A DNA stretch of 64,000 bases from a bacterium (lineage in GTDB: Bacteria > Patescibacteriota > Minisyncoccia > Phycocordibacterales > UBA12445): contig JAUSIP010000001.1 of NCBI GenBank assembly GCA_030648005.1, positions 6,662-70,661 of the forward strand, given 5' to 3'. The notes under the pieces are model-generated. The model searched no databases. It saw only the letters and a program-made list of their open reading frames with translations, and was not told where the DNA came from. The position numbers and the translations under genes were made by a program. Below are positions 1 to 64,000 of this stretch, piece by piece; within the stretch, counting starts at the first letter, position 1, and the number at the start of each line of letters is the position of its first letter.

Positions 1-1709
1 GCGGTCAAGAAAATAGTGATGAAGTCCTCCTCCTTAGTATTCAAGTCCATCACACCTACACCACCTCGCTTTTGCGCGCGATACTCACCCGGATCTGTCC
101 TCTTAATATACCCACCTGAGGTCAACACTAGCACCGACTCTTCGTCAGGTATCAAGTCCTCCTCACTAATATCTTGAACTCCACCCTTGACCACCCTAGT
201 CCTTCTCTCATCGCCGTACTTCTCCTTTATCTCGGCAAATTCATCTCTGATAACCTTCAATATCTTCGCCGGACTCGCCAAGAGTGCCCGAAGTTCTTTG
301 ATAAGTTCCTGTATAGCATTGAGCTCATCTTCGATCTTCTTTCTTTCGAGTCCTGCCAAGCGCGCGAGCTTCATCTCAAGGATGGCGACCGCCTGAATGA
401 CGGAGAATTTGAACGCCTTGATCAAATTAGCAGATGCCTCGGGAGTGTCCTTAGACTTCTTTATTATTTTTATTATCTCATCTATGTGGTCGAGCGCCTT
501 CTTGAGTCCGAGCAAAATATGCTCTCTCTCGAGCGCCTTTCTAAGATCAAACTCTGTTCTTCTTCGGACAACTATCTGTCTATGCAAAAGGAACTCTTCA
601 AGAATACTCTTCAAAGAAAGAACCTTCGGTATACCGTCGACAAGCGCCAGCATGTTGTAATTAAATGTCTGCTCAAGATCTGTGTACTTATAGAGCGCAT
701 TAAGAACCTTCTGCGGATAAGCTCCGGACTTGATGTCGACAACAACTCGAACATCTTTAGTGGACTCATCTCGGATGTCTCTAATCCCTTCAATCTTCTT
801 CTCTCGCACTAAGTCAGCCATCCTGATAATCATCTCGGCCTTATTGACTTGGTACGGTATGGAAGTGATAACGATCTGGAAGTTGTCGTTCTTGGTCTCA
901 ACGATCTCCGCTTCGCCACGACACACAACACCACCACGTCCTGTCGCGTATGCATGACTTATATCCTTATCGTTATAAACTATTCCGGCAGTCGGGAAGT
1001 CAGGACCTTTCACAAACTTGCGCAGATCTTCATTAGTAGCATCTTTATTCTCCGACAAATAAGCCAGCGCATCCATCACTTCACCGAGATTGTGTGGAGG
1101 AATCTTGGTCGCCATACCGACAGCGATACCGAGCGTGCCATTCAAAAGAAGATTCGGAGTTGCAGCCGGAAAGACTGATGGCTCCTTCCTAGTGTTGTCA
1201 TAGTTTGGCACGAAGTCTACGGTCTCCTTCTCTATATCCTTAAGCATCTCAGATGAGATCTTGGCCATCTTAGCCTCTGTGTATCTATAAGCAGCGGCAC
1301 TATCGCCGTCGTTGGAACCGAAGTTACCTTGGCCGAAGACCAGCGGGTAGCGGGTAGAGAAGTCCTGTGCTAGCTTAACCATCGCATCATAAACCGAAGA
1401 GTCGCCATGTGGATGATAGTGACCAAGCACATCTCCGACGATCATCGCTGACTTCCTAAACTTCGCACTGTAAGTAAGTCCGAGACCGTGCATAGAGTAC
1501 AGGATCCTTCTGTGAACAGGCTTCAAACCATCGCGCACATCCGGCAAGGCTCGAGAGACGATGACAGACATCGCGTAGTCCAGATATGACTTCCTCATCT
1601 CCGGCACTATATCTATCGGCACAATCGATCGCCCTACCGCGAGAACCTCTTCCGGTGTCAGCGGTCCGCCCTTGCCCTTATTATCGTTTTTTGAATTTTT
1701 ACCGGCCAT
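1..1709 (-). CDS. gyrA: DNA gyrase subunit A, N-terminal ~570 aa; the C-terminal part runs off the window start
   Basis: Hand translation of the minus strand from ATG 1709..1707 gives MAGKNSKND...[20 protein letters not shown]...GKYHPHGD-like motifs ([14 protein letters not shown]) and QGNFGS. The ORF is absent from the track because it is open to the edge; the + strand ORFs 174..1178 are antisense artefacts. Confidence 0.93.
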
Positions 1710-1721
1710 TGATTTAATATT

Positions 1722-2024
1722 TTACTTTGCACCTAACTTATCATTCATGTCCATCAACTCACTCTGAACCGACCGCCAAACGGCAGTCATATTTGTACTA
1801 AGCCTAGTAAACAACGACGGGGCGTCTGACTTCTTATCGATTACTTCAGTCAAACCACTGGTATCACTATTTAATGCCAATGGGGTCATGTTGTTAGAAA
1901 AATTCCAAACACCAAAAATGCCGATTATCAGACCGAGGGAGACGGTACTATGCAAAAGCATCTTCCGTCTTTGTTCTACCGGCTTCTCCCGCATCTTATC
2001 CATAAAATTATGTAATCTTTGCAT
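1722..2024 (-). CDS. hypothetical small membrane protein (one TM helix)
   Basis: 100-aa ORF 12 nt upstream of gyrA with a hydrophobic segment VSLGLIIGIFGVW; no recognisable family. Confidence 0.45.
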   Translation of the reverse strand: MQRLHNFMDKMREKPVEQRRKMLLHSTVSLGLIIGIFGVWNFSNNMTPLALNSDTSGLTEVIDKKSDAPSLFTRLSTNMTAVWRSVQSELMDMNDKLGAK

Positions 2025-2055
2025 CTTTTTTAGTTCTTATGCTTATACTAATCCC

Positions 2056-2709
2056 TTATACTATTGGTGACAACAAAATAACTTCTCCTTCTTTCCCCTC
2101 AAGATCTTTCATTTTAATCGTCAACTTATCCAGAGGCGACACGTTCTCTACTCCGGACTCCTTCAAGAAAGATGCGACAGCAGTCTTAGACACGCCGTTG
2201 ATATCGTGCTGCATTGGGATGACAATCTTCGGCTCGAGTAAGTTTACCAGCTTACTAGCATCTGAAGCGTTAAGTAATTCGTCAGCTGGCGAACTGCCGG
2301 TAATCGGCACAAATAGTATATCTATTGCTCCAAGTTCCTCCTTAACTTCTGGTTTTATATCTAGAACATTTAGCGCACCGACGTGACATAAATTTATGTC
2401 ATCAAAAACTACAGAATAAATAGTGTTCATCTTCTTAACTTCATTGATAGTTTGCTCCACCAAGAAACCCTTCACATAAATCCCCCCAGCCTCATACTCA
2501 CCTGGACCGTCTATAACGAAGAGTTCTCGACTCCCGCCGGAGACATTGGAGACACCATTATAGTTCTTGTCATTCATGCTTATAATGGCGATATCAGAAG
2601 AGAATCTGGTTGATTTAAAATCTGAATCCTTAGACACAGGGTTAAAAGCGATGACCACATCGCCCAACTGAACCTTAAAACACCCTATCCCATGATAAGA
2701 AATAACCAT
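2056..2709 (-). CDS. metallo-beta-lactamase-fold metal-dependent hydrolase
   Basis: 217 aa; N-terminal pattern MVISYHGIGCFKVQL...FNP typical of UPF0173/MBL-fold hydrolases. Confidence 0.6.
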   Translation of the reverse strand: MVISYHGIGCFKVQLGDVVIAFNPVSKDSDFKSTRFSSDIAIISMNDKNYNGVSNVSGGSRELFVIDGPGEYEAGGIYVKGFLVEQTINEVKKMNTIYSVVFDDINLCHVGALNVLDIKPEVKEELGAIDILFVPITGSSPADELLNASDASKLVNLLEPKIVIPMQHDINGVSKTAVASFLKESGVENVSPLDKLTIKMKDLEGKEGEVILLSPIV

Positions 2710-2722
2710 ATGTACCTATTAT

Positions 2723-2781
2723 AGTCCCGATTTTGATCTAAGTCAAAACCGGGATCCTCGATTCGATGAATCGAATCGGGA
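2723..2781. repeat. miniature inverted-repeat element, copy 1 (TIRs GTCCCGATT / AATCGGGAC)
   Basis: Perfect 9-bp terminal inverted repeats; the internal CGGGATCCTCGATTCGATGAATCGAATCGGGAC is the reverse complement of the element at 53662..53696. Confidence 0.7.
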
Positions 2782-2791
2782 CAAAATTTTT

Positions 2792-2819
2792 ATAAAAGAA
2801 AAAGCCCCCAAGACGGGGG
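2792..2819 (-). terminator. rho-independent terminator for ORF 2841..3308
   Basis: GCCCCCAAGACGGGGGC hairpin followed by a T-run on the minus strand. Confidence 0.6.
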
Positions 2820-2840
2820 CGGGCGGGGCGACTGATGACT

Positions 2841-3308
2841 TCATATGTAGTCTTCAATATTGTCGAGCCAAAAGTTGCTAACACCGCTCTGTTTCTGACG
2901 TTCGATGCGTTCGGCTTCGTTGAGTACAATAATCATCTCTCTACCGGCAAGAGTCAGCCTGACCGGGGAATAAAGTGCATAAGAAAGCAAACTTACAGCA
3001 GTAGCAACTTCTGCCACCTCAGCCTGCGATTCGGTCAGACAGGCAGAATGCCGGAGCTTCCGACAAAACTTCTTGCCTTCGAATATTCGGTCAACCATAG
3101 ATGATCTGATTATCAGAAAATCTTTCGCCGGGTAAAGCTCAAAGAGACGAAGTAGTGTCCCACGAAGATATATCCTAGCCTTGCGATCCCAAAAATTCAT
3201 CTCCCTCTCGGCAGTTTTACAATGTGAGTAGCCATACTTCTTTACATAACCGACAAATATTGAACGCATATCGCGGAGAGTTCGATTATCTCCCACCCCC
3301 AACTTCAT
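2841..3308 (-). CDS. hypothetical protein
   Basis: 155-aa ORF with its own terminator; no family recognised. Confidence 0.4.
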   Translation of the reverse strand: MKLGVGDNRTLRDMRSIFVGYVKKYGYSHCKTAEREMNFWDRKARIYLRGTLLRLFELYPAKDFLIIRSSMVDRIFEGKKFCRKLRHSACLTESQAEVAEVATAVSLLSYALYSPVRLTLAGREMIIVLNEAERIERQKQSGVSNFWLDNIEDYI

Positions 3309-3391
3309 AACACACTCCTTTATATATCTTTACAAAATTCTCAAGAAGCAAGCGAGTCTAGTTTGAAACTAACACAAATAACTCACAGAGT

Positions 3392-5389
3392 CTACTTCGT
3401 CTTGAACTCGTACACACCTTCCCAAGTAGCAGGCGGATGTTCGATGAAGTAAAGTGCACGCTCATTAAGTAACCTCGTTGGGCCGTCGTTTAACTTTTTT
3501 AAAATATCTTCTGTAATCTTCTTAACCTCCTGCCAATCGCCGTTGTAATAAAATCTTCGAGCTTTCTCAAAGTCAGACAAGATCCCCTTCACAGCCTCTT
3601 CCTTCTCTCTCTCGACAACTTCGAAGATCGTGACCGGCAATTTCTTACCTTTAACCTTCACTCTATCCAACTCTCTTATCAAGATCTTCTCTTTCTCTAT
3701 CAGTTCGGCCGGCAGATGATCAAAAGTATGCTGGCTAATAATGATATGCACCCCATAAGTCTTAGTCTGGCCTTCAAGACGCGAAGCGAGATTCACAGTA
3801 TCTCCCATCACAGTGTAGTCAAACTGCTGTTCCGAACCCATATTACCAGCAATCACCTTACCTGAATTCAAACCGATACCTATATCAATAGCCGGATCAC
3901 CTTCTGATACACTCTTCTCATTAAACTTTTTTAGCGCAGTCACCATCTCTAGCGAAGTCAGAACTGCATCCACAGCGTGCATTTTATTGGTAAGTGGAGC
4001 ACCCCAGAAGGCCATAATTGCATCGCCGATATACTTGTCTACAACCCCCCGCTTTTTTAGAGCAATGTCAGTCATTACAGTAAGGTACTTATTTAAGAAA
4101 TGTACCAGCTGTCCGGGAGTGAGGCCTTCAGAAAGATTTGTGAATCCGCGAACATCGGAGAAAAATACAGTGGTCTCTTTCTCGTCTCCGCCAAGCTTAA
4201 TCTTAGACGGATCGCGGAGCATCTCTTCCAGAATATCCCTAGAAACATATTTAGAGAAAAGATTACGCAGGTGATTCTTCTCTTTCTCAACAGTAAAATA
4301 ATGATAGGCGAAAGAGACCAATGAGCCGGAGATCCAGGCCAAGTTAATGTGCACAATGTTCGCAACCTGACCCTCGCCAAAAAGGTAGATGATCGCGACA
4401 TTGTAAAAAATACCCAAGACAACATTTACTCCGAGAGCTTTCCATGGCCGTTCACTAAAAGAGAATAGAAGTGCCGGCAATAATGTGGCAAAAAATATCC
4501 AGAACTCAAGCCAGCCCTCACTGATCGGAGCAAGTTTATAATCCTGCAAGATCATGTTTGCGATCTCCGCCTGGATCTCCACTCCACTCATAGCTGTGCC
4601 TCGCGAGAATGGTGTCGGCTTCTCATCATGCAAATCCGCTGCAGTAGAACCTATAAAAATAATTTTGTTTAAGAGTGGTAGATCAATATTTCCTTCATAA
4701 ACTTTCCAGAAAGGCACCATTGGGAATGATCCGGGCGGACCGGCGAATACGATCCGCTCAATACTCTCTTTGGGGTATGAATTTCTATGGCGAAGTCCGG
4801 CCGACTCGACAGTTTTCAATCCTAACGCCTTATTGATCACCGAACTGTCCGCGATCTCTATCCAAAGTGGAACCCTACGCACTACACCATCACGGTCAAG
4901 TATTAGGTTCACATGTGCCGGCGCAGTTAGAGATACATCAGTTATAATTTTCAGATTTTTCACCAGTGGCGCACCTCTCTCTACAAATGCATGCAAGCCG
5001 TCGATATTCACACTGGTAAATTCAACCGGCATTACCAATGGATATTTCAAACCCTCCATAGCCCTCACAAGAGCCCAATCATCTGCCTCTCCTATACGCG
5101 AAGCCTCCGGAAAGATCACATCTAGACCCACAGACTTCGGCTTATACTGCTCCAGATTGGAGAGTGCCTTAGCAAACACAGCTCGAGGCCACGGCCATTG
5201 GCCGATCTTCTGGATAGATTCGTTATCTATACCAATGATAACTATATCTTTATTAATCTCCTTTTTACTGAAGAGAATATCCTCGAAGAACTGCTCTATC
5301 CCCGAGAAAAGTCCGGCACGAAAAGAGCCGACCAGGATTAAGCCGAGAAATGAGTTTAAAAAATAAAAAAATAATTTTTTCCTATTCAT
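3392..5389 (-). CDS. CHASE2 sensor domain / class III adenylate-guanylate cyclase
   Basis: N-terminal CHASE2-like region, TM helices, C-terminal cyclase core FFSDVRGFTNLSE...YIGDAIMAFWGAP. Confidence 0.85.
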   Translation of the reverse strand: MNRKKLFFYFLNSFLGLILVGSFRAGLFSGIEQFFEDILFSKKEINKDIVIIGIDNESIQKIGQWPWPRAVFAKALSNLEQYKPKSVGLDVIFPEASRIGEADDWALVRAMEGLKYPLVMPVEFTSVNIDGLHAFVERGAPLVKNLKIITDVSLTAPAHVNLILDRDGVVRRVPLWIEIADSSVINKALGLKTVESAGLRHRNSYPKESIERIVFAGPPGSFPMVPFWKVYEGNIDLPLLNKIIFIGSTAADLHDEKPTPFSRGTAMSGVEIQAEIANMILQDYKLAPISEGWLEFWIFFATLLPALLFSFSERPWKALGVNVVLGIFYNVAIIYLFGEGQVANIVHINLAWISGSLVSFAYHYFTVEKEKNHLRNLFSKYVSRDILEEMLRDPSKIKLGGDEKETTVFFSDVRGFTNLSEGLTPGQLVHFLNKYLTVMTDIALKKRGVVDKYIGDAIMAFWGAPLTNKMHAVDAVLTSLEMVTALKKFNEKSVSEGDPAIDIGIGLNSGKVIAGNMGSEQQFDYTVMGDTVNLASRLEGQTKTYGVHIIISQHTFDHLPAELIEKEKILIRELDRVKVKGKKLPVTIFEVVEREKEEAVKGILSDFEKARRFYYNGDWQEVKKITEDILKKLNDGPTRLLNERALYFIEHPPATWEGVYEFKTK

Positions 5390-5398
5390 GACCTTATA

Positions 5399-6730
5399 CT
5401 ATCCGCGTCGTTCTCCATCATCCTCAAATTTAAGTAGGACCCTGAATACCGGCGTTTTGCCGGCTAGCTCTTTGTCACCACCCTTCCAGATAGCCATCAC
5501 GACTCCGGAACCTTCGCCCATTTCAGATATTTCAGGAGTAAGCTTGCCTACGAAAATCCCGCTCGCATCTATTGTTCCAATAGGACCCACAACCCTCCAA
5601 TCTACGGAACTTGTGACATCCTCCTTGCTTCCATCACTTAAAACAAGCATCGCCCTAAAGGCAATTTTCTGCTGTTCTGCAAAATCAGAGTTAATGAAAG
5701 TTCTCGACTCTATAATAAGATCAACAGGAGTACCTCGCCTACTTCTTATTATCCCCCCGATCGGACTATCTATTCTCTGTTCAACATTGTTCAATATCTC
5801 TTTCTTAATTTCCGCCCTCACCTCAGCTCTTACCTCCGCTTTTTTTACCGGTTCCGTAATCTTTCTCTCAACTATTTCTCCCACTCTCCTCTCTTCTGTC
5901 TTAATATTAATTTTGGTCTTCAATTCAGTCCGAACTTCTCTCAATGAATCTTTAAGTAACTCCTCACGCAGTTTTTCCCTCAGAACTCCACGTGACTTCA
6001 GATCTTTCACTTGAACTTCGATCTTAGTATCCTCAGACTCGTTGGCATTCAACCACTCTTGATCTCTAGGCACGATACCCGCGCCTGCGCTAGCCGGACT
6101 AACTGCAACGTCCACAGCGACAACCACCTTTTTATTGACTCTAATCTTCTCAACATCATCATTGGTCCACTCGACAAATTTGCCTTCACTTAGAATTATC
6201 GGTTCTTTGCCGACTCGTTCTCCGGTCTTAGGGTCTATTACCTGGAGAGCAACTGTATGTTGGGATCCAAACATCTTAGAGTGCCCTCCCTCCGAACTCA
6301 TACCAAAAGCCGTACCACGTACGGTCGCCACGGCGTTGGATGTCTTCACCTCCCAGACTGAAGCCGGTGTGGCAAGATCTATCACCTTAGACCAAACTTT
6401 CCCGACCGCCAGGCTAACTTTGACAGAAATAGCTCCGCTTGCTTTGTCGTAATTTCCATCATTCAAGGTGATTGTGGTGCCAGAATCCAAACGAAGCACC
6501 GAGCCGTCCAAGAAGTGCACCTTAGCCTCTCCATCGGTGCTTACTACGAGAGTTATCGGGTAGTCCAAACTGTCTCCACTTTTAAGACCAGAAACTTCCC
6601 CCTTAGTGATAGTTATCCACGGCTTTGTCGGAAGCTCTACAACGGGTGGAATCTCCTTTCCATCACCACCCACTAAAGACAGAAACAAAATAGGGATGAA
6701 TAAAACCGCTGCAATAAATATATTTTTCAT
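5399..6730 (-). CDS. FecR-domain secreted protein with C-terminal Big_2-like domain
   Basis: Signal peptide; VKTSNAVATVRGTAFGM (FecR-like); C-terminal Ig-like segment; adjacent to the CHASE2 cyclase. Confidence 0.6.
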   Translation of the reverse strand: MKNIFIAAVLFIPILFLSLVGGDGKEIPPVVELPTKPWITITKGEVSGLKSGDSLDYPITLVVSTDGEAKVHFLDGSVLRLDSGTTITLNDGNYDKASGAISVKVSLAVGKVWSKVIDLATPASVWEVKTSNAVATVRGTAFGMSSEGGHSKMFGSQHTVALQVIDPKTGERVGKEPIILSEGKFVEWTNDDVEKIRVNKKVVVAVDVAVSPASAGAGIVPRDQEWLNANESEDTKIEVQVKDLKSRGVLREKLREELLKDSLREVRTELKTKINIKTEERRVGEIVERKITEPVKKAEVRAEVRAEIKKEILNNVEQRIDSPIGGIIRSRRGTPVDLIIESRTFINSDFAEQQKIAFRAMLVLSDGSKEDVTSSVDWRVVGPIGTIDASGIFVGKLTPEISEMGEGSGVVMAIWKGGDKELAGKTPVFRVLLKFEDDGERRG

Positions 6731-6789
6731 TCATATAATATACTGCAACATTGCTCTCCTGCCAAGAGAGATGATATTATTCAATATAC

Positions 6790-7818
6790 ATGCTCGTGTT
6801 CGAACACCTCAGCAAGAGACTTATAGAACTGTTTGGGCTTTTGCTTATTGTCTTTCTGGTGACGAAATTTGTATCTGCATCCGGATTTCAATTCAATAAA
6901 AATTTAAACTTTGGATTAAGAAGTGATCCTGAAGTTATCAAACTACAAGATTTTTTAAGAAACTTAGGATTTTTTAATTTACCTACGTCTAGCGGAAACT
7001 ATTTCAATGTCACGGTCGATGCAGTTAAGAAATTCCAGCTCGCGAACAATATAAAGCCGATCAGCGGCTACTTCGGCCCGCTAACAAGAACACAAGCCAA
7101 TCGCCTATCGGGCACCCTAACTACAAACTTCCCGTCACCAACACCAATAACGCCAGTACCGATATCAGTCAACCGCTCCGCCACATCTACTTTCTTCGGA
7201 CAGATCGAGATCACCGACACAAATAATTCAGATAACATCAAAGACGAATATACAACCATACAGAACACCGGCACCACCAGCATAAGCATCACCGGCTTTA
7301 AACTCACAAACTCTCGCGGCGAGGAATTCCAAATACCTAAGGGACATAACCTACCAGGAATCTCAGCTGTTCCCCCAGACGAGATCATACTGAGGGGCAA
7401 TGATTCAGCCAAGATATTCATAGGTAAACAAGACCGGCATCTCGATTTTAGAGAGAATCTCTGTACCGGCTATCTTGATCAAGACAAAAGCTTCGGGGGT
7501 AAGATCTCGCGCAATTGCCCAGAACCAGACATCAATACTAATTTAAAACTACCCGACCACTGCATTCTAGTGTTCGAGGCCACTGGGTCTTGCCAGACAG
7601 TGGATCAATCCAGAATTCAAATAGCGGAATGTTTAGAATTTTCCGAAGCGCACTACAACTATCAGGGTTGTATTAAAGACTTTAAAAATAAAAGCAACTT
7701 TTTTAGCAGAAGATGGATAATCTGGATGCAAAGATCGAGCAAATTCTTGAGAGATATACACGACAAGGTCACCCTTTACGACAAAGATGGCAAAATCGTC
7801 CATGTCTTTACATATTAA
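6790..7818 (+). CDS. peptidoglycan-binding (PG_binding_1) domain protein with Cys-rich C-terminal domain
   Basis: DPEVIKLQDFLRNLGF...VDAVKKFQLANNIKPISGYFGPLT motif; the start codon is uncertain. Confidence 0.55.
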   Translation: MLVFEHLSKRLIELFGLLLIVFLVTKFVSASGFQFNKNLNFGLRSDPEVIKLQDFLRNLGFFNLPTSSGNYFNVTVDAVKKFQLANNIKPISGYFGPLTRTQANRLSGTLTTNFPSPTPITPVPISVNRSATSTFFGQIEITDTNNSDNIKDEYTTIQNTGTTSISITGFKLTNSRGEEFQIPKGHNLPGISAVPPDEIILRGNDSAKIFIGKQDRHLDFRENLCTGYLDQDKSFGGKISRNCPEPDINTNLKLPDHCILVFEATGSCQTVDQSRIQIAECLEFSEAHYNYQGCIKDFKNKSNFFSRRWIIWMQRSSKFLRDIHDKVTLYDKDGKIVHVFTY

Positions 7819-7864
7819 ATCTTTTAGGTATACTTAGGCACAACTCAATTATTAAAGGAATTTA

Positions 7865-7965
7865 TAGATTTGAGTGCAGAACGAGGAGAAAGTGAGTACT
7901 GCGACGATATGTACTAAAAGTACATTGAGGAGTAGGCGGAACTTTCGACAAAGTTATGTGCCAAA
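7865..7965 (+). repeat. conserved ~100-nt 3'-UTR repeat element, copy D (sense strand +)
   Basis: TGCAGAACGAGGAG...ATGTACTAAAAGTACATTGAGGAG...CTTTCGACAAAGTTATGTGCC matches the copies at 15682, 17826 and 33706 in reverse complement. Confidence 0.8.
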
Positions 7966-8037
7966 TATATAGATTCCGCAAGTGCCAACCACCCGGGCAT
8001 CAAAGTAAACCAAGACGGGGACGGAAAATTAATCATT

Positions 8038-9135
8038 ATGGGTACAAAACTATCTGATACAGACGTAACAAGCTATCACTCAAGCTCAATGGAGCAATAC
8101 GCCAAGCACATAGCGGGCAGACCCGAAATGGGCGACTTAGTAGAGGCACCGGTCATCGGCATAGTGAAGCTTGCTCTATATGTAGATCTCAAGCCTTACG
8201 GTACAGGTGTTATTTATGGTAGAGAGTTCTTAAATGCCCGAGATGTGATCAAGAAGATCAACGTCGGCGATATCATCACAGCTAAAGTTGTGGAGACAGA
8301 AACACCGGAGGATGGCTATGTTGGGCTATCTTTGAAAGAGGCAAGACAGGCATTGGTTTGGGCCGAGGCCGAGAACTTGGTCAAAAATAAAACGGTTCTT
8401 GAGCTATCCATTAAGGATGCCAACAAGGGCGGTCTTATTCTCGAATGGCAGAATGTTGTTGGTTTCTTACCTGCATCACAGTTGAAGCCTGAACACTATC
8501 CTAGAGTCAACGACGGCGATAAGGATAGGATAATGATCGAGTTAAAGAAGTTGATTGGGCAGAAAATTTTTGTATCTATAATTGGAGCTAATCCTAAGGA
8601 GGGCAAACTAATCTTCTCAGAGAAGAGTGGGGCGCAAAAAGAAAGGACTGAGATGGTTGAGAAGTATACTGTTGGCGATACACTCGATGGTGAAGTTACA
8701 GGAGCTGTAGACTTCGGAATATTCGTTAAACTCGAAGATGGCCTAGAGGGCTTAGTACACATCTCCGAGATTGATTGGTCTCTGGTTGAGAACCCTAAGA
8801 AGCTCTTCAAAACTGGTGACAAAATTAAGGTTAAGGTCATTGAGATCAAAGATGGCAAGGTATCTCTGTCTATCAAGGCACTAAAGGAGAATCCCTGGAA
8901 AGCTGCGGAATCTAAATACAAAAAGGGTGCTAAAGTTACCGGTGTTGTTATCAAATACAACAAGCATGGTGCCCTAGTAAGCATCGAGGAGGGTGTAGCG
9001 GGTCTAGTACACATCTCAGCCTTTAACACAGAGGAGAAGATGAAGGAGAAACTCGAACTCGGCAAGTCATACAACTTCACCATCACACTCTTCGAGCCAA
9101 AAGAGCAGAAGATGACGCTGACACTAGTTGAATAG
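8038..9135 (+). CDS. rpsA: ribosomal protein S1-like (multiple S1 RNA-binding domains, short form)
   Basis: Four repeated S1-domain signatures (GxVxG...VGDxxxxKV). Confidence 0.75.
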   Translation: MGTKLSDTDVTSYHSSSMEQYAKHIAGRPEMGDLVEAPVIGIVKLALYVDLKPYGTGVIYGREFLNARDVIKKINVGDIITAKVVETETPEDGYVGLSLKEARQALVWAEAENLVKNKTVLELSIKDANKGGLILEWQNVVGFLPASQLKPEHYPRVNDGDKDRIMIELKKLIGQKIFVSIIGANPKEGKLIFSEKSGAQKERTEMVEKYTVGDTLDGEVTGAVDFGIFVKLEDGLEGLVHISEIDWSLVENPKKLFKTGDKIKVKVIEIKDGKVSLSIKALKENPWKAAESKYKKGAKVTGVVIKYNKHGALVSIEEGVAGLVHISAFNTEEKMKEKLELGKSYNFTITLFEPKEQKMTLTLVE

Positions 9136-9720
9136 ACTCATCGCCTTGTTGCGTCCTTCAGTAATGATGCACGAGACAGCTTCAATAATCTTTTTAGACT
9201 CTTTTTTAAGAAGGTCCAATTCTGCCTTCTTAAACTCGCCGAGTATTAACTTCTCCACATCAGCCTCCCCTACCGGTCTTTTTATTTTGCCTGATGGCGT
9301 CACTGGCGAGATACCAATCCTTATTCTTATAAACGCCTCAGTCTTGATATTTTGAATTATAGATTTAACACCATTGTGTCCGCCGGGACCTCTATTAAAA
9401 GAAATTCTAAAGCTACCGATTGGCAAGTCTAGATCATCATGTATTACTATCAATTCCTCAGCCGTTTTCTTCGAAGTTACTAACTTATTTAAACCCACAC
9501 CGGAATTATTCATGAAGTTATCCGGCCAAAGAAGAGTTAGCTTCTTGCTTCCTAATTTGCCGGTAGATATGAGTGACTTGGTCTTAACATCACTTTTCCA
9601 ATCTGCAAATTCTACATCAGAAGAGTTACGCAAAAATTCCGTAACAATCCGCCCGGTATTATGCCTCGTATTCTTATACTCTTCACCTGGATTTCCGAGT
9701 CCGACAATAATATATGACAT
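9124..9720 (-). CDS. pth: peptidyl-tRNA hydrolase
   Basis: MSYIIVGLGNPGEEYKNTRHNTG; start moved to the internal ATG 9720. Confidence 0.9.
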   Translation of the reverse strand: MSYIIVGLGNPGEEYKNTRHNTGRIVTEFLRNSSDVEFADWKSDVKTKSLISTGKLGSKKLTLLWPDNFMNNSGVGLNKLVTSKKTAEELIVIHDDLDLPIGSFRISFNRGPGGHNGVKSIIQNIKTEAFIRIRIGISPVTPSGKIKRPVGEADVEKLILGEFKKAELDLLKKESKKIIEAVSCIITEGRNKAMSLFN

Positions 9721-9751
9721 AGGTTTATTTATATCACCTCCACAAATTCTT

Positions 9752-9788
9752 GGCAAAAAGAAATCCCCCACCTGGCTGGTGGGGGGGG
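9752..9788 (-). terminator. hairpin terminator downstream of ORF 9813..10415
   Basis: CCCCCCCCACCAGCCAGGTGGGGG hairpin plus a T-rich tract on the minus strand. Confidence 0.5.
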
Positions 9789-9812
9789 CGGATGAACTAG
9801 GGCTGGTTGCTA

Positions 9813-10415
9813 CTAACCTTCATGTTCAGCCGGGATGGCATCGAGATCGTCGCCGTTCATGTTCGGCTTCGGCGGAATGGGGTACTTGCCAATCGAGAGT
9901 TCAGTATCCGTAATCGCCGACACGGGCTCGGCTTGGACTCCCGATGAAGGGGGTAGCGCGTACTTCTTGACGTAGAAGATCTGTTCGCCGGGGGTGTACT
10001 CATACTTGTCGAGCATGACCACCATCGGTTTCTCCTCGAAGACGACCCGATGATCGATATCCAACTCGTGGAGATTGGGACTGATCTCTCGCATCAAGGT
10101 CGAGATAACCTGACGCACCGGAATGTCCAGGCCGAACTCCTTCCAAATACGGCCGCCATCCGCCTTGACCACCCACTCCTTGAGGTTCAAGTAGTTGGCA
10201 CCGCGTTCGACCTGCTTCCACATGACGCGGAAGTAGTCGCCGGACCGCTGGAGCATCAAGTAGACGAAGTCCGACCGGAAGTCATGGTGACCTTGGAACT
10301 TCCGCACCCTGACCTCCAGACACATGACGGCCACCTTCTTGTCATCGGAGCCAGGTGGGACCATGTACTCGACCAGCGATGCAAGAGCCGAGGGCAGATC
10401 AATAGATGGTCTCAT
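9813..10415 (-). CDS. hypothetical protein, compositionally foreign (GC-rich)
   Basis: 200-aa ORF, visibly GC-richer than its flanks, with its own terminator, inserted between pth and lepB; no family recognised. Confidence 0.55.
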   Translation of the reverse strand: MRPSIDLPSALASLVEYMVPPGSDDKKVAVMCLEVRVRKFQGHHDFRSDFVYLMLQRSGDYFRVMWKQVERGANYLNLKEWVVKADGGRIWKEFGLDIPVRQVISTLMREISPNLHELDIDHRVVFEEKPMVVMLDKYEYTPGEQIFYVKKYALPPSSGVQAEPVSAITDTELSIGKYPIPPKPNMNGDDLDAIPAEHEG

Positions 10416-10581
10416 TGTCTTCTTCTCCTTCTCTACGCCTATTCTAGCGTAAGTTGGTTATTGTCTAGGAGCACACTTCTACCTACAAGTATAGCATATA
10501 TGAGATATTTGTCAATGGCCAGAAATCCGCCCAAATATCCCCTATTTGCATATAATCGATTTTTGTAGTAAAATAGGCGGA

Positions 10582-11214
10582 ATGAATGAAGAAAATATAG
10601 TAAATAGCCATGAGAATAAGGATGGAATTAGTCCGATGCCAGAAATAGAAGAGGAGGTATCTTGGGGTACTTTTATCAAAGATATCATCAAGTTCACCCT
10701 ACTCTCTTTGATAGTGGTCGTGCCAATACGAGTCTTCATCGCCCAGCCTTTTCTCGTAAGCGGAAGCTCTATGAAGCCAACTTTCCATGATGGCGAGTAT
10801 CTGATTGTGGACGAAGTCTCCTACTATCTCAGTAAACCAGCAAGAGGTGATGTGGTTGTTTTCAGATATCCCTATGATCGCTCCAAATATTTCATCAAGA
10901 GAATAATCGGCCTTCCAGATGAGACAGTAGAGATAGATCAGAGCAAAATATTCATAAAAAATAAAGAAAATCCGGAGGGGTTCCTTCTTAACGAATCATA
11001 TGTAACCGACAAGAACTGGGGCACCAGAAAGTCGAGCATGACACTCTCCAATAAAGAATATTTTGTCATGGGCGACAACAGAAACGCGAGTTCAGATTCT
11101 AGAGAGTGGGGAGCACTGGCAGACGAGTTCATCACCGGACATGTTAAATTAAGACTTCTGCCAATCACAAAAGTAGAAGTATCACCGGGAGCAGTAGAGA
11201 AGTTTACCAATTAA
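10582..11214 (+). CDS. lepB: signal peptidase I
   Basis: SGSSMKPTF...GDNRNASSDSREWG; start at ATG 10582 (RBS AGGCGGA); an upstream ATG at 10546 is possible. Confidence 0.88.
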   Translation: MNEENIVNSHENKDGISPMPEIEEEVSWGTFIKDIIKFTLLSLIVVVPIRVFIAQPFLVSGSSMKPTFHDGEYLIVDEVSYYLSKPARGDVVVFRYPYDRSKYFIKRIIGLPDETVEIDQSKIFIKNKENPEGFLLNESYVTDKNWGTRKSSMTLSNKEYFVMGDNRNASSDSREWGALADEFITGHVKLRLLPITKVEVSPGAVEKFTN

Positions 11215-11236
11215 TTAACCCTGTTTCTTACACATC

Positions 11237-12622
11237 ATGGCAACAACAAAAAAAGAAAATTCAAAAATGGAGCCGCCACGAGCGCCGAAGGGTATGCGCG
11301 ATCTTTTAACACGCGACTACTACTTCTTCCAGGGCTTCTATGAGAAAGCCGCTGAAGTCGCCATCTACTTCGGATTCAAGCCGATAGAGACGCCTTTGGT
11401 TGAAGAGACACGGCTCTATACGGCAGGTGTTGGTGAGGGTACAGATATAGTCGAGAAAGAGATGTACAGGGTAAAGAGTAAGGGGAGCTCAGAACTTAGT
11501 CTTCGTCCGGAAGGCACAGCAGGAGTGGTTAGGGCATATATTGAGAATGGTATGCAATCTATGCCTCAACCGGTCATGCTCTACTACTATGGTACTTTCT
11601 ATCGACATGAGCGTCCGCAAAAAGGGCGATGGAGAGAGCTTAGACAGTTCGGACTTGAGATATTAGGGAGCGAGAAGTCTATAGCTGATGCGACGATCAT
11701 CAAGGTCACAATGTCTATCCTTGAAGATGCCGGGTACAAAAACCTCCTGCTTTCCATCAACAGCATCGGTGACAAAGCCTGCCGAAATTCGTACAAAAAA
11801 GAACTGACCAACTATTATAAGAAACATGCGAACGCGACCTGCAAAGACTGCAAGATTCGAATAAAGAATAATCCTCTACGTCTACTCGACTGCAAAGATG
11901 AGAAGTGCAAACCAATAAAGGAAGCTGCCCCACAATCCGTCAGTTTCTTGTGTGACCCATGCAAACAGCATTTCAAGGAAGTGCTGGAGTATTTGGAGAC
12001 ACTTAAAATTGAATATACGATTGATAGCAATTTAGTAAGAGGTCTAGATTATTACACTAGGACCGTTTTTGAGGTAAGCACGAAGGCTACTCCAAGCCCA
12101 AGAGAAGATGTTGTGGCTGGGGTGGTTGCTGGAGAAAAAACAGAGAAAGAAGGAGATGTGGAAGCTGTTAAGATCGAACCAGTATCTCTAGCCTTAGCTG
12201 GAGGGGGAAGATATGATTACCTAGCCAAAACACTTGGAAGCAAGAAGGATGTCCCAGGAGTCGGAGTCGGTATCGGTGCAGATAGAGTAGTCATGTCCCC
12301 GGAATTCAATCAGGAGCTCGCTCCGCGAATATTAAAGAAGCCTAAGATGTTTTTCATTCAGCTCGGCTTCTCTGCTAAACTTCAGAGTCTATCGATCATA
12401 GATATTTTGAGAAAAGCAAAGATACCCGTTCTTCAATCTCTCTCCAAAGACAGCCTATCTTCCCAACTGGGTGTTGCCGAGAAGATGAAGATCCCATATA
12501 CGATCATAATGGGACAGAAAGAGGTGATAGACGGCACGGTGATCATCCGCGATATGGACAGCCGATCACAAGACGAGATCAAGGTCGACAAACTAGCAGA
12601 ATACATAAAGAAGTTGAAATAA
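11237..12622 (+). CDS. hisS: histidyl-tRNA synthetase with Cys-rich insertion
   Basis: GMRDLL, LRPEGTAGVVRAY, class II motifs; inserted CKDCK...CKDEKCK...CDPCK cluster. Confidence 0.9.
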   Translation: MATTKKENSKMEPPRAPKGMRDLLTRDYYFFQGFYEKAAEVAIYFGFKPIETPLVEETRLYTAGVGEGTDIVEKEMYRVKSKGSSELSLRPEGTAGVVRAYIENGMQSMPQPVMLYYYGTFYRHERPQKGRWRELRQFGLEILGSEKSIADATIIKVTMSILEDAGYKNLLLSINSIGDKACRNSYKKELTNYYKKHANATCKDCKIRIKNNPLRLLDCKDEKCKPIKEAAPQSVSFLCDPCKQHFKEVLEYLETLKIEYTIDSNLVRGLDYYTRTVFEVSTKATPSPREDVVAGVVAGEKTEKEGDVEAVKIEPVSLALAGGGRYDYLAKTLGSKKDVPGVGVGIGADRVVMSPEFNQELAPRILKKPKMFFIQLGFSAKLQSLSIIDILRKAKIPVLQSLSKDSLSSQLGVAEKMKIPYTIIMGQKEVIDGTVIIRDMDSRSQDEIKVDKLAEYIKKLK

Positions 12623-12651
12623 TAACCGTCTTATGGTATCCTAAGAAACCA

Positions 12652-12894
12652 ATGATACAAGTAGAAGTAACAAAAAATAATAACGAGACCTCTTCAAGTA
12701 TAATCAGAAGATTTACCAAGAGAGTCCAGGAGTCGGGCATTATAAGGCGCGCCAAGTCCTTACGCTATAACGAAAGGGCGAAGTCCAGCTACGTCAAGAA
12801 GAAGAAGACACTCAAGCGACTCGCCAAGAGAAGCGAGACAGCCCGACTAAGAAGGCTCGGCAAGATAGAGGATGCTCCAACATATCGAAAATAA
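12652..12894 (+). CDS. rpsU: ribosomal protein S21
   Basis: IRRFTKRVQESGIIRRAK...RYNERAKS, basic C-terminus. Confidence 0.85.
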   Translation: MIQVEVTKNNNETSSSIIRRFTKRVQESGIIRRAKSLRYNERAKSSYVKKKKTLKRLAKRSETARLRRLGKIEDAPTYRK

Positions 12895-13273
12895 AACCAA
12901 AGAGAAGATCCCGCCAATTCCGTTCGCGGATATTGCAGGGTATACTATGAACCAAGGCTATGAACTTAGCCTTGGTTTCGTTAGTAATGCCACCTCAAAA
13001 AGATTAAACAACACCTATCGGCAGAAGAATAAACCAACGAATATTTTAAGCTTTCCTCTATCAAAAACAGAAGGAGAAATTCTAATAGCTATCAAGGTGG
13101 TGCAGAAAGAGGCGAAGGAACTTGGAGAAGAGTTGTCTGCTTATCTCGCATATATATTTATCCACGGTTTAGCGCATTTGGAAGGATTGGATCATGGTAG
13201 TAGAATGGAAGAAGAGGAGAAAAAAATAAGGTACAAATTTAGGGACATTTTCAAATCCTCCAATTTACTATAA
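12872..13273 (+). CDS. ybeY: rRNA maturation endoribonuclease YbeY
   Basis: HGLAHLEGLDH metal-binding motif. Confidence 0.85.
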   Translation: MLQHIENKTKEKIPPIPFADIAGYTMNQGYELSLGFVSNATSKRLNNTYRQKNKPTNILSFPLSKTEGEILIAIKVVQKEAKELGEELSAYLAYIFIHGLAHLEGLDHGSRMEEEEKKIRYKFRDIFKSSNLL

Positions 13274-14467
13274 GTGAGGAATAAAATAATAACAGGCATA
13301 GACATCGGATCATCTTCGATAAGGATCGTTGTTTCAGAAATTACTCAGGGGGAATCAACTCCACGGATTTTGTCTATGACAAATTCAAAATCGCGTGGAC
13401 TTCGGCATGGATATATTATAGATATGGAAGAGGCTGCAGAGTCTCTCAAAGATGCAGTGGTTGAAGCAGAGAGGATATCAGGCAAAAAAATAGAAGATGC
13501 GTATCTTGCCATAGGCGGAATAAGTCTTGAATCTATCATAGGCGAAGGCTCGATAGCTGTCTCCAAAGCCGACCTTGAGATAGGCGAAGCGGACATAAAA
13601 CGCGTACTAGAGACCAGCGAATCAAACCTAAAGAAGATAGCTAACCGCCAGATCATTCAATCTATTCCCATTCAATATAAACTAGATGGTAAGAAAATCC
13701 TTGGTCGACCCCATGGTATGAAGGGAGAGATCCTGGAGGTCAAAGTGCTCTATATCACCTGTCTTGAGCAACACTTGAACGATCTGATCAGCATCGTGGA
13801 GGGGGTGGGAATCTCAATAGAGAATATTGTACCCTCTCCTATTGCCGCAAGCTACGCAATATTATCTAAGGTGCAGAAGACGGCGGGCTGTATTCTAACG
13901 GACATCGGAGCAGAGACCGTTACTATCGCGGTCTTTGAAGAAGGGATTCTAACATCGCTGAAAGTTTTTCCAGTCGGTTCTGTAGACATCACGAATGACA
14001 TCGCTCTTGTGTTGAAGATCTCTATGGAGGAGGCAGAAAATTGTAAAACAGGCAAAGATAATAAAAATTACAACAGAAAAAGATTGGAAGAGATCATTGA
14101 GGCCCGACTCTCCGATATTTTTGATCTTATTGAAGCTCATCTAAAGAAGATCGGGAGGAACTCTCTTCTGCCGGCTGGCATCATTCTGGTTGGTGGTGGC
14201 TCAAACCTAAATATTGTAGAGCCCTTAGCTAAGGAGTACCTCAATCTGCCCGCCAGGATCGCTCCGCTATCGATCATGTCAAGTATCCCCATAAATGAAA
14301 ATAAGGAATCGCAGGTAGTTAGAAGAAGTGTCGATTCATCTTGGGCAGTCGCTTATGGACTCTGCACACTAGGGGAAAATAATGAGTCCCAAGAGAGCTC
14401 CCCTAGCCGTTTCGCAAAACAAACAAAAAACAACTTAATAAAGTGGTTGCGTCAATTCTTGCCATAA
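13274..14467 (+). CDS. ftsA: cell division protein FtsA
   Basis: Actin-like ATPase fold, ITGIDIGSSSIRIVV; directly upstream of ftsZ. Confidence 0.88.
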   Translation: MRNKIITGIDIGSSSIRIVVSEITQGESTPRILSMTNSKSRGLRHGYIIDMEEAAESLKDAVVEAERISGKKIEDAYLAIGGISLESIIGEGSIAVSKADLEIGEADIKRVLETSESNLKKIANRQIIQSIPIQYKLDGKKILGRPHGMKGEILEVKVLYITCLEQHLNDLISIVEGVGISIENIVPSPIAASYAILSKVQKTAGCILTDIGAETVTIAVFEEGILTSLKVFPVGSVDITNDIALVLKISMEEAENCKTGKDNKNYNRKRLEEIIEARLSDIFDLIEAHLKKIGRNSLLPAGIILVGGGSNLNIVEPLAKEYLNLPARIAPLSIMSSIPINENKESQVVRRSVDSSWAVAYGLCTLGENNESQESSPSRFAKQTKNNLIKWLRQFLP

Positions 14468-14495
14468 TCTCCTCATCTGATAGTATGGCTTTAAC

Positions 14496-15671
14496 ATGCC
14501 AAAAGTTAATCCAGAAATTGAAGCCTTCGCAAGAATAAAAGTTATCGGCGTCGGAGGATCGGGTGGTAACGCTATCAATCACATGATCGACTCCAAGATT
14601 GTCGGAGTTGAATTCGTGGCCATGAACACAGACACTCAGGATCTGCACAAATCTCTTGCTGAGAAGAAGATCCATATTGGTAAAAACTTAACCAAAGGAC
14701 GAGGGGCCGGTATGAATCCCGAGGTTGGGCAGCGAGCCGCCGAAGAGACGATTGAAGAGATACAAGGAATAACCAAGGGGGCCGATATGGTCTTCATAGT
14801 TTGCGGTATGGGTGGAGGTACGGGCACCGGCGCAGCACCAACCATTGCCAAGACTGCTAAAGAGCAAGGTGCTTTGACCATTGGAGTAGTCACTAAGCCC
14901 TTCTTCTTCGAGGGCGCTCAAAGAATGCGGCTAGCCAACGACGGCATAATGAACCTCAGGAATGAAGTTGACGCGATGATCGTCATACCAAACGATAGAC
15001 TTCTTGGGGTCATCGACAAAAGTACGACATTCCTCTCCGCATTTGCAATGTGCAACGAAGTATTGAGGCAGGCAGTAGAGGGTATCTCTAATCTAATAAC
15101 AATTCCTGGTATCATCAACGTCGACTTCGCAGACATTAGGACCATCATGCAGAACACAGGCTCAGCCCTTATGGGTATAGGTTCCGCTTCGGGCGAGAAT
15201 CGCGCCGAAGAAGCAGCTAGAGCAGCGATAAACTCCCCCCTCCTTGATCTTTCTATTCAGGGCGCAAAAGGTGTCCTATTTGCCGTATCCGGCGGGGATG
15301 ACATGACTATGTTTGAAATCCAGGAAGCAGCTAAGGTTATCACTGAGTCGATCGATCCAGACGCACGAGTCATCTTCGGCGCAATCAAGGATCCAAATCT
15401 CAAGAAAGACGAACTGAAGGTTACAGTTATCGCAACAGGATTCGCCAACGAAACCTTTGGCAAGAGTGATGAGATGATCAGGAGGCCAAAAATAAACGAG
15501 GTGAGCGAACCGGTGGCAAAGTCCTTCGTCCAAGAATTAAAGAATACATTTAAAAAAGAAGAGCGAATAGAAAACATTTCTAACATTTCGGACATGAACA
15601 TAGGCATGGACAAATCTGAAGATGAGAACTGGTCTTCAGTGCCGGCCTTCCTTCGTCGCGCCAAGAAATAA
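14496..15671 (+). CDS. ftsZ: cell division GTPase FtsZ
   Basis: [13 protein letters not shown] and the tubulin signature [16 protein letters not shown]. Confidence 0.95.
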
Positions 15672-15681
15672 AAAACTCAAA

Positions 15682-15780
15682 TTTAGCGCATGACTTTGTC
15701 GAGAACTCCGTTTATTTCTCACAGTACCGACTAAGTACAGTTTCAAAATAATACTCGTTCTCTCCTCGTCCTGCATCTAA
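15682..15780 (-). repeat. conserved ~100-nt 3'-UTR repeat element, copy A (sense strand minus, 3' of the dehydrogenase gene)
   Basis: Plus-strand TTAGCGCATGACTTTGTCGAG...CAGTACCGACTAAGTACAG...CTGCATCTAA aligns with the copies at 17826 and 33706. Confidence 0.75.
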
Positions 15781-15804
15781 ATTTGAGATTTTTATAGACT
15801 ATCG

Positions 15805-17094
15805 TTACTGCCCGATACCTTCATAGTGAAAGCCCAGTGCTTCGGCTTCGGCTTTTTTGTATATATTTCTGGCATCTACAATATTGGCACGGCCGATATT
15901 TTTCTTTATCTGTAGAAGTGTGATCTCCCTAAACTGCTTCCACTCGGTCATGATAACCAAACAATCCGCATCCTTTAACATACCTAGGGAATTATTACTG
16001 AATGTTATTTGTGGAAAAAGCTGTCTACCATTCGCTTCAGCCACCGGATCAAAACAGACCACCTCGGCGCCTGCACTCAGAAGATCCTCGACAAGCCTAA
16101 CTGCCGGAGATTCGCGAAGATCATCCGTCTCCGGCTTGAAGGCAAGTCCCCAAACCGCCACCTTCTTGCCATGTAAACCCTTCACCAGTCCCACAACCTT
16201 AGCTAAAACTCGATCACCTTGTCTTTTATTTATCTCTTCAGTTACATTCAGCAGAGGTAGTTCTGTGTCATACTTCCTCGCTGTGCTGATGAGGCCCTTA
16301 ACATCCTTAGGAAAGCACGATCCACCATATCCGGGGCCGGCATTCAAGAATGCGCGCTTGCCAATCCTCTGATCAAGCTTCATACCGAGTGCCACTTCAT
16401 CAACATTAGCTCCTATCTTCTCACAGAGTTCTGAGAGACTGTTAATGAACGATATGGAGACAGCAAGATAAGCGTTGGAGGCATACTTGATCATCTCGGC
16501 TGTTCTGACATCAGTGAAGAGTATCTCGGTTTTTATAAGTGAATACAGCTCCTGCATTATCTTCTTGGCACGGCCTAGTGGTACTCCGATAACAACTCTG
16601 TCTGGCTTCAAAAAATCAGATATCGCCTGGCCTTCACGCAGAAACTCGGGGTTTGAGACCACGTCGAATTTTACTTTCGCATGTTTCTCTAAGATCTTGG
16701 CAACTCTCTCCCCTGTCCCAACAGGGACCGTAGACTTATTTATAACAACAGCATACTTACGCATATTTCTTCCGATCTCTTCAGCCGCACGCTCAATATA
16801 TTTTGTCTCCACAGTCCCATCTTTTTTAGAAGGAGTGCCGACCGCTATAAAAATAACATCCGCATGTGCTATACCCTCCTCTGTATTATTGAAAAATTTT
16901 ATCCGTCCCTTCTTTATATTTTTAACAAGCAACGTCTCTATTCCCGGTTCGTATATCGGCGAGATCCCCTTCTTCAAATCCTCTATCTTCTGCTTATCTA
17001 TATCAACACAAGATACTTCATAACCCAGTTCAGCAAAGCATACCCCAGTCACCAAACCCACATACCCTGTACCCATTACACTAATTCTCTTCAT
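15805..17094 (-). CDS. UDP-glucose/GDP-mannose 6-dehydrogenase family enzyme
   Basis: MKRISVMGTGYVGLVTGVCFAELG Rossmann N-terminus; length and family pattern. Confidence 0.85.
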   Translation of the reverse strand: MKRISVMGTGYVGLVTGVCFAELGYEVSCVDIDKQKIEDLKKGISPIYEPGIETLLVKNIKKGRIKFFNNTEEGIAHADVIFIAVGTPSKKDGTVETKYIERAAEEIGRNMRKYAVVINKSTVPVGTGERVAKILEKHAKVKFDVVSNPEFLREGQAISDFLKPDRVVIGVPLGRAKKIMQELYSLIKTEILFTDVRTAEMIKYASNAYLAVSISFINSLSELCEKIGANVDEVALGMKLDQRIGKRAFLNAGPGYGGSCFPKDVKGLISTARKYDTELPLLNVTEEINKRQGDRVLAKVVGLVKGLHGKKVAVWGLAFKPETDDLRESPAVRLVEDLLSAGAEVVCFDPVAEANGRQLFPQITFSNNSLGMLKDADCLVIMTEWKQFREITLLQIKKNIGRANIVDARNIYKKAEAEALGFHYEGIGQ

Positions 17095-17173
17095 ATCAAA
17101 ATTATAACAAAGGTTAAATCATTTTGGTTATAAAAAAATCCCCCCGCCATAGCGAGGGGCACTTCGTCAAATA

Positions 17174-17650
17174 TTATTTGAGTAAAATTCTTTCAAGATC
17201 AGGCTTCCAGCGGGTGAGGAACTCGGTGATGATGTGTCCGCCGTCGTCGCCAGCAGTGGCACCATAGTCGATGAATTGATATCCGCAACTTGTACGACGT
17301 ATATTGTGCCGATGGTACGAATGGAAGTCCACACCGAAGAGATATTGGTATGCATCTTCCGGCAAGCTTTTCAAGGTCGCCGCCCATTCTTCCTTGTCAG
17401 GCTCAACACCGTAGTTACGGCGAACGATACTGAAGAGTCCGAGGCTAAAATACACCGTAGCAAGGTAACCTGCTTTGTTCGCAAGCCAACACTTGTACTC
17501 ACTCCAATTTTGCTGCATTGCGGCGAAGACCAGATCTCGGACTGTTTTAAAATTTCGGCATTTGTAGAGGATCTTCTGCATGTTCGGGATCTTGATGACT
17601 AGGGGCCCAATCAGGATTGCCGCCCGAAAACTTCCATAGTGTATCTCCAT
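17174..17650 (-). CDS. hypothetical protein (moderately GC-rich)
   Basis: 158-aa ORF, terminator 17135..17170, no family recognised. Confidence 0.45.
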   Translation of the reverse strand: MEIHYGSFRAAILIGPLVIKIPNMQKILYKCRNFKTVRDLVFAAMQQNWSEYKCWLANKAGYLATVYFSLGLFSIVRRNYGVEPDKEEWAATLKSLPEDAYQYLFGVDFHSYHRHNIRRTSCGYQFIDYGATAGDDGGHIITEFLTRWKPDLERILLK

Positions 17651-17825
17651 GAATTTTCAACTCCTTATCTTCCATAAAAAGTATAACAAAAAAAGCCGAC
17701 TAAGTCAATAGCTGGCTTTTTCTTACGCCCCGAGCCGAGTTTTAAATCCTAACGTGCCAGTAAAGGTAAACTTTGTTGCACTGGTATTTTAAAACTCAGC
17801 TCGAAGCTCGAACTCGGACTATCCA

Positions 17826-17923
17826 CTTAGCGCATAACTTTGTCGAAAGCTCCATTTGCTTCTCAATGTACTGTTAGTACATCTTCGTCGCAAGATTCGC
17901 TTTCTTCGCGTTCTGCATCTAAG
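17826..17923 (-). repeat. conserved ~100-nt 3'-UTR repeat element, copy B (3' of the helicase gene)
   Basis: CTTAGCGCATAACTTTGTCGAAAGCTCC...TGTACTGTTAGTACA...GCGTTCTGCATCTAAG. Confidence 0.8.
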
Positions 17924-17941
17924 TGTCTAAGTCCTTTGTGT

Positions 17942-19180
17942 TTAGCGTCTGTATGTTTTGTACTGCGAAGCTGGGCGGCCTGAATTTGAGTGACTAGAAT
18001 TACTTCTTGCAAAACGATTGAATTTTGGTCGTTCAGGTCTGTCCACCTCATTGACTCCACTGACACTTATACGTTTTGGTGGTAGTACAGGATTTGGCTT
18101 CAGCGCCAAACTCTTCCTCATTAGTCTCTCTATCTCCTTCACATCATAACGCTGGCCATGCTCGGCGAAAGAGATCGCCTTACCCATCTTACCAGCTCGG
18201 CCTGTTCGGCCTATTCGGTGAACATAATCCTCCGGATTGTCGGGTAGATCGAAGTTTACAACCAGCTCGATATCTGAGACGTCGATACCTCGAGCAGCAA
18301 TATCTGTAGCCACAAGCACTCGATGCCTACCACTCTTGAATCCATCAAGCGCTGCCTTCCTCTGCGAGAGAGACTTGTTGGAGTGGATGTCAGCTGAAGT
18401 GTGCCCCATATCTTTGATCTTATGAGAGATCTTCTTTGCTCCATGCTTAGTTCGTGAGAAAACCAAGACGGTACCCTTATGATCAGAAAGCATTTTATCC
18501 AGTAGTTGGATCTTCTCGTCTTTTGATATCATGTACAGTTCTTGCGAAATTCTCTCAGTCGTACTACCGGCTTCAGCTATCTGCACAGTCGCAGGCGACT
18601 TCATGTAAGTATTAGCTATCGCTCTAATCTTCGGAGGCATAGTCGCGGAGAAGAGCAGAGTCTGATGTTCTTTTGGTACAGATGACAAAATCTTTTTTAT
18701 CTGGGGTTCGAATCCCATATCAAGCATTCTGTCAGCTTCATCTAATACTAATATCGCTACAGTTCCTAAATTAATAGTTTTGTGCTGTAAGTGATCATTC
18801 AGTCTTCCTGGTGTTGCGACGATCACATGAGGCTTCTGGCGGATCATTGAGAGTTGTCCGCCCATAGGTGCGCCTCCAACAAGAATAGCTGTGCGCAATC
18901 CAAGCGGGCTACCGATTCTTTTCAAAGTCTCCTCAACCTGCATGGCAAGCTCTCGGGTTGGTAAGACTATTAAGCCTGTAGCACCATTCTTCTTAGCCAG
19001 CAACTGGATCATTGGCAAACCGAAAGCCAGCGTCTTACCTGTACCTGTCTGGGCAATACCTATAACGTCCTTGCCTGTCAGGACAATAGGAATAGACTTC
19101 TCCTGAATAGGAGTCGGTTTTGTGAGGCCATTCTTCTCCAGAATAGCCAAAAGCAATGGTGATATACCTAGATTATTCAT
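17942..19180 (-). CDS. DEAD-box ATP-dependent RNA helicase
   Basis: Q-motif TPIQ, AQTGTGKT, DEAD, SAT. Confidence 0.92.
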   Translation of the reverse strand: MNNLGISPLLLAILEKNGLTKPTPIQEKSIPIVLTGKDVIGIAQTGTGKTLAFGLPMIQLLAKKNGATGLIVLPTRELAMQVEETLKRIGSPLGLRTAILVGGAPMGGQLSMIRQKPHVIVATPGRLNDHLQHKTINLGTVAILVLDEADRMLDMGFEPQIKKILSSVPKEHQTLLFSATMPPKIRAIANTYMKSPATVQIAEAGSTTERISQELYMISKDEKIQLLDKMLSDHKGTVLVFSRTKHGAKKISHKIKDMGHTSADIHSNKSLSQRKAALDGFKSGRHRVLVATDIAARGIDVSDIELVVNFDLPDNPEDYVHRIGRTGRAGKMGKAISFAEHGQRYDVKEIERLMRKSLALKPNPVLPPKRISVSGVNEVDRPERPKFNRFARSNSSHSNSGRPASQYKTYRR

Positions 19181-19336
19181 ATTTTTTCTATCTGACCCGA
19201 TATCTGTAATGGGTCAGTAGAATTGACACATAAGTTCGAGTCCTAATATTACCTGTAAGTATACACTATTGAGTTTATTTTGTCAAGCAAATAAAAACAG
19301 CCCCTATTTTAGGGGCTGGCAACGATTTCGGCGCAC

Positions 19337-19876
19337 TTACAGTTTTTTTTGAAGAAATTCCCTGAGCTTCTTCTCGTTGGTGATTGGTTCAACTCTAACA
19401 GTCTCCGGATAGATAGGATGACCCGCTTCGTCCTCCTCGTAATCCTTATGTCCATCAATATCTTCCTTACTCAAACCAGCCTGCATAAGAAACTCTTCAA
19501 TGCTCTCTTTGGTATAGCCAGACCATGGAAGATCGGAGTTAGCATACATCAACCTTCCGCACTTGAGGATATTTGAGTAAATAGCATCAGCGTTCTGAAG
19601 AACTCTCTGGCGCAAGATCTCGTGTTCAAGATTTTTGATCCTCTTGTTGTAAGTTGTCTTACCGGCATGCCTTTCGTTGTATTGCGCGATCTGATCATCT
19701 GTGAAGCATCGTTCTAGGAGTTCAGCGAGCTTCCTGACCGGATCCTTGATCAGCTTGAAGCCACGTCGCTCAACAACCTCGACATAAGCTTCCAGATCTG
19801 CCCATGCATCCACGAACCGCTCCTCGATCTCTTCTGTATCTTCCTGAGACAAAACTTCGACTTCTGATGTACTCAT
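19337..19876 (-). CDS. hypothetical acidic protein
   Basis: Start at the internal ATG 19876 with RBS GGAGGT; terminator hairpin 19297..19315; no family recognised. Confidence 0.5.
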   Translation of the reverse strand: MSTSEVEVLSQEDTEEIEERFVDAWADLEAYVEVVERRGFKLIKDPVRKLAELLERCFTDDQIAQYNERHAGKTTYNKRIKNLEHEILRQRVLQNADAIYSNILKCGRLMYANSDLPWSGYTKESIEEFLMQAGLSKEDIDGHKDYEEDEAGHPIYPETVRVEPITNEKKLREFLQKKL

Positions 19877-20011
19877 TTGGGACCTCCTCTTTATTGACAA
19901 ACGGCTCTTTTCCAATAGCAAGATAGCATTAAAAAGTCCGAGTGGCAACTATGTTCGAAGTCGGTCTTCGTGCATCTTAAACTACAAAATATAGCTTAGA
20001 ATTTTGGCAAT

Positions 20012-20047
20012 AAAAAAACCGGTTGCAAACAGAGTGTCTGCAACCGG
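20012..20047 (-). terminator. rho-independent terminator of the E2-E1-Ubl operon
   Basis: Perfect 9-bp stem CCGGTTGCA/TGCAACCGG followed by a T7 run on the minus strand, 23 nt after the Ubl stop. Confidence 0.8.
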
Positions 20048-20069
20048 GCGTGGTATTCACTATGAGCTC

Positions 20070-20309
20070 CTAAGAACCTTGCGGGCGTTCGTGAACTGCG
20101 ACGATCTTCGATGCTGAAGTCACGCGCGTTTCAGGCGTGGCAGGCTTGCCGTCGACCGACAGGTTCTTCTTGTCGAGGCTGACTCCAGCCTCCTTGAGCA
20201 CCTCGGCGAGCGTGGCGCTCGCTTCGATAGTGACCGTCTTGGTGATCGGTTTTCCCGAAGTGGGGACGACCTCAAGTTGAACTTCGAAAGTCTTCTTGGT
20301 CTTGGTCAT
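20070..20309 (-). CDS. small ubiquitin-like (beta-grasp) protein, C-terminus ...HERPQGS
   Basis: 79 aa; predicted beta-beta-alpha-beta-beta pattern; last gene of the operon with the E1-like gene; RBS GAGGGGG; GC-rich. Confidence 0.5.
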   Translation of the reverse strand: MTKTKKTFEVQLEVVPTSGKPITKTVTIEASATLAEVLKEAGVSLDKKNLSVDGKPATPETRVTSASKIVAVHERPQGS

Positions 20310-20353
20310 TTTCCTTCACCCCCTCTTTTTTGTCTTGTTTTTTTTGTAAAGAA

Positions 20354-20992
20354 CTATACTTCTTGAAAGTACCCGCACAACATCCTCAGATGCCGCTTGA
20401 ATTTACTCTGTTTGAAGAACATTGTCAAGGCAGCGCAGGCGACGTTGGCCGCGGTACTGCTGATGTGTATCGCACCATGGTTGCCGCACATAGACCGGGT
20501 AGCTTCTACCGAGGAATATCGGATGAAATTCTCATAATAATCCACGTCATCCTTATCGCACGTGCGAATAGCGAACACTTCGATATATTCAGCGTTGATT
20601 CTCGTATCAACGAAGATCCCAACGAGAGGATTGTCCTTAACAGCCTTCCAGATGAGCTGGCGCGCCTCCATAGTATCAACACAAGCAACGACCGCGGTTT
20701 TGAGCGGTTCACCGTTGTACATCTTGGGTATAACCCTAATCTGAACTCCTGACGCTTCTTCCACGATCTCACTTAACGCTTCGACCTTCAGCCTCAAAAT
20801 ATGCTTCTGCCGGAACTCCGACATCGGCACGTTATGCGAGGCCACTTCGTCGCCATCCAAAACCGTAAGATCAGCGCACCCTTCTCTGGCGAGCATGATA
20901 GTGAGTCTACTGCCGACTGAACCGGCGCCAATGATAGTAACAGGTCGGAAGAGATCCGGATCAACGATCTTATTCTGTGCATCGAAATTCAT
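20354..20992 (-). CDS. E1-like ThiF/MoeB-family adenylyltransferase
   Basis: VTIIGAGSVGSRLTIMLAREGCADLTVLDGDEV Rossmann/ATP-binding signature; start ATG 20992 overlaps the upstream gene's stop (ATGA). Confidence 0.75.
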   Translation of the reverse strand: MNFDAQNKIVDPDLFRPVTIIGAGSVGSRLTIMLAREGCADLTVLDGDEVASHNVPMSEFRQKHILRLKVEALSEIVEEASGVQIRVIPKMYNGEPLKTAVVACVDTMEARQLIWKAVKDNPLVGIFVDTRINAEYIEVFAIRTCDKDDVDYYENFIRYSSVEATRSMCGNHGAIHISSTAANVACAALTMFFKQSKFKRHLRMLCGYFQEV

Positions 20993-22413
20993 TGTCCTAT
21001 GCAAGGCACACCTCCTTCGTCCAGTATCACCTTGATCGGCCATTCAGCGATCTTGTGCAGAGCCGTCTGATCTTCGTAACCTTCGAAAAGCCAACGAGTG
21101 AAGTAGCCGATGCCGTCTGCGTATCGATGCTCCTTGATCGCATCCTTGATCGCCGTGCCGGCATTGCCAAAACAGGGCGTGCCTTCTTTATTGATATGAG
21201 GATGAGGAACTCCTTCCGGATGAAACCGATCGAGACTCCAGATATAGAAGTCGCCGTTTCTATGGATTGCGAAAGCGAACCTGCCAAGCTGATGAGTATT
21301 GCCCGCATTAGTAATGTCAGCTCCGATAGTAGTAACGCGGATCATATCTTCAGCAAGCGATAGTTCCGATACATATGGATTCGAACGGATCCTGCGCCAC
21401 TGCCCCTTGAGAGATCTGAACAATTCATCTTTGGGCAGGGCATTGCTTACTGTCTTACTCAAGCGCTGAAGATTGAAACATTCACGCTCATTGATAGCCA
21501 GAGTCATCCTCAGATCTTCAATCTCTTGTTGTATCTTCTGCACCTCTCTGTCTATGCCGCCACTGACGGTGCTTATCCATTTTGTTGTAACGTCGACAAA
21601 CCTCTTGCGATTCAGACGGAGCATTTTGTCAGATGGCTTAGCTCCACCTTGCAGAGCCTGATAACGGCGTAGGGTCACAGCCAGAGCATTATCCAAAATT
21701 TTCAAACTAGTAAGAGAATTGAAAAATTCAACCACGCAAAACAGAAAATACCAGTTATTGCCAACTATCTGCGCAAGATCGTTCTCCCCGTCGCCGACGA
21801 ACTCCCCTCTTCCGGGAGTACCGGAGAAGGTCAGAACACCGTTGCCTTCTTTGGTATCCAACTGAAGGTCGAAGGCGCGGCGTAGATACTTGCTCTTTGA
21901 ATATCCGGGCGAATAGCTCCAAGGGAAAATATTGATCAGATTAGGCTTGTCGGGTAGCGGAGGCCTACCTATATCGCGTTTCTCGGCGTAAAAATCTATG
22001 TCCAATCCTCCGGCAAGCCTAGAGAAATTCTCTAAGATAATTCTGATGCTGGAATAGGGAGCTTCTTCGATCGTCTTCTTATCGTCTTCCTTCTCTGACA
22101 AGGGGATGATCCTGATATTTCCGGTCTTGATCCCAACGTACGGAACAGTGCGATTGCCCCACTTGGCATTCTTGGCATTAATGACATTTGGGTAAGGAGC
22201 TTGCCCGATACCGACAATCAGAAGAACGTCAATGAAGGTCATCCTCGCTTCCGCCACATTCGCGCACTGGAAGATGTAAGCATCGAGCTCGTATGGCCCT
22301 ACTCGTACTGTCCGCCTCTTGAAAGGGATCCCCTTCTTTGTGAACTCTTGAGTATGAGGCTCAGCCACGAGAGCCGGCAAGGCGAAAATAGGTGTTTTCA
22401 GTCCGGGAACCAT
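20989..22413 (-). CDS. E2-like (UBC-fold) protein with ~330-aa N-terminal domain of unknown function
   Basis: C-terminal HPHINKEGTPC matches the UBC active site HPNINSNGSIC with identical spacing; RBS AAGGAGG; first gene of the operon. Confidence 0.6.
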   Translation of the reverse strand: MVPGLKTPIFALPALVAEPHTQEFTKKGIPFKRRTVRVGPYELDAYIFQCANVAEARMTFIDVLLIVGIGQAPYPNVINAKNAKWGNRTVPYVGIKTGNIRIIPLSEKEDDKKTIEEAPYSSIRIILENFSRLAGGLDIDFYAEKRDIGRPPLPDKPNLINIFPWSYSPGYSKSKYLRRAFDLQLDTKEGNGVLTFSGTPGRGEFVGDGENDLAQIVGNNWYFLFCVVEFFNSLTSLKILDNALAVTLRRYQALQGGAKPSDKMLRLNRKRFVDVTTKWISTVSGGIDREVQKIQQEIEDLRMTLAINERECFNLQRLSKTVSNALPKDELFRSLKGQWRRIRSNPYVSELSLAEDMIRVTTIGADITNAGNTHQLGRFAFAIHRNGDFYIWSLDRFHPEGVPHPHINKEGTPCFGNAGTAIKDAIKEHRYADGIGYFTRWLFEGYEDQTALHKIAEWPIKVILDEGGVPCIGQ

Positions 22414-22527
22414 CTCTGCCTCCTTTGGCCCTCCGTAGCTTTATGCGTAGGGGGCCTTTATTTCGTACAGTGTCAAGGAGCACTCAAACCGATGAGATAA
22501 TATCAGGAATAATTGATTTAGTCAATG

Positions 22528-22614
22528 CGGAGGTGGGAGGATTTGAACCTCCGATACCCTTTCGGGTATGCCAGTTTTCGAAACTGGTGATTTCAACCAC
22601 TCACCCACACCTCC
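22528..22614 (-). tRNA. tRNA-Ser (anticodon CGA), type II with long variable arm
   Basis: Hand fold: acceptor GGAGGTG/CACCTCC, anticodon loop TTCGAAA, T-arm GGAGGTTCAAATCCTCC, discriminator G, no encoded CCA. Confidence 0.85.
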
Positions 22615-22685
22615 AAGTTTAAGCGTTTAAATACTAACAGCATTTTGCATTTTTGACAAAATTTAGTATTATAACGAAACCTAAC

Positions 22686-22793
22686 GGCCCTATCGTTCCC
22701 GATTTTATTACGATTTCGTTACAGCGAAATCTCCATAAAATCGAGGATCCTCGACCCTGTGGGGTCGGGACTATCGGTTAGGACACGGCCTTT
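22686..22793 (+). pseudogene. orphan tRNA-Glu 5' half (to the anticodon loop) interrupted in the D-arm by a MITE
   Basis: GGCCCTATCGT + 75-bp element + CTATCGGTTAGGACACGGCCTTT is identical to positions 1-34 of tRNA-Glu at 22931; no 3' half follows. Confidence 0.7.
22697..22771. repeat. miniature inverted-repeat element, copy 2 (TCCCGATTTT...GGGGTCGGGAC)
   Basis: Shares its ends and the internal ATCGAGGATCC core with the copies at 2723 and 53662. Confidence 0.7.
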
Positions 22794-22915
22794 GAGAGGT
22801 GAGGATGGGGTAAGGGGTCCCATCCGCAAGACCTTTTGAGGTAGTTTGCGAGCTAGTGAAGCAAAATATCCAAAAGGTGTACTGCTCCCGTAGGGAGGGA
22901 AACGCAGTGAGGCAT
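22794..22915 (+). ncRNA. conserved structured element X between the orphan 5' half and tRNA-Glu
   Basis: GAGGTGAGG-hairpin-CGCAAGACCTTTTGAG...AATATCCAAAAGGTGTACTG-hairpin. A homolog lies upstream of tRNA-Gly (33021..33122) and shows compensatory hairpin changes. Confidence 0.5.
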
Positions 22916-22930
22916 TTTAAAAAACTATAC

Positions 22931-23002
22931 GGCCCTATCGTCTATCGGTTAGGACACGGCCTTTTCAAGGCTGGAAGCAGAGTTCGACTCTCTGTAGGGT
23001 CA
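22931..23002 (+). tRNA. tRNA-Glu (anticodon TTC)
   Basis: Hand fold: acceptor GGCCCTA/TAGGGTC, anticodon stem CGGCC/GGCTG, loop TTTTCAA, T-arm CAGAGTTCGACTCTCTG. Confidence 0.85.
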
Positions 23003-23139
23003 TTGCGAAGCAAGGAGACTAAGTGAATGAACTGCTTCATTCACGCCAGAGAGTCGAAGCCCGATTGAGATAGTTTATGATTCCGAGTTTATCGAGGAAG
23101 AAATAAAATATCCAATTGGGGTACTGTTCCTGTAAGGAA

Positions 23140-23158
23140 CGACTCTCTGTAGGGTCAT
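23140..23158 (+). repeat. direct orphan copy of the tRNA-Glu 3' end (CGACTCTCTGTAGGGTCAT)
   Basis: 19-nt identity with 22984..23003; preceded by the GGGTACTG-hairpin motif. Confidence 0.8.
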
Positions 23159-23172
23159 CGCGAAATACCACC

Positions 23173-24039
23173 ATGACTCATCAAATACTCTTATATTACA
23201 AATATATAAACATCGAGGACCCGGAAGCGCTGATGGCGTGGCAGAAGAAGCTGTGTGAAGAACTTACTCTAAAGGGTAGAATTATAATCGCCAAAGAGGG
23301 AATCAATGGCACGGTCGAAGGCACTAGAGAGAATACTGAAAGGTATATAGAAGCGATGAAGGCTGATCCCCTCTTTGCTGACGTTCACTGGAAGATAAGT
23401 GCGAGTGACGGATTGGCCTTTCCTAAACTATCTATCAAGGTCCGATCAGAGATAGTGAGCGCACATCTTGATGGCGAAGATGTGAATCCGACAGAAGTTA
23501 CCGGCAGACATTTGAATCCTGAAGAACTTCACGAACTTTTAAAAAGCGGCGAGGAAGTTTATGTCGTCGACATGAGGAATGACTATGAACACAGAGTCGG
23601 GCACTTTAAGAATTCAATACTTCCTCCATTAACCAACTTCCGAGATCTGCCGAAAATAATTCCGGAGCTTGAATATTTGAAAGACAAAAAGGTTGTGACA
23701 GTCTGTACTGGCGGCGTGCGGTGTGAGAAAGCTTCCGGCTATCTAATCAAGAAAGGATTTAAAGATGTCAGTCAGTTGAACGGCGGGATTGTATCGTACA
23801 TGGAGAAGTTCCCTAACCAATATTTCAAAGGTAAATTATATGTCTTTGATGGCCGAGTCACGATGGGCTTCGACACCGATAGTCCAGCACACGAAATAAT
23901 CGGACAATGTGATAAGTGTAATAAGCAAAGTGAGAATTACATAAACTGCAACAACAATCTCTGCCATCGCCATTTCATCTGCTGTGTAAACTGCATAGAA
24001 ACAAGCGGAGCCTTCTGCGGGGATCAGTGCAGAAATTGA
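23173..24039 (+). CDS. trhO: rhodanese-domain tRNA U34 hydroxylase TrhO/YceA (UPF0176) with Cys-rich C-terminus
   Basis: MTHQILLYYKY...AKEGINGTV, rhodanese CTGGVRCE; start at ATG 23173. Confidence 0.8.
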   Translation: MTHQILLYYKYINIEDPEALMAWQKKLCEELTLKGRIIIAKEGINGTVEGTRENTERYIEAMKADPLFADVHWKISASDGLAFPKLSIKVRSEIVSAHLDGEDVNPTEVTGRHLNPEELHELLKSGEEVYVVDMRNDYEHRVGHFKNSILPPLTNFRDLPKIIPELEYLKDKKVVTVCTGGVRCEKASGYLIKKGFKDVSQLNGGIVSYMEKFPNQYFKGKLYVFDGRVTMGFDTDSPAHEIIGQCDKCNKQSENYINCNNNLCHRHFICCVNCIETSGAFCGDQCRN

Positions 24040-24155
24040 TCCTTGAAATAACCAAAATCTTCTGTTATAACTTACTCTAAGTCCCCCTTCGCGTAAAACT
24101 TCAGCGGGACGCTAAATTCTATAATTACTCATTGAAATTCGTAAATAGAATTTGC

Positions 24156-24229
24156 GCGCGTGTAGCTCAGGTGGTTAGAGCGTTACATTGACATTGTAAA
24201 GGCCCCTGGTTCGAGTCCAGGCATGCGCA
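24156..24229 (+). tRNA. tRNA-Val (anticodon GAC)
   Basis: Hand fold: acceptor GCGCGTG/CATGCGC, D-arm GCTCAGGTGGTTAGAGC, loop TTGACAT, T-arm CCTGGTTCGAGTCCAGG. Confidence 0.85.
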
Positions 24230-24249
24230 CAACGAACGAAGTGAGGCGG

Positions 24250-24270
24250 GCACATGCCTGGACTCGAACC
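24250..24270 (+). repeat. inverted copy of the tRNA-Val T-arm/acceptor 3' strand (GCACATGCCTGGACTCGAACC)
   Basis: Reverse complement of 24209..24228 with one mismatch. Confidence 0.8.
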
Positions 24271-24349
24271 TCGAAAGGGGCCGGGAAAACTGTAGTTTTC
24301 CCGTGGAGGAAGGATTGGGAAAACCGTGGGTTTCCCAGTGTGTGAGTAC

Positions 24350-24364
24350 TCCAGGCATGCGCAC
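24350..24364 (+). repeat. direct orphan copy of the tRNA-Val 3' end (TCCAGGCATGCGCAC)
   Basis: 15-nt identity with 24216..24230. Confidence 0.8.
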
Positions 24365-24374
24365 CAGAATAATC

Positions 24375-25571
24375 ATGAGGATATTAAGTATAGAAACAAG
24401 TTGTGATGAGACAGCCATAAGTGTGGTGGAGGCTAGGGGGACGTTAAAATCCCCCTCTTTCAAATTGCTCTCAGGGATTGTCCATTCGCAAGCCGATCTA
24501 CATGCAAAGTGGCAAGGTGTTGTGCCGACCATAGCCAAGAGAGAGCATGCTAAGAACCTGGTGCCGGTTTTAGAACGGGCATTAAAAGAATCCGGGCTTT
24601 TAGAAAATTCAAAAGTACCTGTCCGGTCAGGAAAAATTCAAAATTCAAAACTAGATTTAAAAATAAAAAAAATATTAGAGAGAGAAGAGGGACTTGCAGA
24701 AAGCTTTTTAAATTTTGTGCCTAATATTGAAATTCCGAAGATCGATGCCGTAGCCGTCACCTACGGCCCAGGACTTGAACCAGCTCTATGGACGGGTATT
24801 AACTTTGCGAAAGCGCTATCTGCATATTGGAAGAAACCAGTTGTGCCTGTGAACCACATGGAAGGTCACACACTCTCTGCTCTTCTACCGGGAGCTGTCG
24901 TTGGTGTGGAGGAAAATATTAAACTCAAGATGCCTGTTCTGGCTCTACTTATCAGTGGTGGCCACACTGAACTTGTTTTAATAAAAGACTGGCAGAATTA
25001 TAAGGTTGTCGGACACACCAGAGATGATGCCGTCGGTGAAGCGTTCGATAAAGTAGCAAGAATGCTTGGACTTCCCTATCCAGGTGGCCCACAGATCTCT
25101 AAGATGGCGGAGGGTTATCGAGGTAAAAAAACGATCAAGCTCCCACGCCCTATGATCCACTCTGATGACTTAGATTTTTCTTTTTCAGGATTAAAAACTT
25201 CTGTACTTTATAAAATCAAAGAACTCGGCGAACTATCTCCTGACTTAAAAGCTGAGCTCGCTCACGAATTCGAAGAAGCTGTCGTTGAGGTACTGGTAAG
25301 CAAAACAAAAAAAGCACTAGAGAAATTTGGCGTTAAAACCTTAATCGTCGGCGGAGGGGTTATTTCGAATAAAAAAATACGCCAGGCTTTTCAACAGCTT
25401 ACAAAAGAAAATTTCAAAGATGTGCAACTCCTGATCCCACACCAATCCCTATGTGGAGACAACGCCACTATGATCGGCATGGCTGGATACATGCGTTTGC
25501 TTAGCTATAAATCTAAAAAAACTAGTCCCCAGAAAAATTTCAAGGCTAAGGGCAATCTTGTGCTAAAATAG
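24375..25571 (+). CDS. tsaD: tRNA N6-adenosine threonylcarbamoyltransferase TsaD (Kae1/Gcp family)
   Basis: MRILSIETSCDETAISVV; start at ATG 24375 (the track ORF begins at an upstream GTG). Confidence 0.85.
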   Translation: MRILSIETSCDETAISVVEARGTLKSPSFKLLSGIVHSQADLHAKWQGVVPTIAKREHAKNLVPVLERALKESGLLENSKVPVRSGKIQNSKLDLKIKKILEREEGLAESFLNFVPNIEIPKIDAVAVTYGPGLEPALWTGINFAKALSAYWKKPVVPVNHMEGHTLSALLPGAVVGVEENIKLKMPVLALLISGGHTELVLIKDWQNYKVVGHTRDDAVGEAFDKVARMLGLPYPGGPQISKMAEGYRGKKTIKLPRPMIHSDDLDFSFSGLKTSVLYKIKELGELSPDLKAELAHEFEEAVVEVLVSKTKKALEKFGVKTLIVGGGVISNKKIRQAFQQLTKENFKDVQLLIPHQSLCGDNATMIGMAGYMRLLSYKSKKTSPQKNFKAKGNLVLK

Positions 25572-25614
25572 ATTCGGACTCAATAAGCTCTTTCAAAAAA
25601 AAGGGGGGGTCAGA

Positions 25615-26145
25615 GTGCGATATATTCTTACTCTACTCTACTTGCTTTGTATTATGACCGCCAATCCTGCGCTTTCTCAGACAATCAAAAACGGTGAGAT
25701 CATTATCACCGGCAACGAACCCGAACTCAGGGCTAAGGTACCACAATGGATCAAAGATTTCCGTAAGGAAGTTAAGAAATATGATCTTGATCCGAAACAG
25801 CCATCTCTAAATGTACTACGCCAAACTGGCCGGGGCAACTGCGAAGCCTTTGCAAAACTTGGTGCCTTGTACGCCATCCACTCCGGATACAGTTGTGAAT
25901 TCGTCATTATCGCCAATGGCAATGATGGACACATATTCTTGTATGTACGATGTGGAGATGACTATTGGAGCATATCCAACAGAGTCTATTACCATGTCGG
26001 ATCGATCGACGATGCAAAATGTCAGATGGGAGCTGTCGGACATAGATTCATAATGAAAATACCAGCAACACTTTCTGGTCTCAACTGGGAGTATCGTGAC
26101 CTGGTTTATAATAATAGCGCCATCCTGCAAGACCCGCTCAAATGA
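25615..26145 (+). CDS. secreted transglutaminase-like/papain-fold putative cysteine peptidase
   Basis: Signal peptide; GNCEAFA ... DGHIFLYV ... D triad-like pattern. Confidence 0.45.
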   Translation: MRYILTLLYLLCIMTANPALSQTIKNGEIIITGNEPELRAKVPQWIKDFRKEVKKYDLDPKQPSLNVLRQTGRGNCEAFAKLGALYAIHSGYSCEFVIIANGNDGHIFLYVRCGDDYWSISNRVYYHVGSIDDAKCQMGAVGHRFIMKIPATLSGLNWEYRDLVYNNSAILQDPLK

Positions 26146-26167
26146 TAATTTATGAGCGGGTCTTTTT
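26130..26167 (+). terminator. rho-independent terminator
   Basis: 11-bp stem AGACCCGCTCA/TGAGCGGGTCT plus T5. Confidence 0.8.
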
Positions 26168-26255
26168 CATTTTTTATAAAAAAATGATCCTGCGTAGCTT
26201 TAGCGAAGCGAGATTAAATATTCCCGAAATCAAATAATTTTGCTAGAATATCAGC

Positions 26256-28424
26256 ATGGAAGACAAACTATCTAAACCTTATAACCCGGCCGAGACGGAA
26301 GCTAGAATATATAAGAAGTGGGAGGATTCCGGCTATTTTAATCCGGATGTCTGTATAGAGAAAGGGGTTACAGGAGCAACTGCGCCTACCTTCTCCGTGG
26401 TTTTACCTCCGCCCAACGTGACTGGCCGTCTTCACCTCGGACATGCGCTTGAACACAGCCTTCAAGACACCGCTGTACGCTTCGAGCGTATGCGGGGCAA
26501 GCGCACTGTATGGATACCCGGCACAGATCACGCCGCCATTGCAACACAGTCAAGATTTGAGAAAGAGTTACAAAAAGAATCTGGCAAATCTCGACACGAT
26601 TTCCCGCGAGACGAGTTCTTCAATATGATAAACGAATTCGGACTGAAAAATCAGCAGGATATGCTCGGGCAGATGCGACTACTCGGCTCATCTCTCGACT
26701 GGTCTCGTGAAGCATTCACCCTCGACAAAGAGCGTAGTCTTGCCGTGAGAACCGCCTTCAAAAAGATGTATGATGAAGGCCTGATATACCGGGGCTTCCG
26801 AGTTGTTAATTGGGACCCTAAGGGACAGACAACCATCGCCGATGACGAGATAGTTTACGAGGAGCGCGAAGCAAAACTTTATACTTTTAAATATTCAAAA
26901 GATTTTCCCATCTCAATATCCACCACTCGTCCCGAAACCAAAGTTGGAGATACTGCCGTAGCTGTAAACCCAAAAGATGCTAGATATCAAGAATATATTG
27001 GTAAGACATACGAAATAAAAGATTTCTGTGGAGTCTCACTCAACATAAAAATAGTCGCGGATGATTCAGTAGAGCCGGAATTCGGCACCGGAGCACTGGG
27101 AGTTACACCGGCACATAGTCAGATAGACGCTGATATGGCCACCCGACACGATCTGCCAACCGTACAAGTTATAAATGAATTTGCGAAAATGACCGTTGGC
27201 GACGAAAGGATTTTAGGTAAGAAAACTACCGAGGCCAGAGAGGCTATCGTCACGTGGCTTAGCGAACAAGGGTTACTGGAGAAAGAGGAAGTGATCAAGC
27301 AGAATGTATCAACAGCAGAGAGGACAGGTGGGATAGTAGAACCTCTTCCGAAGTTGCAGTGGTTTATAAACGTCAACAAAGCTATCCCTTCAAAAAACAA
27401 CAAAACTCTGAAGGAACTAATGAGGGGGCCTATTTCGTCCCGCGAAGTTACTATTCTTCCTGATCATTTTGAGAAGATCTACTTCAACTGGATAGATAAC
27501 CTGCGCGACTGGTGCATCTCAAGGCAGATTATATATGGACATCAAATTCCTGTCTGGTATAGGAACGACGAGATCTATTGTGGTATCGAAGCTCCGGAAG
27601 ACCCGGGTTTCAAACAGGATCCGGATACTCTTGATACATGGTTCTCATCCGGACTGTGGACTTTCAGCACCTTAGGCTGGCCGAAAAAAACGATCGACCT
27701 AGAGACTTACCACCCTACAACCTTTATGAATCCAGGCTACGAGATACTGTTCTTCTGGGTGGCCAGAATGGTTATGATGAGTGAATATCTCTTAGGCGTT
27801 ATCCCATTTAAAACAGTCTATCTTCATGGAATCGTGAGGGATGCCAAAGGTAAAAAATTCAGTAAGTCTGCTAAAAATGGGATTGAGCCTGAAGAGGTTA
27901 TCAAGCAATTCGGCACTGATGCACTTCGAATGTCTATGATCGTCGGTATAGGACCGGGCAACGATCTAAGTTTTGATATTCAAAAAGTGAAAGCCTATTC
28001 GAAATTTGCCAACAAACTTTGGAATATTACACGGTTCACCCTCGACAATACAAAGGATCTTGATCTAAACAAAAATAACACCCTAGTATCCGAAGATATC
28101 GCCATCTGGAAAAATGTAGAAGCTTTAATACAGAAAATAACTACTGACATGGAAAGTTATAAATTCTACCTCGCGGCAGAAGATCTGTATCACTATATAT
28201 GGCACGAATTTGCAGATAAGATAATTGAAGAAAGTAAGCTATTGCTTCAGGGTGTCGATATAGCGATATCCAATTCCAGAAAGAAGCTTTTGCGAGATAT
28301 ACTTGCAACCTCTCTAAAACTCCTACATCCCTTCATGCCGTTCATCACCGAGGAGCTCTGGAGTATTCTCCCACGAGGGCAGGGCGAGAGTGAAATATTA
28401 ATGATAGAAAAATGGCCACATTAG
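26256..28424 (+). CDS. valS: valyl-tRNA synthetase (short form lacking the C-terminal coiled coil)
   Basis: PPPNVTGRLHLGHA (HIGH), KFSKS, YGTDALR-like FGTDALR. Confidence 0.85.
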   Translation: MEDKLSKPYNPAETEARIYKKWEDSGYFNPDVCIEKGVTGATAPTFSVVLPPPNVTGRLHLGHALEHSLQDTAVRFERMRGKRTVWIPGTDHAAIATQSRFEKELQKESGKSRHDFPRDEFFNMINEFGLKNQQDMLGQMRLLGSSLDWSREAFTLDKERSLAVRTAFKKMYDEGLIYRGFRVVNWDPKGQTTIADDEIVYEEREAKLYTFKYSKDFPISISTTRPETKVGDTAVAVNPKDARYQEYIGKTYEIKDFCGVSLNIKIVADDSVEPEFGTGALGVTPAHSQIDADMATRHDLPTVQVINEFAKMTVGDERILGKKTTEAREAIVTWLSEQGLLEKEEVIKQNVSTAERTGGIVEPLPKLQWFINVNKAIPSKNNKTLKELMRGPISSREVTILPDHFEKIYFNWIDNLRDWCISRQIIYGHQIPVWYRNDEIYCGIEAPEDPGFKQDPDTLDTWFSSGLWTFSTLGWPKKTIDLETYHPTTFMNPGYEILFFWVARMVMMSEYLLGVIPFKTVYLHGIVRDAKGKKFSKSAKNGIEPEEVIKQFGTDALRMSMIVGIGPGNDLSFDIQKVKAYSKFANKLWNITRFTLDNTKDLDLNKNNTLVSEDIAIWKNVEALIQKITTDMESYKFYLAAEDLYHYIWHEFADKIIEESKLLLQGVDIAISNSRKKLLRDILATSLKLLHPFMPFITEELWSILPRGQGESEILMIEKWPH

Positions 28425-29119
28425 CCAGCCCCACTGCATTGTTCTTCTCTCTGATCGGCGGGATAATCCCTGCGATTCTTTGGCTATGGTTCTGGCTACG
28501 CGAAGACAACAAGCATCCGGAACCGGCAAGAATGATCGTCGGAACCTTTCTTGCTGGTATCTTAAGTATAATACCCACATATTTCGCCGAATCTTATATT
28601 GCAGGCCATGTCGTGGACTCAGTAACAATTCTGATAATCTGGGCGCTCATTGAGGAAACTATGAAGTTCTCTGCGGCTTACCTCGGAGCTCTGCGTACAA
28701 AATTTTATGATGAGCCATTAGATGCGCCGATCTATATGATAACTGCGGCACTCGGTTTTGCCGCCGCTGAGAATTTTCTTTTTATTATAAACTCGCAAGA
28801 CAAACTATCATCTTTACTGACCGGCAGTATGCGTTTTGTTGGGGCAAGCCTACTTCACACGCTAGCATCTGCACTAATAGGCTGTATGATGGCGATGGCA
28901 TTTAAAAGAGGCTATTTCGCCAAGTTTATAGCTATTGTGATGGGGTTATTAACAGCTACAGTCTTGCACACATCCTTTAATGTATTTATAATTAAGAGTA
29001 ACGGCGGGAGTATTTCAATTGTATTTCTAACTCTCTGGCTGGCTATAATATTTCTACTGCTCTTCTTTGAGAAGCTTCGCATAGAAGATACTTACAACGA
29101 TCCCAATCAAATCGAATAA
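28412..29119 (+). CDS. prsW: PrsW-family intramembrane metalloprotease
   Basis: IEETMKF (EExxK) and FAAAENF (FxxxEN) motifs in a polytopic membrane protein. Confidence 0.75.
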   Translation: MATLASPTALFFSLIGGIIPAILWLWFWLREDNKHPEPARMIVGTFLAGILSIIPTYFAESYIAGHVVDSVTILIIWALIEETMKFSAAYLGALRTKFYDEPLDAPIYMITAALGFAAAENFLFIINSQDKLSSLLTGSMRFVGASLLHTLASALIGCMMAMAFKRGYFAKFIAIVMGLLTATVLHTSFNVFIIKSNGGSISIVFLTLWLAIIFLLLFFEKLRIEDTYNDPNQIE

Positions 29120-29128
29120 AACATAAAT

Positions 29129-29581
29129 ATGATGAGAAAAGAAAAGAGGTCATTTTTCGAGCGTATAACCGGCAGTATACGGCGGGCAAGCAGTACTGAA
29201 GAAGAACCGGATACTCAAGAAAAAAGCTGGGGTGATGATAGCGCTGAAGGGGCGCAATTGGCCGTAGATGTATATCAGACTCCAAGCGAAATAATAGTCA
29301 TGGCCATGATCGCCGGCGTTAAACCCGACGACTTAGATGTTAACATCACCAGAGAGATGGTTGTTATCAAGGCCAAAAGAGAGGAGCCTGAGTCTCCAGA
29401 GAAAGAGCGGTATGTGCATAAGGAGCTATATTGGGGGCCATTTGATAGAACCATCGTCCTGCCTGATGAAGTTGACGCTGATCACTCTGAAGCCATAGAG
29501 AAGCACGGTCTGCTAATAATCAGAATGCCAAAGTTTAACAAAAACCACTCCAAGACGCTTAAAATCAAGTCGCTAGGGTAA
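29129..29581 (+). CDS. Hsp20/alpha-crystallin small heat-shock protein
   Basis: ACD pattern LAVDVYQT...IIVMAMIAGVKPDDLDVNI...GPFDRTIVLP. Confidence 0.8.
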   Translation: MMRKEKRSFFERITGSIRRASSTEEEPDTQEKSWGDDSAEGAQLAVDVYQTPSEIIVMAMIAGVKPDDLDVNITREMVVIKAKREEPESPEKERYVHKELYWGPFDRTIVLPDEVDADHSEAIEKHGLLIIRMPKFNKNHSKTLKIKSLG

Positions 29582-29622
29582 TAATTGCCTCAATAGCCTT
29601 TTTTTGCTAGTATCTTAGCTAT

Positions 29623-29698
29623 GCCGAGGTAGCTCAGTTGGTAGAGCATATGCCTGAAGAGCATGGGGTCGGCGGTTCAAATCCGCCCCTCGGCACCA
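29623..29698 (+). tRNA. tRNA-Phe (anticodon GAA), CCA encoded
   Basis: Hand fold: acceptor GCCGAGG/CCTCGGC, loop CTGAAGA, T-arm GGCGGTTCAAATCCGCC, ACCA. Confidence 0.85.
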
Positions 29699-29703
29699 AA
29701 AAA

Positions 29704-29725
29704 ATCCCCATAAGGGGATTTTTAC
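29704..29725 (+). terminator. hairpin terminator after tRNA-Phe
   Basis: ATCCCCATAAGGGGAT plus T5. Confidence 0.65.
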
Positions 29726-29943
29726 TTGCCGAGGGAGAACGCCAACTGCTTGGCGTTCGTGCGGATTTGAAAGCCACAGCCATGTCCCATGGGGACAGGC
29801 GAGGCGGGGTCGAGAGTACTTAGTCCGCGCAATTTCGCTTTAGCGAAATGAGCAGACTTAGTAACTCGTGACCTAATCCCCCGAAGCTTGGTAAGGACAA
29901 TTTATTTGGAATTAAAATCGGCATAATTAAACAACCGGTTGTT

Positions 29944-29957
29944 CCCTCGGCACCAAA
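29944..29957 (+). repeat. direct orphan copy of the tRNA-Phe 3' end (CCCTCGGCACCAAA)
   Basis: 14-nt identity with 29685..29698+; preceded by the palindrome AACAACCGGTTGTT. Confidence 0.7.
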
Positions 29958-30102
29958 TTTTATCCTTGTTTTGTAACGCTGAAAAATTGACGGTGTGGTG
30001 GAGTTGGAACTTAAGTTAGCTTAGGTTGACTGTGTTCATATATAAATGTTAGTTTAGATGTGGACTGTTTTTGGATAATTGACAATCATCGGAGGTCAAG
30101 TG

Positions 30103-30543
30103 ATGACACATCACGATGAAGTTTTAGACCGGAAGAAAAGCATGAAAAAGCTGCTTGATGATGCTCATGAAGACACAATGCTATTGCCAGATTATGTCAA
30201 ATCTGCGGAAGTCAAGGCTATAGATCCTACTCAATATTTGCGGAGGCGACGCTATATCAATGGGGTCTATGGCGTTAAGAGGTTGATTAGGGAGGCCCCC
30301 AAGCTCGGCCAAGATATCTCTGTAATAGTTCTTGAGTTGGGCGACTTCTACATTTCGAACCACGGCTTCAATCCTGAGACAGATGAATGTAACGGTAATG
30401 TTGTGCTACAAGGTGATGCAGAGAAGATCTATGACTGGTGCTTAGAGAGAAATCTTGGCCCAAAGATTGTCTATTCAAAGGGTGGTAGACCGGAACTCTT
30501 GTTTGTGGGCGTTAGTCAGTTCGTGATAGTTATAACTTGGTAA
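30103..30543 (+). CDS. hypothetical protein
   Basis: Start ATG 30103 with RBS GGAGGT; terminator 30571..30596. Confidence 0.5.
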   Translation: MTHHDEVLDRKKSMKKLLDDAHEDTMLLPDYVKSAEVKAIDPTQYLRRRRYINGVYGVKRLIREAPKLGQDISVIVLELGDFYISNHGFNPETDECNGNVVLQGDAEKIYDWCLERNLGPKIVYSKGGRPELLFVGVSQFVIVITW

Positions 30544-30570
30544 CAACTCTAAGTGTTAATTCTATATTCG

Positions 30571-30596
30571 GCCGTCATATTGACGGCTTTTTATTT
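30571..30596 (+). terminator. rho-independent terminator
   Basis: GCCGTCA/TGACGGC stem plus T5. Confidence 0.75.
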
Positions 30597-30686
30597 TTCT
30601 GCCCAAGCGGATAGGTTTGGTATATAGGGAATCACAAGAGACTTCATTAATTCAGTTCTAACATCATCCACCAGAGTGCACCAAAC

Positions 30687-30740
30687 AAAAAAAACTCGAA
30701 GTGAGTCTTCCTATACAGGAAGACTCACTTCGAGTTTTTG
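30687..30740. repeat. 45-bp perfect hairpin repeat, copy 1 (19-bp stem ACTCGAAGTGAGTCTTCCT)
   Basis: Near-identical copy at 44118..44170; flanked by A/T runs, so it can act as a bidirectional terminator. Confidence 0.8.
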
Positions 30741-30746
30741 GGACTT

Positions 30747-31055
30747 TTATCTTTGATTCAATGAGTCAAGCTGTTTAAGAATATCTACGGCTCCGGGAGT
30801 TTTGCTAAGATCCGGTATAGAGCTGGCCTTCTTCTGAATATCACTCAGGGTGGAGCCGGCCTGGCTATACAAATTAAGTAGCAGATTGAAATATGGCTGG
30901 ATGTAATAGTAAGTTCCAACAAATGAGCCGATTATAAGACCCCAGTAAATAAATTTAAAAACCTTATTTACCCTTGCAGACCTCTGTATCCCGCGGAGAA
31001 TCTTATTGTTCTCACGGGTTAGTTCTAATAATTCTCCGAGCTGTTTATCTTCCAT
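30747..31055 (-). CDS. hypothetical small membrane protein
   Basis: 102 aa, one TM helix. Confidence 0.45.
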   Translation of the reverse strand: MEDKQLGELLELTRENNKILRGIQRSARVNKVFKFIYWGLIIGSFVGTYYYIQPYFNLLLNLYSQAGSTLSDIQKKASSIPDLSKTPGAVDILKQLDSLNQR

Positions 31056-31654
31056 TAATTATATAATAACAAAAAAAGACCCCGGGGACAATCCCGGGGC
31101 CACAACCTCGCATGCTTAGCTAGCTACTCCTTTGACTACTTCGACCTCAGCCTTTTTTCTGCTCGATGCTCTCTTGCCACCAGATAAGATACCGGCACCA
31201 AGTACAAAACCGAAGTTATACCAACCACCATTGTTATGAACCTCATACAGACACACATCACTCGAGAAAAGCGAAATGATCCATGTGATCGGCGCGATTA
31301 TTCCGTGCTACAGACCGAGCCAGAACCCAGCAATATTTCCGTCCGAAGCTGGAACATTCACCGTAGTATTTGGACCGGGGGTACAACCAGTCAGAAGCAG
31401 TACCCCACCCAAGAACAATAGACCGAGCAAGTGTGTTTTCCTCATTGTTCCATCCTTCGAGTTAGAAACGTACACGATCTAGAGAATAGAGTATCATTTA
31501 TATTAAATAAGTCAATAACAAGGAATCTCGCCCTACGGGCGCTGGTACTTTTCGCTCCGATATCCATCGGAGAACGAAAAGTCTTTCGATTCCCCGGCGC
31601 AGGCAAAGCAGTTTGCCTGCTCGGGAGCACAAAAAACCGCTCCGCTCTTGTTTG

Positions 31655-31726
31655 TGCTCCCGCGAGGAATCGAACCTCGATTTAAGGTTTAGGAAACCTC
31701 CGTCCTATCCGTTGAACGACGGGAGC
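31655..31726 (-). tRNA. tRNA-Arg (anticodon CCT)
   Basis: Hand fold on the minus strand: acceptor GCTCCCG/CGGGAGC, loop TTCCTAA, T-arm CGAGGTTCGATTCCTCG. Confidence 0.8.
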
Positions 31727-31898
31727 TTGGACTTGTCTTTTATAACATCAATTAAGCTTAAAATCAAACTATTTATTAAATTTTAAAACTTGTTACAGAT
31801 TGAACGGCCGTCAGATATGTAACATTTTTGTTTTTATTATCATCCTGTTATGATGAATAATACAAAGTATAAAGTGCCGTAAGGCTCCGAGAAGCCCG

Positions 31899-32210
31899 CT
31901 AATTAGCGGGCTTCGATATTGAAATTATCCTATCATAACTATCATCTTTTGACACCTTATTGCGTCTCGTGTGTTTACACTTAATACACTTTTGCAATAT
32001 ATAAGTCTCTCCCCCATCTATCTCTATCCCTATCGGCTCCATGAGAGTCTGACAGGTGGCTAGCCTGTCTCCGGGCTCTACATCTACATGCTTGCTCCAT
32101 AAGCACTCCGGACAGTGGTTGGTGAAGCCGTTGCCAGCAACAAAAAATCCGCATTTAGCGCATTCGAAGTTTTCAATGTTGCGTATGAATGTCATTAGAT
32201 TTAATTCCAT
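31899..32210 (-). CDS. RNHCP-domain zinc-ribbon protein
   Basis: CAKCGF...TNHCPECLWSKHVD matches the RNHCP domain signature. Confidence 0.65.
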   Translation of the reverse strand: MELNLMTFIRNIENFECAKCGFFVAGNGFTNHCPECLWSKHVDVEPGDRLATCQTLMEPIGIEIDGGETYILQKCIKCKHTRRNKVSKDDSYDRIISISKPAN

Positions 32211-32367
32211 TATTGCCCACTATCCCACTTCGCACAAGGCTACGCGGGATCATTTTTTTATAAAAAATGAAAAAGTCTCCCGCTGAGCGAAAGACTGCTG
32301 TTGCCCCGCTTCTCGGGGACTTCGGGCAACTATGCGAGGCTTAGCCTCGCATAGTATGTATGGCTCC

Positions 32368-32823
32368 TTACAGGTGACTGCTGGTCTCGGCAGTCGGCTG
32401 TCCGACAACCCCGTCCGTAGGCATGGATATGTCGAGCACCAGGTTCTCACAGGCCTTCGTCCATTCGGGTGTTCCCTGGTGATAAGCCTCGATCTTGCCC
32501 TTCTCCATCTGCCAAGAATTGCTGGGATTCAGATCGTCGAAGTCATATTCCAGATGAGAGATCCTTAGACCACGGAAGCTATTGAATCTTACGATCCAGA
32601 GCTTGTCGTTGTATCGGACCACATCTCCCGGCTTCAGGCTTCTAACCGTCTCGCCGTTCAGCATGGTCTGATGACCCTTACGCGCCCGTTCCCGAGCCTC
32701 GTCCATCTGCTCGGCTGGAGAGCGGGTATCCTTGTTGTGGAAGACCTCGCCAACAAGAACAAGGCAAAACAAGAGATAGATCATTATATAAAGAAGCTCC
32801 CACACCTTTTGACCCAGAGACAT
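32368..32823 (-). CDS. hypothetical membrane-anchored protein (GC-elevated)
   Basis: 151 aa, N-terminal TM helix; no family recognised. Confidence 0.45.
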   Translation of the reverse strand: MSLGQKVWELLYIMIYLLFCLVLVGEVFHNKDTRSPAEQMDEARERARKGHQTMLNGETVRSLKPGDVVRYNDKLWIVRFNSFRGLRISHLEYDFDDLNPSNSWQMEKGKIEAYHQGTPEWTKACENLVLDISMPTDGVVGQPTAETSSHL

Positions 32824-32939
32824 AATACTTCCTCCTTGAACTAGTAACGCAATCTATGTTTTCAAACCCTCTCTAGTTTTGCATATTATAGTGTAAAAGT
32901 CAATAGCTGAAAAAACCTTGTATTCTCTAACTACTTTTG

Positions 32940-33010
32940 TGCGGCCAGGGAGAATCGAACCCCCATCTAATGCTTGGGAAGCACTCATTTTACCACTAAA
33001 CTATGGCCGC
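32940..33010 (-). tRNA. tRNA-Gly (anticodon CCC)
   Basis: Hand fold: acceptor GCGGCCA/TGGCCGC, loop TTCCCAA, T-arm GGGGGTTCGATTCTCCC. Confidence 0.8.
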
Positions 33011-33020
33011 TTTTCTAAAT

Positions 33021-33156
33021 TAAATCTCATCCTTACAGGATCTGTACACCTTTTGGATATATTCTCGCACAAACTCAAATATATCTCAAAAGGTCTTGCG
33101 GCGCTAAGCGCGCCTCACCTCAGGAAGGTCGCATCCTACCACTGAACTATACCCGC
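33021..33156 (-). ncRNA. orphan tRNA 5' half (GCGGGTATAGTTCAGTGGTAGGATGCGACCTTCC) fused to conserved structured element X, immediately upstream of tRNA-Gly
   Basis: Minus-strand sequence TGAGGTGAGG-GGCGCGCTTAGCGCC-GCAAGACCTTTTGAG...AATATATCCAAAAGGTGTACAG-ATCCTGTAAGGAT is homologous to 22794..22915. Confidence 0.55.
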
Positions 33157-33163
33157 TTAAAAA

Positions 33164-33502
33164 CTATTTTGTAAAAAAATCCAGAAAACTATCCCAGTAG
33201 CTCTTATTGTCACTCACTTCAGGTTTCTTATCGCTAACCTCATCTACCACCACAAGCACCTCCTCGCCCAACTTTGTGATCTGGAATTTATTGCGGAGTT
33301 CTTCTTCTACCCCTCTTTCTGTTTTAAGCCTCTCCAGTTCTGCGATCAAGCGATCACGGTTATCCTGCAAAAGAGCTAGCTTCTTCTCCGACTCCTCCCT
33401 ATTCATCTTAGTTATCTGGTTAGTTTTGTAAATATTGTAATCGCTATTGATTAGTAAGACAACAATGATCAACAGTACTCCTATCATTATTGGAGACTGC
33501 AT
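33164..33502 (-). CDS. FtsB/DivIC-like septum formation initiator (TM plus coiled coil)
   Basis: Start ATG 33502 with RBS AAGGTGGA; TM helix then a heptad-rich segment. Confidence 0.5.
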   Translation of the reverse strand: MQSPIMIGVLLIIVVLLINSDYNIYKTNQITKMNREESEKKLALLQDNRDRLIAELERLKTERGVEEELRNKFQITKLGEEVLVVVDEVSDKKPEVSDNKSYWDSFLDFFTK

Positions 33503-33705
33503 ATATTTCTTCCACCTTTTCTTTTCTTGTAAATCTCTCACCAACGTATTATAGTATATGGATAATATACCCACAATGTTATTTCACAAAGAAAACAAAA
33601 AGAAGATAAATCTGCTCTGGAGTATTATGTGTGTACTCCTAGCGATCAGTATGGTACTGCTCTACATCCCAGCCTTCTACCAGTAAAACCTATATACTTA
33701 GCGCA

Positions 33706-33792
33706 TAACTTTGTCGGAGACTGCGTTTATTCCTCACTGTACTATTTGTACAGTTTCGTCATAAGCCTCGCCTCCTTCGCGTTCTGCATCTA
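33706..33792 (-). repeat. conserved ~100-nt 3'-UTR repeat element, copy C (3' of lepA)
   Basis: CTTAGCGCATAACTTTGTCGGAGAC...TGTACTATTTGTACA...GCGTTCTGCATCTAAG. Confidence 0.8.
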
Positions 33793-33820
33793 AGTCTATC
33801 AGTTTTAGAATTTTGGGATT

Positions 33821-35650
33821 TTAGGATTTGATAACCTTAAGGAACACCTCCTGTGGGATGTTTATTTTGCCCTTGCCCAACCTCTCCATTTTCTTCTTGC
33901 CTTTCTTCTGCTTCTCGCGAAGTTTCATTTTTCTAGTGATGTCTCCGCCGTATAAATAACCGGCCACATCCTTCTTCATACCCGACACTGAACGTGATGA
34001 GATAATACGTCCAAAGGCCTGCGCCTGTATCTTGAAATCAAACATCTGACGAGGTAGGGCAGCCTTCAATTTATCGACTATCTTCTCACACTCTTCTTCG
34101 ACTACGCGCCGAGCTACCACTTTACTAAACGAAGGGAAGAGTTCATCCCCAATCAGCACATCCACACGCACTACATCGGCCTCACGGAGACCATCTATCT
34201 GATATGAAAGCGAAGCAAACCCGGAAGAAATGCTCTTCAACTTGTCGAAGAAATTCCTCATTAATTCGCGAAGTGGCATGCTGATCTCAAGCTGATTTCT
34301 CCTATCACCGAAGACCTCAGTCGATCCAACCTCCACCTCATGTTCATAGAACATCTGCATAACCTCGCCCAAATACTCCGGTGGAGTGATTATCTTCGCC
34401 TTAACCCAGGGTTCATAAACCTTCTTCTTAACGCTGTCATCAGGAAAGAGCGACGCGGAATGAATCATCTCTTTTTTATTTACCCTGAGCTCTGTCGAAG
34501 GGCTGGTTGCTAGATATTCTACCAAGTAACTTACCGTAGGTGAAGTTATAACTAGTTCGAGATTGAACTCCCTCTTTAATCTTTCAGTGATGATTTCCAA
34601 ATGAAGCATACCCAAGAATCCGCATTTATAACCACGCCCAAGTGAAGTCGACTGATCCTCATCATAAGTCAGAGAAGAATCAGATAGTTTTAAGCGCTCC
34701 AGTGCCTGTCGTAAAAGCACGAAGTCATCCTGACTCTCCGGATAGATCGAAGCCCAGACAACAGGACGTGGCTCCATATAGCCAACCAGAGCCGGCAACT
34801 CCTTACCGACTCTGGTAATAGTGTCTCCGACCTTGTTCTGTCCGATCTTTTTTATACCTGTCACAATATATCCAATCTGACCGGGAGCAAGTTCAGCCAC
34901 AACCTTCTTCTCCGGAGCGAATATACCAACTTCAATGATCTCAAACTTTTCCTCAGATGCCACGAAGACCATGTTGTCCCCCGCCTTTATTGTGCCGTCT
35001 AAAACTCTAACAAAAACGATTATCCCTTTGTGTGCGGAATATTCAAAGTCGAAGACGAGTGCACGGGAACTTCCACTGTCCGGCATCGGTTCTTTTGGTG
35101 CGGGGATACGAGCGATTATCTCCCGTAGCAGATCCTCAACGCCAAGTCCGGTCTTACCTGAAGTCGCCATTATAGAATCTCTGTCACAATCAAGAAGTTT
35201 AACTATCTCATCTTTAACATCTTCAATCCTAGCACTCGGCAGATCAACTTTATTCAAAACAGGTATAATGGTCAGTCCAAGTTCACGCGCCATTGCTAAT
35301 ACAGTCAGAGTCTGTGCCTGAACACCCTGGGTAGCATCAACAAGAAGAAGTGCACCTTCAACAGCCTTCAGGGCCCGCGAGACCTCATAGGAGAAGTCAA
35401 CATGCCCAGGAGTATCTATTAAATTTAGGGTATAGGATATAGTGTCCAGGGTATAAGACATCATCACTGGCTGCATCTTAATAGTGATACCGCGCTCACG
35501 CTCAAGCTCCATGCTATCAAGTACTTGCTCCTTCATCTTACGATGTTCGATCGTCTTTGTAGTCTCCAACATCCTATCAGACAGAGTACTCTTGCCATGA
35601 TCTATATGGGCAATAATGGAGAAGTTCCTTATTTTATTCAAATCAGACAT
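33821..35650 (-). CDS. lepA: translation elongation factor 4
   Basis: NFSIIAHIDHGKSTL, DTPGHVDF, C-terminal LepA-specific region. Confidence 0.95.
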   Translation of the reverse strand: MSDLNKIRNFSIIAHIDHGKSTLSDRMLETTKTIEHRKMKEQVLDSMELERERGITIKMQPVMMSYTLDTISYTLNLIDTPGHVDFSYEVSRALKAVEGALLLVDATQGVQAQTLTVLAMARELGLTIIPVLNKVDLPSARIEDVKDEIVKLLDCDRDSIMATSGKTGLGVEDLLREIIARIPAPKEPMPDSGSSRALVFDFEYSAHKGIIVFVRVLDGTIKAGDNMVFVASEEKFEIIEVGIFAPEKKVVAELAPGQIGYIVTGIKKIGQNKVGDTITRVGKELPALVGYMEPRPVVWASIYPESQDDFVLLRQALERLKLSDSSLTYDEDQSTSLGRGYKCGFLGMLHLEIITERLKREFNLELVITSPTVSYLVEYLATSPSTELRVNKKEMIHSASLFPDDSVKKKVYEPWVKAKIITPPEYLGEVMQMFYEHEVEVGSTEVFGDRRNQLEISMPLRELMRNFFDKLKSISSGFASLSYQIDGLREADVVRVDVLIGDELFPSFSKVVARRVVEEECEKIVDKLKAALPRQMFDFKIQAQAFGRIISSRSVSGMKKDVAGYLYGGDITRKMKLREKQKKGKKKMERLGKGKINIPQEVFLKVIKS

Positions 35651-35679
35651 AAAGGTAATAATATACTAAGACGAGCCTT

Positions 35680-37362
35680 TTACAACCCTTCCGGAGAAGG
35701 AATGATTGGTCTTTTGTTTCCAAATTTTCTACTAATCATAGACGTGAACCCTCTCATCTCTTCATTTTTAATTGCTGTCAAAAACATGCACCAAACAAAT
35801 ATACCAATTAACCCTGAATAAAGTCCGTGCAAGAAGATACCCCAGAATGTTTGCAGATCTAGAAAATTATTGAAAATATGAAGAGAGAAAGATGTAATAA
35901 TCCCCAGCACAATTGAGGCGAGGAGCGATTGCAAAACTGTCTTCATTACTCTAGGCGAGAATCTTATTTTTATATCTTTCTCAAAAGTGATCCAGAGAAA
36001 TATCGCATTTATAAAAGTTCCTATTGTGAAAGCAAGTCCAAGCAAGAGGACCTCGGCACCAGGAACATCTGCGATTCTAAATACTCTGTCTACAAGCCTC
36101 TCGTATCCGGGATGCCCGGATGAAATATTTATAAAAAGATATGCGGAAATTATAATTATCAAGGAAGATGCTATTTTTATAATAACCGGCTGTTTCGTCT
36201 TGCCTGTCGCATAATAAGCACGATCGAAAAGCTGGATGATACTTTGGAAAACTACCGTCAGAGAGAACATCGCCAGAAGGGCCGCAGTAAGCCTGGTGTG
36301 ATCCCAATTAAAATTACCAGAACCAAGTATTATGCGTACGATCTGAGCGCGAAGTACAATAAAAAGAGTCACTATCGGCATTGACCAGAAGATAATATGT
36401 CGGAGCGTTTCGGACATATACGAGACGAACTCCTCTTTCTGTCCGGAGGAAAACATCTTTGACATGGTTGGGAAAGCGGCCACCGAATAGCTTATGCCTA
36501 TTAACGCCATCGGCACAGACTGAAGATTGAAAGCGAAGTTAAAAATAGATATAGAACCACTCGACATATGCGAAGCCAGGGCTGTTAGCACCATGATAGC
36601 AAGTACATTAACGCCAAGTGCCATAGTTCTAGGCAGAGATAGGCTTGAAATCTTAGATATATCTTTCTTTAAGAATTTAAAACTTATAGCCGGGAAATAA
36701 CCTTCACTTACAACAGTAGGCACTTGCACTAGGAAGTGCATCAACGCACCCAACACCACACCATATACCAAGCCATCCAACCCAAAAACCGGATAGAAGA
36801 AGATCACTCCGGATATGATCCCAATATTGTATAGGACTGGACTTAGGGCATAGATGAAGAATCTTTTATAAGATTGGGTTACCGCGCCAAAAAGATTTGA
36901 TAATCCCAAAAAAAACGGTGACAAAAGCAGTATGCGAGTCATGGTTATAAGTTTCGCCTTAGCCTGAAGATCGAACCCGGGTGCTACGAAATCCACAAGA
37001 TACGGCGTAAAGATATAAACAACAGCGCTAGTTATAGTTATAGTAAGCAAGAAGAATGTGAGGAGCGATGAGAGAAAAGATTTAACATCTTCAACAGACT
37101 CATGCTCTATCTTGTCTACCAATATTGGGATGAGTACAGTGACAGCCAAGAAAGAGCCGACGGAGACAAAAATAAGATCTGGTAGTCGGAAGGCTGCATA
37201 GTAAATATCAAGTTCACTTGAAGCGCCAAAGTGGCCAGCCAACAACCTATCGCGGAAAAGGCCTAACAGCTGTGACACTAACGATGAGAAACCAAGAAGA
37301 AAAGCGGCCTGATGCAGACCGCTAAACTCTTTATTGAAAAAATCAATAAGTTTCTGGACCAT
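35680..37362 (-). CDS. murJ: lipid II flippase MurJ/MviN
   Basis: Polytopic membrane protein; N-terminal LLGLFRDRLLAGHFGASSELDIYYAAFRLPD pattern. Confidence 0.8.
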   Translation of the reverse strand: MVQKLIDFFNKEFSGLHQAAFLLGFSSLVSQLLGLFRDRLLAGHFGASSELDIYYAAFRLPDLIFVSVGSFLAVTVLIPILVDKIEHESVEDVKSFLSSLLTFFLLTITITSAVVYIFTPYLVDFVAPGFDLQAKAKLITMTRILLLSPFFLGLSNLFGAVTQSYKRFFIYALSPVLYNIGIISGVIFFYPVFGLDGLVYGVVLGALMHFLVQVPTVVSEGYFPAISFKFLKKDISKISSLSLPRTMALGVNVLAIMVLTALASHMSSGSISIFNFAFNLQSVPMALIGISYSVAAFPTMSKMFSSGQKEEFVSYMSETLRHIIFWSMPIVTLFIVLRAQIVRIILGSGNFNWDHTRLTAALLAMFSLTVVFQSIIQLFDRAYYATGKTKQPVIIKIASSLIIIISAYLFINISSGHPGYERLVDRVFRIADVPGAEVLLLGLAFTIGTFINAIFLWITFEKDIKIRFSPRVMKTVLQSLLASIVLGIITSFSLHIFNNFLDLQTFWGIFLHGLYSGLIGIFVWCMFLTAIKNEEMRGFTSMISRKFGNKRPIIPSPEGL

Positions 37363-39851
37363 TAGTTATCGGCATCGGAGCTGTCGTCAACTTCAACAGA
37401 AGTGGCAGTAGACGTCTCCTTCTTAACTTTCTCTTTCACTGGAAGTTTGCTTCTTTTCTCCGGCGCGACAGGTTCGTTCTTTGGCGGAACAATATTCTCA
37501 AGAGCTCCTCTACCGGCTTTCAAATTTATCAGAATATTCGCAACCTCCTTAGAATCCGGATTAAGAACGCTCAGCTCTTCAAACTCTTTGATCGCATCAT
37601 TAACCTTACCAAGCTTACTATAAGATATACCTAAGAAATATTTGGCATTGGCATAATTTGACTGTGCACCGGTTGCAGCCTTTAATGCTTCTACAGCCCC
37701 AGCATAATCCTTGTTCGTATATTTCAACAAACCGAGCTGGAATAAAATCCCAACATCGCCAGGTGAGAAAATAGCAGCCTGCTGTGCCTTCGCGATCGCT
37801 TCCGGCAAGTTTCCTTGCTTTGCCTCTATCTGAGATAAAAGGAATAAAGCTTCTGTGTAATTACTCTTCTTTGCTAATGCCTTAGCGATATATTCTTTAG
37901 CTTTAACACTGTCGCCCTTTGCAACTTCAACCTGGGCCAAATTTAAGTAGATGCTAGGATTCTTAGGATTGAGCACTAGCGCCTTATTATAGGAATCAAT
38001 AGCAAGATCATAAGATCCACTGATCACATCCTTAAGTGGGAGCACCGTCTCACCAACCTTACCCAAGGCGATCCAGTTAAAATAATTGGATGGATTAAGC
38101 TCCGTAGCCTTTCTTGCACTACCCGCCGCCGAAGTCAGATCAAGCTGCAACTGCTGAAATAAAGATTCTTTCGTCATACCAGATGAACCGGAGAGTAGGG
38201 AGCGAAGTTTAATCAAACCAATCTCTGTTAATGATCTATAATAAAGATCCTGTTCATCCATATCAATGGCACTCTTGATAGATCTCTCAACTTCCACAAT
38301 CCCCCCCACTTGATTGAAGTTATAAATACCACGCTGGAAAGTATATAGGGCACTAGATTTCTTATAGAGAGAGTAACTTCCAGATATGACCGATATAATA
38401 AGCAGAACAATAACAAGAACTGCAACAAAGCCGAGCTTCGGACTGTTAAGGAAAGAAAAACCATACTGCCTAACCAAACCGGCACGAGACAAAGAAGCCA
38501 AGAAAATGCCTGTGAACACGAAAGTTAACACCATCAACGCCGTATCTGTAACGTAGAATATAGAGAATGCCCAAAGATAGAAGCTTGCGATAAATGATGC
38601 CAGAATTATAAGCTGATCAGCCATATCCTCAAAGGAGACCATAAGCGCCTTGTATCCGTAATACACGAGGGATAATAGGAAAAGTCCTGCCGAAATCAAA
38701 CCAAATAATCCCAAGGTGATTGCATAAGATGGTATGCGCCCAAAACCGACATTGAATTCAGTATTCCAGAATATCGTGGAGTTGACCGCATCAGGCTTAT
38801 ACACTGACCACTCTTTTGCAAAAGTATTCGGTCCAGTACCAAGATAAAAACTCTTTTGCATTGTCGCTTTAGCAACCTCCATTGTTGACTGCCAAGACGG
38901 TCTGACTTCCAACTGATATATATTATATTTATTCAAAACAGGTCCTACGGAGTTAGCCCCAAAGAAGAGAACTATTGCCACAATAACCACAAAGAACGAC
39001 GGCTTAAAAATAATATTCTTATAATTGCTATGGCCTTCACTGAACATCCCCGACCTCGCAAGAGAATATATACATACAATAAGAGCGAAGACGCCGACTA
39101 TAACCCAAATAAGATTGTAGTTGGCTAAAGTAACCATCATTATGGAGAGGGCAAGTGTCATCCAAAGTATACTTTTTTTAAACTTTTTACCTCTAAGCGA
39201 AGGTGATTCCAAACCAACCAGAGCGAGTAACAAAGACAGGCCGAAGAAGATACCGAAATCGTTCCACTTTCCGATCATGTTAGATAAAACCCCACCCGAA
39301 AGAAGTTTAACAGGAGAAAGTATCTGGATCAGCTCGACTGCACCAATAATCAACGATGTGATTATCAATCCGTTAAAAAATCGAAAGGTCCTTTTCCGAG
39401 AATCGAAAAACGTGGAGGCCAGGAACATCGCTAAGAAGAAAACGATGGTTGAGACAAGTGTGTCGTTCTCGTATCCGAGTCCAAAAACCGATAAGCCAAG
39501 AGCTGGAGCAAGGAGAGAAGATGCGGTAAACGAAGCCACAAGCAACAGACTTGTCCAAAAAATAGCTCCACCCGGAAAAGTGAACTTGCCGTCCTCAAGC
39601 CTGGTTATGAGCCACAATACAAAAGAGACAAGGACTCCGCCCGAAAATAGAATCTTCTTTGCAAACTCAAGCTGAAAACCAGAAGAAGCCGGTAAAATAA
39701 AAAGTGGAACCAGTAATATTGTGAATAAAAAAACAAAGTAAGAAAGTTTGCCTATAAATGGCATTGTTCCGTAGAAACGACTCTTTCGAGGAGTCTCGTC
39801 AGACTCCTCTACCACTTCATCAATAACGATATTTAAATCTTCTTCTTGCAT
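37362..39851 (-). CDS. O-antigen ligase/polymerase-like membrane domain fused to C-terminal TPR repeats
   Basis: Many TM helices, then TPR-like repeats (AIDSYNKALVLNP..., YLNLAQV...). Confidence 0.65.
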   Translation of the reverse strand: MQEEDLNIVIDEVVEESDETPRKSRFYGTMPFIGKLSYFVFLFTILLVPLFILPASSGFQLEFAKKILFSGGVLVSFVLWLITRLEDGKFTFPGGAIFWTSLLLVASFTASSLLAPALGLSVFGLGYENDTLVSTIVFFLAMFLASTFFDSRKRTFRFFNGLIITSLIIGAVELIQILSPVKLLSGGVLSNMIGKWNDFGIFFGLSLLLALVGLESPSLRGKKFKKSILWMTLALSIMMVTLANYNLIWVIVGVFALIVCIYSLARSGMFSEGHSNYKNIIFKPSFFVVIVAIVLFFGANSVGPVLNKYNIYQLEVRPSWQSTMEVAKATMQKSFYLGTGPNTFAKEWSVYKPDAVNSTIFWNTEFNVGFGRIPSYAITLGLFGLISAGLFLLSLVYYGYKALMVSFEDMADQLIILASFIASFYLWAFSIFYVTDTALMVLTFVFTGIFLASLSRAGLVRQYGFSFLNSPKLGFVAVLVIVLLIISVISGSYSLYKKSSALYTFQRGIYNFNQVGGIVEVERSIKSAIDMDEQDLYYRSLTEIGLIKLRSLLSGSSGMTKESLFQQLQLDLTSAAGSARKATELNPSNYFNWIALGKVGETVLPLKDVISGSYDLAIDSYNKALVLNPKNPSIYLNLAQVEVAKGDSVKAKEYIAKALAKKSNYTEALFLLSQIEAKQGNLPEAIAKAQQAAIFSPGDVGILFQLGLLKYTNKDYAGAVEALKAATGAQSNYANAKYFLGISYSKLGKVNDAIKEFEELSVLNPDSKEVANILINLKAGRGALENIVPPKNEPVAPEKRSKLPVKEKVKKETSTATSVEVDDSSDADN

Positions 39852-39921
39852 ATTTTTAATTATAAACTCCTTAGGCGATTAATATGCTACTAATTTTATA
39901 CCAGTCTGTTATAATCTACAA

Positions 39922-40653
39922 GTGCAAGAAAAGATACCCCACGGCCATAGTGAGAATCTCCACCAGACTGATCATGGTCTGTATATAAGCGACCTGGTAT
40001 ATGGATCAAACGACGGTATTATAACCACATTTGCAGTGGTTTCCGGAGCGGCAGGAGCGGCCTTAACCACAGAAACCATCATAATCCTAGGGCTGGCCTC
40101 GCTCGTTGCTGATGGTATTTCCATGGGGATATCTAATTATCTAGCCATCTCTTCCAGGCTCGACTACCAGAAGCAAGAACGAAGGAGAGAAGAATTTGAA
40201 GTTGATAATTTCCCAGAGAAAGAGCGTTCGGAGGTTAGAGAGATACTAGAACGCTGGGGTATCCCGGAGAGGTATATGGAGGAAACTCTGACTTCCATAA
40301 CGAGCGACAAGACACGCTGGGTAGATTTAATGATGAAAGAAGAGCTCGGAATATTCGAAGATAAGATAGAATCCCCTTCAAAACACGGACTCGTAACAAT
40401 GGGCGCTTTCGTAATAGCGGGATCTCTCCCTTTGACACCGTATCTTTTTGGTGTAAATGCAGACTCGCAATTCATCGTTTCAATAATCGCCACCGCTAGC
40501 TCACTCTTTGTTGTTGGTTCAGCAAGGACATATCTAACGGGAGCCAAGTGGTTCCAATCTGGACTTCAAATGCTTCTGGTTGGCAGTGCTGCTGCTGCCA
40601 GCGCTTATCTCGTAGGCGCTCTGGTCAAGAACTTCTTTGGGATCATGATCTAA
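39922..40653 (+). CDS. VIT1/CCC1-family iron/manganese transporter
   Basis: DLVYGSNDGIITTFAVVSGAAGA motif. Confidence 0.75.
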   Translation: MQEKIPHGHSENLHQTDHGLYISDLVYGSNDGIITTFAVVSGAAGAALTTETIIILGLASLVADGISMGISNYLAISSRLDYQKQERRREEFEVDNFPEKERSEVREILERWGIPERYMEETLTSITSDKTRWVDLMMKEELGIFEDKIESPSKHGLVTMGAFVIAGSLPLTPYLFGVNADSQFIVSIIATASSLFVVGSARTYLTGAKWFQSGLQMLLVGSAAAASAYLVGALVKNFFGIMI

Positions 40654-40667
40654 TAGAACCTACTATT

Positions 40668-41591
40668 CTAGATTTTCTTCGGAAATAGGACAGAAAGCCA
40701 TAGCGATAATCCGAGGGTTGACATTATTATCGCCAGGGACATGAGTGATGATATGTGAATGCTAAATATCCCAGCAAGCATTTTTAAACCAATGAAAACC
40801 AATATAAAAGCCAGGCCCTTCTGAAGATGGTGAAAGCGGTGCAAAAAACTTTCAATCAGGAAGAAGAGCGCTCGAAGTCCCATCACTGCAAAAATATTGG
40901 AGGTGAAGACGATGAAACTGTTTTGTGATATGGCGAAAGCTGCCGGAATGGAATCCACCGCGAAAACGATATCTGTCGTTTCAACAATGATTACGATCAA
41001 GAAGAGCAGCGTGAAGTGGATCTTCCCTTTCTCCCAAAGAACAAACTTACCTTCATGATCAGCTGTGCTGAAACGGAGATATTTCCTGGCATATTTCACA
41101 ACAATACTATTCTCAAAATCAGCATGCTCCTCTTTCTTATCCGCAAAAAGTTTTATACCGGTATATAGAAGTAGAGCGCCAAAAATATACAGAACAAAAT
41201 GGAACTGCTCTATTATATAGGCGCCGGCAACAATGAATACGCCTCTGGAGACGATCGCTCCAAGTATCCCCCAGAAGAGAACCTTGTGGTGATACTTTTC
41301 CGGAAGCTTAAAGTAGTTAAAGATCAACATTATGACAAAAAGATTATCGACGGAGAGCATCTTCTCAGTCACGTAAGCGCCCATGAACTCTGCCGCCAAC
41401 TCCCGACTCATAAAGAGAAATACAAGAAAGGCAAAAGCGAAAGATATAGCCACCCAGAAGAGCGACTGGATGAGCGCCTCCTTTGGTTCTATGCGATGTG
41501 CCCTTTTATTAAAGAAGCCAAGATCAGCTATCAAAAAACCGATAATAGTAATTCCAAATAGTATAGATAGATAAAATTGTGGATCAGTCAT
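40668..41591 (-). CDS. TerC-family integral membrane protein
   Basis: LSVDNLFVIMLIF and overall TerC topology. Confidence 0.75.
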   Translation of the reverse strand: MTDPQFYLSILFGITIIGFLIADLGFFNKRAHRIEPKEALIQSLFWVAISFAFAFLVFLFMSRELAAEFMGAYVTEKMLSVDNLFVIMLIFNYFKLPEKYHHKVLFWGILGAIVSRGVFIVAGAYIIEQFHFVLYIFGALLLYTGIKLFADKKEEHADFENSIVVKYARKYLRFSTADHEGKFVLWEKGKIHFTLLFLIVIIVETTDIVFAVDSIPAAFAISQNSFIVFTSNIFAVMGLRALFFLIESFLHRFHHLQKGLAFILVFIGLKMLAGIFSIHISSLMSLAIIMSTLGLSLWLSVLFPKKI

Positions 41592-41654
41592 CAGCTATTT
41601 ATATCATTTGTCGGAGATAAAAGAAAAGCCCCGATAGACATCGGGGGGGTATCT

Positions 41655-42296
41655 CTAAAAGAACAACAACATCTGCTGTGCGACACTATCTAACCCCCCT
41701 TTATTCGAGAGGAAGATATATGGGATATCGGATGCGAGCGCATCTTTGTCCTGCTCCCAATAATCAACTTCACCCAAAGAAAGTATATAGAAGGACGCAA
41801 CGAAACTTTCAGGATCATCATACTTTGTCGAGATGTAACTACGTACCGAACGGACAGCCTCGGGTTCAAGTATCATAAACCGTGGATAAGCATCGGCAGT
41901 GAGCGGCTCGAGAGCTTTAACGAGAGAAGTCTTGTGTGTAGCATAGTAGTTCTCATGCTCTTCAGATACAGAGAGATATCTATTCTGGTGTCTTACAAAT
42001 CGCTCCGCTGGCACATTGTATATATATTCACCGGGTAGATCTGAAACCATTGGCCCGCGAGTCGTGAAGCTTCTGATTAAGCGAAGGTTCGGCCTCATCT
42101 CAAAAATCTTCCTCATAACATTAGTTTTATTTGCATCAGACGCAGATGTTACTGTGCAGATTGCAGGTCGTATGAACCTGCTAGGATCTCCCCGGAGGCT
42201 CACATATTCAAACTCTTGCCCAAAAGATATTAGCTCACGTATCTCCGCATGAATCTCTTTGGATATCCCACGGTTTATTATAATCACCCGCTTCAT
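41655..42296 (-). CDS. hypothetical protein
   Basis: Start at the internal ATG 42296 with RBS AGGAGG; no family recognised. Confidence 0.5.
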   Translation of the reverse strand: MKRVIIINRGISKEIHAEIRELISFGQEFEYVSLRGDPSRFIRPAICTVTSASDANKTNVMRKIFEMRPNLRLIRSFTTRGPMVSDLPGEYIYNVPAERFVRHQNRYLSVSEEHENYYATHKTSLVKALEPLTADAYPRFMILEPEAVRSVRSYISTKYDDPESFVASFYILSLGEVDYWEQDKDALASDIPYIFLSNKGGLDSVAQQMLLFF

Positions 42297-42418
42297 CTGA
42301 AACCTCCTTGTCAACGAACTAGAACAGCAATATCTTGCTGTAATATAGTATGAAATCAATTATTTGCCAATGTAGGCAAGAAAAAACCCATACTGCTTTA
42401 GCGGTATGGGGATAGGTT

Positions 42419-43195
42419 TTAGGCCTCGTAGACTATTGGATAGCGAATCAGATAATAGAAGGGTTCCTTGCAAATCGGCCGATATGGATCAAACCGACTT
42501 CTCTCACGATAGATGTATTGCCAATGATCGCGAACGACTCCCTCCTCAAGTAGAACTATACTCGAAGATCTTGTACCGTAGTTGTATATTGGATCGTCGA
42601 TGCAAGTGCCAAAATAAGGGTCACCGTGAATATCCAGCACCACTCGCAAGACCCCGACCGAAGGCTCCTGTTCGGTGATATTGGTGTTTCGGCAAACATT
42701 CAAGACGTTCTGAACGGACAAAGAATGATCTCCACCTATAACCCTGCCCACACCATGATTAGTGACGACCAAGATCCCATCTCCCTCTATCGTAGACTCG
42801 ATAACCTTACCATCACCCTTAAGAAGAAACATCTTATTCTTGTCGCCTACAACCATATAGAAACCGTTATAATCACTACCCGGCAGGCGATTGATCTCTT
42901 CAAAGGCTCGCTCCGCACTCTTATGTCGGAGCGCCCGCATAACGAGCTCTCCCCGACTGACTCTGTCCGGCACTGATGTCACAGAGGGACGATTTGTAAG
43001 TGCTGCAAAAACACCATGACCATTAACTCCGTTCCATGTACCTCCGCGCTCCATGTCCTTGGGAGCGAAGATCCTGTGCTCCCAATCCCGCATTCCAGGC
43101 GATTCCGAAAGGCGATCAAGCCGTTCATCGCGATTAGACGCAAATGCAATCCTGTAACGAGGAAAGATGTTATTAAACACAACCAACGTGCCCAT
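42419..43195 (-). CDS. NRDE-family (TANGO2-like) protein
   Basis: Contains the eponymous FASNRDE motif near the N-terminus. Confidence 0.65.
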   Translation of the reverse strand: MGTLVVFNNIFPRYRIAFASNRDERLDRLSESPGMRDWEHRIFAPKDMERGGTWNGVNGHGVFAALTNRPSVTSVPDRVSRGELVMRALRHKSAERAFEEINRLPGSDYNGFYMVVGDKNKMFLLKGDGKVIESTIEGDGILVVTNHGVGRVIGGDHSLSVQNVLNVCRNTNITEQEPSVGVLRVVLDIHGDPYFGTCIDDPIYNYGTRSSSIVLLEEGVVRDHWQYIYRERSRFDPYRPICKEPFYYLIRYPIVYEA

Positions 43196-43198
43196 TTA

Positions 43199-43918
43199 TC
43201 ATTCGCCTCCTTGCCCCGAGATTTGTCGTGGGGCTTCTTCAGTAAGCTTCTTAAGAAGCTCCTCCGGCAATTTGTCGCGTGTCACATGCTGGCATGAACC
43301 GTCAGCACTGACAATGATCGCACGTACCCTTTTCCATTCGTCACAGTTGGCTACAATAAAGTCTGCCTTCGAATCATGCATACTCTTTGTGGCGATCTCA
43401 ATCAACTTCTCATCAGAAACACCCATCTCGTGCTTGAACTTCACTAGCTTACCCTTAAAACCCCAGGTGTCGCGGATCTTGTCAACAATCTTCTCTGTCC
43501 GCAGAAGCTCGAGAGAAAGTCTATCGTGAGGTGTCTTGATCTTGGTACTATTATCTATCTGATGATAAGCACCTCCGATATTACTCGCGAACACACCTGC
43601 GACATACCAGTCACTCACTGCCGCTGAATGGATCACTACATCATATTTGCCACCTCGAATCTCTTTTTCTATCAAGAACTTCAACTCATCATATGTCCGA
43701 AAGTGCTTCACATTTCGAAGAAGGAGATTCTCACGGAACTTCAGAATGTCGTCGCGATTGGAGAAACTCTCATCTGCAGTCAGGATCGTTACATCATGTT
43801 CTTTACCCCGAAAATATCTGGCGATCTTTTCACCTGTTCTACCTGTAGCATTGTTAGTAATCGAGCGAATCGCATCAATATCCTCGTCTGTCCCGCCAGC
43901 CGTTACTAGAACTCGCAT
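43199..43918 (-). CDS. coaB: phosphopantothenate--cysteine ligase (CoaB domain)
   Basis: MRVLVTAGGTDEDIDAIRSITNNATGRTG. Confidence 0.7.
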   Translation of the reverse strand: MRVLVTAGGTDEDIDAIRSITNNATGRTGEKIARYFRGKEHDVTILTADESFSNRDDILKFRENLLLRNVKHFRTYDELKFLIEKEIRGGKYDVVIHSAAVSDWYVAGVFASNIGGAYHQIDNSTKIKTPHDRLSLELLRTEKIVDKIRDTWGFKGKLVKFKHEMGVSDEKLIEIATKSMHDSKADFIVANCDEWKRVRAIIVSADGSCQHVTRDKLPEELLKKLTEEAPRQISGQGGE

Positions 43919-44117
43919 GGTGTATCCTCCTTATCAATGAACCCAGCCCATCCACACCAAAACTACCACATTAGTATGTGGCTGTCTATTGATGAAATTT
44001 ATACGGAAGAAAAAACTATTTCTTTGCCTTCTTCGGCTTCTTCTTCTCCTTTCTATGTCCGTCTCCTTTTGCCATATCTAAATTATAACATCACTCCTCC
44101 CAAAACTTATCCACAGT

Positions 44118-44170
44118 AAAAACTCGAAGTGAGTCTTCCTATATAGGAAGACTCACTTCGAGTTTTTTTA
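44118..44170. repeat. 45-bp perfect hairpin repeat, copy 2
   Basis: Identical 19-bp stem to copy 1; loop ATATA; followed by T7. Confidence 0.8.
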
Positions 44171-45049
44171 GATAATCTCGGCTAGATCTTCGTATGTATC
44201 TTCCTTCGGAATAATGTAGATATCCTGCCCATACCCTCCAGTGCCGACATACTCCGCCTCGCCATTAAGTACCGCCTCGAAGTCCTGACAGGCGAAACAT
44301 CCCTCCTCACCTCGTGGACAATCGAACTCCTTCGCCAGCCGTGCCGCCTTAACCTTTCGAGCAACTGTTAAAACTTTCTCCTTCGCTTCAGTTAAATCCG
44401 GTATCTTCATTGACGTTAGTTCATCGCTTCGGTCTAAGTACCAGTAGGCTACGCCGGAAACTTTCCTTTTTTGCAGAGCATTAAGTAGGAGCATGTATAT
44501 TGGCAACTGAAGGGAACCTTCCCCCTCGTCATGTTTACCAGTTTTAAAATCAATCACCACAATACTGTCATCTTCAGGCTTGTACTCCATCCAATCGATC
44601 AATCCGCACAAAATAATATTCTCATCCTCTGACAAATAAAAGTTTGGTGGCATGCCGTTGTGTCCATCCTTTAGTCTGACTGTTTTCTTAGCTAAAGGTC
44701 CCGGATGTTTTATGGCTCGCTCGATCATCGCCTTACCTCGTGCCTTCGCCTCCGCTTCCTCTTCCGCTGACTGGAATCCGCCCTTTTTGCCAGACACCTT
44801 CATCCAAGCCACTTCATAATCCTCCAGCAAGTTCCTCTTTAGTCGTTCTTCGGTCGGTATCGTTTTTAAATTCTCCAACACTTCATGCACCGCCGTACCC
44901 AGCGACAACGCCGGACTTATGACCGCAATCTTCCGCCCGCTCTTCGGATCCTTGTAGACATTCTTAAGAAAGTAAGCGCGCGGACACTTCAAGAAGTCCC
45001 CCATCGAAGAGTGTGATACCCAGACTGCGGTGTATTTGTCTTGCGGCAC
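44168..45049 (-). CDS. PD-(D/E)XK nuclease (RecB/Cas4-like) with C-terminal Cys cluster
   Basis: GLIDWMEY...VIDFKTGK nuclease motif; CPRGEEGCFAC cluster. Confidence 0.6.
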   Translation of the reverse strand: MPQDKYTAVWVSHSSMGDFLKCPRAYFLKNVYKDPKSGRKIAVISPALSLGTAVHEVLENLKTIPTEERLKRNLLEDYEVAWMKVSGKKGGFQSAEEEAEAKARGKAMIERAIKHPGPLAKKTVRLKDGHNGMPPNFYLSEDENIILCGLIDWMEYKPEDDSIVVIDFKTGKHDEGEGSLQLPIYMLLLNALQKRKVSGVAYWYLDRSDELTSMKIPDLTEAKEKVLTVARKVKAARLAKEFDCPRGEEGCFACQDFEAVLNGEAEYVGTGGYGQDIYIIPKEDTYEDLAEII

Positions 45050-45052
45050 GTT

Positions 45053-45970
45053 CTATTCCGCTAACATCTTATCCATCGCCTGGTCATAACGCTTCAAACA
45101 TTCCCTGCTCCGGGCTTCATATGTAGCACCAGCAGACTTCTTAAAAACGAAGGCGCGGAACTGTATGAACCATGTTGCAAACGGATTATAATTCGCTTTG
45201 TACAGTGAAGCAATACATTGATTTCTATAGGCGACAACATGGGACCGATATCCTCTCGCGCATCTTATAGCCTTATCTTCGCTGGTTTCGCCTTCCTTTG
45301 GCTCAGCCGACTTCAAACAGATATTTATATATTTCTCCCCCGTAGTGAGTTCGATCGGCTTATTCAAGGTGTAATCCGTCTCGCAAAGTTTTTTTCTTGT
45401 CTCTTCTGATGTGTCCGGCCACTTACCCATTTCCATACATCGGTTTAAATAACTCTTACATGTATCTTTCTCTCCTATGCTGCCTACCAATTCGGAACAA
45501 TAGTACTTGTATACCGGCGCCTTGCACTTATTTTCATCTACTATGATCGGGATCTCGGCTGTGGTTGGAGTATCGAAGACCCCGCGCTTCTGCATAGAAT
45601 TAGTATCCGCCACCGCTAGGTCACTACAACAAGAGGCGGCATTAGGATTATTGTAGACGATCATGCACTTCTGAACATATCTGCTGTGATATTTTTTAGC
45701 GGCGTCATTCCAGGCTTCAGGATTGCCGGGTAAGGGTGAGGGTGGTATTGTATTTTGATCTGCATTGATCGCGCAACCTCTGTCGCATTTAGCGATCTCC
45801 GCCAGACTTTGATCCAGTGGCAGCTTCTTCAACAGAACAGCATCGGAGCATGAAGCCTTGCAGGCGCGATACTCCTCCAAACTCTTTGTGCTGGCAATTT
45901 GAGGCGATAATGCATAGGCGGGCAAGTATCCTAATAAAAAAGTGAACGCTAATATTATTATCTTCTTCAT
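45053..45970 (-). CDS. secreted cysteine-rich hypothetical protein
   Basis: Signal peptide, more than 20 Cys. Confidence 0.45.
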   Translation of the reverse strand: MKKIIILAFTFLLGYLPAYALSPQIASTKSLEEYRACKASCSDAVLLKKLPLDQSLAEIAKCDRGCAINADQNTIPPSPLPGNPEAWNDAAKKYHSRYVQKCMIVYNNPNAASCCSDLAVADTNSMQKRGVFDTPTTAEIPIIVDENKCKAPVYKYYCSELVGSIGEKDTCKSYLNRCMEMGKWPDTSEETRKKLCETDYTLNKPIELTTGEKYINICLKSAEPKEGETSEDKAIRCARGYRSHVVAYRNQCIASLYKANYNPFATWFIQFRAFVFKKSAGATYEARSRECLKRYDQAMDKMLAE

Positions 45971-46058
45971 GCTTGTATATTAATATTTTTCGCCCGCTAA
46001 ATCAATACATTACTGCACAAGACAGTCTTGTACAGTACTTATATTTTAATTTTAGCTT

Positions 46059-46313
46059 CTACTTATAAACATCTTTGCGGTGCTCGAATTTTATGACTGA
46101 AATCAATAGTTCTTGTTTATAAATTTTATATATGATACGAAACGGCCAGACGCGGACAGTATATTCGTCTTTATGTTTACCATGAAGTTTCTTGCCTGAA
46201 AACGGATCCGCCCTAATGGCGGAGAGAACTTGCATGGCTCTATTATAGTCCTCATCATTCAGACTATCGAGATTCTTTTCTGCTTTTGGTTTGATCTTTA
46301 GTATGAATGCCAT
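46059..46313 (-). CDS. RelE/ParE-family toxin
   Basis: 84 aa, basic; overlaps the upstream antitoxin gene. Confidence 0.6.
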   Translation of the reverse strand: MAFILKIKPKAEKNLDSLNDEDYNRAMQVLSAIRADPFSGKKLHGKHKDEYTVRVWPFRIIYKIYKQELLISVIKFEHRKDVYK

Positions 46314-46629
46314 ATTTTCTTTTTGGTTTTTCTGCCAGAGATCGAGGTCGTTTTGCGATCATCTCTTCAAGAGATACCCAGTTTTTATAATCTCCCGACC
46401 TTACAGCCTCATCAGTCTCAGTGACTTCCTTCTCTAGATCAGGAAAAGTACGAAGGACATCTAATGTTTCCACCCAGGATTCATATTCTTCCGCAGACAT
46501 AATAACCACCTTTGGCTTGCCGTCGGCAGTTAATGTATAAACTTTGTTTGGTGACTGCACTTCGTCAGCAATCTCAAAAATACGCTTGCGCGCATCGGAT
46601 ATAGAAATTGTTGTTTTTACATTTGTCAT
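46264..46629 (-). CDS. Phd/YefM-family antitoxin
   Basis: ISISDARKRIFEIADEV...VVIMSAEEYESWVETLDV. Confidence 0.65.
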   Translation of the reverse strand: MTNVKTTISISDARKRIFEIADEVQSPNKVYTLTADGKPKVVIMSAEEYESWVETLDVLRTFPDLEKEVTETDEAVRSGDYKNWVSLEEMIAKRPRSLAEKPKRKYGIHTKDQTKSRKESR

Positions 46630-46684
46630 GTTATGTACACTATAGCGTACATAGTATATTATCGCAAGCCACCTGTCTCTCCAC

Positions 46685-47278
46685 TTAAGGGCAGGGTGCG
46701 AATTCGCAGTTGGGGCCGGTGCGCCCGACAGCCGAGCCGTCAGGGCAGATCTTCGCCTCCATAGTACATGCCCTCATAGGCGGAGGTGTAGGCAGCGGCG
46801 GGGTCGGCATACTAACACCGCCTGTAGTTAGGTCGAAAAACACCGGTATCTCGAGAACGTCGTCGTGCTCGGGCAAGCCGGAAGGGTTGTCCTTCCGGAG
46901 TATCAGGGTTCCCCTGTTGCTTGATGCTTTTTTGTTGACCGTAAAAGTAATGGTGGCTTCGTACAGCACGAACTCCGGCGTCATCCACTCGCTCTGTGCT
47001 GTAGCAAAACTCTCCACCAGCACCTTGCCGTCCGCGTCGAGTAAGGTCACCGGGAAGCTGGCTTCAAAGTACCAGTTGCCTCTTGCCTCGCCTCTTATAA
47101 CGAGCGGGCTCTTGATGACTTGGTTCGGGCGCGGAGAGTCGACGCGGATAAGGTTCGATTTTTCATTTTCGAAATTCGTCACAACCGAAGCCGGCGCCTC
47201 TTTTCGCGCCATTTTTAACCCAACGCCAAGACCTGCGATAAATAATAGAGTGATAACTACTGCTAAAATATTTTTCAT
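46685..47278 (-). CDS. secreted Gmad2 immunoglobulin-like domain protein
   Basis: Start ATG 47278; SPLVIRGEARGNWYFEASFPVTLLDADGKVL pattern. Confidence 0.5.
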   Translation of the reverse strand: MKNILAVVITLLFIAGLGVGLKMARKEAPASVVTNFENEKSNLIRVDSPRPNQVIKSPLVIRGEARGNWYFEASFPVTLLDADGKVLVESFATAQSEWMTPEFVLYEATITFTVNKKASSNRGTLILRKDNPSGLPEHDDVLEIPVFFDLTTGGVSMPTPPLPTPPPMRACTMEAKICPDGSAVGRTGPNCEFAPCP

Positions 47279-47294
47279 AAGGCTAATTATAGCT

Positions 47295-48539
47295 CTAGGC
47301 ATTGCTCCCCGCAATGTAACCTGTTGTCCAGCAGAGCTGGAGAGAGTAGCCACCAGAAGGCCTGTTGATGTGCAGCAGGTCGCCAGTAATAAATAGATTA
47401 TCGAGCTTCAAAGAACGCATAGTTTTAGTGTCTACTTCGTCGAGTACCACTCCCCCGTCGGCGGCCACTGCGCGGTCGCTACCCATCAGGCTAGTGATAG
47501 TTACCGGTAGGGATTTCAAAATGCGTACTATCTTTTTCCTCTCTTCAACAATAACGCTGTTTATCTTTTTATCAGGATCAAGTCCATCTATGAGAGAAAG
47601 GATCCTGTCACCGGTGCCCGGTGGGGCAACTTCACGGAAAACATTTTTCAAATTCTTATTTTTGTTAGCATCAAAAAGTTCAATAACTTTCTTCTCTAAA
47701 TCGCCGATATCTAAATCCGGATATGTATCAATAGTAGCTGTAACGACACCGGAACGAAGCAACCCATCAACATCTTTAGCACTGTTCAAGATCAGCGGAC
47801 CGGAGAGACCGAAGTGGGTGAATAGTATCTTACCTGTTTTAGAAAATCTTTTTTTGCTGTCTAAGAAAAAAGTAATCTTCATGGATTCAATAGAAACACC
47901 GGGAAGATCTTTGATCCACCTGTCAGCTACAGCAAGTGGAACAATAGTTGGTGTTGGCGGTACAGTGGTGTGACCGAGAGCGTTCAACCAGTTGAAGCCG
48001 TCGCCTGTAGAACCCGTCTCCGGATGTGAGATTCCGCCAGTAGCTAAGACCACAGACTTGGCTTTATATAAAATTCCATTCGAGATAACGCCTTCAACTT
48101 TATTACCAACAGAAACTATTTTAGAAACCGGCGACATATTCTTCACCACAACACCGTTATCACGAACATAATGCTCCATAACCTTGAAAACATCCAGGGC
48201 CTTTTCTGTCTTAGGGAAAGCACGCTTTTTAGCCTGTACAACAAGCGGGAGACCATGTGATTCAAAAAAGTTGAAAGTCTCCTTAACTCCAAATTGTGAG
48301 AATGAAGAATACAAGAACTGCTCTGCATCGCCGTAATTCTTCAGAAGCGCGCGGATGTCAAACTCGGCATTAGTAATATTGCATCTGCCACCACCGGTGA
48401 TCTTCAACTTCTCACCAAGCAACCTATTTTTTTCCAGTAGCAAAACTTTCTTCCCAAGCTCCCCCGCCCGGCCGGCGGCCATTATACCGGAAGCTCCGCC
48501 CCCGACAACAATGACATCATATTGTTCTTCTGAAGCCAC
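47295..48539 (-). CDS. HI0933/BaiN-like FAD-dependent flavoprotein
   Basis: YDVIVVGGGASGIMAA...GGGRCNITN. Confidence 0.8.
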   Translation of the reverse strand: MASEEQYDVIVVGGGASGIMAAGRAGELGKKVLLLEKNRLLGEKLKITGGGRCNITNAEFDIRALLKNYGDAEQFLYSSFSQFGVKETFNFFESHGLPLVVQAKKRAFPKTEKALDVFKVMEHYVRDNGVVVKNMSPVSKIVSVGNKVEGVISNGILYKAKSVVLATGGISHPETGSTGDGFNWLNALGHTTVPPTPTIVPLAVADRWIKDLPGVSIESMKITFFLDSKKRFSKTGKILFTHFGLSGPLILNSAKDVDGLLRSGVVTATIDTYPDLDIGDLEKKVIELFDANKNKNLKNVFREVAPPGTGDRILSLIDGLDPDKKINSVIVEERKKIVRILKSLPVTITSLMGSDRAVAADGGVVLDEVDTKTMRSLKLDNLFITGDLLHINRPSGGYSLQLCWTTGYIAGSNA

Positions 48540-48548
48540 ACAATCAAA

Positions 48549-49325
48549 CTAGTCTGCCCAGATAACATGAGTAAAAACCTTCTTACCATTTCCAAGATCT
48601 CGTACATAGAGCGATGGTCGGCCGTCTGCAGAATTTTTTATACTCTTACCCCAACTCTTTGGGTCATCGTGGTTAACCACATCTGATGCTCCCTGAGAGA
48701 AAGCTGTTTGACTGCTTGTATTCGTACTGTCCAGATGAGCATAGATAGTATCCAACATATCGTAATCATGCTGGTTAGGATGCTGGTTAGAAAGTGGATT
48801 ACTTGTATAGTCCATACATGTATCAAGGTTTGGATTATTGAAATCCTCATCTTGGTGATTTAGACCAAAGACGTGTCCAACTTCTTGGCACATTACAAAA
48901 GCCTTCCACTCCGGTTTGTTATAAGCAGGTTTGACAAAGTAACTGTCGTTGAGCTTTGTGGTGGCTTGGACAATATGTTCACCGTTCGTCCAGACACTCG
49001 CGATACCAAGCCAGCCATTGCTTCCATATTTACTGTTGCACACTTCGATCCGCCCAAGAGTGGCTCTGCAATTTTTCGGATTAGAAGTGCCGGCAACAAC
49101 TACCGTATCTAATACTGAAGACAAACTCCAGTCACTCGAAGCGAGAGCAAGATACGAATCCCAAGATGTTGAGACATTGTCACCAAGCTTCAGGGTCAAA
49201 GGATTAGCAGTACGTGCCCAGTGGTACCCACCCCAAGAATGATCGGCATATGCGACAGATACTAAAGTACCTAGAGAGAGTACAGATGCGGCCGCAAACT
49301 TACTGAAATTAGAAAATTTAAACAT
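48549..49325 (-). CDS. secreted metzincin-type zinc metalloprotease
   Basis: Signal peptide; HEVGHVFGLNH (HExxHxxGxxH). Confidence 0.7.
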   Translation of the reverse strand: MFKFSNFSKFAAASVLSLGTLVSVAYADHSWGGYHWARTANPLTLKLGDNVSTSWDSYLALASSDWSLSSVLDTVVVAGTSNPKNCRATLGRIEVCNSKYGSNGWLGIASVWTNGEHIVQATTKLNDSYFVKPAYNKPEWKAFVMCQEVGHVFGLNHQDEDFNNPNLDTCMDYTSNPLSNQHPNQHDYDMLDTIYAHLDSTNTSSQTAFSQGASDVVNHDDPKSWGKSIKNSADGRPSLYVRDLGNGKKVFTHVIWAD

Positions 49326-49379
49326 TGTGATGAAATTATTACTAATATTAAATTTTTATCTTTATCTAATGTATCAATT

Positions 49380-50873
49380 TTACTTCTCCAAATCAAGCTC
49401 TTCATCTATGCGGATCTCAGCCACAAACTCCGGCACGTGGCTTACTAATATCATAGCACCTTCATACTTATTGAGTGCTTCGGCGATGATAGGCAAGTGG
49501 CGGAAATTAATATGGTTAGTCGGCTCGTCGAGTATAAGCAGACCCGGCTTCTGAAGCACGAGGCGAGCGAAAGCTACCAAGCCCTTCTGCCCCTCTGATA
49601 GACTGCCGATCTTGCTGTGCATAAGATCACCGGTGATGAGAAACCCCGCAGCAGTGCCTCGCATCGCATGTTCATCAGACTTCTTCATAATAGACAGAAG
49701 CGAATCAAAGACAGTATCTTCGAAGTTAAGCGTGGAGAAATCTTGACGGTAATAACCGACAACTGTGTCCTTCGCGATAACCGAACCGGAAGCTGTGCCC
49801 TTAGCAATAGCCTCAAGTAGAGTGGACTTGCCGATGCCATTTGGACCTTTCAAAAGCAAGTGCTGATTCTTACGAAGTGTAAGACTGGCCTTGTGTTTAA
49901 CAATCGGATTCGCGACCTTACCCTTCTTCGAGACGTGAGGATTAGTGCTTATAGTATTAAATTCAGTGATACTAAGTATCGTACCGGACAGATCCGTCTG
50001 TGAAGGAATAATGAAGGGGCGGATAGTCCTGTCCTCCTTTCTCGTATCCACCTTACTCTCCTCAAGCTCCTCTGCTAAATCGCGCATACGCTTGGCAACC
50101 AAACGCATCTGACCGCCCTTATTAGCGAAAGAGTTGGCCTTATCCTTCTTCTCTTGTATCTGCTTCTCCAACTGGGCATTCTGCCTATTCTCCCTCTCCA
50201 CTCGAGCAGAGATCTCTCTAACGACATTGAAATAGTTGCCGGTGTACTGCTCAACTTTCTTAGTGAAGATATCCAGATACAAAACTCCGTCGGTGAAAGC
50301 GTTGAGGAAGTCCGAATCGTGCGAAATGACAATCACAGTCTTGGTATAATTCTTCAAGAACTGCGTGAGATGCGCGATCCCCGCTTTGTCTAAGTTGTTG
50401 GTCGGCTCATCAAGTAGAAGCAGATCAGGATCTTGTATCAGTGCCGAAGCCAGAAGAAGTCGTGCCTGCTGTCCGCCGGAGAAGGAACGGACGATGCGGT
50501 CATGCAACTTTTCATGGCCTTTCAAATTCACAACTTCAAGCACTTCGTCTATCTTGGGATCGATGTCGTAGATTTTATCTGCAAACTGCCTTTCGAAAAA
50601 TTCGCGGACAGTCAGGTCAAGCATATCGCGTGGGATGATCTGTCTCGCGAGCGCAATAGTCAGACCATGCGAAAGAAAGACATCGCCAGAGTCCGGCTTC
50701 AGACCACCAGTAATAAGCTGAAAGATAGTACTCTTCCCTCCACCGTTCTGCCCCATGACCGTGATCTTGGAGTTCTTGCGAACAGAGAAAGAGACCGCAT
50801 CCAGAATGGGCTTGTTCTCTTCGTATTGAAAGCCGGCGTCTTCAAACCGGAGTATCACTTCGTCTTTTGCCAT
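49380..50873 (-). CDS. ABC-F family ATPase (two ABC domains, no TMD)
   Basis: Two Walker A/B sets and a linker between domains. Confidence 0.85.
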   Translation of the reverse strand: MAKDEVILRFEDAGFQYEENKPILDAVSFSVRKNSKITVMGQNGGGKSTIFQLITGGLKPDSGDVFLSHGLTIALARQIIPRDMLDLTVREFFERQFADKIYDIDPKIDEVLEVVNLKGHEKLHDRIVRSFSGGQQARLLLASALIQDPDLLLLDEPTNNLDKAGIAHLTQFLKNYTKTVIVISHDSDFLNAFTDGVLYLDIFTKKVEQYTGNYFNVVREISARVERENRQNAQLEKQIQEKKDKANSFANKGGQMRLVAKRMRDLAEELEESKVDTRKEDRTIRPFIIPSQTDLSGTILSITEFNTISTNPHVSKKGKVANPIVKHKASLTLRKNQHLLLKGPNGIGKSTLLEAIAKGTASGSVIAKDTVVGYYRQDFSTLNFEDTVFDSLLSIMKKSDEHAMRGTAAGFLITGDLMHSKIGSLSEGQKGLVAFARLVLQKPGLLILDEPTNHINFRHLPIIAEALNKYEGAMILVSHVPEFVAEIRIDEELDLEK

Positions 50874-50950
50874 GGCCTAGAGCCTAACACAAATTTGACA
50901 AAAAGAAAAACCACCAATCTAATTGGTGGTAGGGGTAAGAATGAGAGAAT

Positions 50951-51487
50951 TTAGACACAATCTGTGGCGGATATAATCGCTCGGCCATAGAGAGCTTTGG
51001 TTATCTTATCCTCACTGCCGTACTTTCGGAAACCAGTATCATCTCTTACTGAAGGATTCCGCTCTTCCAATTCCTTGAAGTATTCCTTCCAGTCAAACAC
51101 CTTCTTCGGAGGAGCCTTCGTGATGATACTCTGAGGGTAAAGGATGTCCAATTTCGTGCCATCAGTCTTCTGACACTTAAACGTAATCGGCAAACCATGA
51201 CTTCGCAAACCATCAGGTTTCAACCAGCCCGCGACCCTATCAAAAAGAACTCCAATCACCTTGTATCTATTCCCAGTGAAAAACTTATTATCTCGTCCAA
51301 GAGATCTAGCAGTATCTCCTCTAATCCATCCTTCAACCACTCCCCAAACTTCAAGAATGTCCCCCTCCCCGCAAACAGGTAGTGAGATCCCATTGCTCTC
51401 GCACTGTAATGCCTGCTTGTCGTCTAGAAAGAGAAACCCACAGAACTGACACATGAAGACGACGGGGCGTCTGATTACAAGTGGCAT
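50951..51487 (-). CDS. hypothetical protein with N-terminal CxxC zinc-ribbon
   Basis: Overlaps the upstream ORF by 13 nt (operon). Confidence 0.45.
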   Translation of the reverse strand: MPLVIRRPVVFMCQFCGFLFLDDKQALQCESNGISLPVCGEGDILEVWGVVEGWIRGDTARSLGRDNKFFTGNRYKVIGVLFDRVAGWLKPDGLRSHGLPITFKCQKTDGTKLDILYPQSIITKAPPKKVFDWKEYFKELEERNPSVRDDTGFRKYGSEDKITKALYGRAIISATDCV

Positions 51488-51732
51488 GATTTTCCTCCTT
51501 CAGGTGGTGTGTGTACGAGGTGCCATGTGAGCCATGGGACATGCTTTTTGACGAGCGCGTTCAGATCGGGATAGACCATGATCGTGAAGAGGCCGAATGG
51601 GTGCTTGTATCTCTTCTTCACCATCTTGGCGGCTTTATTTACATTCTTTGCCTCCACAAATGCTATGTCCATATCAGAATGCGTGGGCGCGGCATAGCTG
51701 TAGGTGACTACGCAGAATTCTAGCATGAGCAC
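51475..51732 (-). CDS. hypothetical small protein
   Basis: Overlaps both neighbours by 13 nt; could start at the internal M. Confidence 0.35.
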   Translation of the reverse strand: MLMLEFCVVTYSYAAPTHSDMDIAFVEAKNVNKAAKMVKKRYKHPFGLFTIMVYPDLNALVKKHVPWLTWHLVHTPPEGGKSCHL

Positions 51733-52340
51733 CTTCTTTTCTGGGTATCATGATTAGGAATCTCGATATGCGAAACAGGAACCCACTTCATTGGCCCACG
51801 GACTTTATGACAATGTTCAGCTGAGATCTCGAGAGCATCAATGACGATCTTAGCGGGATCCATCTGCCCGAAGTCAGCACTCAGATAAGCATGATGCATG
51901 GCGCCAAGAGCATAAGAGAACCCCACCCCTATAGCGGCGAAGGGTAAGGCCGGATCTTGAATAGAATAATTCATGCCAATTTCATAAACCCAATTTCTAT
52001 AACAGATAAGAAAATTTGATCCTATCTCTTCCTCACCAGCCTTGTAATTACCTCTCTTGAAAAGCTTCTGCATGGCAGGAACCATCTTCAAGATTAGAAA
52101 ATTGCGATTGACCTCCCTATCGAGAGTTAGCTCCTTCTGCTCGGGCAACCTAAGAGATCTCATCAAATCTGCCGCGCGATAATCACCATCAAAGGCAATC
52201 ATAACATCCGGACTCTTAACCTGCTTGATTTTGAAGAATTTCACATCATTTCTTGTTGCGGCGTTATCGCCATAAGTACAGAGCGAGTCAGCGCCGACAA
52301 CTGTGAGATTATTGTGAACCAGCGCCACGACGCAAGTCAT
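51720..52340 (-). CDS. proteasome-family (HslV-like) N-terminal-nucleophile threonine peptidase
   Basis: MTCVVAL...VVGADS, IAFDGD, AIGVGFSYALGAM parallel the HslV motifs TTIVSV...IAGDGQ, AGFAGGTAD, AIGSGGPYA. Confidence 0.6.
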   Translation of the reverse strand: MTCVVALVHNNLTVVGADSLCTYGDNAATRNDVKFFKIKQVKSPDVMIAFDGDYRAADLMRSLRLPEQKELTLDREVNRNFLILKMVPAMQKLFKRGNYKAGEEEIGSNFLICYRNWVYEIGMNYSIQDPALPFAAIGVGFSYALGAMHHAYLSADFGQMDPAKIVIDALEISAEHCHKVRGPMKWVPVSHIEIPNHDTQKRRCSC

Positions 52341-52398
52341 AGGAACCCCTCCCTATATCAAAAAAACATTGTTCTAAACTCAAACTATCAAAAATGTC

Positions 52399-52857
52399 CT
52401 ATGATGTAAATGTCGAGGATTTCGGCGCGACCCTGGCGCCGATCACGACCGCCAGCGCGGCGATCAAGATATTTTTTATAATATACTGACCTTCAAGAGT
52501 TGGAACTAGAAGTCCTTGCCATGTAATATCCGACAAAAGTAAAAGTGGCATAGCAGTAGTGACCAGGTGTAAGCAGAGGAAAAATATCGCCACCCGTTCT
52601 AGTCCGGTGATAAGGAACAGTATACCGATCGTCATCTCATAAATCGCAAATAAAGTATAAAAGAGAGTAAAAGGCATGAAGCCTATTGTCTTATCAAAAA
52701 GAGCAAGCACAAGCGGGCCAGCCGGACTCGCACCGATAAGCTTCAAAGCTCCGAACCAGAAGTAAACAATAAAGATCGCTGTCCGCGCCATAGGTACCTC
52801 CAGCCTTCGAAGATGGGAGATCACCCTCGCGTCAATTTTATGGAACCGTTCTTGCAT
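52399..52857 (-). CDS. DoxX-like small membrane protein
   Basis: Four predicted TM helices; an internal start is possible. Confidence 0.4.
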   Translation of the reverse strand: MQERFHKIDARVISHLRRLEVPMARTAIFIVYFWFGALKLIGASPAGPLVLALFDKTIGFMPFTLFYTLFAIYEMTIGILFLITGLERVAIFFLCLHLVTTAMPLLLLSDITWQGLLVPTLEGQYIIKNILIAALAVVIGARVAPKSSTFTS

Positions 52858-52892
52858 AGAATTAATTATAACATATTGATTTTGATTTAATA

Positions 52893-52918
52893 AAAAAAAC
52901 CCCGATGACCATCGGGGG
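52893..52918 (-). terminator. rho-independent terminator
   Basis: CCCCGATG/CATCGGGG stem plus T8 on the minus strand. Confidence 0.8.
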
Positions 52919-52924
52919 CGCTAG

Positions 52925-53278
52925 CTAATTTACATTGGATGGTGGTAGCGGATTATCCTGTGGCTCAGCTTCGGGGATTTCTTCAACTATCTCGCTGTGT
53001 TCATCCTGAATGTTTTCATATCTAACCTTAACCACGAGCATATCTGCATGGTTTGATTTAAGAACCGGGTCAACAGCCACAAACAGAGCATAGTCGTCAA
53101 ACAACAACTTCAATATAGCCCACCTTCTGTCTTCGGGAATCTCACCCATCCTCTGCTTACTTCTCCATTCACCATCCAACCCCTCTAGAGCTTCAATGAA
53201 CGTCTCGAACTCCTCAATTTTTTTAAAATTTGGAGGTTCTCTCCCACTCCAGAGTGGTATCCTTTTTGGTCTGTACAT
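52925..53278 (-). CDS. hypothetical protein
   Basis: Start ATG 53278 with RBS GGAGG. Confidence 0.45.
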   Translation of the reverse strand: MYRPKRIPLWSGREPPNFKKIEEFETFIEALEGLDGEWRSKQRMGEIPEDRRWAILKLLFDDYALFVAVDPVLKSNHADMLVVKVRYENIQDEHSEIVEEIPEAEPQDNPLPPSNVN

Positions 53279-53359
53279 GACAACCTCCCAACAGTTAGTT
53301 ATCAATCAACTACCCTTTCATAAAATAACATTTTATGGATAGCCTGGGCAAGTTAGTGT

Positions 53360-53545
53360 CTAGTTTTTCCAATGGAGTACAATCTCAAAATAAAGGAAGA
53401 GTGCCCCGGTGACTGCCCAAGATAGGATCTCGAAGATTATCGGCTTGAAATTTATTTTATGCAGGGTCATTGCGAGTGATCCGAAAACAACTATCAGCAC
53501 GGCGAGTAATACAATCAACTCTTTCTGTGTTTCTATCACGCTCAA
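53360..53545 (-). CDS. hypothetical small membrane protein
   Basis: 61 aa, two TM helices. Confidence 0.35.
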   Translation of the reverse strand: MSVIETQKELIVLLAVLIVVFGSLAMTLHKINFKPIIFEILSWAVTGALFLYFEIVLHWKN

Positions 53546-53661
53546 CCTCTCCTTTTGGAATTTCTAAACTAACCTTACCAAATATTTATATATTATAAAA
53601 GACCCCCATCTTTTGCTTTTTTAGTAATAATTTGATATATTTTACTTCATATTCCTCGGTA

Positions 53662-53708
53662 GTCCCGATTCGATTCATCGAATCGAGGATCCCGACAGGG
53701 GTCGGGAC
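53662..53708. repeat. miniature inverted-repeat element, copy 3, inserted in an orphan tRNA-Asn 5' fragment
   Basis: GTCCCGATTCGATTCATCGAATCGAGGATCCCGACAGGGGTCGGGAC, flanked by TCCTCGGTA and TCAGTGGTTTAGTTGTTAAC (tRNA-Asn positions 1-9 and roughly 12-38). Confidence 0.75.
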
Positions 53709-53735
53709 TCAGTGGTTTAGTTGTTAACTTAATAT

Positions 53736-53810
53736 TCCTCGGTAGCTCAGTGGTAGAGCAGCTCGCTGTTAACGAGTTGGTCGTAGGTTCGAATCCTACC
53801 CGGGGAGCCA
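53736..53810 (+). tRNA. tRNA-Asn (anticodon GTT), CCA encoded
   Basis: Hand fold: acceptor TCCTCGG/CCGGGGA, loop CTGTTAA, T-arm GTAGGTTCGAATCCTAC. Confidence 0.85.
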
Positions 53811-53948
53811 AGTGAGCGAAGCGAACGCTCCACGAGCAAGCAAACTGCTTTGCTTGCGTGGTAGGATTCGAAAAGGTTCTCCGTTATCCGATGGCAATCG
53901 GATCGGAAACCTGTACCGTTCATGTAATGAAAGAATCCTTCTAAAAAA

Positions 53949-54566
53949 ATGAAAAACCCCAAAGTAATAATCTACGACAACGACGGAATGATCTGCCATA
54001 GTGGCCGATTTAGCGACAGTTATTCTAAGGAGTTTGGGATTGAGATGGATATAATGAGTCCCTTTTTCGAAGGACCATTTAAAAACTGTCTCGTTGGAAA
54101 AGCAGACCTGAAAGAGGAGTTAGAAAAAGTTTTAGATATATGGAACTGGAAAGGGACAGCCAACCAGCTTCTTGATTACTGGTTTTCAGTAGGAAGCACG
54201 CTCGACGAGAAAGTTTTCCCTACTATTTCAAAATTTAAAGATCAAGGTCTAATAGTATGTCTGGCAACTAATCAGGAAAAATATCGAAAAGAATATTTAG
54301 TTACAAAATTTGGATACGACAAAGTATTTAATGAAATCTTTTCTTCTGCAGAACTAGGCGCTTATAAGAACAGCGAGAAGGGTCTCCAAAAAACTTTCGA
54401 CATCTTGAAAGATAAATATGGCATTGAAGATAGAGACGAGATCATGTACTGGGATGACCGAGAAGGAAATGTTGAACATATAAATCAGTTTGGTATGAAC
54501 GGTCAGCATTATAAAAATTATGAGGAGTTTAGGGATGTAATGGCCGGTCTTGGCTACTTAGTTTAA
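53949..54566 (+). CDS. HAD-superfamily hydrolase
   Basis: IIYDNDGMI (motif I), LATNQ, WDD. Confidence 0.6.
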   Translation: MKNPKVIIYDNDGMICHSGRFSDSYSKEFGIEMDIMSPFFEGPFKNCLVGKADLKEELEKVLDIWNWKGTANQLLDYWFSVGSTLDEKVFPTISKFKDQGLIVCLATNQEKYRKEYLVTKFGYDKVFNEIFSSAELGAYKNSEKGLQKTFDILKDKYGIEDRDEIMYWDDREGNVEHINQFGMNGQHYKNYEEFRDVMAGLGYLV

Positions 54567-54570
54567 TTTT

Positions 54571-54972
54571 ATGCAAAATAAAACAACTCACGAATCATTT
54601 GTTTTAAGACAATCCACACTTCCAAGTGCAGGAATCGGAGTGATTACCTTACACGACATAGCCAAGGGTACATATATGGAGCTTTTTCGTGATGGTTTTG
54701 AGGAGGAAATTAGGGATGAGTCTGATGTGCCGAAGCCACTCAGGGCATACTGTCTCTATCAGGGTAATGGCAAGATCTTATGTCCAAAAATGTTCAATCG
54801 TATGGATATCGGAAATTATCTCAATCACTCAGAGAACTGGAATATGGTCTATGAAAAAGGCAGGGGTTACTTTGCTTCTCGAGATATTAGAGCCGGAGAG
54901 GAACTCTTTGCCAACTATAGAGATCTGGGAGAGCCCGAAGACCAGAGAGAGGAGTATTACAAGGTGCATTAA
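54571..54972 (+). CDS. SET-domain protein (putative lysine methyltransferase)
   Basis: NHSENWN and GEELFANY motifs. Confidence 0.6.
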   Translation: MQNKTTHESFVLRQSTLPSAGIGVITLHDIAKGTYMELFRDGFEEEIRDESDVPKPLRAYCLYQGNGKILCPKMFNRMDIGNYLNHSENWNMVYEKGRGYFASRDIRAGEELFANYRDLGEPEDQREEYYKVH

Positions 54973-55043
54973 TACTTTGACCTTCAGCATTTCTTGGAGC
55001 AGAGCGAGTACGATGCGAAAGGTGTACTGTTCCCGTAATGAAA

Positions 55044-55061
55044 GAATCCTACCCGGGGAGC
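55044..55061 (+). repeat. direct orphan copy of the tRNA-Asn 3' end (GAATCCTACCCGGGGAGC)
   Basis: 18-nt identity with 53791..53808; preceded by the GGTGTACTG-hairpin motif. Confidence 0.8.
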
Positions 55062-55073
55062 AAAAATAAAATA

Positions 55074-56483
55074 CTATCTTTGGTAGTGTGTTGAATTTTT
55101 AAATTCCCAGTTACCGACCGAGCAAGAACCGTCCTGATGCTCGATCTGTAATTCACTTGCACTTGTAAGTTGTACTATAATTCTACCGCTCGTTATTCCT
55201 CGCTCATTATTCCTGTACTGATGATTTCCATCATTGTCATAGCAATAAGTAGAACCCGGCACAACTTCATTAAATTTTCTATTTATATTTCCCAATGAAT
55301 TAGCTGTAAATATCCATTTGGTCGGCTGAGAAACAAACATTCCACTTGTTGATATAACAGATTCACCAGAGAACCTATTGTTCAATCCAAAGTGGAGTAA
55401 TTTACCCCAGTCGGCGGGCCTCATTGGAGACGCGTTTCCAATAAACCAATCGCCCTGTAAAGTCCCGGTAATATCATGTTCAACAGTTCCACAATTACCC
55501 TTTGCTGTTGGTTCAAGTTTTGCCAAAAGCTGTTCTCTAAGTGGAGAAGAAAAATAATTATAAGGACAAGTTGAGTGTTTTGTCAGAAAGCCGTGTCTCG
55601 ATGGACTTATAAAAGAATGCGTGACGCGTAAATCCCATGTGCCAAAATTGAAATTCCCCTGCATCCTACCCACGGTGCCAAGCGGTGTTCCCTCTACTAT
55701 TTTATTCAAAACCATTACAGGACAATTGTTACTACCCGGCGAATCACTTGAATTCGGACATTTATATTCATCAACAATCTTCTTCAGTACTGGCGAAAAA
55801 CCCTTGATGTGATCAACGACACCAAACACGTCCTTGCAAAACGCATATTTAATTGTGTGATCTTCGGGATCCTGAGTAGCTCCATATCTTGGGGTTATCA
55901 AAATAATCCACATATCTCCGGGTGCTACAAGCGGTGTCGTTTGAGTTGTTCCTTGACCATTAACTGCTATGTAAGTATCCGAACTAATACTTGCGAGAGT
56001 ATGTTCTGGAGGGTTTGCTGATCCGATAGGCTCAATACCCACTATAGAGTCAAGAGGAACGGGGGATGTCTTCATCAATACATTTTCACAATCAGGAAGC
56101 AGAGCTCGCTCTTCGTCAGAAAGAATCTCCCACCCCAGACGCTTTTTTATCAGATCCTCGGGCTTATTGCTAAACCCGTGGTTTACCCAATTTACAATAT
56201 CCTCCACTCTAACTTCTTTTTTGTTACCAGAATCTTGCGGTGTTTGATTTATCGGGGCAACTTTTGGAAGTTCCGCTACGCCAATATCTTGCCGGGGAAC
56301 TTCTTTCTCACTCTCTTTCTCACTCTCAGTCGCTACTTTCACTACAGGCTTATCTGTATCTAATTTCTTAATCTCTTTTACTCCGTGATTCGAATATAAA
56401 TATCCACTGGCAATTAAAAATACGGTAACAAAACTAATAATAATGACAGGGGCAAACCCTCTTTTATAACAAATTATTTTCAT
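55074..56483 (-). CDS. secreted/anchored hypothetical protein
   Basis: 469 aa with an N-terminal TM/signal anchor. Confidence 0.5.
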   Translation of the reverse strand: MKIICYKRGFAPVIIISFVTVFLIASGYLYSNHGVKEIKKLDTDKPVVKVATESEKESEKEVPRQDIGVAELPKVAPINQTPQDSGNKKEVRVEDIVNWVNHGFSNKPEDLIKKRLGWEILSDEERALLPDCENVLMKTSPVPLDSIVGIEPIGSANPPEHTLASISSDTYIAVNGQGTTQTTPLVAPGDMWIILITPRYGATQDPEDHTIKYAFCKDVFGVVDHIKGFSPVLKKIVDEYKCPNSSDSPGSNNCPVMVLNKIVEGTPLGTVGRMQGNFNFGTWDLRVTHSFISPSRHGFLTKHSTCPYNYFSSPLREQLLAKLEPTAKGNCGTVEHDITGTLQGDWFIGNASPMRPADWGKLLHFGLNNRFSGESVISTSGMFVSQPTKWIFTANSLGNINRKFNEVVPGSTYCYDNDGNHQYRNNERGITSGRIIVQLTSASELQIEHQDGSCSVGNWEFKNSTHYQR

Positions 56484-56799
56484 ATGAATATACTATCATG
56501 AAGTAAACTTGCAACCGGCCTCATTATCCACAAATTAAATAGCGAAACATTAGTGAGAATAATCATTTTTTGTTACTCTTCTAATTATGCTAAACGGCCA
56601 AAAAATTCTTGTCTACGCGCCGTTTGATAGCGAGATCTCTGATATTAGTTCACGGGAAGATTTCGGTTATGATGTTTAGCTTACTGTATAGAGAACTCAT
56701 ATAGTCCTTGTTGGATAAAATTGTTATAATATTCTCTTGTTCGAGGAGCCAGAAAAACGCCGCGAGATTCCAGAATGAAAATGGTGTAGAATAATAACT

Positions 56800-57291
56800 G
56801 TGACTATCAACAATGCATTCAAACTTATCATTGCCATTGCGGTTTCCGAGCTGGCCGGTATCATCGGTTCGGTGTTTACGATTCCGTCCGTTGCCGGTTG
56901 GTACGCCGGGATTGTAAAGCCGGCTCTCAATCCACCGGCGTGGGTGTTCGGGCCGGTCTGGACGACACTATTCGCGCTTATGGGTATCGCGGCGTTCCTG
57001 ATCTGTTCCTCCTACGCTGAAGCTTCGGCGGATAAAAAGAAAGGGATTAAGGTGGCGTTGATATTGTTTGGCATCCAGCTGGTGCTCAACACGCTATGGT
57101 CGATTATCTTTTTCGGCCTGCACAGCCCAGGCGGCGCGCTTGTTGAGATCATATTCCTTTGGCTCGCTATCCTCGCTACAATCATTGCCTTCGCGAAGAT
57201 CTCAAGACCGGCGGCATGGCTTCTGGTGCCCTACATTCTTTGGGTCAGTTTCGCAATGTATCTGAATTATGCGATCTGGTCGTTGAATTGA
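56800..57291 (+). CDS. tspO: TspO/MBR tryptophan-rich sensory protein
   Basis: Five TM helices, GWYAGIVKPALNPPAWVFGPVWTTLF. Confidence 0.8.
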   Translation: MTINNAFKLIIAIAVSELAGIIGSVFTIPSVAGWYAGIVKPALNPPAWVFGPVWTTLFALMGIAAFLICSSYAEASADKKKGIKVALILFGIQLVLNTLWSIIFFGLHSPGGALVEIIFLWLAILATIIAFAKISRPAAWLLVPYILWVSFAMYLNYAIWSLN

Positions 57292-57684
57292 ACAGGGAGA
57301 AAATATTGAAGGAGTACTGGTGGCTGGTCCCATTTACCGAGAAATTCCTACCCAAGTATCTTTACTATCCAACCCACAAATGTTAGCTTGTGGACGGAAG
57401 ACGGCGTACTGCGATTGCAGTTGTCATAAGAAAGAAAAAGAATTACAAACAGAAAGTAACAAAGGAGGAGAATAAAGATGTCTAGCGGTATGGCCAGAAG
57501 CGGCCGGAGAACTTCGAGCCTTCAAGCGAGCACTTCAGCTAAGAGCGGGTATTACCGCCGCTCAGCTTGAGATGGCTCTGCAATTGGCAGAAGTAGAATT
57601 TAAAAGATTGAAAAATTCAAAGTAGAGATATTTTTGTACAGCCACCCAAAATAGGGTGGCTTTTTTCTTTTATTTAAAATTATC

Positions 57685-57936
57685 TCACCGATGAGTACAC
57701 CCGGCCCAACAGCAAGGCCGGCGCATTCCGCCCTTAAGTTTTGACATCGCTTTCTCGATACGGATATTCCTAGTCTCCTCTTTCTTGCCGGACGTAACCC
57801 AGCATATCCATTCGTTGCGAGCGAGCGGGGTGATATCTTCCCATACTTCCAGCGCCCTAGGTGTTGCTATGAGAGCCTCGCGTAAATCCGCCGGTAGTCT
57901 ATGTACTGTGCCGGAGGCGACACCTTTTTTAATCAT
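57685..57936 (-). CDS. YdeI/OmdA-domain protein
   Basis: LREALIATPRALEVWEDITPLARNEWICWV. Confidence 0.55.
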   Translation of the reverse strand: MIKKGVASGTVHRLPADLREALIATPRALEVWEDITPLARNEWICWVTSGKKEETRNIRIEKAMSKLKGGMRRPCCWAGCTHR

Positions 57937-57953
57937 AACTTAATTTTACCAGA

Positions 57954-59252
57954 CTATTCCTTCTTTCCAAGCGAAAACCAATCTGTATTACGGGTCATAT
58001 ACATGACTGCGGCCAGGATCATGAAGAGGAAGAGTGAACCGGCAATGAGTGCGTAGTCTTCAAGATGAAGTATGAAGTAGAGATAAGCATAGAGTGTTGT
58101 GAGGAGTGCGAAGATCGGGAAGGCGCGCCGCCTGCTCTTCAGAACAAATGCGCTGTATGATGTTATAAGAAAAGCTATCATAGTAGTCGCCAAGAGATAT
58201 GCGGGCGTGAATCCGATCTGTTCTGTGAGAGAGAGCAGGAGGAGGTAGAAGAGCGCAAGTGCGGAGCCAACGAGAAGATACTGTATAGGATGTACATGTA
58301 CACCAGCGAGTACATCAAAGAGGAAGTAAGCGGCGAAAGTTAGAACGATGAAGAGAATTGCATATTTTACTGCGCGTTGAACCATGTCATATGTATCGAT
58401 TCCCGGATGAAGATCTACCCCGGCCGCCGATCCGGCGAATTGCAGGAGATCGAGCTTCTCTCCCTGCCAAGTAGCCGGATACGAGCGACCAAGTGAAGAA
58501 AGATGCCATTCGGAAATGAAACCGTCTTTTGTTATTTCACGAGAGGTCGGGAGGAATTTGCCGACGAATTTAGGATTAGGCCACAATGAAGCAATAGAGA
58601 GACTTGTCTCGGTTCCGAGAGGTGCGATCAAAATCCCCTCACTCCCCTTCAGTTTAAGTTCGAACGAGAACGGGATCTTTGCACTACCGCTAATCGGCAC
58701 AGCGACATGGAGACCGGAGCTGTTCAGCGTTTCAAAGCCGGAACCGGGCTCAAAGGCAAACGAAGTGCCCCTCCAGTTGAGATCAAATTGTCTCTCGATA
58801 CCGCGCGTGTCAGTGATCTCAACCGCAAGCGTTGCATTATAAATACCACGGGAAGTAAGCGAGCGCATGTCATCCGGTGAGAATTCGCCCGAAACCTTGA
58901 CCTTACTCACGTAGACGACCGACTTGAAAATGCCTCGCGAACGTACTTCTGGCTCAAGAACCGTCTCGTAGTTTAAGATTGCAGGAAGGACGTAGGCCTT
59001 CTCAAGGTAGCTTGACGTGCCTCGCACAACTGATACTTCGGCAATAAGCATTGGGCCGACTATCGTCTGACGTTCACCCCAGCCCTGTGCGATCTCACTC
59101 TTGGCTTCGTCCGCCCTGTGTTGCCGCTCTTCTACGAGCCCCATCACAAGAAGACTCGCCACAAAACAGGCTACGCCGATAATACCGATAGCTAATACTT
59201 TTATTGATATAGTGTCAGTCATAATGTTTCTATAACTTACGCTCCCACTCAC
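57954..59252 (-). CDS. creD: CreD-family inner membrane protein
   Basis: N-terminal TM helix, large periplasmic region, C-terminal multi-TM block. Confidence 0.65.
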   Translation of the reverse strand: MSGSVSYRNIMTDTISIKVLAIGIIGVACFVASLLVMGLVEERQHRADEAKSEIAQGWGERQTIVGPMLIAEVSVVRGTSSYLEKAYVLPAILNYETVLEPEVRSRGIFKSVVYVSKVKVSGEFSPDDMRSLTSRGIYNATLAVEITDTRGIERQFDLNWRGTSFAFEPGSGFETLNSSGLHVAVPISGSAKIPFSFELKLKGSEGILIAPLGTETSLSIASLWPNPKFVGKFLPTSREITKDGFISEWHLSSLGRSYPATWQGEKLDLLQFAGSAAGVDLHPGIDTYDMVQRAVKYAILFIVLTFAAYFLFDVLAGVHVHPIQYLLVGSALALFYLLLLSLTEQIGFTPAYLLATTMIAFLITSYSAFVLKSRRRAFPIFALLTTLYAYLYFILHLEDYALIAGSLFLFMILAAVMYMTRNTDWFSLGKKE

Positions 59253-59312
59253 AGGTTACAGAGCAAATAAAGAAACCGCCTATTGGCGGTTATTTTTCCG
59301 CCAGCTGGCGGA

Positions 59313-59636
59313 TTACACCTCCTTCTTCTTATAGAAAGTTACTTCCACTTTAAACCTTTTATCTTTAGGGTGATTATTAACGAAATAGGCAGCCACTTTT
59401 TCTACAAAATCTTTTCCATATTTATTGGCCAGATAAAGACAGTGATACAAATCTTCTCCCGAGGCGGTTCCAATCTTTTCAAATTCCGAAGTTTGTTCCT
59501 GATTTAGAAGTATGATTTGTCGTTCCTCCAGCAACTTTCCATTCTTTTCTTTCTTCATCAGAAGACCTTTTACATTCTCCTTAAAAGAAGTTATTTGATG
59601 CCTAGAAACGACATCTAGACTTGCCTTGCTTTTCAT
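59313..59636 (-). CDS. hypothetical protein
   Basis: 107-aa ORF. Confidence 0.4.
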   Translation of the reverse strand: MKSKASLDVVSRHQITSFKENVKGLLMKKEKNGKLLEERQIILLNQEQTSEFEKIGTASGEDLYHCLYLANKYGKDFVEKVAAYFVNNHPKDKRFKVEVTFYKKKEV

Positions 59637-59758
59637 AACACCCCCTTTTTTCTCCCCTTATCCTATTCTAAATATCCGATAAAAGCTAGCGCGGAATCAA
59701 ACAGGATATAAAAAAACCGCTCTTTCGAGCGGGGTGAGTTACAACGAATACCTTCTTT

Positions 59759-60616
59759 CTAGAACAGTTCCCATGCGGTAGGATGTTCTTGGATCTTTCT
59801 CATGGCCTTAAACTGGATCTGTCTGACTCTCTCACGACACACACCGAGCATCTTGCCAATAGTGTCAAGTGTTCTTGGTTTATTATCTTCCAGACCAAAC
59901 CGGAGATCGATCACCATCTTCTCTATTTTAGAGAGGATCTTAAGGATAAGAGACCTGAACTGCTCACGAGCCACCTTCTTGATCGCCTGATCTTCCGGAG
60001 AAGGACGGTCGTCGGACAGCACAGCTCTCAAGGATGCGTTATCAGTATTATCATTCGCAGATCCTGAAGACATTAGCCTATCCAACGAAACCGGATCTCG
60101 ATCGAGATTCTCCATCTCGATCTCACGAACATCGTCGACTGTCATTCCCAGCTCTCTCGCAATAACCTCAGGTGTTTGATCTAGCCCATTATTCATCTTT
60201 CTCCATTCCTCCTTATACATGAAGACCTTAGAAACCTGATCGCTCTTGTAGACGGGAAGTGTTATTGTCCTAGATCCGGTAGCTATTGCTCTGCGGACCG
60301 CCTGTTTGATCCACCAAGTTGCATAGGTCGAGAACCTAAGACCACGGGCCCAGTCAAACTTCTTGACCGCCCTCATGAGGCCCATATTACCCTCCTGAAT
60401 AAGATCAAGGAAGGACAGGCTCTTAGAATTTTTGATCTGTTTCTTGTATTTTTTGGCGACCGAGATCACCAGTCGAAGATTCGCCCTGATCAACGATGCC
60501 TTAGCCTGTTCGTCACCTTCCGCGGTCTTCCGCGCCAACTCTCGCTCCTCATCTGAAGACACCAGACGATGCTGGCCTATCGCCACCATATAACCCACTG
60601 TTTCAATGTCCACCAT
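59759..60616 (-). CDS. RNA polymerase sigma-70 family factor (primary-like, compact)
   Basis: Region 2 FSTYATWWIKQAVRRAI, region 4 LGVCRERVRQIQFKAMRKI. Confidence 0.85.
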   Translation of the reverse strand: MVDIETVGYMVAIGQHRLVSSDEERELARKTAEGDEQAKASLIRANLRLVISVAKKYKKQIKNSKSLSFLDLIQEGNMGLMRAVKKFDWARGLRFSTYATWWIKQAVRRAIATGSRTITLPVYKSDQVSKVFMYKEEWRKMNNGLDQTPEVIARELGMTVDDVREIEMENLDRDPVSLDRLMSSGSANDNTDNASLRAVLSDDRPSPEDQAIKKVAREQFRSLILKILSKIEKMVIDLRFGLEDNKPRTLDTIGKMLGVCRERVRQIQFKAMRKIQEHPTAWELF

Positions 60617-60717
60617 AGACTTATCGCCTCCTATTATTATCTTATATCACATACAGTCTATCTGTCAAGTCTTACTGAAACCTTGATTTTTTGATTAATT
60701 TATGGTAATATTGAAAT

Positions 60718-60951
60718 ATGAGGAGAAACGCAGCAGAACTCAATATAAGCCAGGCAGAGATGCCTCTTGCTGACTTTCTCGAATCCTACAACAAAAATAT
60801 GCCAGCTAGCTTCCCGCGCGCGACTACAAGTTTGCTCAAGAAATTTCAAGAAGCCCATGCCGTACTTTTCCGCCACGGAGACTCTTGGTCTCTTGATCAG
60901 CATCGTAAGAAGCTGATGGACTGGCTACCGAGGAACATTAAGACGCTCTAA
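60718..60951 (+). CDS. hypothetical protein
   Basis: 77-aa ORF. Confidence 0.3.
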   Translation: MRRNAAELNISQAEMPLADFLESYNKNMPASFPRATTSLLKKFQEAHAVLFRHGDSWSLDQHRKKLMDWLPRNIKTL

Positions 60952-60973
60952 ACAATTGGTGTATAATTAAACC

Positions 60974-62047
60974 GTGAGGAAACTTAGAGAATCACTCGAG
61001 GAGAATTATCGCCGTATCTCTACGGCTGCCATACTAATCGCTTTCATAATCGACAGCGTCACCCTTGTTCGTGTTGATCTCTATTTGACCAATCTGCTTT
61101 TGCTTGTCTATCTTGCCATTGTCGGAGTCGGCATAGTAATTATAAATCTGTATGAAGACGGCCGGACGCGCTTCATCTCCGAAGATGCTTACCAATGGCT
61201 CTTCATCGCCATGCAGTTCTCCTTCGGAGGACTCTTCGGTCGATTCTTGATCTACTACAGCAGAAGTGGTTCGCTTTTGACTAGCTGGCCTTTCCTACTC
61301 CTACTGGCCGGTCTACTTATTGGTAATGAATTCTCAAAAAAATATTATACCCGCCTTGTCTTACAGATCAGCTTCTTCTTCCTGGCTCTCTTCTCCTATC
61401 TGATATTCTTAATTCCGGTTCTTGTTGGCCGTATGGGAGGAGATATATTCATACTTTCCGGCTATATCAGTCTACTGTGTATCCTGTCTTTCTTGTATCT
61501 TCTTTCAAAAACCGCCCCGAAGAGGGTGAACTCCGACAGTCACTCTTTATACTGGAGTATTGGTGCCATATTCTTCCTGATGAATCTATTCTACTTTACC
61601 AATATTATACCTCCGATACCCCTATCGCTCCGTGAAGCCGGCGTCTACCACAAGGTCATCCCAGGCAGTACGGGATATCTAGTAACACATGAAGATTCTG
61701 CTCGACTGTCATTTCTAATGCCGTACGAAATGATACACATAAAAGCCGGTGGTACACTCTCCGCCTACTCTGCAATCTTCGCCCCAACCAACTTCGATAC
61801 GTCTATCGTCCACAACTGGCAATTTTATAATCCCTCTACCGAACAGTGGGAAAGTCGCAGTAAGATCACATTGCCAATAGTCGGCGGGCGTGACAACGGC
61901 TATCGAGGATATTCTATTAAGACAAATCTAACCGCCGGGTACTGGCGCGTAAATATGGAGACACTACGAGGACAATCAATAGGCGCAACGAAGTTCAAGG
62001 TCGAGTACGTCGACAAGGAACCACACTTGACATCATCTACTATTTAA
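60974..62047 (+). CDS. hypothetical polytopic membrane protein with C-terminal extracytoplasmic domain
   Basis: At least 6 TM helices. Confidence 0.5.
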   Translation: MRKLRESLEENYRRISTAAILIAFIIDSVTLVRVDLYLTNLLLLVYLAIVGVGIVIINLYEDGRTRFISEDAYQWLFIAMQFSFGGLFGRFLIYYSRSGSLLTSWPFLLLLAGLLIGNEFSKKYYTRLVLQISFFFLALFSYLIFLIPVLVGRMGGDIFILSGYISLLCILSFLYLLSKTAPKRVNSDSHSLYWSIGAIFFLMNLFYFTNIIPPIPLSLREAGVYHKVIPGSTGYLVTHEDSARLSFLMPYEMIHIKAGGTLSAYSAIFAPTNFDTSIVHNWQFYNPSTEQWESRSKITLPIVGGRDNGYRGYSIKTNLTAGYWRVNMETLRGQSIGATKFKVEYVDKEPHLTSSTI

Positions 62048-62115
62048 TGCTAATTTTCTATGTGGAATCTCGTCCATTGACTGTATCCGCCAGCTGGCGG
62101 AGGGAGGATATCTAA

Positions 62116-62397
62116 ATGCCAACACGTGTATGTCCGGCATGCGGGAATCGATCAAAAGAGGTCAATCATCCGGCCGGAATGACTGAATATTCAGCCGCGA
62201 CCGGTTTTATTCCTGTGTCTGTCGAAGGTGGAAGTACGGTCTGGCTTTGCGCCATATGCGCTTCGATCGTTCGGCGCTTCGCCGAGTCTATAGTGGAAAT
62301 CGTAGGAGAGGAGAAGATCCGTTTTTCCGATCTGCTGAAGCCGAAGGAGGAAGTAGATGGAAGCCAAGAAAATAGTGCCTGTGTCAGTCAATCCTGA
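62116..62397 (+). CDS. zinc-ribbon hypothetical protein
   Basis: CPACGN...CAIC. Confidence 0.35.
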   Translation: MPTRVCPACGNRSKEVNHPAGMTEYSAATGFIPVSVEGGSTVWLCAICASIVRRFAESIVEIVGEEKIRFSDLLKPKEEVDGSQENSACVSQS

Positions 62398-62674
62398 CAG
62401 CGAACACTCGCACAAGTTCCACGGCAAGATCGTCTTCACCTGGGCAGGCAGAAGTGTCAACAAGATCTTGTCTCTCTTTATTGAGAGGGTCTGGACACAA
62501 GTAAACAGCAGCGACTTCTGCACAATGCAGAGGGTCAACGACAAAGAAGTAGAGCTATGGGTGTGCGCTAAGAACATCAAACTTGTCCATAAGGTTCTGA
62601 ACGAGGCGCTTGAAAGCTTGAAGACCCCCATCGAGAAATGTAGCGAGAAGCTTGTTGTGTCCAAAGAGGGGTAA
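62357..62674 (+). CDS. hypothetical protein
   Basis: Overlaps the upstream ORF; followed by a terminator. Confidence 0.35.
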   Translation: MEAKKIVPVSVNPDSEHSHKFHGKIVFTWAGRSVNKILSLFIERVWTQVNSSDFCTMQRVNDKEVELWVCAKNIKLVHKVLNEALESLKTPIEKCSEKLVVSKEG

Positions 62675-62698
62675 CTAATCAGCAAAAACGAGCCACGC

Positions 62699-62725
62699 GC
62701 GCCCCGAACCTCGGGGCGCTTTTTT
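62699..62725 (+). terminator. rho-independent terminator
   Basis: GCGCCCCGA/TCGGGGCGC stem plus T6. Confidence 0.8.
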
Positions 62726-62762
62726 ATTAGCACAATTGACACTGATTTAAAAAGATCTATAC

Positions 62763-63392
62763 TTGACAATAGAGAGAATATTGATTTTTTCACAACCAGA
62801 CTGGAGACAAGAGATGGGCGAGCAGAAGTGTGTACGTAAAACATGGATCCTTCTTGGATATCTCAGTGGGGTGGCTAGATTCGAGGTAAGCTGTATGGAT
62901 ATCAATAAAGTTCTCGAAGAGAATCCTGAACTTATTCTAAATTACAACGCACTACTATACTTCCACTTCTTTGAGAAGCTCTTCATAAAGATTATTCCCG
63001 AGGGTGAGACTGAAGAGATAAACATGGAATCAATGGGCGAAAGCTATAAGGCCTCTCCGCAATACTTCTTCCCAGGACAAGGTAAATTCGTCTTTGTTGA
63101 TAAGCTCAAAACCAAGAATGACGAGCAAAGCATGACTATGCTAAAATACATGCTTGATCATAACCTTGACACCGGCTTCATTGACACTATCATTGGCCAA
63201 ATGTTCAGCTCGGTTCACCTTGCTAAGGGCGATCGCTTTCTAAAAGAATCAGAGATCAAAGACTTCGGACAGAAACAGAAGATTACCGAAAGTGAACCCG
63301 AATCTGAAATTAAGGAAGTCAAAGAGACAAAAGTTGAAGAGCCTACCGAGCCGGAACCAGGGCCACCCATCAAACCGGAAGATCTCAACTGA
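62763..63392 (+). CDS. hypothetical protein with acidic/Pro-rich C-terminus
   Basis: The start may be an internal M. Confidence 0.4.
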   Translation: MTIERILIFSQPDWRQEMGEQKCVRKTWILLGYLSGVARFEVSCMDINKVLEENPELILNYNALLYFHFFEKLFIKIIPEGETEEINMESMGESYKASPQYFFPGQGKFVFVDKLKTKNDEQSMTMLKYMLDHNLDTGFIDTIIGQMFSSVHLAKGDRFLKESEIKDFGQKQKITESEPESEIKEVKETKVEEPTEPEPGPPIKPEDLN

Positions 63393-63405
63393 TTTATCGC
63401 GATCC

Positions 63406-63430
63406 TCCCGACCTTGTGTCGGGATTTTTT
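63406..63430 (+). terminator. rho-independent terminator
   Basis: TCCCGAC/GTCGGGA stem plus T6. Confidence 0.7.
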
Positions 63431-63436
63431 AAAAAA

Positions 63437-64000
63437 ATGATTAGCAAAAATAAAAATAAAATAATAGTCGTGTGTGGACCTACCGCAACAGGCAAGAGTG
63501 ACCTGGCTGTGGTGCTAGCGAAGAAGTTTGATGGCGAAGTGATATCTGCTGATTCGAGGCAGGTGTATAAAGGCATGGATATTGGGAGTGGTAAAATCAC
63601 CAAGACGGAGATGCAGGAAGTACCACACCACCTGCTCGATGTCATCTCACCTAAGAAAGTCTTTACGGTTGCTGATTATCAGAAGCTGGCGAATGAGGCT
63701 ATTGAAAAAATATTAGCAAAAAATAAACTACCGATTATCTGCGGGGGGACGGGTCTATATATACAATCGATCGTAGATGATCTTATTCTTCCGGAAGTAC
63801 CGCCAGATCTAGGACTAAGAAAAGAACTTAAAAAAAAATCTGTAGCTGAACTTTTTATAGAATTAAAAAGGTTAGATCCGAAACGCGCCGAGAATATTGA
63901 CAGTAAGAATCCAGTAAGGCTGATCCGGGCGATCGAGATAGCTCGCACGTTAGGTTCTGTGCCTAAATTACAATTTGGTAAAAATAAAAAGTACGAATTC
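63437..64000 (+). CDS. miaA: tRNA dimethylallyltransferase (partial, runs off the window end)
   Basis: VVCGPTATGKSDLAV...ISADSRQVYKGMDIGSGK. Confidence 0.85.
   Translation, partial: MISKNKNKIIVVCGPTATGKSDLAVVLAKKFDGEVISADSRQVYKGMDIGSGKITKTEMQEVPHHLLDVISPKKVFTVADYQKLANEAIEKILAKNKLPIICGGTGLYIQSIVDDLILPEVPPDLGLRKELKKKSVAELFIELKRLDPKRAENIDSKNPVRLIRAIEIARTLGSVPKLQFGKNKKYEF

Follow-up and report, generated by a model that had tools for sequence, protein, structure and literature searches.

Bacterial systems built from an E1, an E2, and a ubiquitin-like protein are under active study, both for their part in immunity and because eukaryotic ubiquitination descends from them. In Type II CBASS, the E2 of Cap2 is fused to its E1, the substrate is the CD-NTase C terminus, and the JAB peptidase Cap3 accompanies the enzyme. 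Sulfur carriers need a Gly-Gly terminus, and the PRTRC system brings together proteins A–F and a ParB-related protein alongside a ThiF-family protein. UBE2O and BIRC6, which are eukaryotic E2/E3 hybrids, have substrate-binding regions and a coiled coil N-terminal to the UBC core and work with ubiquitin and the canonical E1s UBA1/UBA6. The E2 of the Bil (Bacterial ISG15-like) systems is thought to select its targets by itself, without an E3. The Bub systems, built on Ubl–E2 or E2–E1 fusions, have the serine protease BubE (DUF6527) and work through Ser/Tyr oxyester intermediates with no catalytic Cys. According to the authors of the Bub paper, every characterized bacterial ubiquitination-related pathway encodes a peptidase.

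The window, the 64,000-nucleotide stretch of DNA that was analyzed, carries a three-gene cassette in which a composite E2-like protein is followed by a small E1 and a ubiquitin-like protein. The features discussed below are as follows.

20989..22413, minus strand: whole ORF of the composite E2-like protein (474 aa plus stop)
22060..22413, minus strand: lobe A, residues 1–118 (AF2 model, pLDDT >90)
21640..22059, minus strand: lobe B, residues 119–258 (conservation and AF2 model)
21748..21960, minus strand: conserved motif block of lobe B, residues 152–222 (131-sequence conservation, translation checked)
21433..21639, minus strand: long helix/coiled-coil spacer, residues 259–327 (AF2 helix, heptads, translation checked)
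20989..21432, minus strand: UBC/E2-like catalytic domain, residues 328–474 (conservation, hhalign, AF2 model, Foldseek, domain profile, motif test)
21163..21222, minus strand: active-site loop HPEGVPHPHINKEGTPCFGN, residues 398–417 (conservation, motif test, translation checked)
20354..20992, minus strand: minimal ThiF-type E1, about 212 aa from MNFDAQ (Pfam, PADLOC, NCBIfam, orthologue alignment)
20070..20309, minus strand: beta-grasp ubiquitin-like protein, 79 aa, ending ...HERPQGS (weak SAMP2/ThiS-type matches, PDB profile)

The E2-like ORF is a genuine gene. It lies on the minus strand at 22413..20989, where an earlier note had placed it from the sequence alone. An AAGGAGG Shine–Dalgarno sequence stands 6 nt 5′ of its ATG, and 10 close homologues match it over their full length at 36–61% identity. 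Its NCBI record reads "MAG: hypothetical protein Q7S19_00170." Two profile-seeded homologue searches gave almost no new sequences because the word pre-filter passed close relatives only. A profile search at E ≤1e-3 returned 2133 cluster representatives, most of them 430–550 aa long and aligned almost end to end. The family is large, with more than 2000 sequence clusters, and is entirely without annotation. Its layout consists of a UBC/E2-like core at the C terminus preceded by a family-specific module of ~330 residues, and among complete family members this N-module was seen only in fusion with the E2 core. One possible split-gene case of the protein was seen (locus L016).

Residues 328–460, the UBC-like part of the protein, look like a divergent UBC/E2 core. 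In the AF2 model the domain opens with a helix (328–343) and continues through a six-strand beta-meander (348–393) and the active-site loop to helices at 418–444. The active-site string PHPHINKEGTPC, which contains Cys414, has spacing identical to that of UbcH5B (YHPNINSNGSIC), and the gap from HPH to Cys is 7 residues in 148 of 153 family members. H404, H406, C414, G416, and Y446 are invariant in 131 family sequences, and the W458–P459 motif in the tail of the domain is near-invariant. The family carries an HPN-type motif with a Cys at the canonical distance, and the pattern for this, headed as in PROSITE PS00183, matched 0 of 31000 shuffled sequences. The thioester is predicted to form on Cys414.

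Profile and fold comparisons point the same way. The hhalign alignment to UbcH5B stays in register through HPN and Cys85 (probability 57%, E 1e-4), although its matches to E2s overall, at probabilities of 37–57%, are weak taken singly. When a profile of the E2 domain was searched against the PDB, UBE2L3 was the only coherent match, with 84 columns aligned between helix 1 and the Cys (hmmsearch E 0.15). The best Foldseek matches in the PDB were UbcH7 at the top, Atg10, and the E2-variant FTS, all weak (E 0.07) and with none at E ≤0.001 for the 474-aa protein. The curated E2 models (Pfam UQ_con, Prok-E2_A to E, and NCBIfam) gave nothing at E ≤1 when the query and 101 members were scanned singly, and the E2 core itself lies beyond every Pfam and NCBIfam E2 model. 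The earlier note had confined the UBC-likeness to the last ~140 residues, a boundary that the UbcH5B alignment, the UBE2L3 profile match, the UbcH7 fold match, and the motif test all reproduce. No confident match to a non-E2 family arose.

The N-terminal module, residues 1–327, is predicted with confidence to be folded. A first AF2 model from 10 sequences was mediocre (pLDDT 68.9), and Foldseek with that model was uninformative; the model from 131 sequences reached a pLDDT of 91.9 and a pTM of 0.72. It divides the module into two lobes and a helix. Lobe A is built on a beta-alpha-beta-beta-alpha core, after which come three strands, and no other part of the protein varies as much across the family: Its mean pairwise identity is 14.7% and its length 77–166 aa. 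Lobe B, the conserved part of the module, is beta-rich: A single helix leads into seven short strands, and another helix (236–255) closes the lobe. Mean pairwise identity thus rises from 14.7% in lobe A through 23.6% in lobe B to 36% in the E2 core. The motif residues of lobe B are P152, P168-P169-G170, G201-R202-G203, D208, Q215, G218, and Y222. Across the 131 sequences P168, G170, G201, G203, and Q215 are near-invariant, as are P152 (87–90%) and Y222 (89–90%), and R202 (78%) and D208 (83%) are commonly kept. Judged by this conservation, the block is a candidate binding pocket with a Gly/Pro loop.

The predicted helix that follows spans 56 residues (269–324). Hydrophobic heptads at the a/d positions over 287–322 are conserved across the 131 members, with a periodicity peak of 3.5–3.6. 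The coiled-coil segment quoted in the earlier note corresponds to residues 288–318, inside this helix. With pLDDT above 90 and near-invariant motifs in 131 members, the ~330-residue region is a conserved, folded, family-specific module and not linker or junk.

Homology searches leave the module without a named relative. Scans of Pfam, NCBIfam, PADLOC, and PHROGs with the query and up to 101 family members brought up nothing but coiled-coil noise under the threshold. A PDB sequence search with the 474-aa protein gave no match, a full-length profile added nothing for the N-region beyond sub-threshold coiled-coil proteins, and a profile of residues 1–258 had zero PDB matches even at E ≤10. The remark that the region matched nothing recognizable therefore stands, no match above threshold having come from Pfam, NCBIfam, PADLOC, PHROGs, or the sequence, profile, and Foldseek (E ≤0.001) searches of the PDB. 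Weak PII/ACT/KH-like Foldseek matches (E 0.4–1.5) may fall in lobe A. The idea that lobe A or B is a second, inactive UBC/RWD-like domain was rejected: hhalign gave probabilities of ≤0.5% against the C-domain, UbcH5B, and Ubc13, so an internal UBC duplication has no sequence support.

The neighboring genes give the protein its context. The stop of the E2-like gene and the start of the E1 gene overlap as ATGA, an arrangement of translational coupling. A minimal ThiF-type E1 gene (~215 aa) lies directly downstream in 16 of the 17 loci with readable downstream DNA. A beta-grasp protein of 71–85 aa comes next in the 15 loci with readable DNA, and its C terminus is Gly-Ser in all 15. Because this terminus is Gly-Ser and not Gly-Gly, standard adenylation may need prior processing. 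The order E2-like/ThiF/~75-aa gene is kept from Patescibacteria to genomes of 64–68% GC, while the flanking genes vary. No fourth conserved gene was found across the loci compared; the 203-aa gene at 19948..19337 was considered as a member and rejected, as it is common to the closest relatives only. Neither a JAB or other peptidase gene nor an E3 gene occurs in the cassette in the loci examined. One family member (locus L015) has no adjoining E1 or ubiquitin-like gene.

The cassette E1 has ~212–223 aa and a single ThiF domain. An alignment of 11 orthologues shows the motifs GAGSVG, SHN, CVD, and DTR and a conserved Cys in CGxH, and it contains no ubiquitin-fold domain, JAB, or other extra domain. 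Pfam ThiF matches the protein at 4.1e-12 (46 bits against a cutoff of 28.1 bits), placing it in the ThiF/MoeB family, and its NCBIfam equivalog scores are all far under their cutoffs. The profile of the ubiquitin-like protein matches RnfH, SAMP2, TtuB, ISG15, and ubiquitin in the PDB.

Several further observations concern the surroundings. The GC content of the cassette is slightly elevated within the window, where a rhodanese-domain gene also lies 700 nt away, a neighbor that is not conserved in other loci. tRNA genes sometimes adjoin the cassette. A connection to serine was considered, given tRNA-Ser upstream in the window and SerRS downstream in locus L012, and was dropped because other loci have tRNA-Met, tRNA-Thr, tRNA-Gly, or none.

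The observed domain layout, E2 signature, conservation pattern, and conserved three-gene cassette are the basis for a reading that is given an even chance of being right: The protein would be a composite ubiquitin-conjugating enzyme whose N-module serves E1 docking and/or substrate selection, much like an E2/E3 hybrid. The adjacent minimal ThiF-type E1 would pass the 79-aa ubiquitin-like protein to Cys414 in the HPH-x7-C loop, where the two would be joined by a thioester. Since the cassette lacks an E3 and a ubiquitin-fold domain is missing from its E1, the N-module is proposed to fill both roles, supplying the missing E3 and E2-recruitment functions. Docking of the protein, probably a dimer, onto a dimeric E1 and/or gripping the tail of the ubiquitin-like protein would fall to lobe B and the helix, with R202, D208, Q215, and Y222 lining the putative lobe B pocket. 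The variable lobe A would pick the substrate, and the heptad helix at 269–324 would connect both lobes to the E2 core. An adaptor or specificity role is consistent with lobe A evolving fastest, with the missing E3, and with the plain E1; the family-wide heptads, the ATGA coupling, the constant gene order, and the lack of a fourth conserved gene count in its favor as well. The earlier note had drawn on characterized bacterial E2 systems, where, it said, extra domains specify targets or carry effector functions. No conserved nucleophile points to an effector enzyme.

The same biochemistry could also serve an antiviral role, as in Bil, with lobe A recognizing a phage protein that is then tagged. 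This is unlikely, although several observations lean toward it. Bil E2s have been proposed to bind phage targets directly without an E3, the divergence of lobe A is nearly random, and the distribution is patchy, with the cassette moving as a unit among unrelated flanks, sometimes beside tRNA genes and with GC slightly up. The only high-probability Foldseek matches are seven uncharacterized phage proteins in BFVD (E 4e-4 to 1e-2), A0A516LAI7, A0A516LW79, and A0A516ML27 among them. These may stem from the long helix, given a TM of about 0.2, and no phage relatives emerged when phage genomes were searched by tblastn and viral contigs by pattern, or from PHROGs. The location of the cassette also speaks against defense: The flanks, where read, hold mostly core and metabolic genes (FtsZ, ValRS, RF1, SerRS, DNA ligase, GatCA, and TopA), and no known defense genes or CapW/CapH/CapP-type regulators were seen in the flanks read. 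The 474-aa protein matches no PADLOC model, and the cassette has no deconjugating peptidase.

That missing peptidase is the starting point for a different and quite improbable reading, in which the N-module is itself a peptidase of a new kind, exposing Gly by removing the invariant Ser from the C terminus or acting in deconjugation. It would fill the role of JAB/Cap3/BilC or BubE, none of which is encoded in the cassette and which every characterized bacterial pathway has in some form, according to the Bub paper. The Gly-Ser end in 15 of 15 loci makes a processing step plausible, and BubE too was an unrecognized DUF that was later found to be a protease. The conservation pattern argues otherwise. 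Residues 1–258 have no conserved Ser, Cys, or His and no acidic pair in 131 sequences, their only conserved polar residues being R202, D208, Q215, and Y222, and the N-region resembles no peptidase family in the Pfam scans or in the search of the 1–258 profile against the PDB. The strict invariance of the terminal Ser could equally mean that it is retained and used.

The makeup of the two smaller proteins raises the prospect of a sulfur-carrier relay of the ThiF–ThiS, MoeB–MoaD, or TtuC–TtuB type, in which the N-module would bind an acceptor (e.g., tRNA or a small molecule) and Cys414 would be the site of a persulfide or acyl-disulfide. Among named proteins, those nearest to the E1 include ThiF and MoeB; in the PDB, those nearest to the small protein include two sulfur carriers, SAMP2 and TtuB; and the window has its rhodanese-domain gene. 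This reading is nonetheless improbable: Sulfur carriers require Gly-Gly where the cassette protein has Gly-Ser, and the partner bears an E2 active-site signature with canonical spacing that is foreign to known sulfur relays. Genes for thiazole, molybdopterin, or tRNA thiolase are unlinked in every locus, and the rhodanese neighbor is not conserved. A metal site formed by H398, H404, H406, and C414, structural or JAMM-like, in a protein that would then not be an E2, is scarcely credible: It would account for three His and one Cys, invariant or nearly so, within 17 residues and for the failure of all curated E2 models, but the spacing and flanks are those of an E2 HPN-x7-Cys, the JAMM/zinc-site version falls on the motif test (HxHx7Sx2D in 0 of 155 members), the profile and fold matches all lead toward E2s in register from helix 1, and the gene neighbors are an E1 and a beta-grasp protein.

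If the composite conjugating enzyme is the right reading and its N-module is a substrate receptor or E1 adaptor, the cassette would offer a minimal route to a specific conjugation system and a tractable three-protein model for E2 target specificity. Four differences set the family apart: It is large yet unannotated, it has no peptidase or E3, its modifier ends in Gly-Ser, and attached to its E2 is a 330-residue module, folded with confidence but of unrecognized fold. The earlier note had named the N-region as the likeliest seat of novelty; the module is indeed unrecognizable, but it shares that place with the E2 core, the Gly-Ser terminus (15/15), and the peptidase-less cassette. A wider proposal, tentative and rather doubtful, is that the cassette belongs beside CBASS/MBL, Bil, and Bub as a fourth bacterial pathway of the ubiquitination-like kind, comprising three genes with neither peptidase nor E3, in which the E2 has a built-in N-terminal receptor in place of an E3 and the modifier is used with, or after regulated loss of, its invariant C-terminal Ser. 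If true, the Ser would imply a chemistry or maturation step unseen in known ubiquitin-like systems, and the occurrence amid core genes in reduced Patescibacteria genomes would suggest that the pathway serves housekeeping or interaction with a host and not classical defense. The occurrence in Patescibacteria adds interest, as the biology of these bacteria is largely unknown.

The cassette fits none of Bil, Bub, CBASS Cap2, 6A-MBL, or PRTRC. Type I/II Bil systems (BilABCD) resemble it in having separate genes for the ubiquitin-like protein, a Cys-type E2, and the E1, with no E3. They differ in that the cassette encodes no JAB/JAMM peptidase (BilC) in any locus read here, nor is a JAMM motif present in the protein. 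The cassette E1, with its one ThiF domain, is unlike the large Bil E1 with tandem inactive/active adenylation and Cys domains. The E2 has its ~330-aa N-module and no PADLOC or Pfam match, and the ubiquitin-like protein ends in Gly-Ser. Standard models likewise overlooked the Bub (6E/DUF6527) systems, a bacterial E1/E2/ubiquitin-like pathway that is also diverged and uses unusual chemistry. The present family differs in that its genes are separate, its canonical E2 loop contains an invariant Cys, and DUF6527 gave no match.

With Type II CBASS Cap2/Cap3 and 6A-MBL, the likeness lies in the E1, which scores best against Cap2-type E1 models (PADLOC E1-E2, 2.5e-12; NCBIfam 6A-MBL cap2_3, 2e-13), over the Rossmann part only; the PADLOC E1-E2 models match no other protein of the cassette than the E1. 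Unlike in Cap2, the E2-like protein is encoded by an ORF of its own next to that of the E1, with no CD-NTase nearby and no Cap3. The sole PRTRC match is PRTRC_ThiF on the E1, which is sub-threshold (32 bits against a cutoff of 144.75 bits), and no PRTRC model matched the 474-aa protein or the other cassette and downstream proteins scanned.

ThiF–ThiS, MoeB–MoaD, UbaA–SAMP, and TtuC–TtuB share with the cassette a minimal ThiF-type adenylating enzyme beside a small beta-grasp protein, the nearest solved relatives of which are here SAMP2, TtuB, and RnfH. Those pairs end in Gly-Gly and have no E2, whereas in the cassette an E2-like partner is obligatory and the end is Gly-Ser. The working analogy for the composite protein comes from UBE2O and BIRC6, the N-terminal regions of which have no sequence or demonstrated fold kinship to the cassette N-module. 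The likeness is one of layout and suggests that here too a single polypeptide may both select its target and modify it.

The E2-like ORF is a true gene, one of a large family that lacks annotation. Among 5.8 billion proteins searched by word index, its product is present, entered at NCBI as 'MAG: hypothetical protein, bacterium', along with nine full-length relatives at 36–61% identity, none of which carries a Pfam domain. An exhaustive profile search covering 1.84 billion cluster representatives extends the family to 2133 proteins at E≤1e-3, of which 639 reach E≤1e-10 and 152 reach E≤1e-30; most are 430–550 aa long and align along almost all of the profile. Those with a name come from Patescibacteria MAGs, Candidatus Lloydbacteria among them, and further members lie on a 335-kb contig (64% GC) and on a MAG of Baltobacteraceae (68% GC).

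In the window, the gene opens a three-gene cassette that also encodes a minimal ThiF-type E1 and a small beta-grasp (ubiquitin-like) protein:

22527-22614, minus strand: tRNA-Ser, just upstream of the E2-like gene
22413..20989, minus strand: E2-like ORF, 474 aa
start at 20992, minus strand: ThiF-family E1, ~212 aa from its true start MNFDAQ (Pfam ThiF, 4e-12)
20309..20070, minus strand: small protein, 79 aa, with weak SAMP2/ThiS-type matches

An AAGGAGG sequence lies 6 nt 5' of the E2-like ATG. The TGA stop of this gene and the E1 ATG overlap as ATGA (20989-20992, minus strand), as also fits locus L001, and the overlap suggests translational coupling and a stoichiometric E2–E1 complex. The surrounding genes have core functions (FtsA, FtsZ, UDP-glucose dehydrogenase, DEAD-box helicase, a rhodanese-domain protein, TsaD and ValRS). 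The UPF0176/rhodanese-domain gene (23116-24039, plus strand) lies on the opposite strand, ~700 nt from the cassette and past two tRNA genes; this domain is a sulfur-transfer fold, and no such neighbor was seen beside the cassette in the other loci. After the cassette comes a 203-aa gene (19337-19948, minus strand) with no family match, whose C-terminal ~75 residues are shared with a 297-aa gene in the same position in L002 (3629-4522). Its place is taken by unrelated genes in L001, L003, L004 and more distant loci, which marks it as lineage-specific and outside the core cassette.

Downstream DNA was examined in 17 loci, taking in the window, L001-L010, L012-L015 and one JGI contig. A ThiF gene of ~215 aa comes next after the E2-like gene, often overlapping it, in all except L015, which holds the sole incomplete cassette among them: a 549-aa member (P0107, 5001-6650) with neither a ThiF nor a small beta-grasp gene adjoining. 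The E1 retains the nucleotide-binding motifs GAGSVG, SHN, CVD and DTR along with a single conserved Cys, set in a CGxH motif, and has no ubiquitin-fold domain, zinc motifs or JAB. The small protein (71-85 aa) ends in Gly-Ser, usually as ERPQGS, in 15/15 loci with sequence, from Patescibacteria at 44% GC up to 68% GC and including two high-GC, non-Patescibacteria contigs. It is never Gly-Gly-terminated, in contrast to ubiquitin, SAMPs, ThiS and MoaD. The Gly-Ser terminus is present in L005-L009 and in the products of these genes:

L001, 10076-10309
L002, 2805-3050
L003, 6735-6962
L004, 6764-7000
L010, 8023-8238
L012, 2283-2498
L013, 7321-7578
L014, 7240-7482

Against the PDB, the profile of the small protein matches RnfH, SAMP2, PF1061, TtuB, ISG15 and ubiquitin (E 0.006-1), which identifies a beta-grasp protein whose GS stands in the place of SAMP2's GG. 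No fourth gene is conserved across the loci compared; the flanks vary by locus and hold mostly core or metabolic genes. In L008, a second ORF (2067-2375, plus strand; 102 aa, ending ..AVERVSGGS, no Pfam match) lies directly 3' of a small protein ending ERAQGS and may encode a paralogous modifier. Transfer RNA genes often adjoin the cassette: besides the window's tRNA-Ser, there are tRNA-Met genes on both sides in L010 (5781-5852 and 8429-8505), tRNA-Gly in L015 (4842-4914) and tRNA-Thr in L001 (6799-6872). Together with the GC content of the window cassette (48-51%, against ~44% in its flanks), these hint at a cassette that travels as an islet.

The earlier note confined the UBC-like part of the protein to the C terminus, and the boundary holds. 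The C-terminal ~135 residues read as an E2 core on sequence and model evidence that is weak line by line and concordant as a whole. Five residues (H404, H406, C414, G416 and Y446), which fall within the final quarter of the protein, are invariant in 131 full-length members, and the spacing in the loop PHPHINKEGTPC is exactly that of a canonical E2 active site (UbcH5B YHPNINSNGSIC). The HPH-to-Cys gap is seven residues in 148/153 members, a pattern that never arose in 31000 shuffles. Profile-to-sequence alignment with UbcH5B is in register across helix 1, the strands, HPN and Cys85 (probability 37% with the full length and 57% with the isolated E2 domain). The isolated-domain profile finds UBE2L3 as its sole coherent PDB match (84 columns, E 0.15-0.28), and Foldseek, given the high-confidence model, ranks UbcH7, Atg10 and the E2-variant FTS highest (E 0.07-0.4). 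The E1 and beta-grasp genes alongside are what an E2 requires and accord with this reading. None of the curated E2 models (Pfam UQ_con, Prok-E2_A to E, NCBIfam) detects the domain, which is therefore treated as a new, divergent E2 family instead of being placed in one already named.

The N-module (residues 1–327), in which the note had recognized no domain, is equally blank to the databases. The first ~330 residues have no match in Pfam, NCBIfam, PADLOC or PHROGs for the query and up to 101 relatives, nor in the PDB when searched by sequence or by full-length profile; a profile restricted to residues 1-258 yields zero PDB matches even at E≤10. Model confidence indicates that the region is not disordered: AlphaFold2 with 131 sequences reaches a mean pLDDT of 91.9 with a pTM of 0.72 (pLDDT 68.9 with only 10 sequences), and most 10-residue blocks across 11-310 exceed 90. 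The model predicts three parts:

~9-118: lobe A, a beta-alpha-beta-beta-alpha core, then three strands and a helix
119-258: lobe B, a helix, seven short strands and a closing helix
269-324: long helix, 56 residues, continuing into E2 core helix 1

The coiled-coil segment reported earlier falls at residues 288-318, inside the long helix. Hydrophobic a/d positions are kept family-wide (287, 291, 294, 298, 301, 305, 308/309, 312, 315, 318/319 and 322), with a periodicity peak of 3.5-3.6, so this is a genuine heptad helix, which could pack intramolecularly or mediate dimerization. Mean pairwise identity is 14.7% in lobe A, 23.6% in lobe B, 14.1% in the helix and 36.0% in the E2 core, and lobe A varies most in length (77 to 166 aa). 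The conserved motifs of the N-region lie in lobe B only (P152, P168-P169-G170, G201-R202-G203, D208, Q215, G218, Y222) and form Gly and Pro loops with four polar residues. The region is a genuine, conserved module on a divergent E2; the target or effector role that the note suggested for it is kept as a proposal.

Weak PII/ACT/KH-like Foldseek matches (E 0.4-1.5; query ranges not reported) probably belong to lobe A. A second, inactive UBC/RWD domain in lobe A or B finds no sequence support: hhalign detects no relation of either lobe to the E2 core or to canonical E2s. The sole Foldseek matches with probability ≥0.93 are seven uncharacterized phage proteins in BFVD (A0A6J5NL39, A0A516LAI7, A0A516LW79, A0A516ML27, A0A516M3P8, A0A8S5PR93 and A0A516L9P6; E 4e-4 to 1e-2), six of them 420-542 aa long and the seventh 1146 aa, over 180-290 aligned columns at TM ~0.2. 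These structural matches may mark a common domain or just an effect of the long helix; phage genomes, viral contigs and PHROGs gave no sequence-level phage relatives. Among family proteins, P0013 (389 aa) matches the N-module alone (profile positions 4-293) before an Arg-rich low-complexity tail and looks like a frameshifted gene call, not a free-standing N-module. In L016, a 731-nt metagenomic contig (ORFs at 2-70 and 67-714), a 215-aa protein comprising the helix and E2 core starts 4 nt ahead of the stop of an upstream ORF whose final residues (..ISIFEMRELV..) look like lobe B's closing helix; the arrangement reflects a natural split between N-module and E2 core or else a frameshift error.

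The proposed mechanism builds on an E2 signature with an invariant Cys, on a folded, family-specific N-module of variable lobe, conserved lobe and heptad helix, and on the E2-like gene's close and coupled linkage to those of a minimal E1 and a beta-grasp protein. The E1 would adenylate the small protein, possibly once its Ser is removed, and hand it to Cys414. With no E3 and an E1 devoid of any E2-recruiting domain, the remaining functions would fall to the N-module: lobe B and the helix would dock the E1 and/or bind the tail, perhaps in a dimeric state that matches the E1 dimer, and lobe A would choose the substrate. Taken whole, the scheme has roughly an even chance of being right. Eukaryotic E2/E3 hybrids such as UBE2O resemble the proposed protein in logic only.

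Other readings are less probable. The same biochemistry could serve a Bil-like antiviral role, which is unlikely. That the N-module is a novel peptidase or maturation enzyme is more doubtful still, and the lack of any conserved Ser, Cys or His in the N-region argues for a candidate binding pocket over a hydrolase. Just as doubtful is a sulfur relay: sulfur carriers work without an E2 and end in Gly-Gly, whereas the cassette has an E2-like protein and a Gly-Ser terminus. A metal site in place of the thioester site is highly improbable, and the JAMM metalloprotease motif is absent from 155/155 members.

The closest described systems are Bil, Bub, Type II CBASS/MBL, the 6a-6e operon types (Iyer et al. 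2006) and sulfur-carrier pairs, and the cassette misses at least one defining feature of each. Bil depends on a JAB peptidase and a large E1 of several domains, whereas the cassette has no JAB and an E1 of ~215 aa. Bub requires DUF6527, fused proteins and Ser/Tyr chemistry, and Cap2 is an E2–E1 fusion that acts on a CD-NTase. Types 6a, 6c and 6d are described with JAB among their components (Iyer et al. 2006). [quoted passage not shown] In the set of papers covered, a full-text search pairing Patescibacteria, Parcubacteria or CPR with ubiquitin-like systems found nothing relevant. Among bacterial ubiquitination-like systems, the three-gene cassette as a whole looks like a variant not described before.

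Follow-up and report, generated by a model that had tools for sequence, protein, structure and literature searches.

A tRNA-Glu locus of Patescibacteria with displaced gene pieces and two copies of a conserved three-hairpin module

The window, i.e., the whole stretch of 64,000 nt that was analysed, harbors a working tRNA-Glu(TTC) gene preceded by a displaced copy of its own 5' part and followed by a displaced copy of its 3' end (Table 1). The first-pass annotation, made from the sequence alone, had described orphan tRNA pieces around an intact gene, and most of the parts it listed were recovered: the exact copy of nt 1–34, split by an inverted-repeat element (74 nt long, not 75 nt), a conserved element of about 120 nt behind the 5' half with a homologue upstream of tRNA-Gly, the intact tRNA-Glu, a hairpin at 23024–23043 that extends to 9 bp (23023–23044), an inverted copy of the T-arm (complementary to 22983–22994 at 12 of 12 positions), and a motif with a hairpin (TTCCT-GTA-AGGAA) ending at 23139. 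The 19-nt copy of the tRNA 3' end at 23140–23158 is exact, and the repeat continues to 23164. On two points the description had to be revised. The segment taken for a degenerate MITE-like sequence (23060–23120) is the long hairpin of a conserved module with compensatory changes, and the integration placed at the 3' end of the tRNA has its junction within the T-loop (nt 55/56). The three tRNA-derived pieces are spaced 171 and 155 nt apart. Shuffle tests judged the repeats to be beyond chance, with not even one match to the 23-mer (nt 12–34) in any of 100 shuffles.

Table 1. Features of the tRNA-Glu locus and of related arrangements in the window (nt numbers refer to the tRNA).
Feature	Position	Strand	Remarks
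Promoter-like site TTTGCA, 17 nt, TATTAT	22644–22672	+	No other upstream of the locus; displaced 5' copy starts 14 nt on
Displaced copy, tRNA-Glu nt 1–11	22686–22696	+	Exact; leader-like 22677–22685 ahead
Inverted-repeat element, 74 nt	22697–22770	+	In D-stem of displaced copy; ends TCCCGA/TCGGGA; two hairpins
Displaced copy, tRNA-Glu nt 12–34	22771–22793	+	Exact
Upstream element E	22794–22899	+	Covariance model 75.6 bits; fold z = −3.5
Parts of E, in order			TGAG-type left end; H1 22803–22825; CGCAAGAC; P1 22831–22878; GTAC 22879–22882; H2 22885–22897
H2 of E	22885–22897	+	CTCCC-GTA-GGGAG
Spacer, E to working tRNA-Glu	22900–22930	+	Final 9 nt leader-like (22922–22941 vs. 22677–22696, 85%)
Working tRNA-Glu(TTC)	22931–23002	+	CCA not encoded; ARAGORN and Rfam (51.8 bits)
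Downstream element F	23003–23139	+	Covariance model 61 bits; fold z = −5.7
Parts of F, in order			Trailer; H1 23023–23044; antisense of tRNA nt 54–65, 23047–23058; P1 23060–23120; GTAC 23121–23124; H2 23127–23139
Displaced 3' copy, tRNA-Glu nt 56–73 and 7 nt of trailer	23140–23164	+	25 nt, one mismatch; trhO start codon 8 nt on
tRNA-Val, downstream	24231–24364	+	Like architecture, different inner module; antisense 24253–24268, 3' copy 24350–24364; by eye
tRNA-Phe, downstream	29699–29955	+	Like architecture, "G-type" inner module; by eye
Parts at tRNA-Phe			Antisense acceptor 29728–29735; H1 29738–29757; antisense T-arm 29761–29771; 3' copy 29944–29955
F, 3' of tRNA-Arg(CCT)	31522–31653	−	Antisense acceptor and T-arm pieces, module, truncated 3' copy AGATTCCT; 30.7 bits
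tRNA-Gly(CCC) arrangement	33027–33156	−	5' half-like 33156–33123, then E 33116–33027 (71.9 bits), then working tRNA 33010–32939
F, 3' of tRNA-Asn	53811–53939	+	Truncated 3' copy GAATCCT; 49 bits; z = −5.8
Second module and full tRNA-Asn 3' copy (55044–55064)	54954–55064	+	1.25 kb past gene; 35.4 bits

The tRNA-Glu locus comprises three insertions around one working gene: E, F, and a lineage-specific MITE of 74 nt. A comparison with empty tRNA-Glu loci, as had been proposed, was possible in one relative (L002), where an uninterrupted tRNA-Glu directly follows the same promoter-like sequence as that of the window, and, therefore, the ancestral gene stood where the 5' piece is now, and what follows this piece was inserted. 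L002 is also the only relative in which tRNA-Glu is kept near trhO, with a different downstream flank. Transcripts of the working tRNA-Glu probably start at the ancestral promoter and run through the displaced copy, the MITE and E before normal processing frees the tRNA. No strain variants of the locus were found in two metagenome scans. The 5' copy, whose divergence had been placed inside the anticodon loop, is exact to nt 34 and differs at nt 35–38; since nt 39–40 (GG) match again, the junction may lie at 34/35 or at 40/41, and homologous junctions at two other loci (L086 and L009) read GG directly followed by TGAG. The 74-nt element itself (fold z = −5.2) has two further copies in the window, at 53663–53707 and at about 2726–2781 on the minus strand, and none in 124 other loci. 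It fits the MITE class in being small, ORF-less, present in several copies and bounded by terminal inverted repeats; no short fixed target-site duplication was detected at its three insertion sites.

Both spacers at tRNA-Glu, E and F, are copies of one conserved module. Elements of this family span about 100–140 nt and occur in many lineages of Patescibacteria, and no coding capacity was found in either type. The module starts with a variable hairpin (H1) and continues with a long hairpin (P1) based on ACCTT/AAGGT, followed by GTAC and by a hairpin of 5 bp that has GTA in its loop (H2). In F at tRNA-Glu, the compensatory changes in P1 are CCCGATTG/CAATTGGG for ACCTTTTG/CAAAAGGT, the predicted fold has an outer stem (23047–23056/23140–23149) that encloses P1 and H2, and the H1 loop AACTGCTT recurs 3' of tRNA-Asn, tRNA-Arg and tRNA-Phe. 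The two hairpin pairs lying outside the constraint of the search pattern are paired in 98% of cases, against 68% and 43% after shuffling, and each shows four Watson–Crick types. Taking all cells together, 92.9% are paired vs. 79.7% in shuffles, double changes occur in 12 of the 13 pairs, and the observed values were reached in none of 500 shuffles. Fold z-scores of the tested elements range from −3.5 to −5.8, and a stem of at least 7 bp running from flank to flank is present in 17% of copies (0.5% of shuffles). G–U pairs are rare in the module stems, which suits a DNA fold more than an RNA fold; this is not decisive, as covariation alone cannot separate RNA from single-stranded DNA.

Fixed terminal inverted repeats and a short fixed target duplication are absent from E and F. 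Instead, the direct repeat that flanks an element measures 19–50 nt or more and equals the gene segment from the insertion point to the nearer gene end, and one intact gene is left beside every displaced fragment. In the F type, a gene end (x) is followed by a loop, often with a terminator-like hairpin, then by antisense x, the module, and x again; the E type consists of the leader and 5' part of the gene, the element, a spacer, and the intact gene.

A covariance model located six module copies in the 64-kb window, each beside a tRNA. In agreement with the first-pass annotation, according to which the tiny inserts share motifs with other tRNA loci, an architecture like that of tRNA-Glu was found at five other tRNAs of the window. 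Between the two modules at tRNA-Asn lie two ordinary ORFs (HAD-like and SET domain). The E copy at tRNA-Gly is common to the window and to L086, which holds the orthologous arrangement and belongs to the same assembly as L001; at tRNA-Val, the window and L003 each have an F-type element, the inner modules being different, and L001 has none. The displaced 5' half at tRNA-Gly (acceptor GCGGGTA) is unable to pair with the 3' strand of the working gene (TGGCCGC), a mismatch that forms a counterpoint to a one-sided exchange.

A pattern scan of public genomes revealed at least 120 module copies, nearly all in Patescibacteria MAGs, where about 35 were expected by chance according to our own estimate. 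The record titles name CPR lineages or unclassified sequences, with the exception of one 4.8-kb contig. For 38 of the hits, a tRNA on the same strand ends 75–263 nt (mostly 75–140 nt) upstream of the motif, these tRNAs spanning 15 amino-acid specificities, and for about 12 hits a tRNA begins 29–136 nt downstream. The architecture with displaced pieces recurs in more than 100 other genomes. The module is also found at the 3' ends of protein genes, namely rplK and ftsZ, and probably at that of fusA; three genomes have the F-type order at rplK, and it was seen at ftsZ as well. It could be argued that tRNA-Glu was merely duplicated in tandem and then decayed, with the shared motifs being coincidental or plain terminators, and the spacing of the three pieces does resemble a tandem array. 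This reading is already contradicted by the spacers, which belong to a family found in those other genomes and at other genes as well, by the inverted rather than direct orientation of the antisense copy, and by the covarying stems, so that it appears extremely improbable.

The antisense piece abuts the module and, in 30 of the 38 loci, fits nt 54–65 of the working tRNA at 11–12 of 12 positions. In most of the 38 loci the F junction lies in the T-loop (nt 55/56); those of E vary more in place (D-loop, nt 23–27, nt 34–41 and T-loop), and E-type copies show no antisense copy of their own target. Tandem arrays are also present, and in one of them (L074) every antisense piece fits the x copy immediately upstream, as predicted by successive integrations. 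Larger, gene-carrying versions extend over 1.25 kb at the tRNA-Asn locus of the window and 1.5 kb in L021. In three loci (L005, L056 and L073), the element lies within a decayed copy of a tRNA, and no duplication is seen where the two join, indicating that simple insertion also occurs.

No mobility or recombinase domain was found in the cargo ORFs of the tRNA-Asn locus and L021, and genes for a recombinase, transposase or reverse transcriptase were neither present in the cargo nor recurrent near the 120 loci, around which only housekeeping families recur (ORF clusters were judged by eye from cluster representatives). BLAST against phage and plasmid collections matched the tRNA part and no copy of the element, scans of viral sequences with two patterns returned one chance match inside an ORF, and no free, circular or junction form was detected in viral and metagenome scans. 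The Rfam scan that had been suggested recovered tRNA-Glu and no family at the flanking elements. With Rfam 15, no family came near its gathering score on the elements; across the loci scanned, the matches were to tRNAs and, in one case, to a group I intron. At E ≤ 10, the region 22600–23250 gave only chance-level sub-threshold matches beyond the tRNA.

Among the explanations weighed, the elements may be scars of integrase islands or prophages that entered the T-loop or anticodon arm and left att-flanking, CIME-like stubs after internal deletions. Direct repeats of tRNA segments, the T-loop junction, tandem arrays and cargo-bearing intermediates are classical features of such islands. The attL/attR-like reading of the first-pass annotation is partly borne out, in that displaced pieces flank an intact gene, an empty site exists in L002, and the order of the downstream parts fits one crossover. 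It falls short with regard to the inserts, which are no remnants of a larger element and form a conserved covarying three-hairpin unit of their own, carry an antisense target copy in the downstream type, and occur at rplK and ftsZ; no integrase was found in or near any copy, nor does a simple one-sided att exchange explain the tRNA-Gly case. As for island scars, random deletion would not leave one covarying module of 90 nt at more than 100 loci at about 75–140 nt from a tRNA, ordinary att sites have no antisense target copy, and neither the cargo-bearing versions nor the phage and plasmid collections yielded the integrase or the element copies concerned. Such scars are an unlikely origin.

The almost constant co-orientation of the copies with the adjacent gene implies that they are co-transcribed with it, and it would suit a structured RNA useful to the host, e.g., in 3'-end processing, stabilization, termination or regulation, that was spread by duplication and kept by selection on highly expressed genes (tRNAs, rplK, fusA and ftsZ). 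The strong covariation, the frequent terminator-like hairpin in the loop, and the antisense piece, whose complementarity to the working tRNA stays at 91% as displaced copies fall to 70–78%, point in the same direction. However, close relatives differ in presence and absence, and, thus, the element is not needed by the host; nesting, tandem arrays and insertion into dead tRNA copies look selfish, a useful RNA needs no displaced gene fragment alongside it, and no Rfam family matches. A host function of this kind is considered quite improbable.

Group I introns (RF00028) were tried as candidates for the elements and rejected: no match was obtained at 22600–23250 (E ≤ 10) or in the 18 loci, the element is too short, and the interrupted copies are incomplete, no whole gene resulting from removal of the element. 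The same tool does detect such introns, as it found a true one directly abutting an E copy in L014. A broader possibility is that an intron-like or retro-element RNA pairs with the target through its antisense segment and becomes fixed by reverse transcription and recombination. The target-complementary segment does adjoin a structured core, insertion takes place where structured RNAs form loops (D-loop, anticodon arm and T-loop), and group I introns are abundant in tRNAs of Patescibacteria (PMC13011429), with one such intron adjoining an E copy in L014. Nevertheless, an intact copy is always adjacent in place of an interrupted gene that gives a complete tRNA upon removal of the element, leader and trailer DNA are included in the duplications, the elements have no Rfam intron match, and no reverse transcriptase is found nearby. 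The antisense acceptor piece at tRNA-Arg, the one case checked, lacks the complement of CCA, which indicates the gene, rather than the mature tRNA, as the template of the copy. Spread through RNA is therefore regarded as very unlikely.

The favored explanation, to which we give an even chance, is that E and F are non-autonomous, site-specific insertion elements that are mobilized in trans and bring a replacement for the gene segment they displace. Because no recombinase is encoded nearby, we infer the mechanism as follows. The elements would enter conserved segments of essential genes site-specifically, each with its own replacement copy of the displaced segment, and the enzyme for insertion would act in trans. 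The part order in F would be the product of one strand exchange between chromosomal x and the element x that is paired to its antisense x; this pairing would form a stem with the module at its tip, i.e., a folded single-stranded recombination site. As E-type copies have no antisense target copy, the folded-stem model is limited to the F type. How one module might gain new x/antisense-x pairs for many targets is a counterpoint left unaccounted for by this explanation.

A more far-reaching proposal is that a protein-less, structured mobile family in many CPR lineages parasitizes conserved ends of essential genes (the T-loop of tRNAs; the 3' ends of rplK, ftsZ and fusA). Each element would bring a substitute for the gene segment it displaces together with an antisense copy of that segment, the target-matched stem and the two-hairpin module would serve as a recombination substrate for a host enzyme, and base-pairing inside the element would choose the target in a re-programmable way. 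We hold this to be possible though doubtful. If true, it would represent a novel class of integration directed by a guide or a structure, and if the target-matched stem directs insertion, the family would exemplify sequence-programmed integration into essential genes in a minimal, protein-free form and offer a handle on a recombination activity in organisms that are difficult for genetic work. The element reshapes tRNA loci, produces tRNA fragments that can confuse annotation, brings small gene cargo beside tRNAs, and reaches a density of six copies per 64 kb in a tiny genome. Even the most ordinary reading adds a widespread structured motif missing from Rfam.

With regard to known systems, Williams is said to have described in 2002 that tyrosine integrases put islands and prophages into tRNA genes, with attL/attR repeats and sublocations in the anticodon loop and T-loop; CIMEs are integrase-less derivatives of such islands. 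The E/F elements resemble tRNA-integrating islands in the direct repeat that begins at the crossover and reaches slightly past the 3' end, the element-side copy that restores the gene, the T-loop junction, the tandem arrays, and the cargo genes in some copies. Unlike these islands, they measure only about 100–140 nt, have a covarying three-hairpin core and no integrase near them, carry an antisense target copy, occur in a 5'-side variant, and also target the 3' ends of protein genes.

The attP(+) site of CTXphi, those of other Xer-exploiting elements, and attC of integrons are folded single-stranded recombination sites. The F type is similar in that an inverted target-like pair about 60–120 nt apart (about 80 nt at tRNA-Glu) is predicted to fold into a target-mimicking stem, in the integrated order (x, element, antisense x, spacer, x), in the conservation of structure over stem sequence, and in the regeneration of an intact target, which allows tandem arrays. 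The difference is that the stem corresponds to the target gene of each copy, and not to a constant site like dif or attI. Like MITEs and REPINs, the E/F elements are small, non-coding, multi-copy, hairpin-forming, often located at gene 3' ends, nested, and presumably mobilized in trans, but they lack fixed terminal inverted repeats and have a target-derived outer stem.

Group I introns have been reported in tRNA genes of Patescibacteria (Nakagawa et al. 2026, PMC13011429). The phylum, the kind of host gene and, for the E type, the insertion in the anticodon arm are shared, whereas the E/F elements are far too short, have no Rfam group I match, and leave interrupted copies that are not reconstituted. 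Other mobile elements carry guides, such as the guide tetranucleotide of IS608, the EBS/IBS pairing of group II introns and the bridge RNA of IS110. In common with these, F-type elements possess an internal segment complementary to the flanking target that changes with the target; in contrast to them, this segment, whose guide role is putative, is at least 12 nt long, adjoins a duplicated copy of the target, and has no associated protein. Widespread in CPR, protein-less and apparently undescribed, the E/F family is best regarded as a new kind of insertion element that is miniature, non-autonomous and restores the gene end.

ARAGORN, Rfam, repeat alignment and shuffles bore out seven of the eight items described at the tRNA-Glu locus by the first-pass annotation, in which displaced copies of the gene (fragments left beside the intact working gene), hairpins and small inserts surround the tRNA. 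When the window was shuffled 100 times with dinucleotides preserved, neither the 5′ nor the 3′ repeat had any match. The remaining item, a supposed degenerate MITE, is part of the conserved long hairpin of a module found on both sides of the gene; its stem here (CCCGATTG/CAATTGGG) is a compensated version of ACCTTTTG/CAAAAGGT, which is why it had been taken for a different element. The upstream (E) and downstream (F) elements, whose letters also name the two arrangements, are built of a variable hairpin (H1), a long hairpin (P1) with an ACCTT/AAGGT base, GTAC, and a short hairpin (H2; 5 bp, GTA loop), and show 79% identity between 22858–22896 and 23100–23138.

Features of the tRNA-Glu locus and small repeats of the window
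Feature	Position	Strand	Remarks
tRNA-Glu(TTC), single	22931–23002	+	ARAGORN and Rfam
Displaced tRNA-Glu nt 1–11 / nt 12–34	22686–22696 / 22771–22793	+	zero mismatches
Insert splitting displaced 5′ copy (TCCCGA/TCGGGA element, copy 1)	22697–22770	+	74 nt; D-stem, after nt 11
Hairpin downstream of tRNA-Glu	23023–23044	+	present
Inverted T-arm copy	23047–23058	+	12 nt; present
GGGTACTG-plus-hairpin motif	ends 23139	+	present
Displaced tRNA-Glu nt 56–73 and 7-nt trailer	23140–23164	+	one mismatch
TCCCGA/TCGGGA element, copy 2			45 nt; D-stem of displaced tRNA-Asn copy, after nt 10
TCCCGA/TCGGGA element, copy 3	near 2726–2781	−	beside TATAAT-like −10 box, just upstream of ORF start
114-nt direct repeat	17819–17932 and 33690–33803		79% identical; both intergenic; CTGTAC-AAATA-GTACAG hairpin
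55-nt near-perfect palindrome	30685–30739 and 44113–44167		AAAAACTCGAAGTGAGTCTTCC...GGAAGACTCACTTCGAGTTTTT; 95% identity

The TrhO relatives of the trhO product encoded beside tRNA-Glu are from Patescibacteria, and the one at L002 (L handles denote loci in other genomes) is 80% identical to that of the window. In L002, an uninterrupted tRNA-Glu directly follows TTGACAAAATTTAGTATTATAACG, which in the window stands before the displaced 5′ copy and overlaps the sole promoter-like site of the locus. This comparison covers the 5′ flank of the gene, the downstream genes being different. The displaced 5′ copy thus marks where the tRNA-Glu gene originally started, and all the DNA from there to the working gene is an insertion. 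On the other side, the mechanically called trhO ORF has a TTG start inside the F element (23116–23172), and the database protein begins at ATG 23173, only 8 nt past the displaced 3′ copy, so that F abuts the trhO start with no obvious ribosome-binding site. The string GCAGGGTCATTGCGAG (53452–53476), which resembles the tRNA-Glu 3′ end with its TTGCGA trailer though far from this gene, may be a further displaced fragment. In many E copies H1 is closed by GCTTCGCAA, to which the trailer TTGCGAAGC is complementary.

Individual reading of the window loci revealed that the downstream architecture of tRNA-Glu recurs at tRNA-Asn, Arg, Val and Phe: an optional antisense acceptor 3′ strand, a hairpin (loop often AACTGCTT), the antisense T-loop and T-stem 3′ strand, a structured inner module and, last, the 3′ portion of the tRNA repeated directly from within the T-loop on. 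The inner module (P1, GTAC, H2) is identical in type at Glu, Asn and Arg, and its motif is also found upstream of tRNA-Gly (minus strand), after a tRNA-like 5′ half and CGCAAGACCTTTTGAG. A covariance model trained on 120 copies matched six places in the window and none elsewhere there; all six adjoin tRNAs, and all six are in the training alignment. Downstream of tRNA-Phe (29780–29880) this slot is filled by a second, G-type inner module (GCGAGGCGGG, GTCGCG-hairpin-TGTGACC), as it is in L009 (about 2900–3010), L101, L031, L011, L005 and L056; the ACCTT/AAGGT module is often nested within this second type.

An exact-pattern scan with AAGGTRTACNGNNCCYGTARGG, one genome per species, gave at least 120 matching stretches, about 35 being expected by chance according to our own estimate. 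Among the matches listed, several genomes have two or three apiece, and the titled records are CPR (Paceibacterota, Saccharibacteria, Parcubacteria, Nomura-, Kaiser-, Zambryski-, Lloyd- and Taylorbacteria, Minisyncoccia) or unclassified. The sole record labelled otherwise, the contig L013 (JBLHGD010000063.1; 4.8 kb), comes from a MAG with the name Candidatus Azotimanducaceae and may be a binning contaminant. Nothing like the module was found in Rfam, no similar element in 2.9 million viral contigs, and in phage and plasmid records the tRNA part alone matched. The literature searched contains no description of the family; the nearest paper deals with Patescibacteria tRNAs that carry group I introns (PMC13011429). 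E/F is a conserved, structured, protein-less element family across many CPR lineages.

In the F arrangement (38 of the 123 copies listed, spanning 15 amino-acid specificities), a same-strand tRNA ends 75–263 nt, mostly 75–140 nt, upstream of the motif. In 30 of these 38 loci, an antisense piece abutting the module is complementary to nt 54–65 of the adjacent tRNA at 11–12 of 12 positions. The displaced copy usually begins about 19 nt before the tRNA 3′ end (nt 55/56) and is more decayed (70–78% identity) than the antisense pieces (91%). The latter could be kept by selection; alternatively, newer insertions could repeatedly have replaced the left part of the element, followed by recombination between modules. 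In the E arrangement (about 12 of 123), a same-strand tRNA starts 29–136 nt downstream, and the junctions in the displaced copy vary (D-loop, nt 23–27, nt 34–41 and, once, T-loop). Past the element the displaced copy continues in three loci, so elements also insert simply into copies that are already dead. The working tRNA lies opposite in strand to the module in a few loci (L052, about 4590–4800, where the module is reversed inside an otherwise F-like arrangement; L094; L122); module orientation is thus strongly biased, not fixed.

The 13 specified pairs were paired in 92.9% of cells, compared with 79.7% in shuffles, and the observed values were reached in none of 500 shuffles. Both sides had changed in 12 of the 13 pairs, and sliding the partner columns lowered pairing to 33–57%. 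The two outer pairs of H2, left free by the search pattern, were 98% paired with four Watson–Crick types each (shuffles, 68% and 43%); RNAalifold found the same hairpin, and single-copy fold z-scores were −3.5 to −5.8. Such covariation means that E/F works in a folded, single-stranded form, as either RNA or DNA. An extra small hairpin, GYGTACTCRC, again with GTAC in the loop, lies inside the displaced T-loop copy of many F elements, just past H2 (L025, L036, L041, L070, L087, L095, L112).

Protein genes, too, carry copies built to the plan of the F copies at tRNAs: the gene end (x), a short loop, the antisense of x, the module, and a second x. This plan is present over the final rplK codons of three genomes and at ftsZ, there with a 35-nt repeat (both gene identities confirmed with Pfam), and was seen by eye at the EF-G gene end in L008 and L098. 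Tandem arrays occur in L022, L047, L074, L077 and L114; in that of L074, at rplK, every antisense piece agrees with the x copy that directly precedes it. In L014, a group I intron (2158–2422, minus strand; Rfam, 60.2 bits) with no recognisable surrounding tRNA follows directly on an E copy that a 26-nt direct repeat bounds.

The 74-nt insert does not belong to the E/F family: it is a lineage-specific, MITE-like element that has inverted ends (TCCCGA/TCGGGA) and contains two hairpins. Its three window copies show no visible target duplication, and it is absent from the 124 other loci searched; copy 3 may affect the adjoining promoter. Upstream of tRNA-Asn (53641–53735), a displaced leader with nt 1–10 (22 nt, 91% identical to 53724–53745) is followed by copy 2 and a few further D-arm bases, with no E module; 5′ displaced copies can therefore occur without the module. 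The 114-nt repeat seems to represent a further family of small repeats, and the 55-nt palindrome looks like a mobile bidirectional terminator.

The earlier attL/attR-like reading is supported in part: the overall pattern is that of site-specific insertion with gene restoration, but the inserts are themselves members of this structured family. We propose a single recombination between the chromosomal x and an element made up of x, a loop, antisense x and the module. This would yield A, x, loop, antisense x, module, x, B, exactly as in F; the element would supply the upstream x as well as the antisense x, consistent with the L074 matches, and the regenerated target would make tandem arrays possible. 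An ordinary integrase acting on a double-stranded circle would also produce this order, but the antisense copy would then serve no purpose. Weak points of the proposal are that no recombination enzyme was found in cargo ORFs or ORF clusters near the 120 loci, nor any free form of the elements; that the E-type copies have no antisense piece; and that at tRNA-Gly the displaced half and the 3′ half of the working gene cannot once have been partners. The near-universal, well-preserved antisense copy points to a folded single strand with a target-mimicking stem, rather than a double-stranded circle, as the recombination substrate of the F type. Such a stem may be likened to those of CTXphi attP and integron attC, which are folded single strands with a stem mimicking the target.

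Follow-up and report, generated by a model that had tools for sequence, protein, structure and literature searches.

The structured sequences that lie beside two split tRNA fragments in this stretch of bacterial DNA (c1 and c2) are best explained as members of a large, Patescibacteria-specific family of small non-coding elements. The family is an uncatalogued, folded non-coding sequence of approximately 75-130 bases with hundreds of copies across the Patescibacteria. The window, as the whole analyzed stretch of 64,000 nucleotides is called here, contains three strong copies (c1 to c3) and three weaker relatives (c4 to c6). Modules of this kind are found at six of the seven tRNA genes that ARAGORN and Rfam identified in the window. 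As orphan tRNA pieces lie beside an intact copy of the same tRNA, the element resembles a small mobile element of a new kind. A literature search for the element yielded no description of it, and the sole related paper deals with canonical group I introns.

An earlier note on this DNA had aligned the c1 and c2 regions and proposed a conserved structured element with compensatory changes. Inspection of both loci located all the motifs that it had described in the two stretches, at the positions where it had placed them. The plus-strand locus begins with an orphan 5' part of tRNA-Glu(UUC) (22686-22793, tRNA positions 1-34), which is split in its D arm by a structured insertion of 74 nt (22697-22770), a further instance of the nesting described below. 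The piece ahead of the insertion (22686-22696) matches tRNA positions 1-11 and the piece behind it (22771-22793, positions 12-34) is 100% identical to the intact gene at 22942-22964 (23 of 23 nt). This half is followed by the 5' module of c1 (22794-22825), in which GAGAGGUGAGG and a variable hairpin, hp, precede CGCAAG; the motif GGGUGAG-hp-CGCAAGACC recurs in 32 copies of the arrangement termed type A below. The c1 core spans 22826-22897 and was detected by the covariance model R1 with 83.1 bits (E=3.6e-15; fold z=-3.7). The intact tRNA-Glu(UUC) gene, called by ARAGORN and Rfam, lies at 22931-23002 on the same strand between c1 and c3. On the minus strand, an orphan 5' part of tRNA-Gly (33123-33156, positions 1-35) shares approximately 74% identity over 34 nt, counted by eye, with the intact tRNA-Gly(CCC) gene downstream of c2 (32939-33010, likewise called by ARAGORN and Rfam). 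The 5' module of c2 (33100-33122) is made of UGAGGUGAGG and the hp GCGCGCUUAGCGC, and the c2 core occupies 33099-33029 (74.2 bits, E=2.5e-13; z=-5.2). Neither orphan half was called as a tRNA by ARAGORN or Rfam; in both, the match to the 5' portion of the neighboring tRNA stops abruptly. The reported halves, broken in the anticodon loop, are real, with the break corrected to positions 34/35 for tRNA-Glu and placed at 35/36 for tRNA-Gly. The distance of 15-25 nt to the intact tRNA holds for c1 (15 nt) and does not hold for c2 (10 nt).

The 18-mer AATATCCAAAAGGTGTAC, allowing up to three mismatches, matched three times in the window where 0.07 matches were expected. The third match led to c3, a full copy directly 3' of tRNA-Glu that is absent from the earlier note, as are the weaker relatives behind tRNA-Asn and tRNA-Arg and a duplicated 3' fragment of tRNA-Glu (23140-23157). 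The left arm of c3 (23003-23056, plus strand) comprises the tRNA trailer, an hp (23023-23044) and the segment seg2, CAGAGAGUCG (23047-23056). Seg2 is complementary to the T-loop and the 3' strand of the T-stem and forms a closing helix of 10 bp with 23140-23149. The core follows at 23055-23139 (80.2 bits), and its long helix Pa, CCCGAUUG/CAAUUGGG, is a compensatory variant of ACCUUUUG/CAAAAGGU in c1 and c2. Behind the core lies X (23140-23164), a direct duplicate of the 3' part of tRNA-Glu which extends from C56 in the T-loop through the discriminator and approximately 7 nt into the trailer and is 96% identical to 22985-23009 over 25 nt.

The three weaker relatives were also found by R1. After tRNA-Asn, c4 (53828-53941, plus strand; 25.2 bits, E=0.003; z=-5.4) displays the order seg1, AG-hp-CG, seg2, a variant core (53869-53931) and a decayed X, which is the same architecture as that of the type B copies described below. 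After tRNA-Arg(CCU), c5 (31519-31630, minus strand; core 31587-31529, 20.3 bits; z=-4.7) is a divergent type B relative of the same variant, and the hp regions of c4 and c5 are 92% identical. The partial copy c6 (54975-55063, plus strand) consists of the 3' half of a core with its terminal hairpin Pc (54975-55042, 18.4 bits) and a near-perfect copy of the 3' part of tRNA-Asn (55042-55063, matching tRNA positions 54-75), and it closes a 1.1-kb cargo segment of two genes.

The model R1 was built from alignment A2, which contains 107 distinct cores. The core has 73 positions and consists of a long bulged hairpin (Pa/Pb), the invariant linker GUACUG and the 5-bp hairpin Pc with a GUA loop. Pa comprises 8 bp, and the Pb hairpin is stacked on Pa via a single bulged A. 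An internal GAG/CGAA motif in Pb probably forms tandem sheared G-A pairs with a bulged A. The junctions and internal loops are very well conserved in sequence. Across A2, 94.7% of the pairing cells are paired, compared with 74.9 ± 0.6% after shuffling and at most 51.7% with slid partners, and cells with both sides changed number 475 against 133 in the shuffled data. In Pc, 98.7% of the cells are paired and all five pairs display all four Watson-Crick types. As columns 11-15 and 58-76 of A2 are fixed by the search pattern, the covariation evidence rests on Pc, the upper part of Pb and the center of Pa. The long-range helix ACCUUUUG/CAAAAGGU and the compensatory last hairpin that had been proposed from two copies are both real and covary across the 107 sequences. 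G-U or U-G cells outnumber A-C or C-A cells 78:17, and the fold therefore belongs to the tRNA-sense strand. Folding of single sequences reproduced the architecture for c1 to c5 with z-scores of -3.7 to -6.7. The copies c1 and c2 do not have the closing stem that is found in most copies.

The distribution of the element was determined by scanning species-representative genomes with the pattern TTGAGN{20,50}ATATCCAANNGGNGTACNG, which returned at least 117 loci, more than 110 of them true copies. Among the loci listed, all but approximately four chance matches are from Patescibacteria (CPR). The carriers include Paceibacterota, Kaiser-, Taylor-, Nomura- and Zambryskibacteria as well as Saccharibacteria, and several genomes contain multiple copies. 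Applied to the listed CPR loci, R1 produced 126 matches in 96 loci, approximately 26 of which do not contain the exact search pattern. In viral contigs, none of the 70 pattern matches passed R1, and R1 had no match in the nearest metagenomic relatives, from which 650 kb surrounding the LeuRS genes were scanned. According to the earlier note, its proposal would fall if no further copies and no covariation existed, or if a single recent segmental duplication explained the match. Neither condition holds, given the many further copies and the strong covariation. Nothing beyond the initial observation of two copies speaks for chance resemblance or for such a duplication within this genome, and against both stand the three pattern matches in the window, R1 E-values of 1e-13 to 1e-15, more than 110 copies in more than 90 other genomes, strong pairing support and the unrelated flanks of c1 and c2. 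The probability of this explanation is considered negligible. With more than 100 independent sequences, the covariance model can now be deposited as a new family.

The search of Rfam that had been proposed was carried out with Rfam 15 at gathering thresholds and at permissive E-values on the window, the elements, 18 related loci and composite loci. It returned only tRNAs, rRNAs and one unrelated group I intron, and no family matched the element. Known self-cleaving ribozymes (hammerhead, HDV-like, twister, twister-sister, pistol, hatchet and hairpin) gave no Rfam 15 match at E<=10, and inspection of the three-way junction found that its linkers (AAG, GUACUG and none) do not fit a hammerhead core. 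Miniature inverted-repeat transposable elements (MITEs) were rejected because the inverted arms X' and X change from copy to copy and are derived from the neighboring gene, conserved terminal inverted repeats are missing, and direct repeats of approximately 18-95 nt take the place of a target-site duplication of fixed length. A riboswitch or leader was rejected because the downstream genes are unrelated and most copies are at 3' ends, a phage attP because none of the 70 matches in viral contigs passed R1, and a tandemly duplicated tRNA with reduced arms because the palindrome of seg1 runs through the discriminator and the trailer.

Two arrangements relative to tRNA genes were distinguished. 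Type A includes c1, c2 and approximately 30 others and carries GGGUGAG-hp-CGCAAGACC directly before Pa (32 copies). The observation that the pairing of the first hairpin is kept although its sequence differs extends to this whole set, in which 28 of the 32 copies have an hp stem of 4 bp or more, formed from unrelated sequences. Some type A copies have complementary flanks (e.g. L010, L036, L096 and L110, the last two distinguished by one compensatory change), and others adjoin a direct copy of the 5' part of the intact tRNA downstream. The break points of these tRNA copies are found in the D arm (L111), the anticodon loop (c1 and c2), the variable loop (L102) and the T-loop (L037 and L075), so that the break in the anticodon loop is not general. 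Fusion to an anticodon-loop half also had to be abandoned as the defining context, as across genomes the T-loop of an intact upstream tRNA (type B) dominates.

Breaks in the anticodon loop raise the question of introns. Group I introns in Patescibacteria tRNAs insert at positions 33/34 and 35/36 (PMC13011429), and c1 and c2 could be decayed descendants of such introns that once resided in the anticodon loops of tRNA-Glu and tRNA-Gly. The breaks at 34/35 and 35/36 lie where these introns insert, and both tRNA 5' parts end in or next to a U. The intron model RF00028, however, did not match c1, c2, c3 or the composites, either at E<=10 on 22400-23400 and 32700-33400 or at E<=1 on the composite loci L066, L067 and L071, and the same model did detect a true intron in L064. 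Furthermore, the core comprises only 73 positions, c1 and c2 are followed by a spacer and a complete tRNA instead of a 3' half or 3' exon, and most family members are situated in T-loops after intact tRNAs or at the ends of protein genes. An origin of c1 and c2 as decayed introns is thus very improbable.

The tRNA-adjacent copies account for 72 of the approximately 117 listed, and about two thirds of the copies adjoin a tRNA on the same strand. Type B is formed by 62 listed copies that follow an intact same-strand tRNA of many different identities, and by c3, c4 and c5. From the end of the tRNA to the conserved motif downstream the distance is 70-150 nt, and the order is tRNA, trailer, seg1, AG-hp-CG, seg2, core, Pc and X. 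Seg1 is the reverse complement of the 3' strand of the acceptor stem, with the palindrome extended through the trailer; seg2 is the reverse complement of the 3' strand of the T-stem together with CGA; and X is a direct copy of the tRNA that starts at C56 in the T-loop and includes between 0 and more than 44 nt of the trailer. Pairing of seg2 with X turns the core into a closed three-way junction (in c3 through the helix CAGAGAGUCG/CGACUCUCUG), and seg1, hp and seg2 together with X resemble the acceptor/T-arm half of a tRNA. The trailer often forms a terminator-like hairpin between the tRNA and the element, and transcription of type B copies is therefore not assured.

Outside tRNA genes, the element is located at the 3' ends of rplK (six genomes), rplL, rpsI, lepA and other genes. 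There, X consists of the last codons, and behind it come the complementary X', the core and a second gene end that has diverged. The copies at non-tRNA sites are strongly co-oriented with the upstream gene (21:7), which could reflect a mechanistic bias or a role at the transcript level. The genes that lie behind stand-alone copies (enolase, secA, NUDIX, transferases and others) share no function. At rplK, the complementarity of X and X' is kept while X changes. In type B copies, mismatches between seg2 and the duplicated X are 17 wobble pairs against 7 A-C, compared with 7:8 between seg2 and the tRNA itself, a pattern that hints weakly that the closing helix forms on a single strand. The X':X closing helix, the covariation of the core and the G-U asymmetry give the element the inverted segments and one-strand covariation of a folded single-strand site.

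Several observations point to mobility. A direct copy of the tRNA 3' end within 450 nt downstream was found for 53 of 148 tRNAs in element loci and for 1 of 27 in the loci of relatives. The direct repeats measure approximately 18 to 95 nt, with one boundary fixed in the T-loop and the other variable (63 nt in L045, 34 in L014, 30 in L029, approximately 95 in L064 and a perfect 36 in L116). A direct repeat of a tRNA segment next to a regenerated intact tRNA, the arrangement known from genomic islands, is present at the 62 type B copies and c3 and, in mirrored form, at c1 and c2. Tandem units occur in L018 (three units of 320 nt), L064 (two, the second decayed) and L116. One genome has a trailer and element behind tRNA-Arg(GCG), and a second genome has the same pair behind tRNA-Arg(UCU). 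Nesting is seen in L066, L067 and L071, where a type A core is located inside the conserved module D. Several unrelated modules occupy the same tRNA-flanking frame, and modules C and D co-occur with the element. In the arrays behind tRNA-Asn (in the window and in L117), each cargo gene is followed by core remnants, Pc and another X; the cargo encodes HAD-like and SET domain proteins in the window and an NYN domain protein and unassigned genes in L117.

Comparisons between related genomes add to this picture. In L189, the nearest relative with conserved synteny (LeuRS 60% identical), the locus with tRNA-Ser (minus strand), tRNA-Glu (plus strand) and tRNA-Val contains no element, orphan half or antisense copy. 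The displaced copy is identical to the tRNA in approximately 25 of 57 cases and decayed in the rest. Where the copy departs from the tRNA, seg2 agrees with the intact gene in 18 instances against 5, and seg1 does so in 9 against 0. A comparison of L009 with L091 shows that the displaced copy has kept no more than its proximal 8 nt, namely the part that pairs with seg2. As the displaced acceptor part decays and only the proximal 8-10 nt are conserved, mimicry of an RNase P substrate or CCA minihelix appears weakened as the main function. In a second strain (Logan SRR13727527), c2 is identical and the 34-nt orphan tRNA-Gly half carries four substitutions. No presence/absence difference between strains was seen in an exact-protein look-up that covered two short contigs of this one sample, with c2 present. 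Element units of 95-320 nt contain neither an ORF nor an integrase, and no recombinase, transposase, reverse transcriptase or endonuclease was found in the cargo or among the best 25 Pfam families listed for the window.

Among the candidates that had been proposed from two copies, the end of a small mobile element fits best, in view of the target duplications, tandem units, nesting, cargo arrays and empty sites in relatives. We give an even chance to the specific reading that the family is a small mobile module which has a folded single-stranded core and integrates in a Campbell-type manner. A Campbell-type event accounts for all the arrangements seen. The mobile unit would be circularly permutable and contain X, the trailer or terminator hairpin, the antisense X', hp, the core and Pc. 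Its host-gene segment would recombine with the resident gene, which would restore an intact gene on one side and push the former segment to the opposite side. For type B, the junction would be TT|CGA in the T-loop of the tRNA and would yield an intact tRNA, the element and a displaced 3' copy; X' would pair with X, closing the core into a three-way junction. The homology carried by type A would be the 5' part of the tRNA, and the decaying 5' half would consequently be displaced upstream; the intact tRNA would lie downstream, possibly with a new promoter. Unequal exchange between repeats would generate tandem units and successive events would generate arrays. The antisense copy would fold the strand such that X':X rebuilds a target-like duplex with the conserved core at its tip. 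Single strands that fold to rebuild a target-like duplex are known from integron attC sites and from the attP(+) hairpin of CTX-phi. A circular intermediate, use of the fold as a recombination substrate or other mobility signal in cis, and an enzyme encoded elsewhere that acts in trans would all be expected under this mechanism.

A more conventional explanation holds that the loci are ordinary attL/attR scars left by islands or prophages with tyrosine integrases, the core being a double-stranded attP arm region with protein-binding sites. Direct repeats that extend from the T-loop or anticodon loop to the end of the tRNA reportedly mark integrase insertion into tRNA genes (Williams 2002, NAR). 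Such repeats are the textbook signature that is observed here, and the cargo arrays at tRNA-Asn resemble tandem accretion. Compensatory changes and the preference for G-U over A-C are nevertheless unexpected for double-stranded protein sites, and the integrase arm site named in the earlier note does not, in its usual double-stranded sense, agree with them. Most units are only approximately 95-320 nt long and are devoid of an integrase, the length of the direct repeats is highly variable, the core-type inverted repeat would be 70-110 nt away from the crossover unless the strand folds, and the 70 matches in viral contigs all failed R1. Ordinary integrase scars are therefore regarded as quite improbable.

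The mobile-module reading has its own difficulty in the core, which is conserved far beyond the need of a purely selfish sequence. In addition, the copies at rplK appear to be orthologs shared by divergent lineages, a pattern suggestive of long residence or of a function for the host. Also speaking against this reading are the failure to link a recombinase, transposase, reverse transcriptase or endonuclease gene to the element, the presence of c2 in the one other strain found, the strong co-orientation with upstream genes, the missing closing stem of c1 and c2 and the terminator-like hairpins ahead of type B copies. It is possible, if rather unlikely in our estimation, that the element is a cis-acting RNA that benefits the host by processing, stabilizing or insulating tRNA and ribosomal-protein transcripts, or that it is a new small ribozyme. 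The copy of the neighboring gene end would then supply its closing stem, and the duplicated fragments would serve as structural parts or arise as by-products. Such an RNA would account for the strong strand-specific covariation with tolerated G-U pairs, the 17 wobble against 7 A-C mismatches between seg2 and the duplicated X, the highly conserved junctions and internal loops and the conservation (L009 versus L091) of only those 8-10 nt of the displaced copy that close the three-way junction. It would also fit the co-orientation with upstream genes, the sites at the ends of highly expressed genes (tRNAs, rplK, rplL and rpsI), the resemblance of seg1/hp/seg2 and X to an acceptor/T-arm half in type B and the apparently long residence at rplK. 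However, the nearest relatives have naked tRNAs in the same synteny, so that tRNA expression does not require the element. Tandem units, nesting and cargo arrays are typical of mobile DNA, several unrelated modules share the same frame, and a terminator-like hairpin precedes many type B copies. Downstream genes have no common function, and no Rfam ribozyme or intron matched even at E<=10. The mobile-element and RNA readings are not exclusive, as a mobile element may need its RNA.

The two ideas meet in a further proposal, which we consider unlikely, that the core is the active part of a new mobile or catalytic unit which docks at T-loops and is based on RNA or folded single-stranded DNA instead of protein. 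In one form, it would be a small ribozyme or a circular, replicon-like unit. The unit would employ a stem copied from the acceptor/T-arm half of the host tRNA for insertion and excision at tRNA T-loops and terminator hairpins and might exploit tRNA-processing enzymes; together with modules C and D it would constitute a system of T-loop-docked structured nucleic acids in CPR bacteria.

CPR/Patescibacteria genomes of approximately 1 Mb are streamlined and thought to be poor in mobile DNA. If the element is mobile, it would represent a compact, protein-less integrative unit with an RNA-like fold and a tractable system for site-specific insertion into tRNA genes directed by a folded strand, and it might provide recombination or ribozyme chemistry that is new. 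On a practical level, orphan tRNA halves and duplicated 3' fragments confuse tRNA annotation, and short-read assemblies may be interrupted at the elements; the end of one Logan contig falls within the tRNA beside c2.

The element shares features with several known systems. tRNA-gene islands and cis-mobilizable elements that depend on tyrosine recombinases likewise insert in the T-loop or anticodon loop, regenerate the tRNA, leave a displaced partial tRNA as a direct repeat and accrete in tandem with cargo at one tRNA. In contrast to these islands, the units described here are approximately 95-320 nt long, encode no integrase, have repeats of variable length and carry an antisense copy of the att segment together with a folded core that covaries strongly. 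In type A it is the 5' part of the tRNA that is displaced, which is rare among islands, and the element is also found at the 3' ends of protein genes. The Patescibacteria tRNA group I introns (Nakagawa et al. 2026, PMC13011429) occur in the same phylum and likewise target tRNA genes, and the breaks at c1 and c2 lie at similar anticodon-loop positions, but the element is approximately a third of their size, has neither an RF00028 match nor a 3' exon, and has the intact tRNA beside it, not around it. Mobile endonuclease genes and introns of organelles and phages that bring a replacement 3' end for their host gene also supply a new end while the old one decays, a likeness seen at rplK, rplL and a Cys-rich ORF in L023; unlike them, the element contains no ORF and no intron core. 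REP/BIME sequences and palindromes derived from IS200/IS605 are short, abundant, structured repeats at gene 3' ends, co-oriented with transcription and recognized as single-strand hairpins. The element differs from them in its much larger, multi-helix fold, its long target duplications and its specificity for tRNAs; no RAYT or TnpA partner was identified for it, and REPs do not have target-derived arms. Integron attC sites and CTX-phi attP(+) share with the element two inverted segments that pair into a duplex resembling the chromosomal target, covariation on one strand, cassette-like arrays and, after integration, an inverted copy, a spacer and a hybrid site at one junction. Recombination by IntI or Xer on the folded strand would be a conjecture for the element. 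The stem of the element rebuilds only half of the T-arm site, and its target is the T-loop of a tRNA in place of attI or dif. Finally, the stem of the element is target-derived and variable while its tip is conserved, which is the reverse of the situation in attC.

The region downstream of tRNA-Val(GAC) (24248-24364, plus strand) carries an antisense copy of the tRNA 3' part, a conserved module termed C and a direct copy. The antisense copy follows the tRNA as an uninterrupted stretch of 26 nt (24248-24273), module C (CCUCGAAAGGGGCCGGGAAAACUGUAGUUUUCCCGUGGAGGAAGGAUUGGGAAAACCGUGGGUUUCCCAG...) spans approximately 73 nt and differs from the folded element core, and the direct copy lies 3' of the module at 24347-24364. 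Module C was also observed behind tRNA-His at L077, a locus from another genome, and L068 contains a partial module C downstream of a type A copy (the type of c1 and c2, which lie upstream of an intact tRNA and abut an orphan tRNA 5' part). A trailer motif, (A)ACGAACGAAGUGAG or AGUGAGCGAAGCGAACG, recurs between tRNA 3' ends and antisense copies, both in the window (tRNA-Val, 24231-24247; tRNA-Asn, 53811-53827) and at L014, L067, L076, L097, L100, L102, L103 and L115. This motif is similar to GAGCGAAGCGAA, the apical motif of core hairpin Pb. At tRNA-Asn, two small cargo genes (53949-54972, plus strand) encoding a weakly assigned HAD-like hydrolase and a SET-domain protein are located between the element after the tRNA and a second copy of the 3' end of tRNA-Asn. 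An analogous array of four units at tRNA-Asn in L117 includes a NYN-domain gene.

The loop of the sequence-variable hairpin hp is AACUGCUU in four different modules of the window genome (23023-23044, 53837-53856, 31619-31600 and 29738-29757), while CUGGGAG or ACUAAAUGU is found in other genomes. This distribution points to concerted evolution of the loop or to a partner that is specific to each genome.

Comparison with L269, the locus of a second strain, showed that the copy upstream of tRNA-Gly(CCC), c2, and the flanking intergenic DNA are identical to the window. In the orphan tRNA-Gly half, by contrast, 4 of the 34 positions differ (L269 2919-2952 versus window 33156-33123). These differences cluster in the D arm and may mark a tract of gene conversion with another tRNA-Gly gene as its source. 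The L269 Logan contig ends inside the tRNA-Gly adjoining c2. In the orphan tRNA-Glu half, the D arm is interrupted by an insertion of 74 nt (22697-22770, plus strand) that is predicted to form three hairpins; no second copy of this insertion was detected within the window. In the rare case of L058, a type A copy is placed between two antisense tRNA-Glu 3' parts; its core lies on the strand opposite to the adjacent tRNA gene but is still bordered by repeats of that gene's 3' part. Therefore, the orientation of the element relative to its target is not absolute.

Downstream of tRNA-Phe (29728-29887, plus strand), a terminator is followed by seg1-AG-hp-CG-seg2 (seg1 and seg2 being antisense copies of tRNA 3' segments), module D and, lastly, a copy of the 3' part of the tRNA that has decayed. 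With a length of approximately 100 nt and the layout AGCCACAG...GGCGAGGCGGGGUCG...long hairpin...CGUGACC, module D matches no Rfam family and was also found behind at least nine other tRNAs in other CPR genomes. At L066, L067 and L071, a type A core is nested inside module D, which forms the outer shell.
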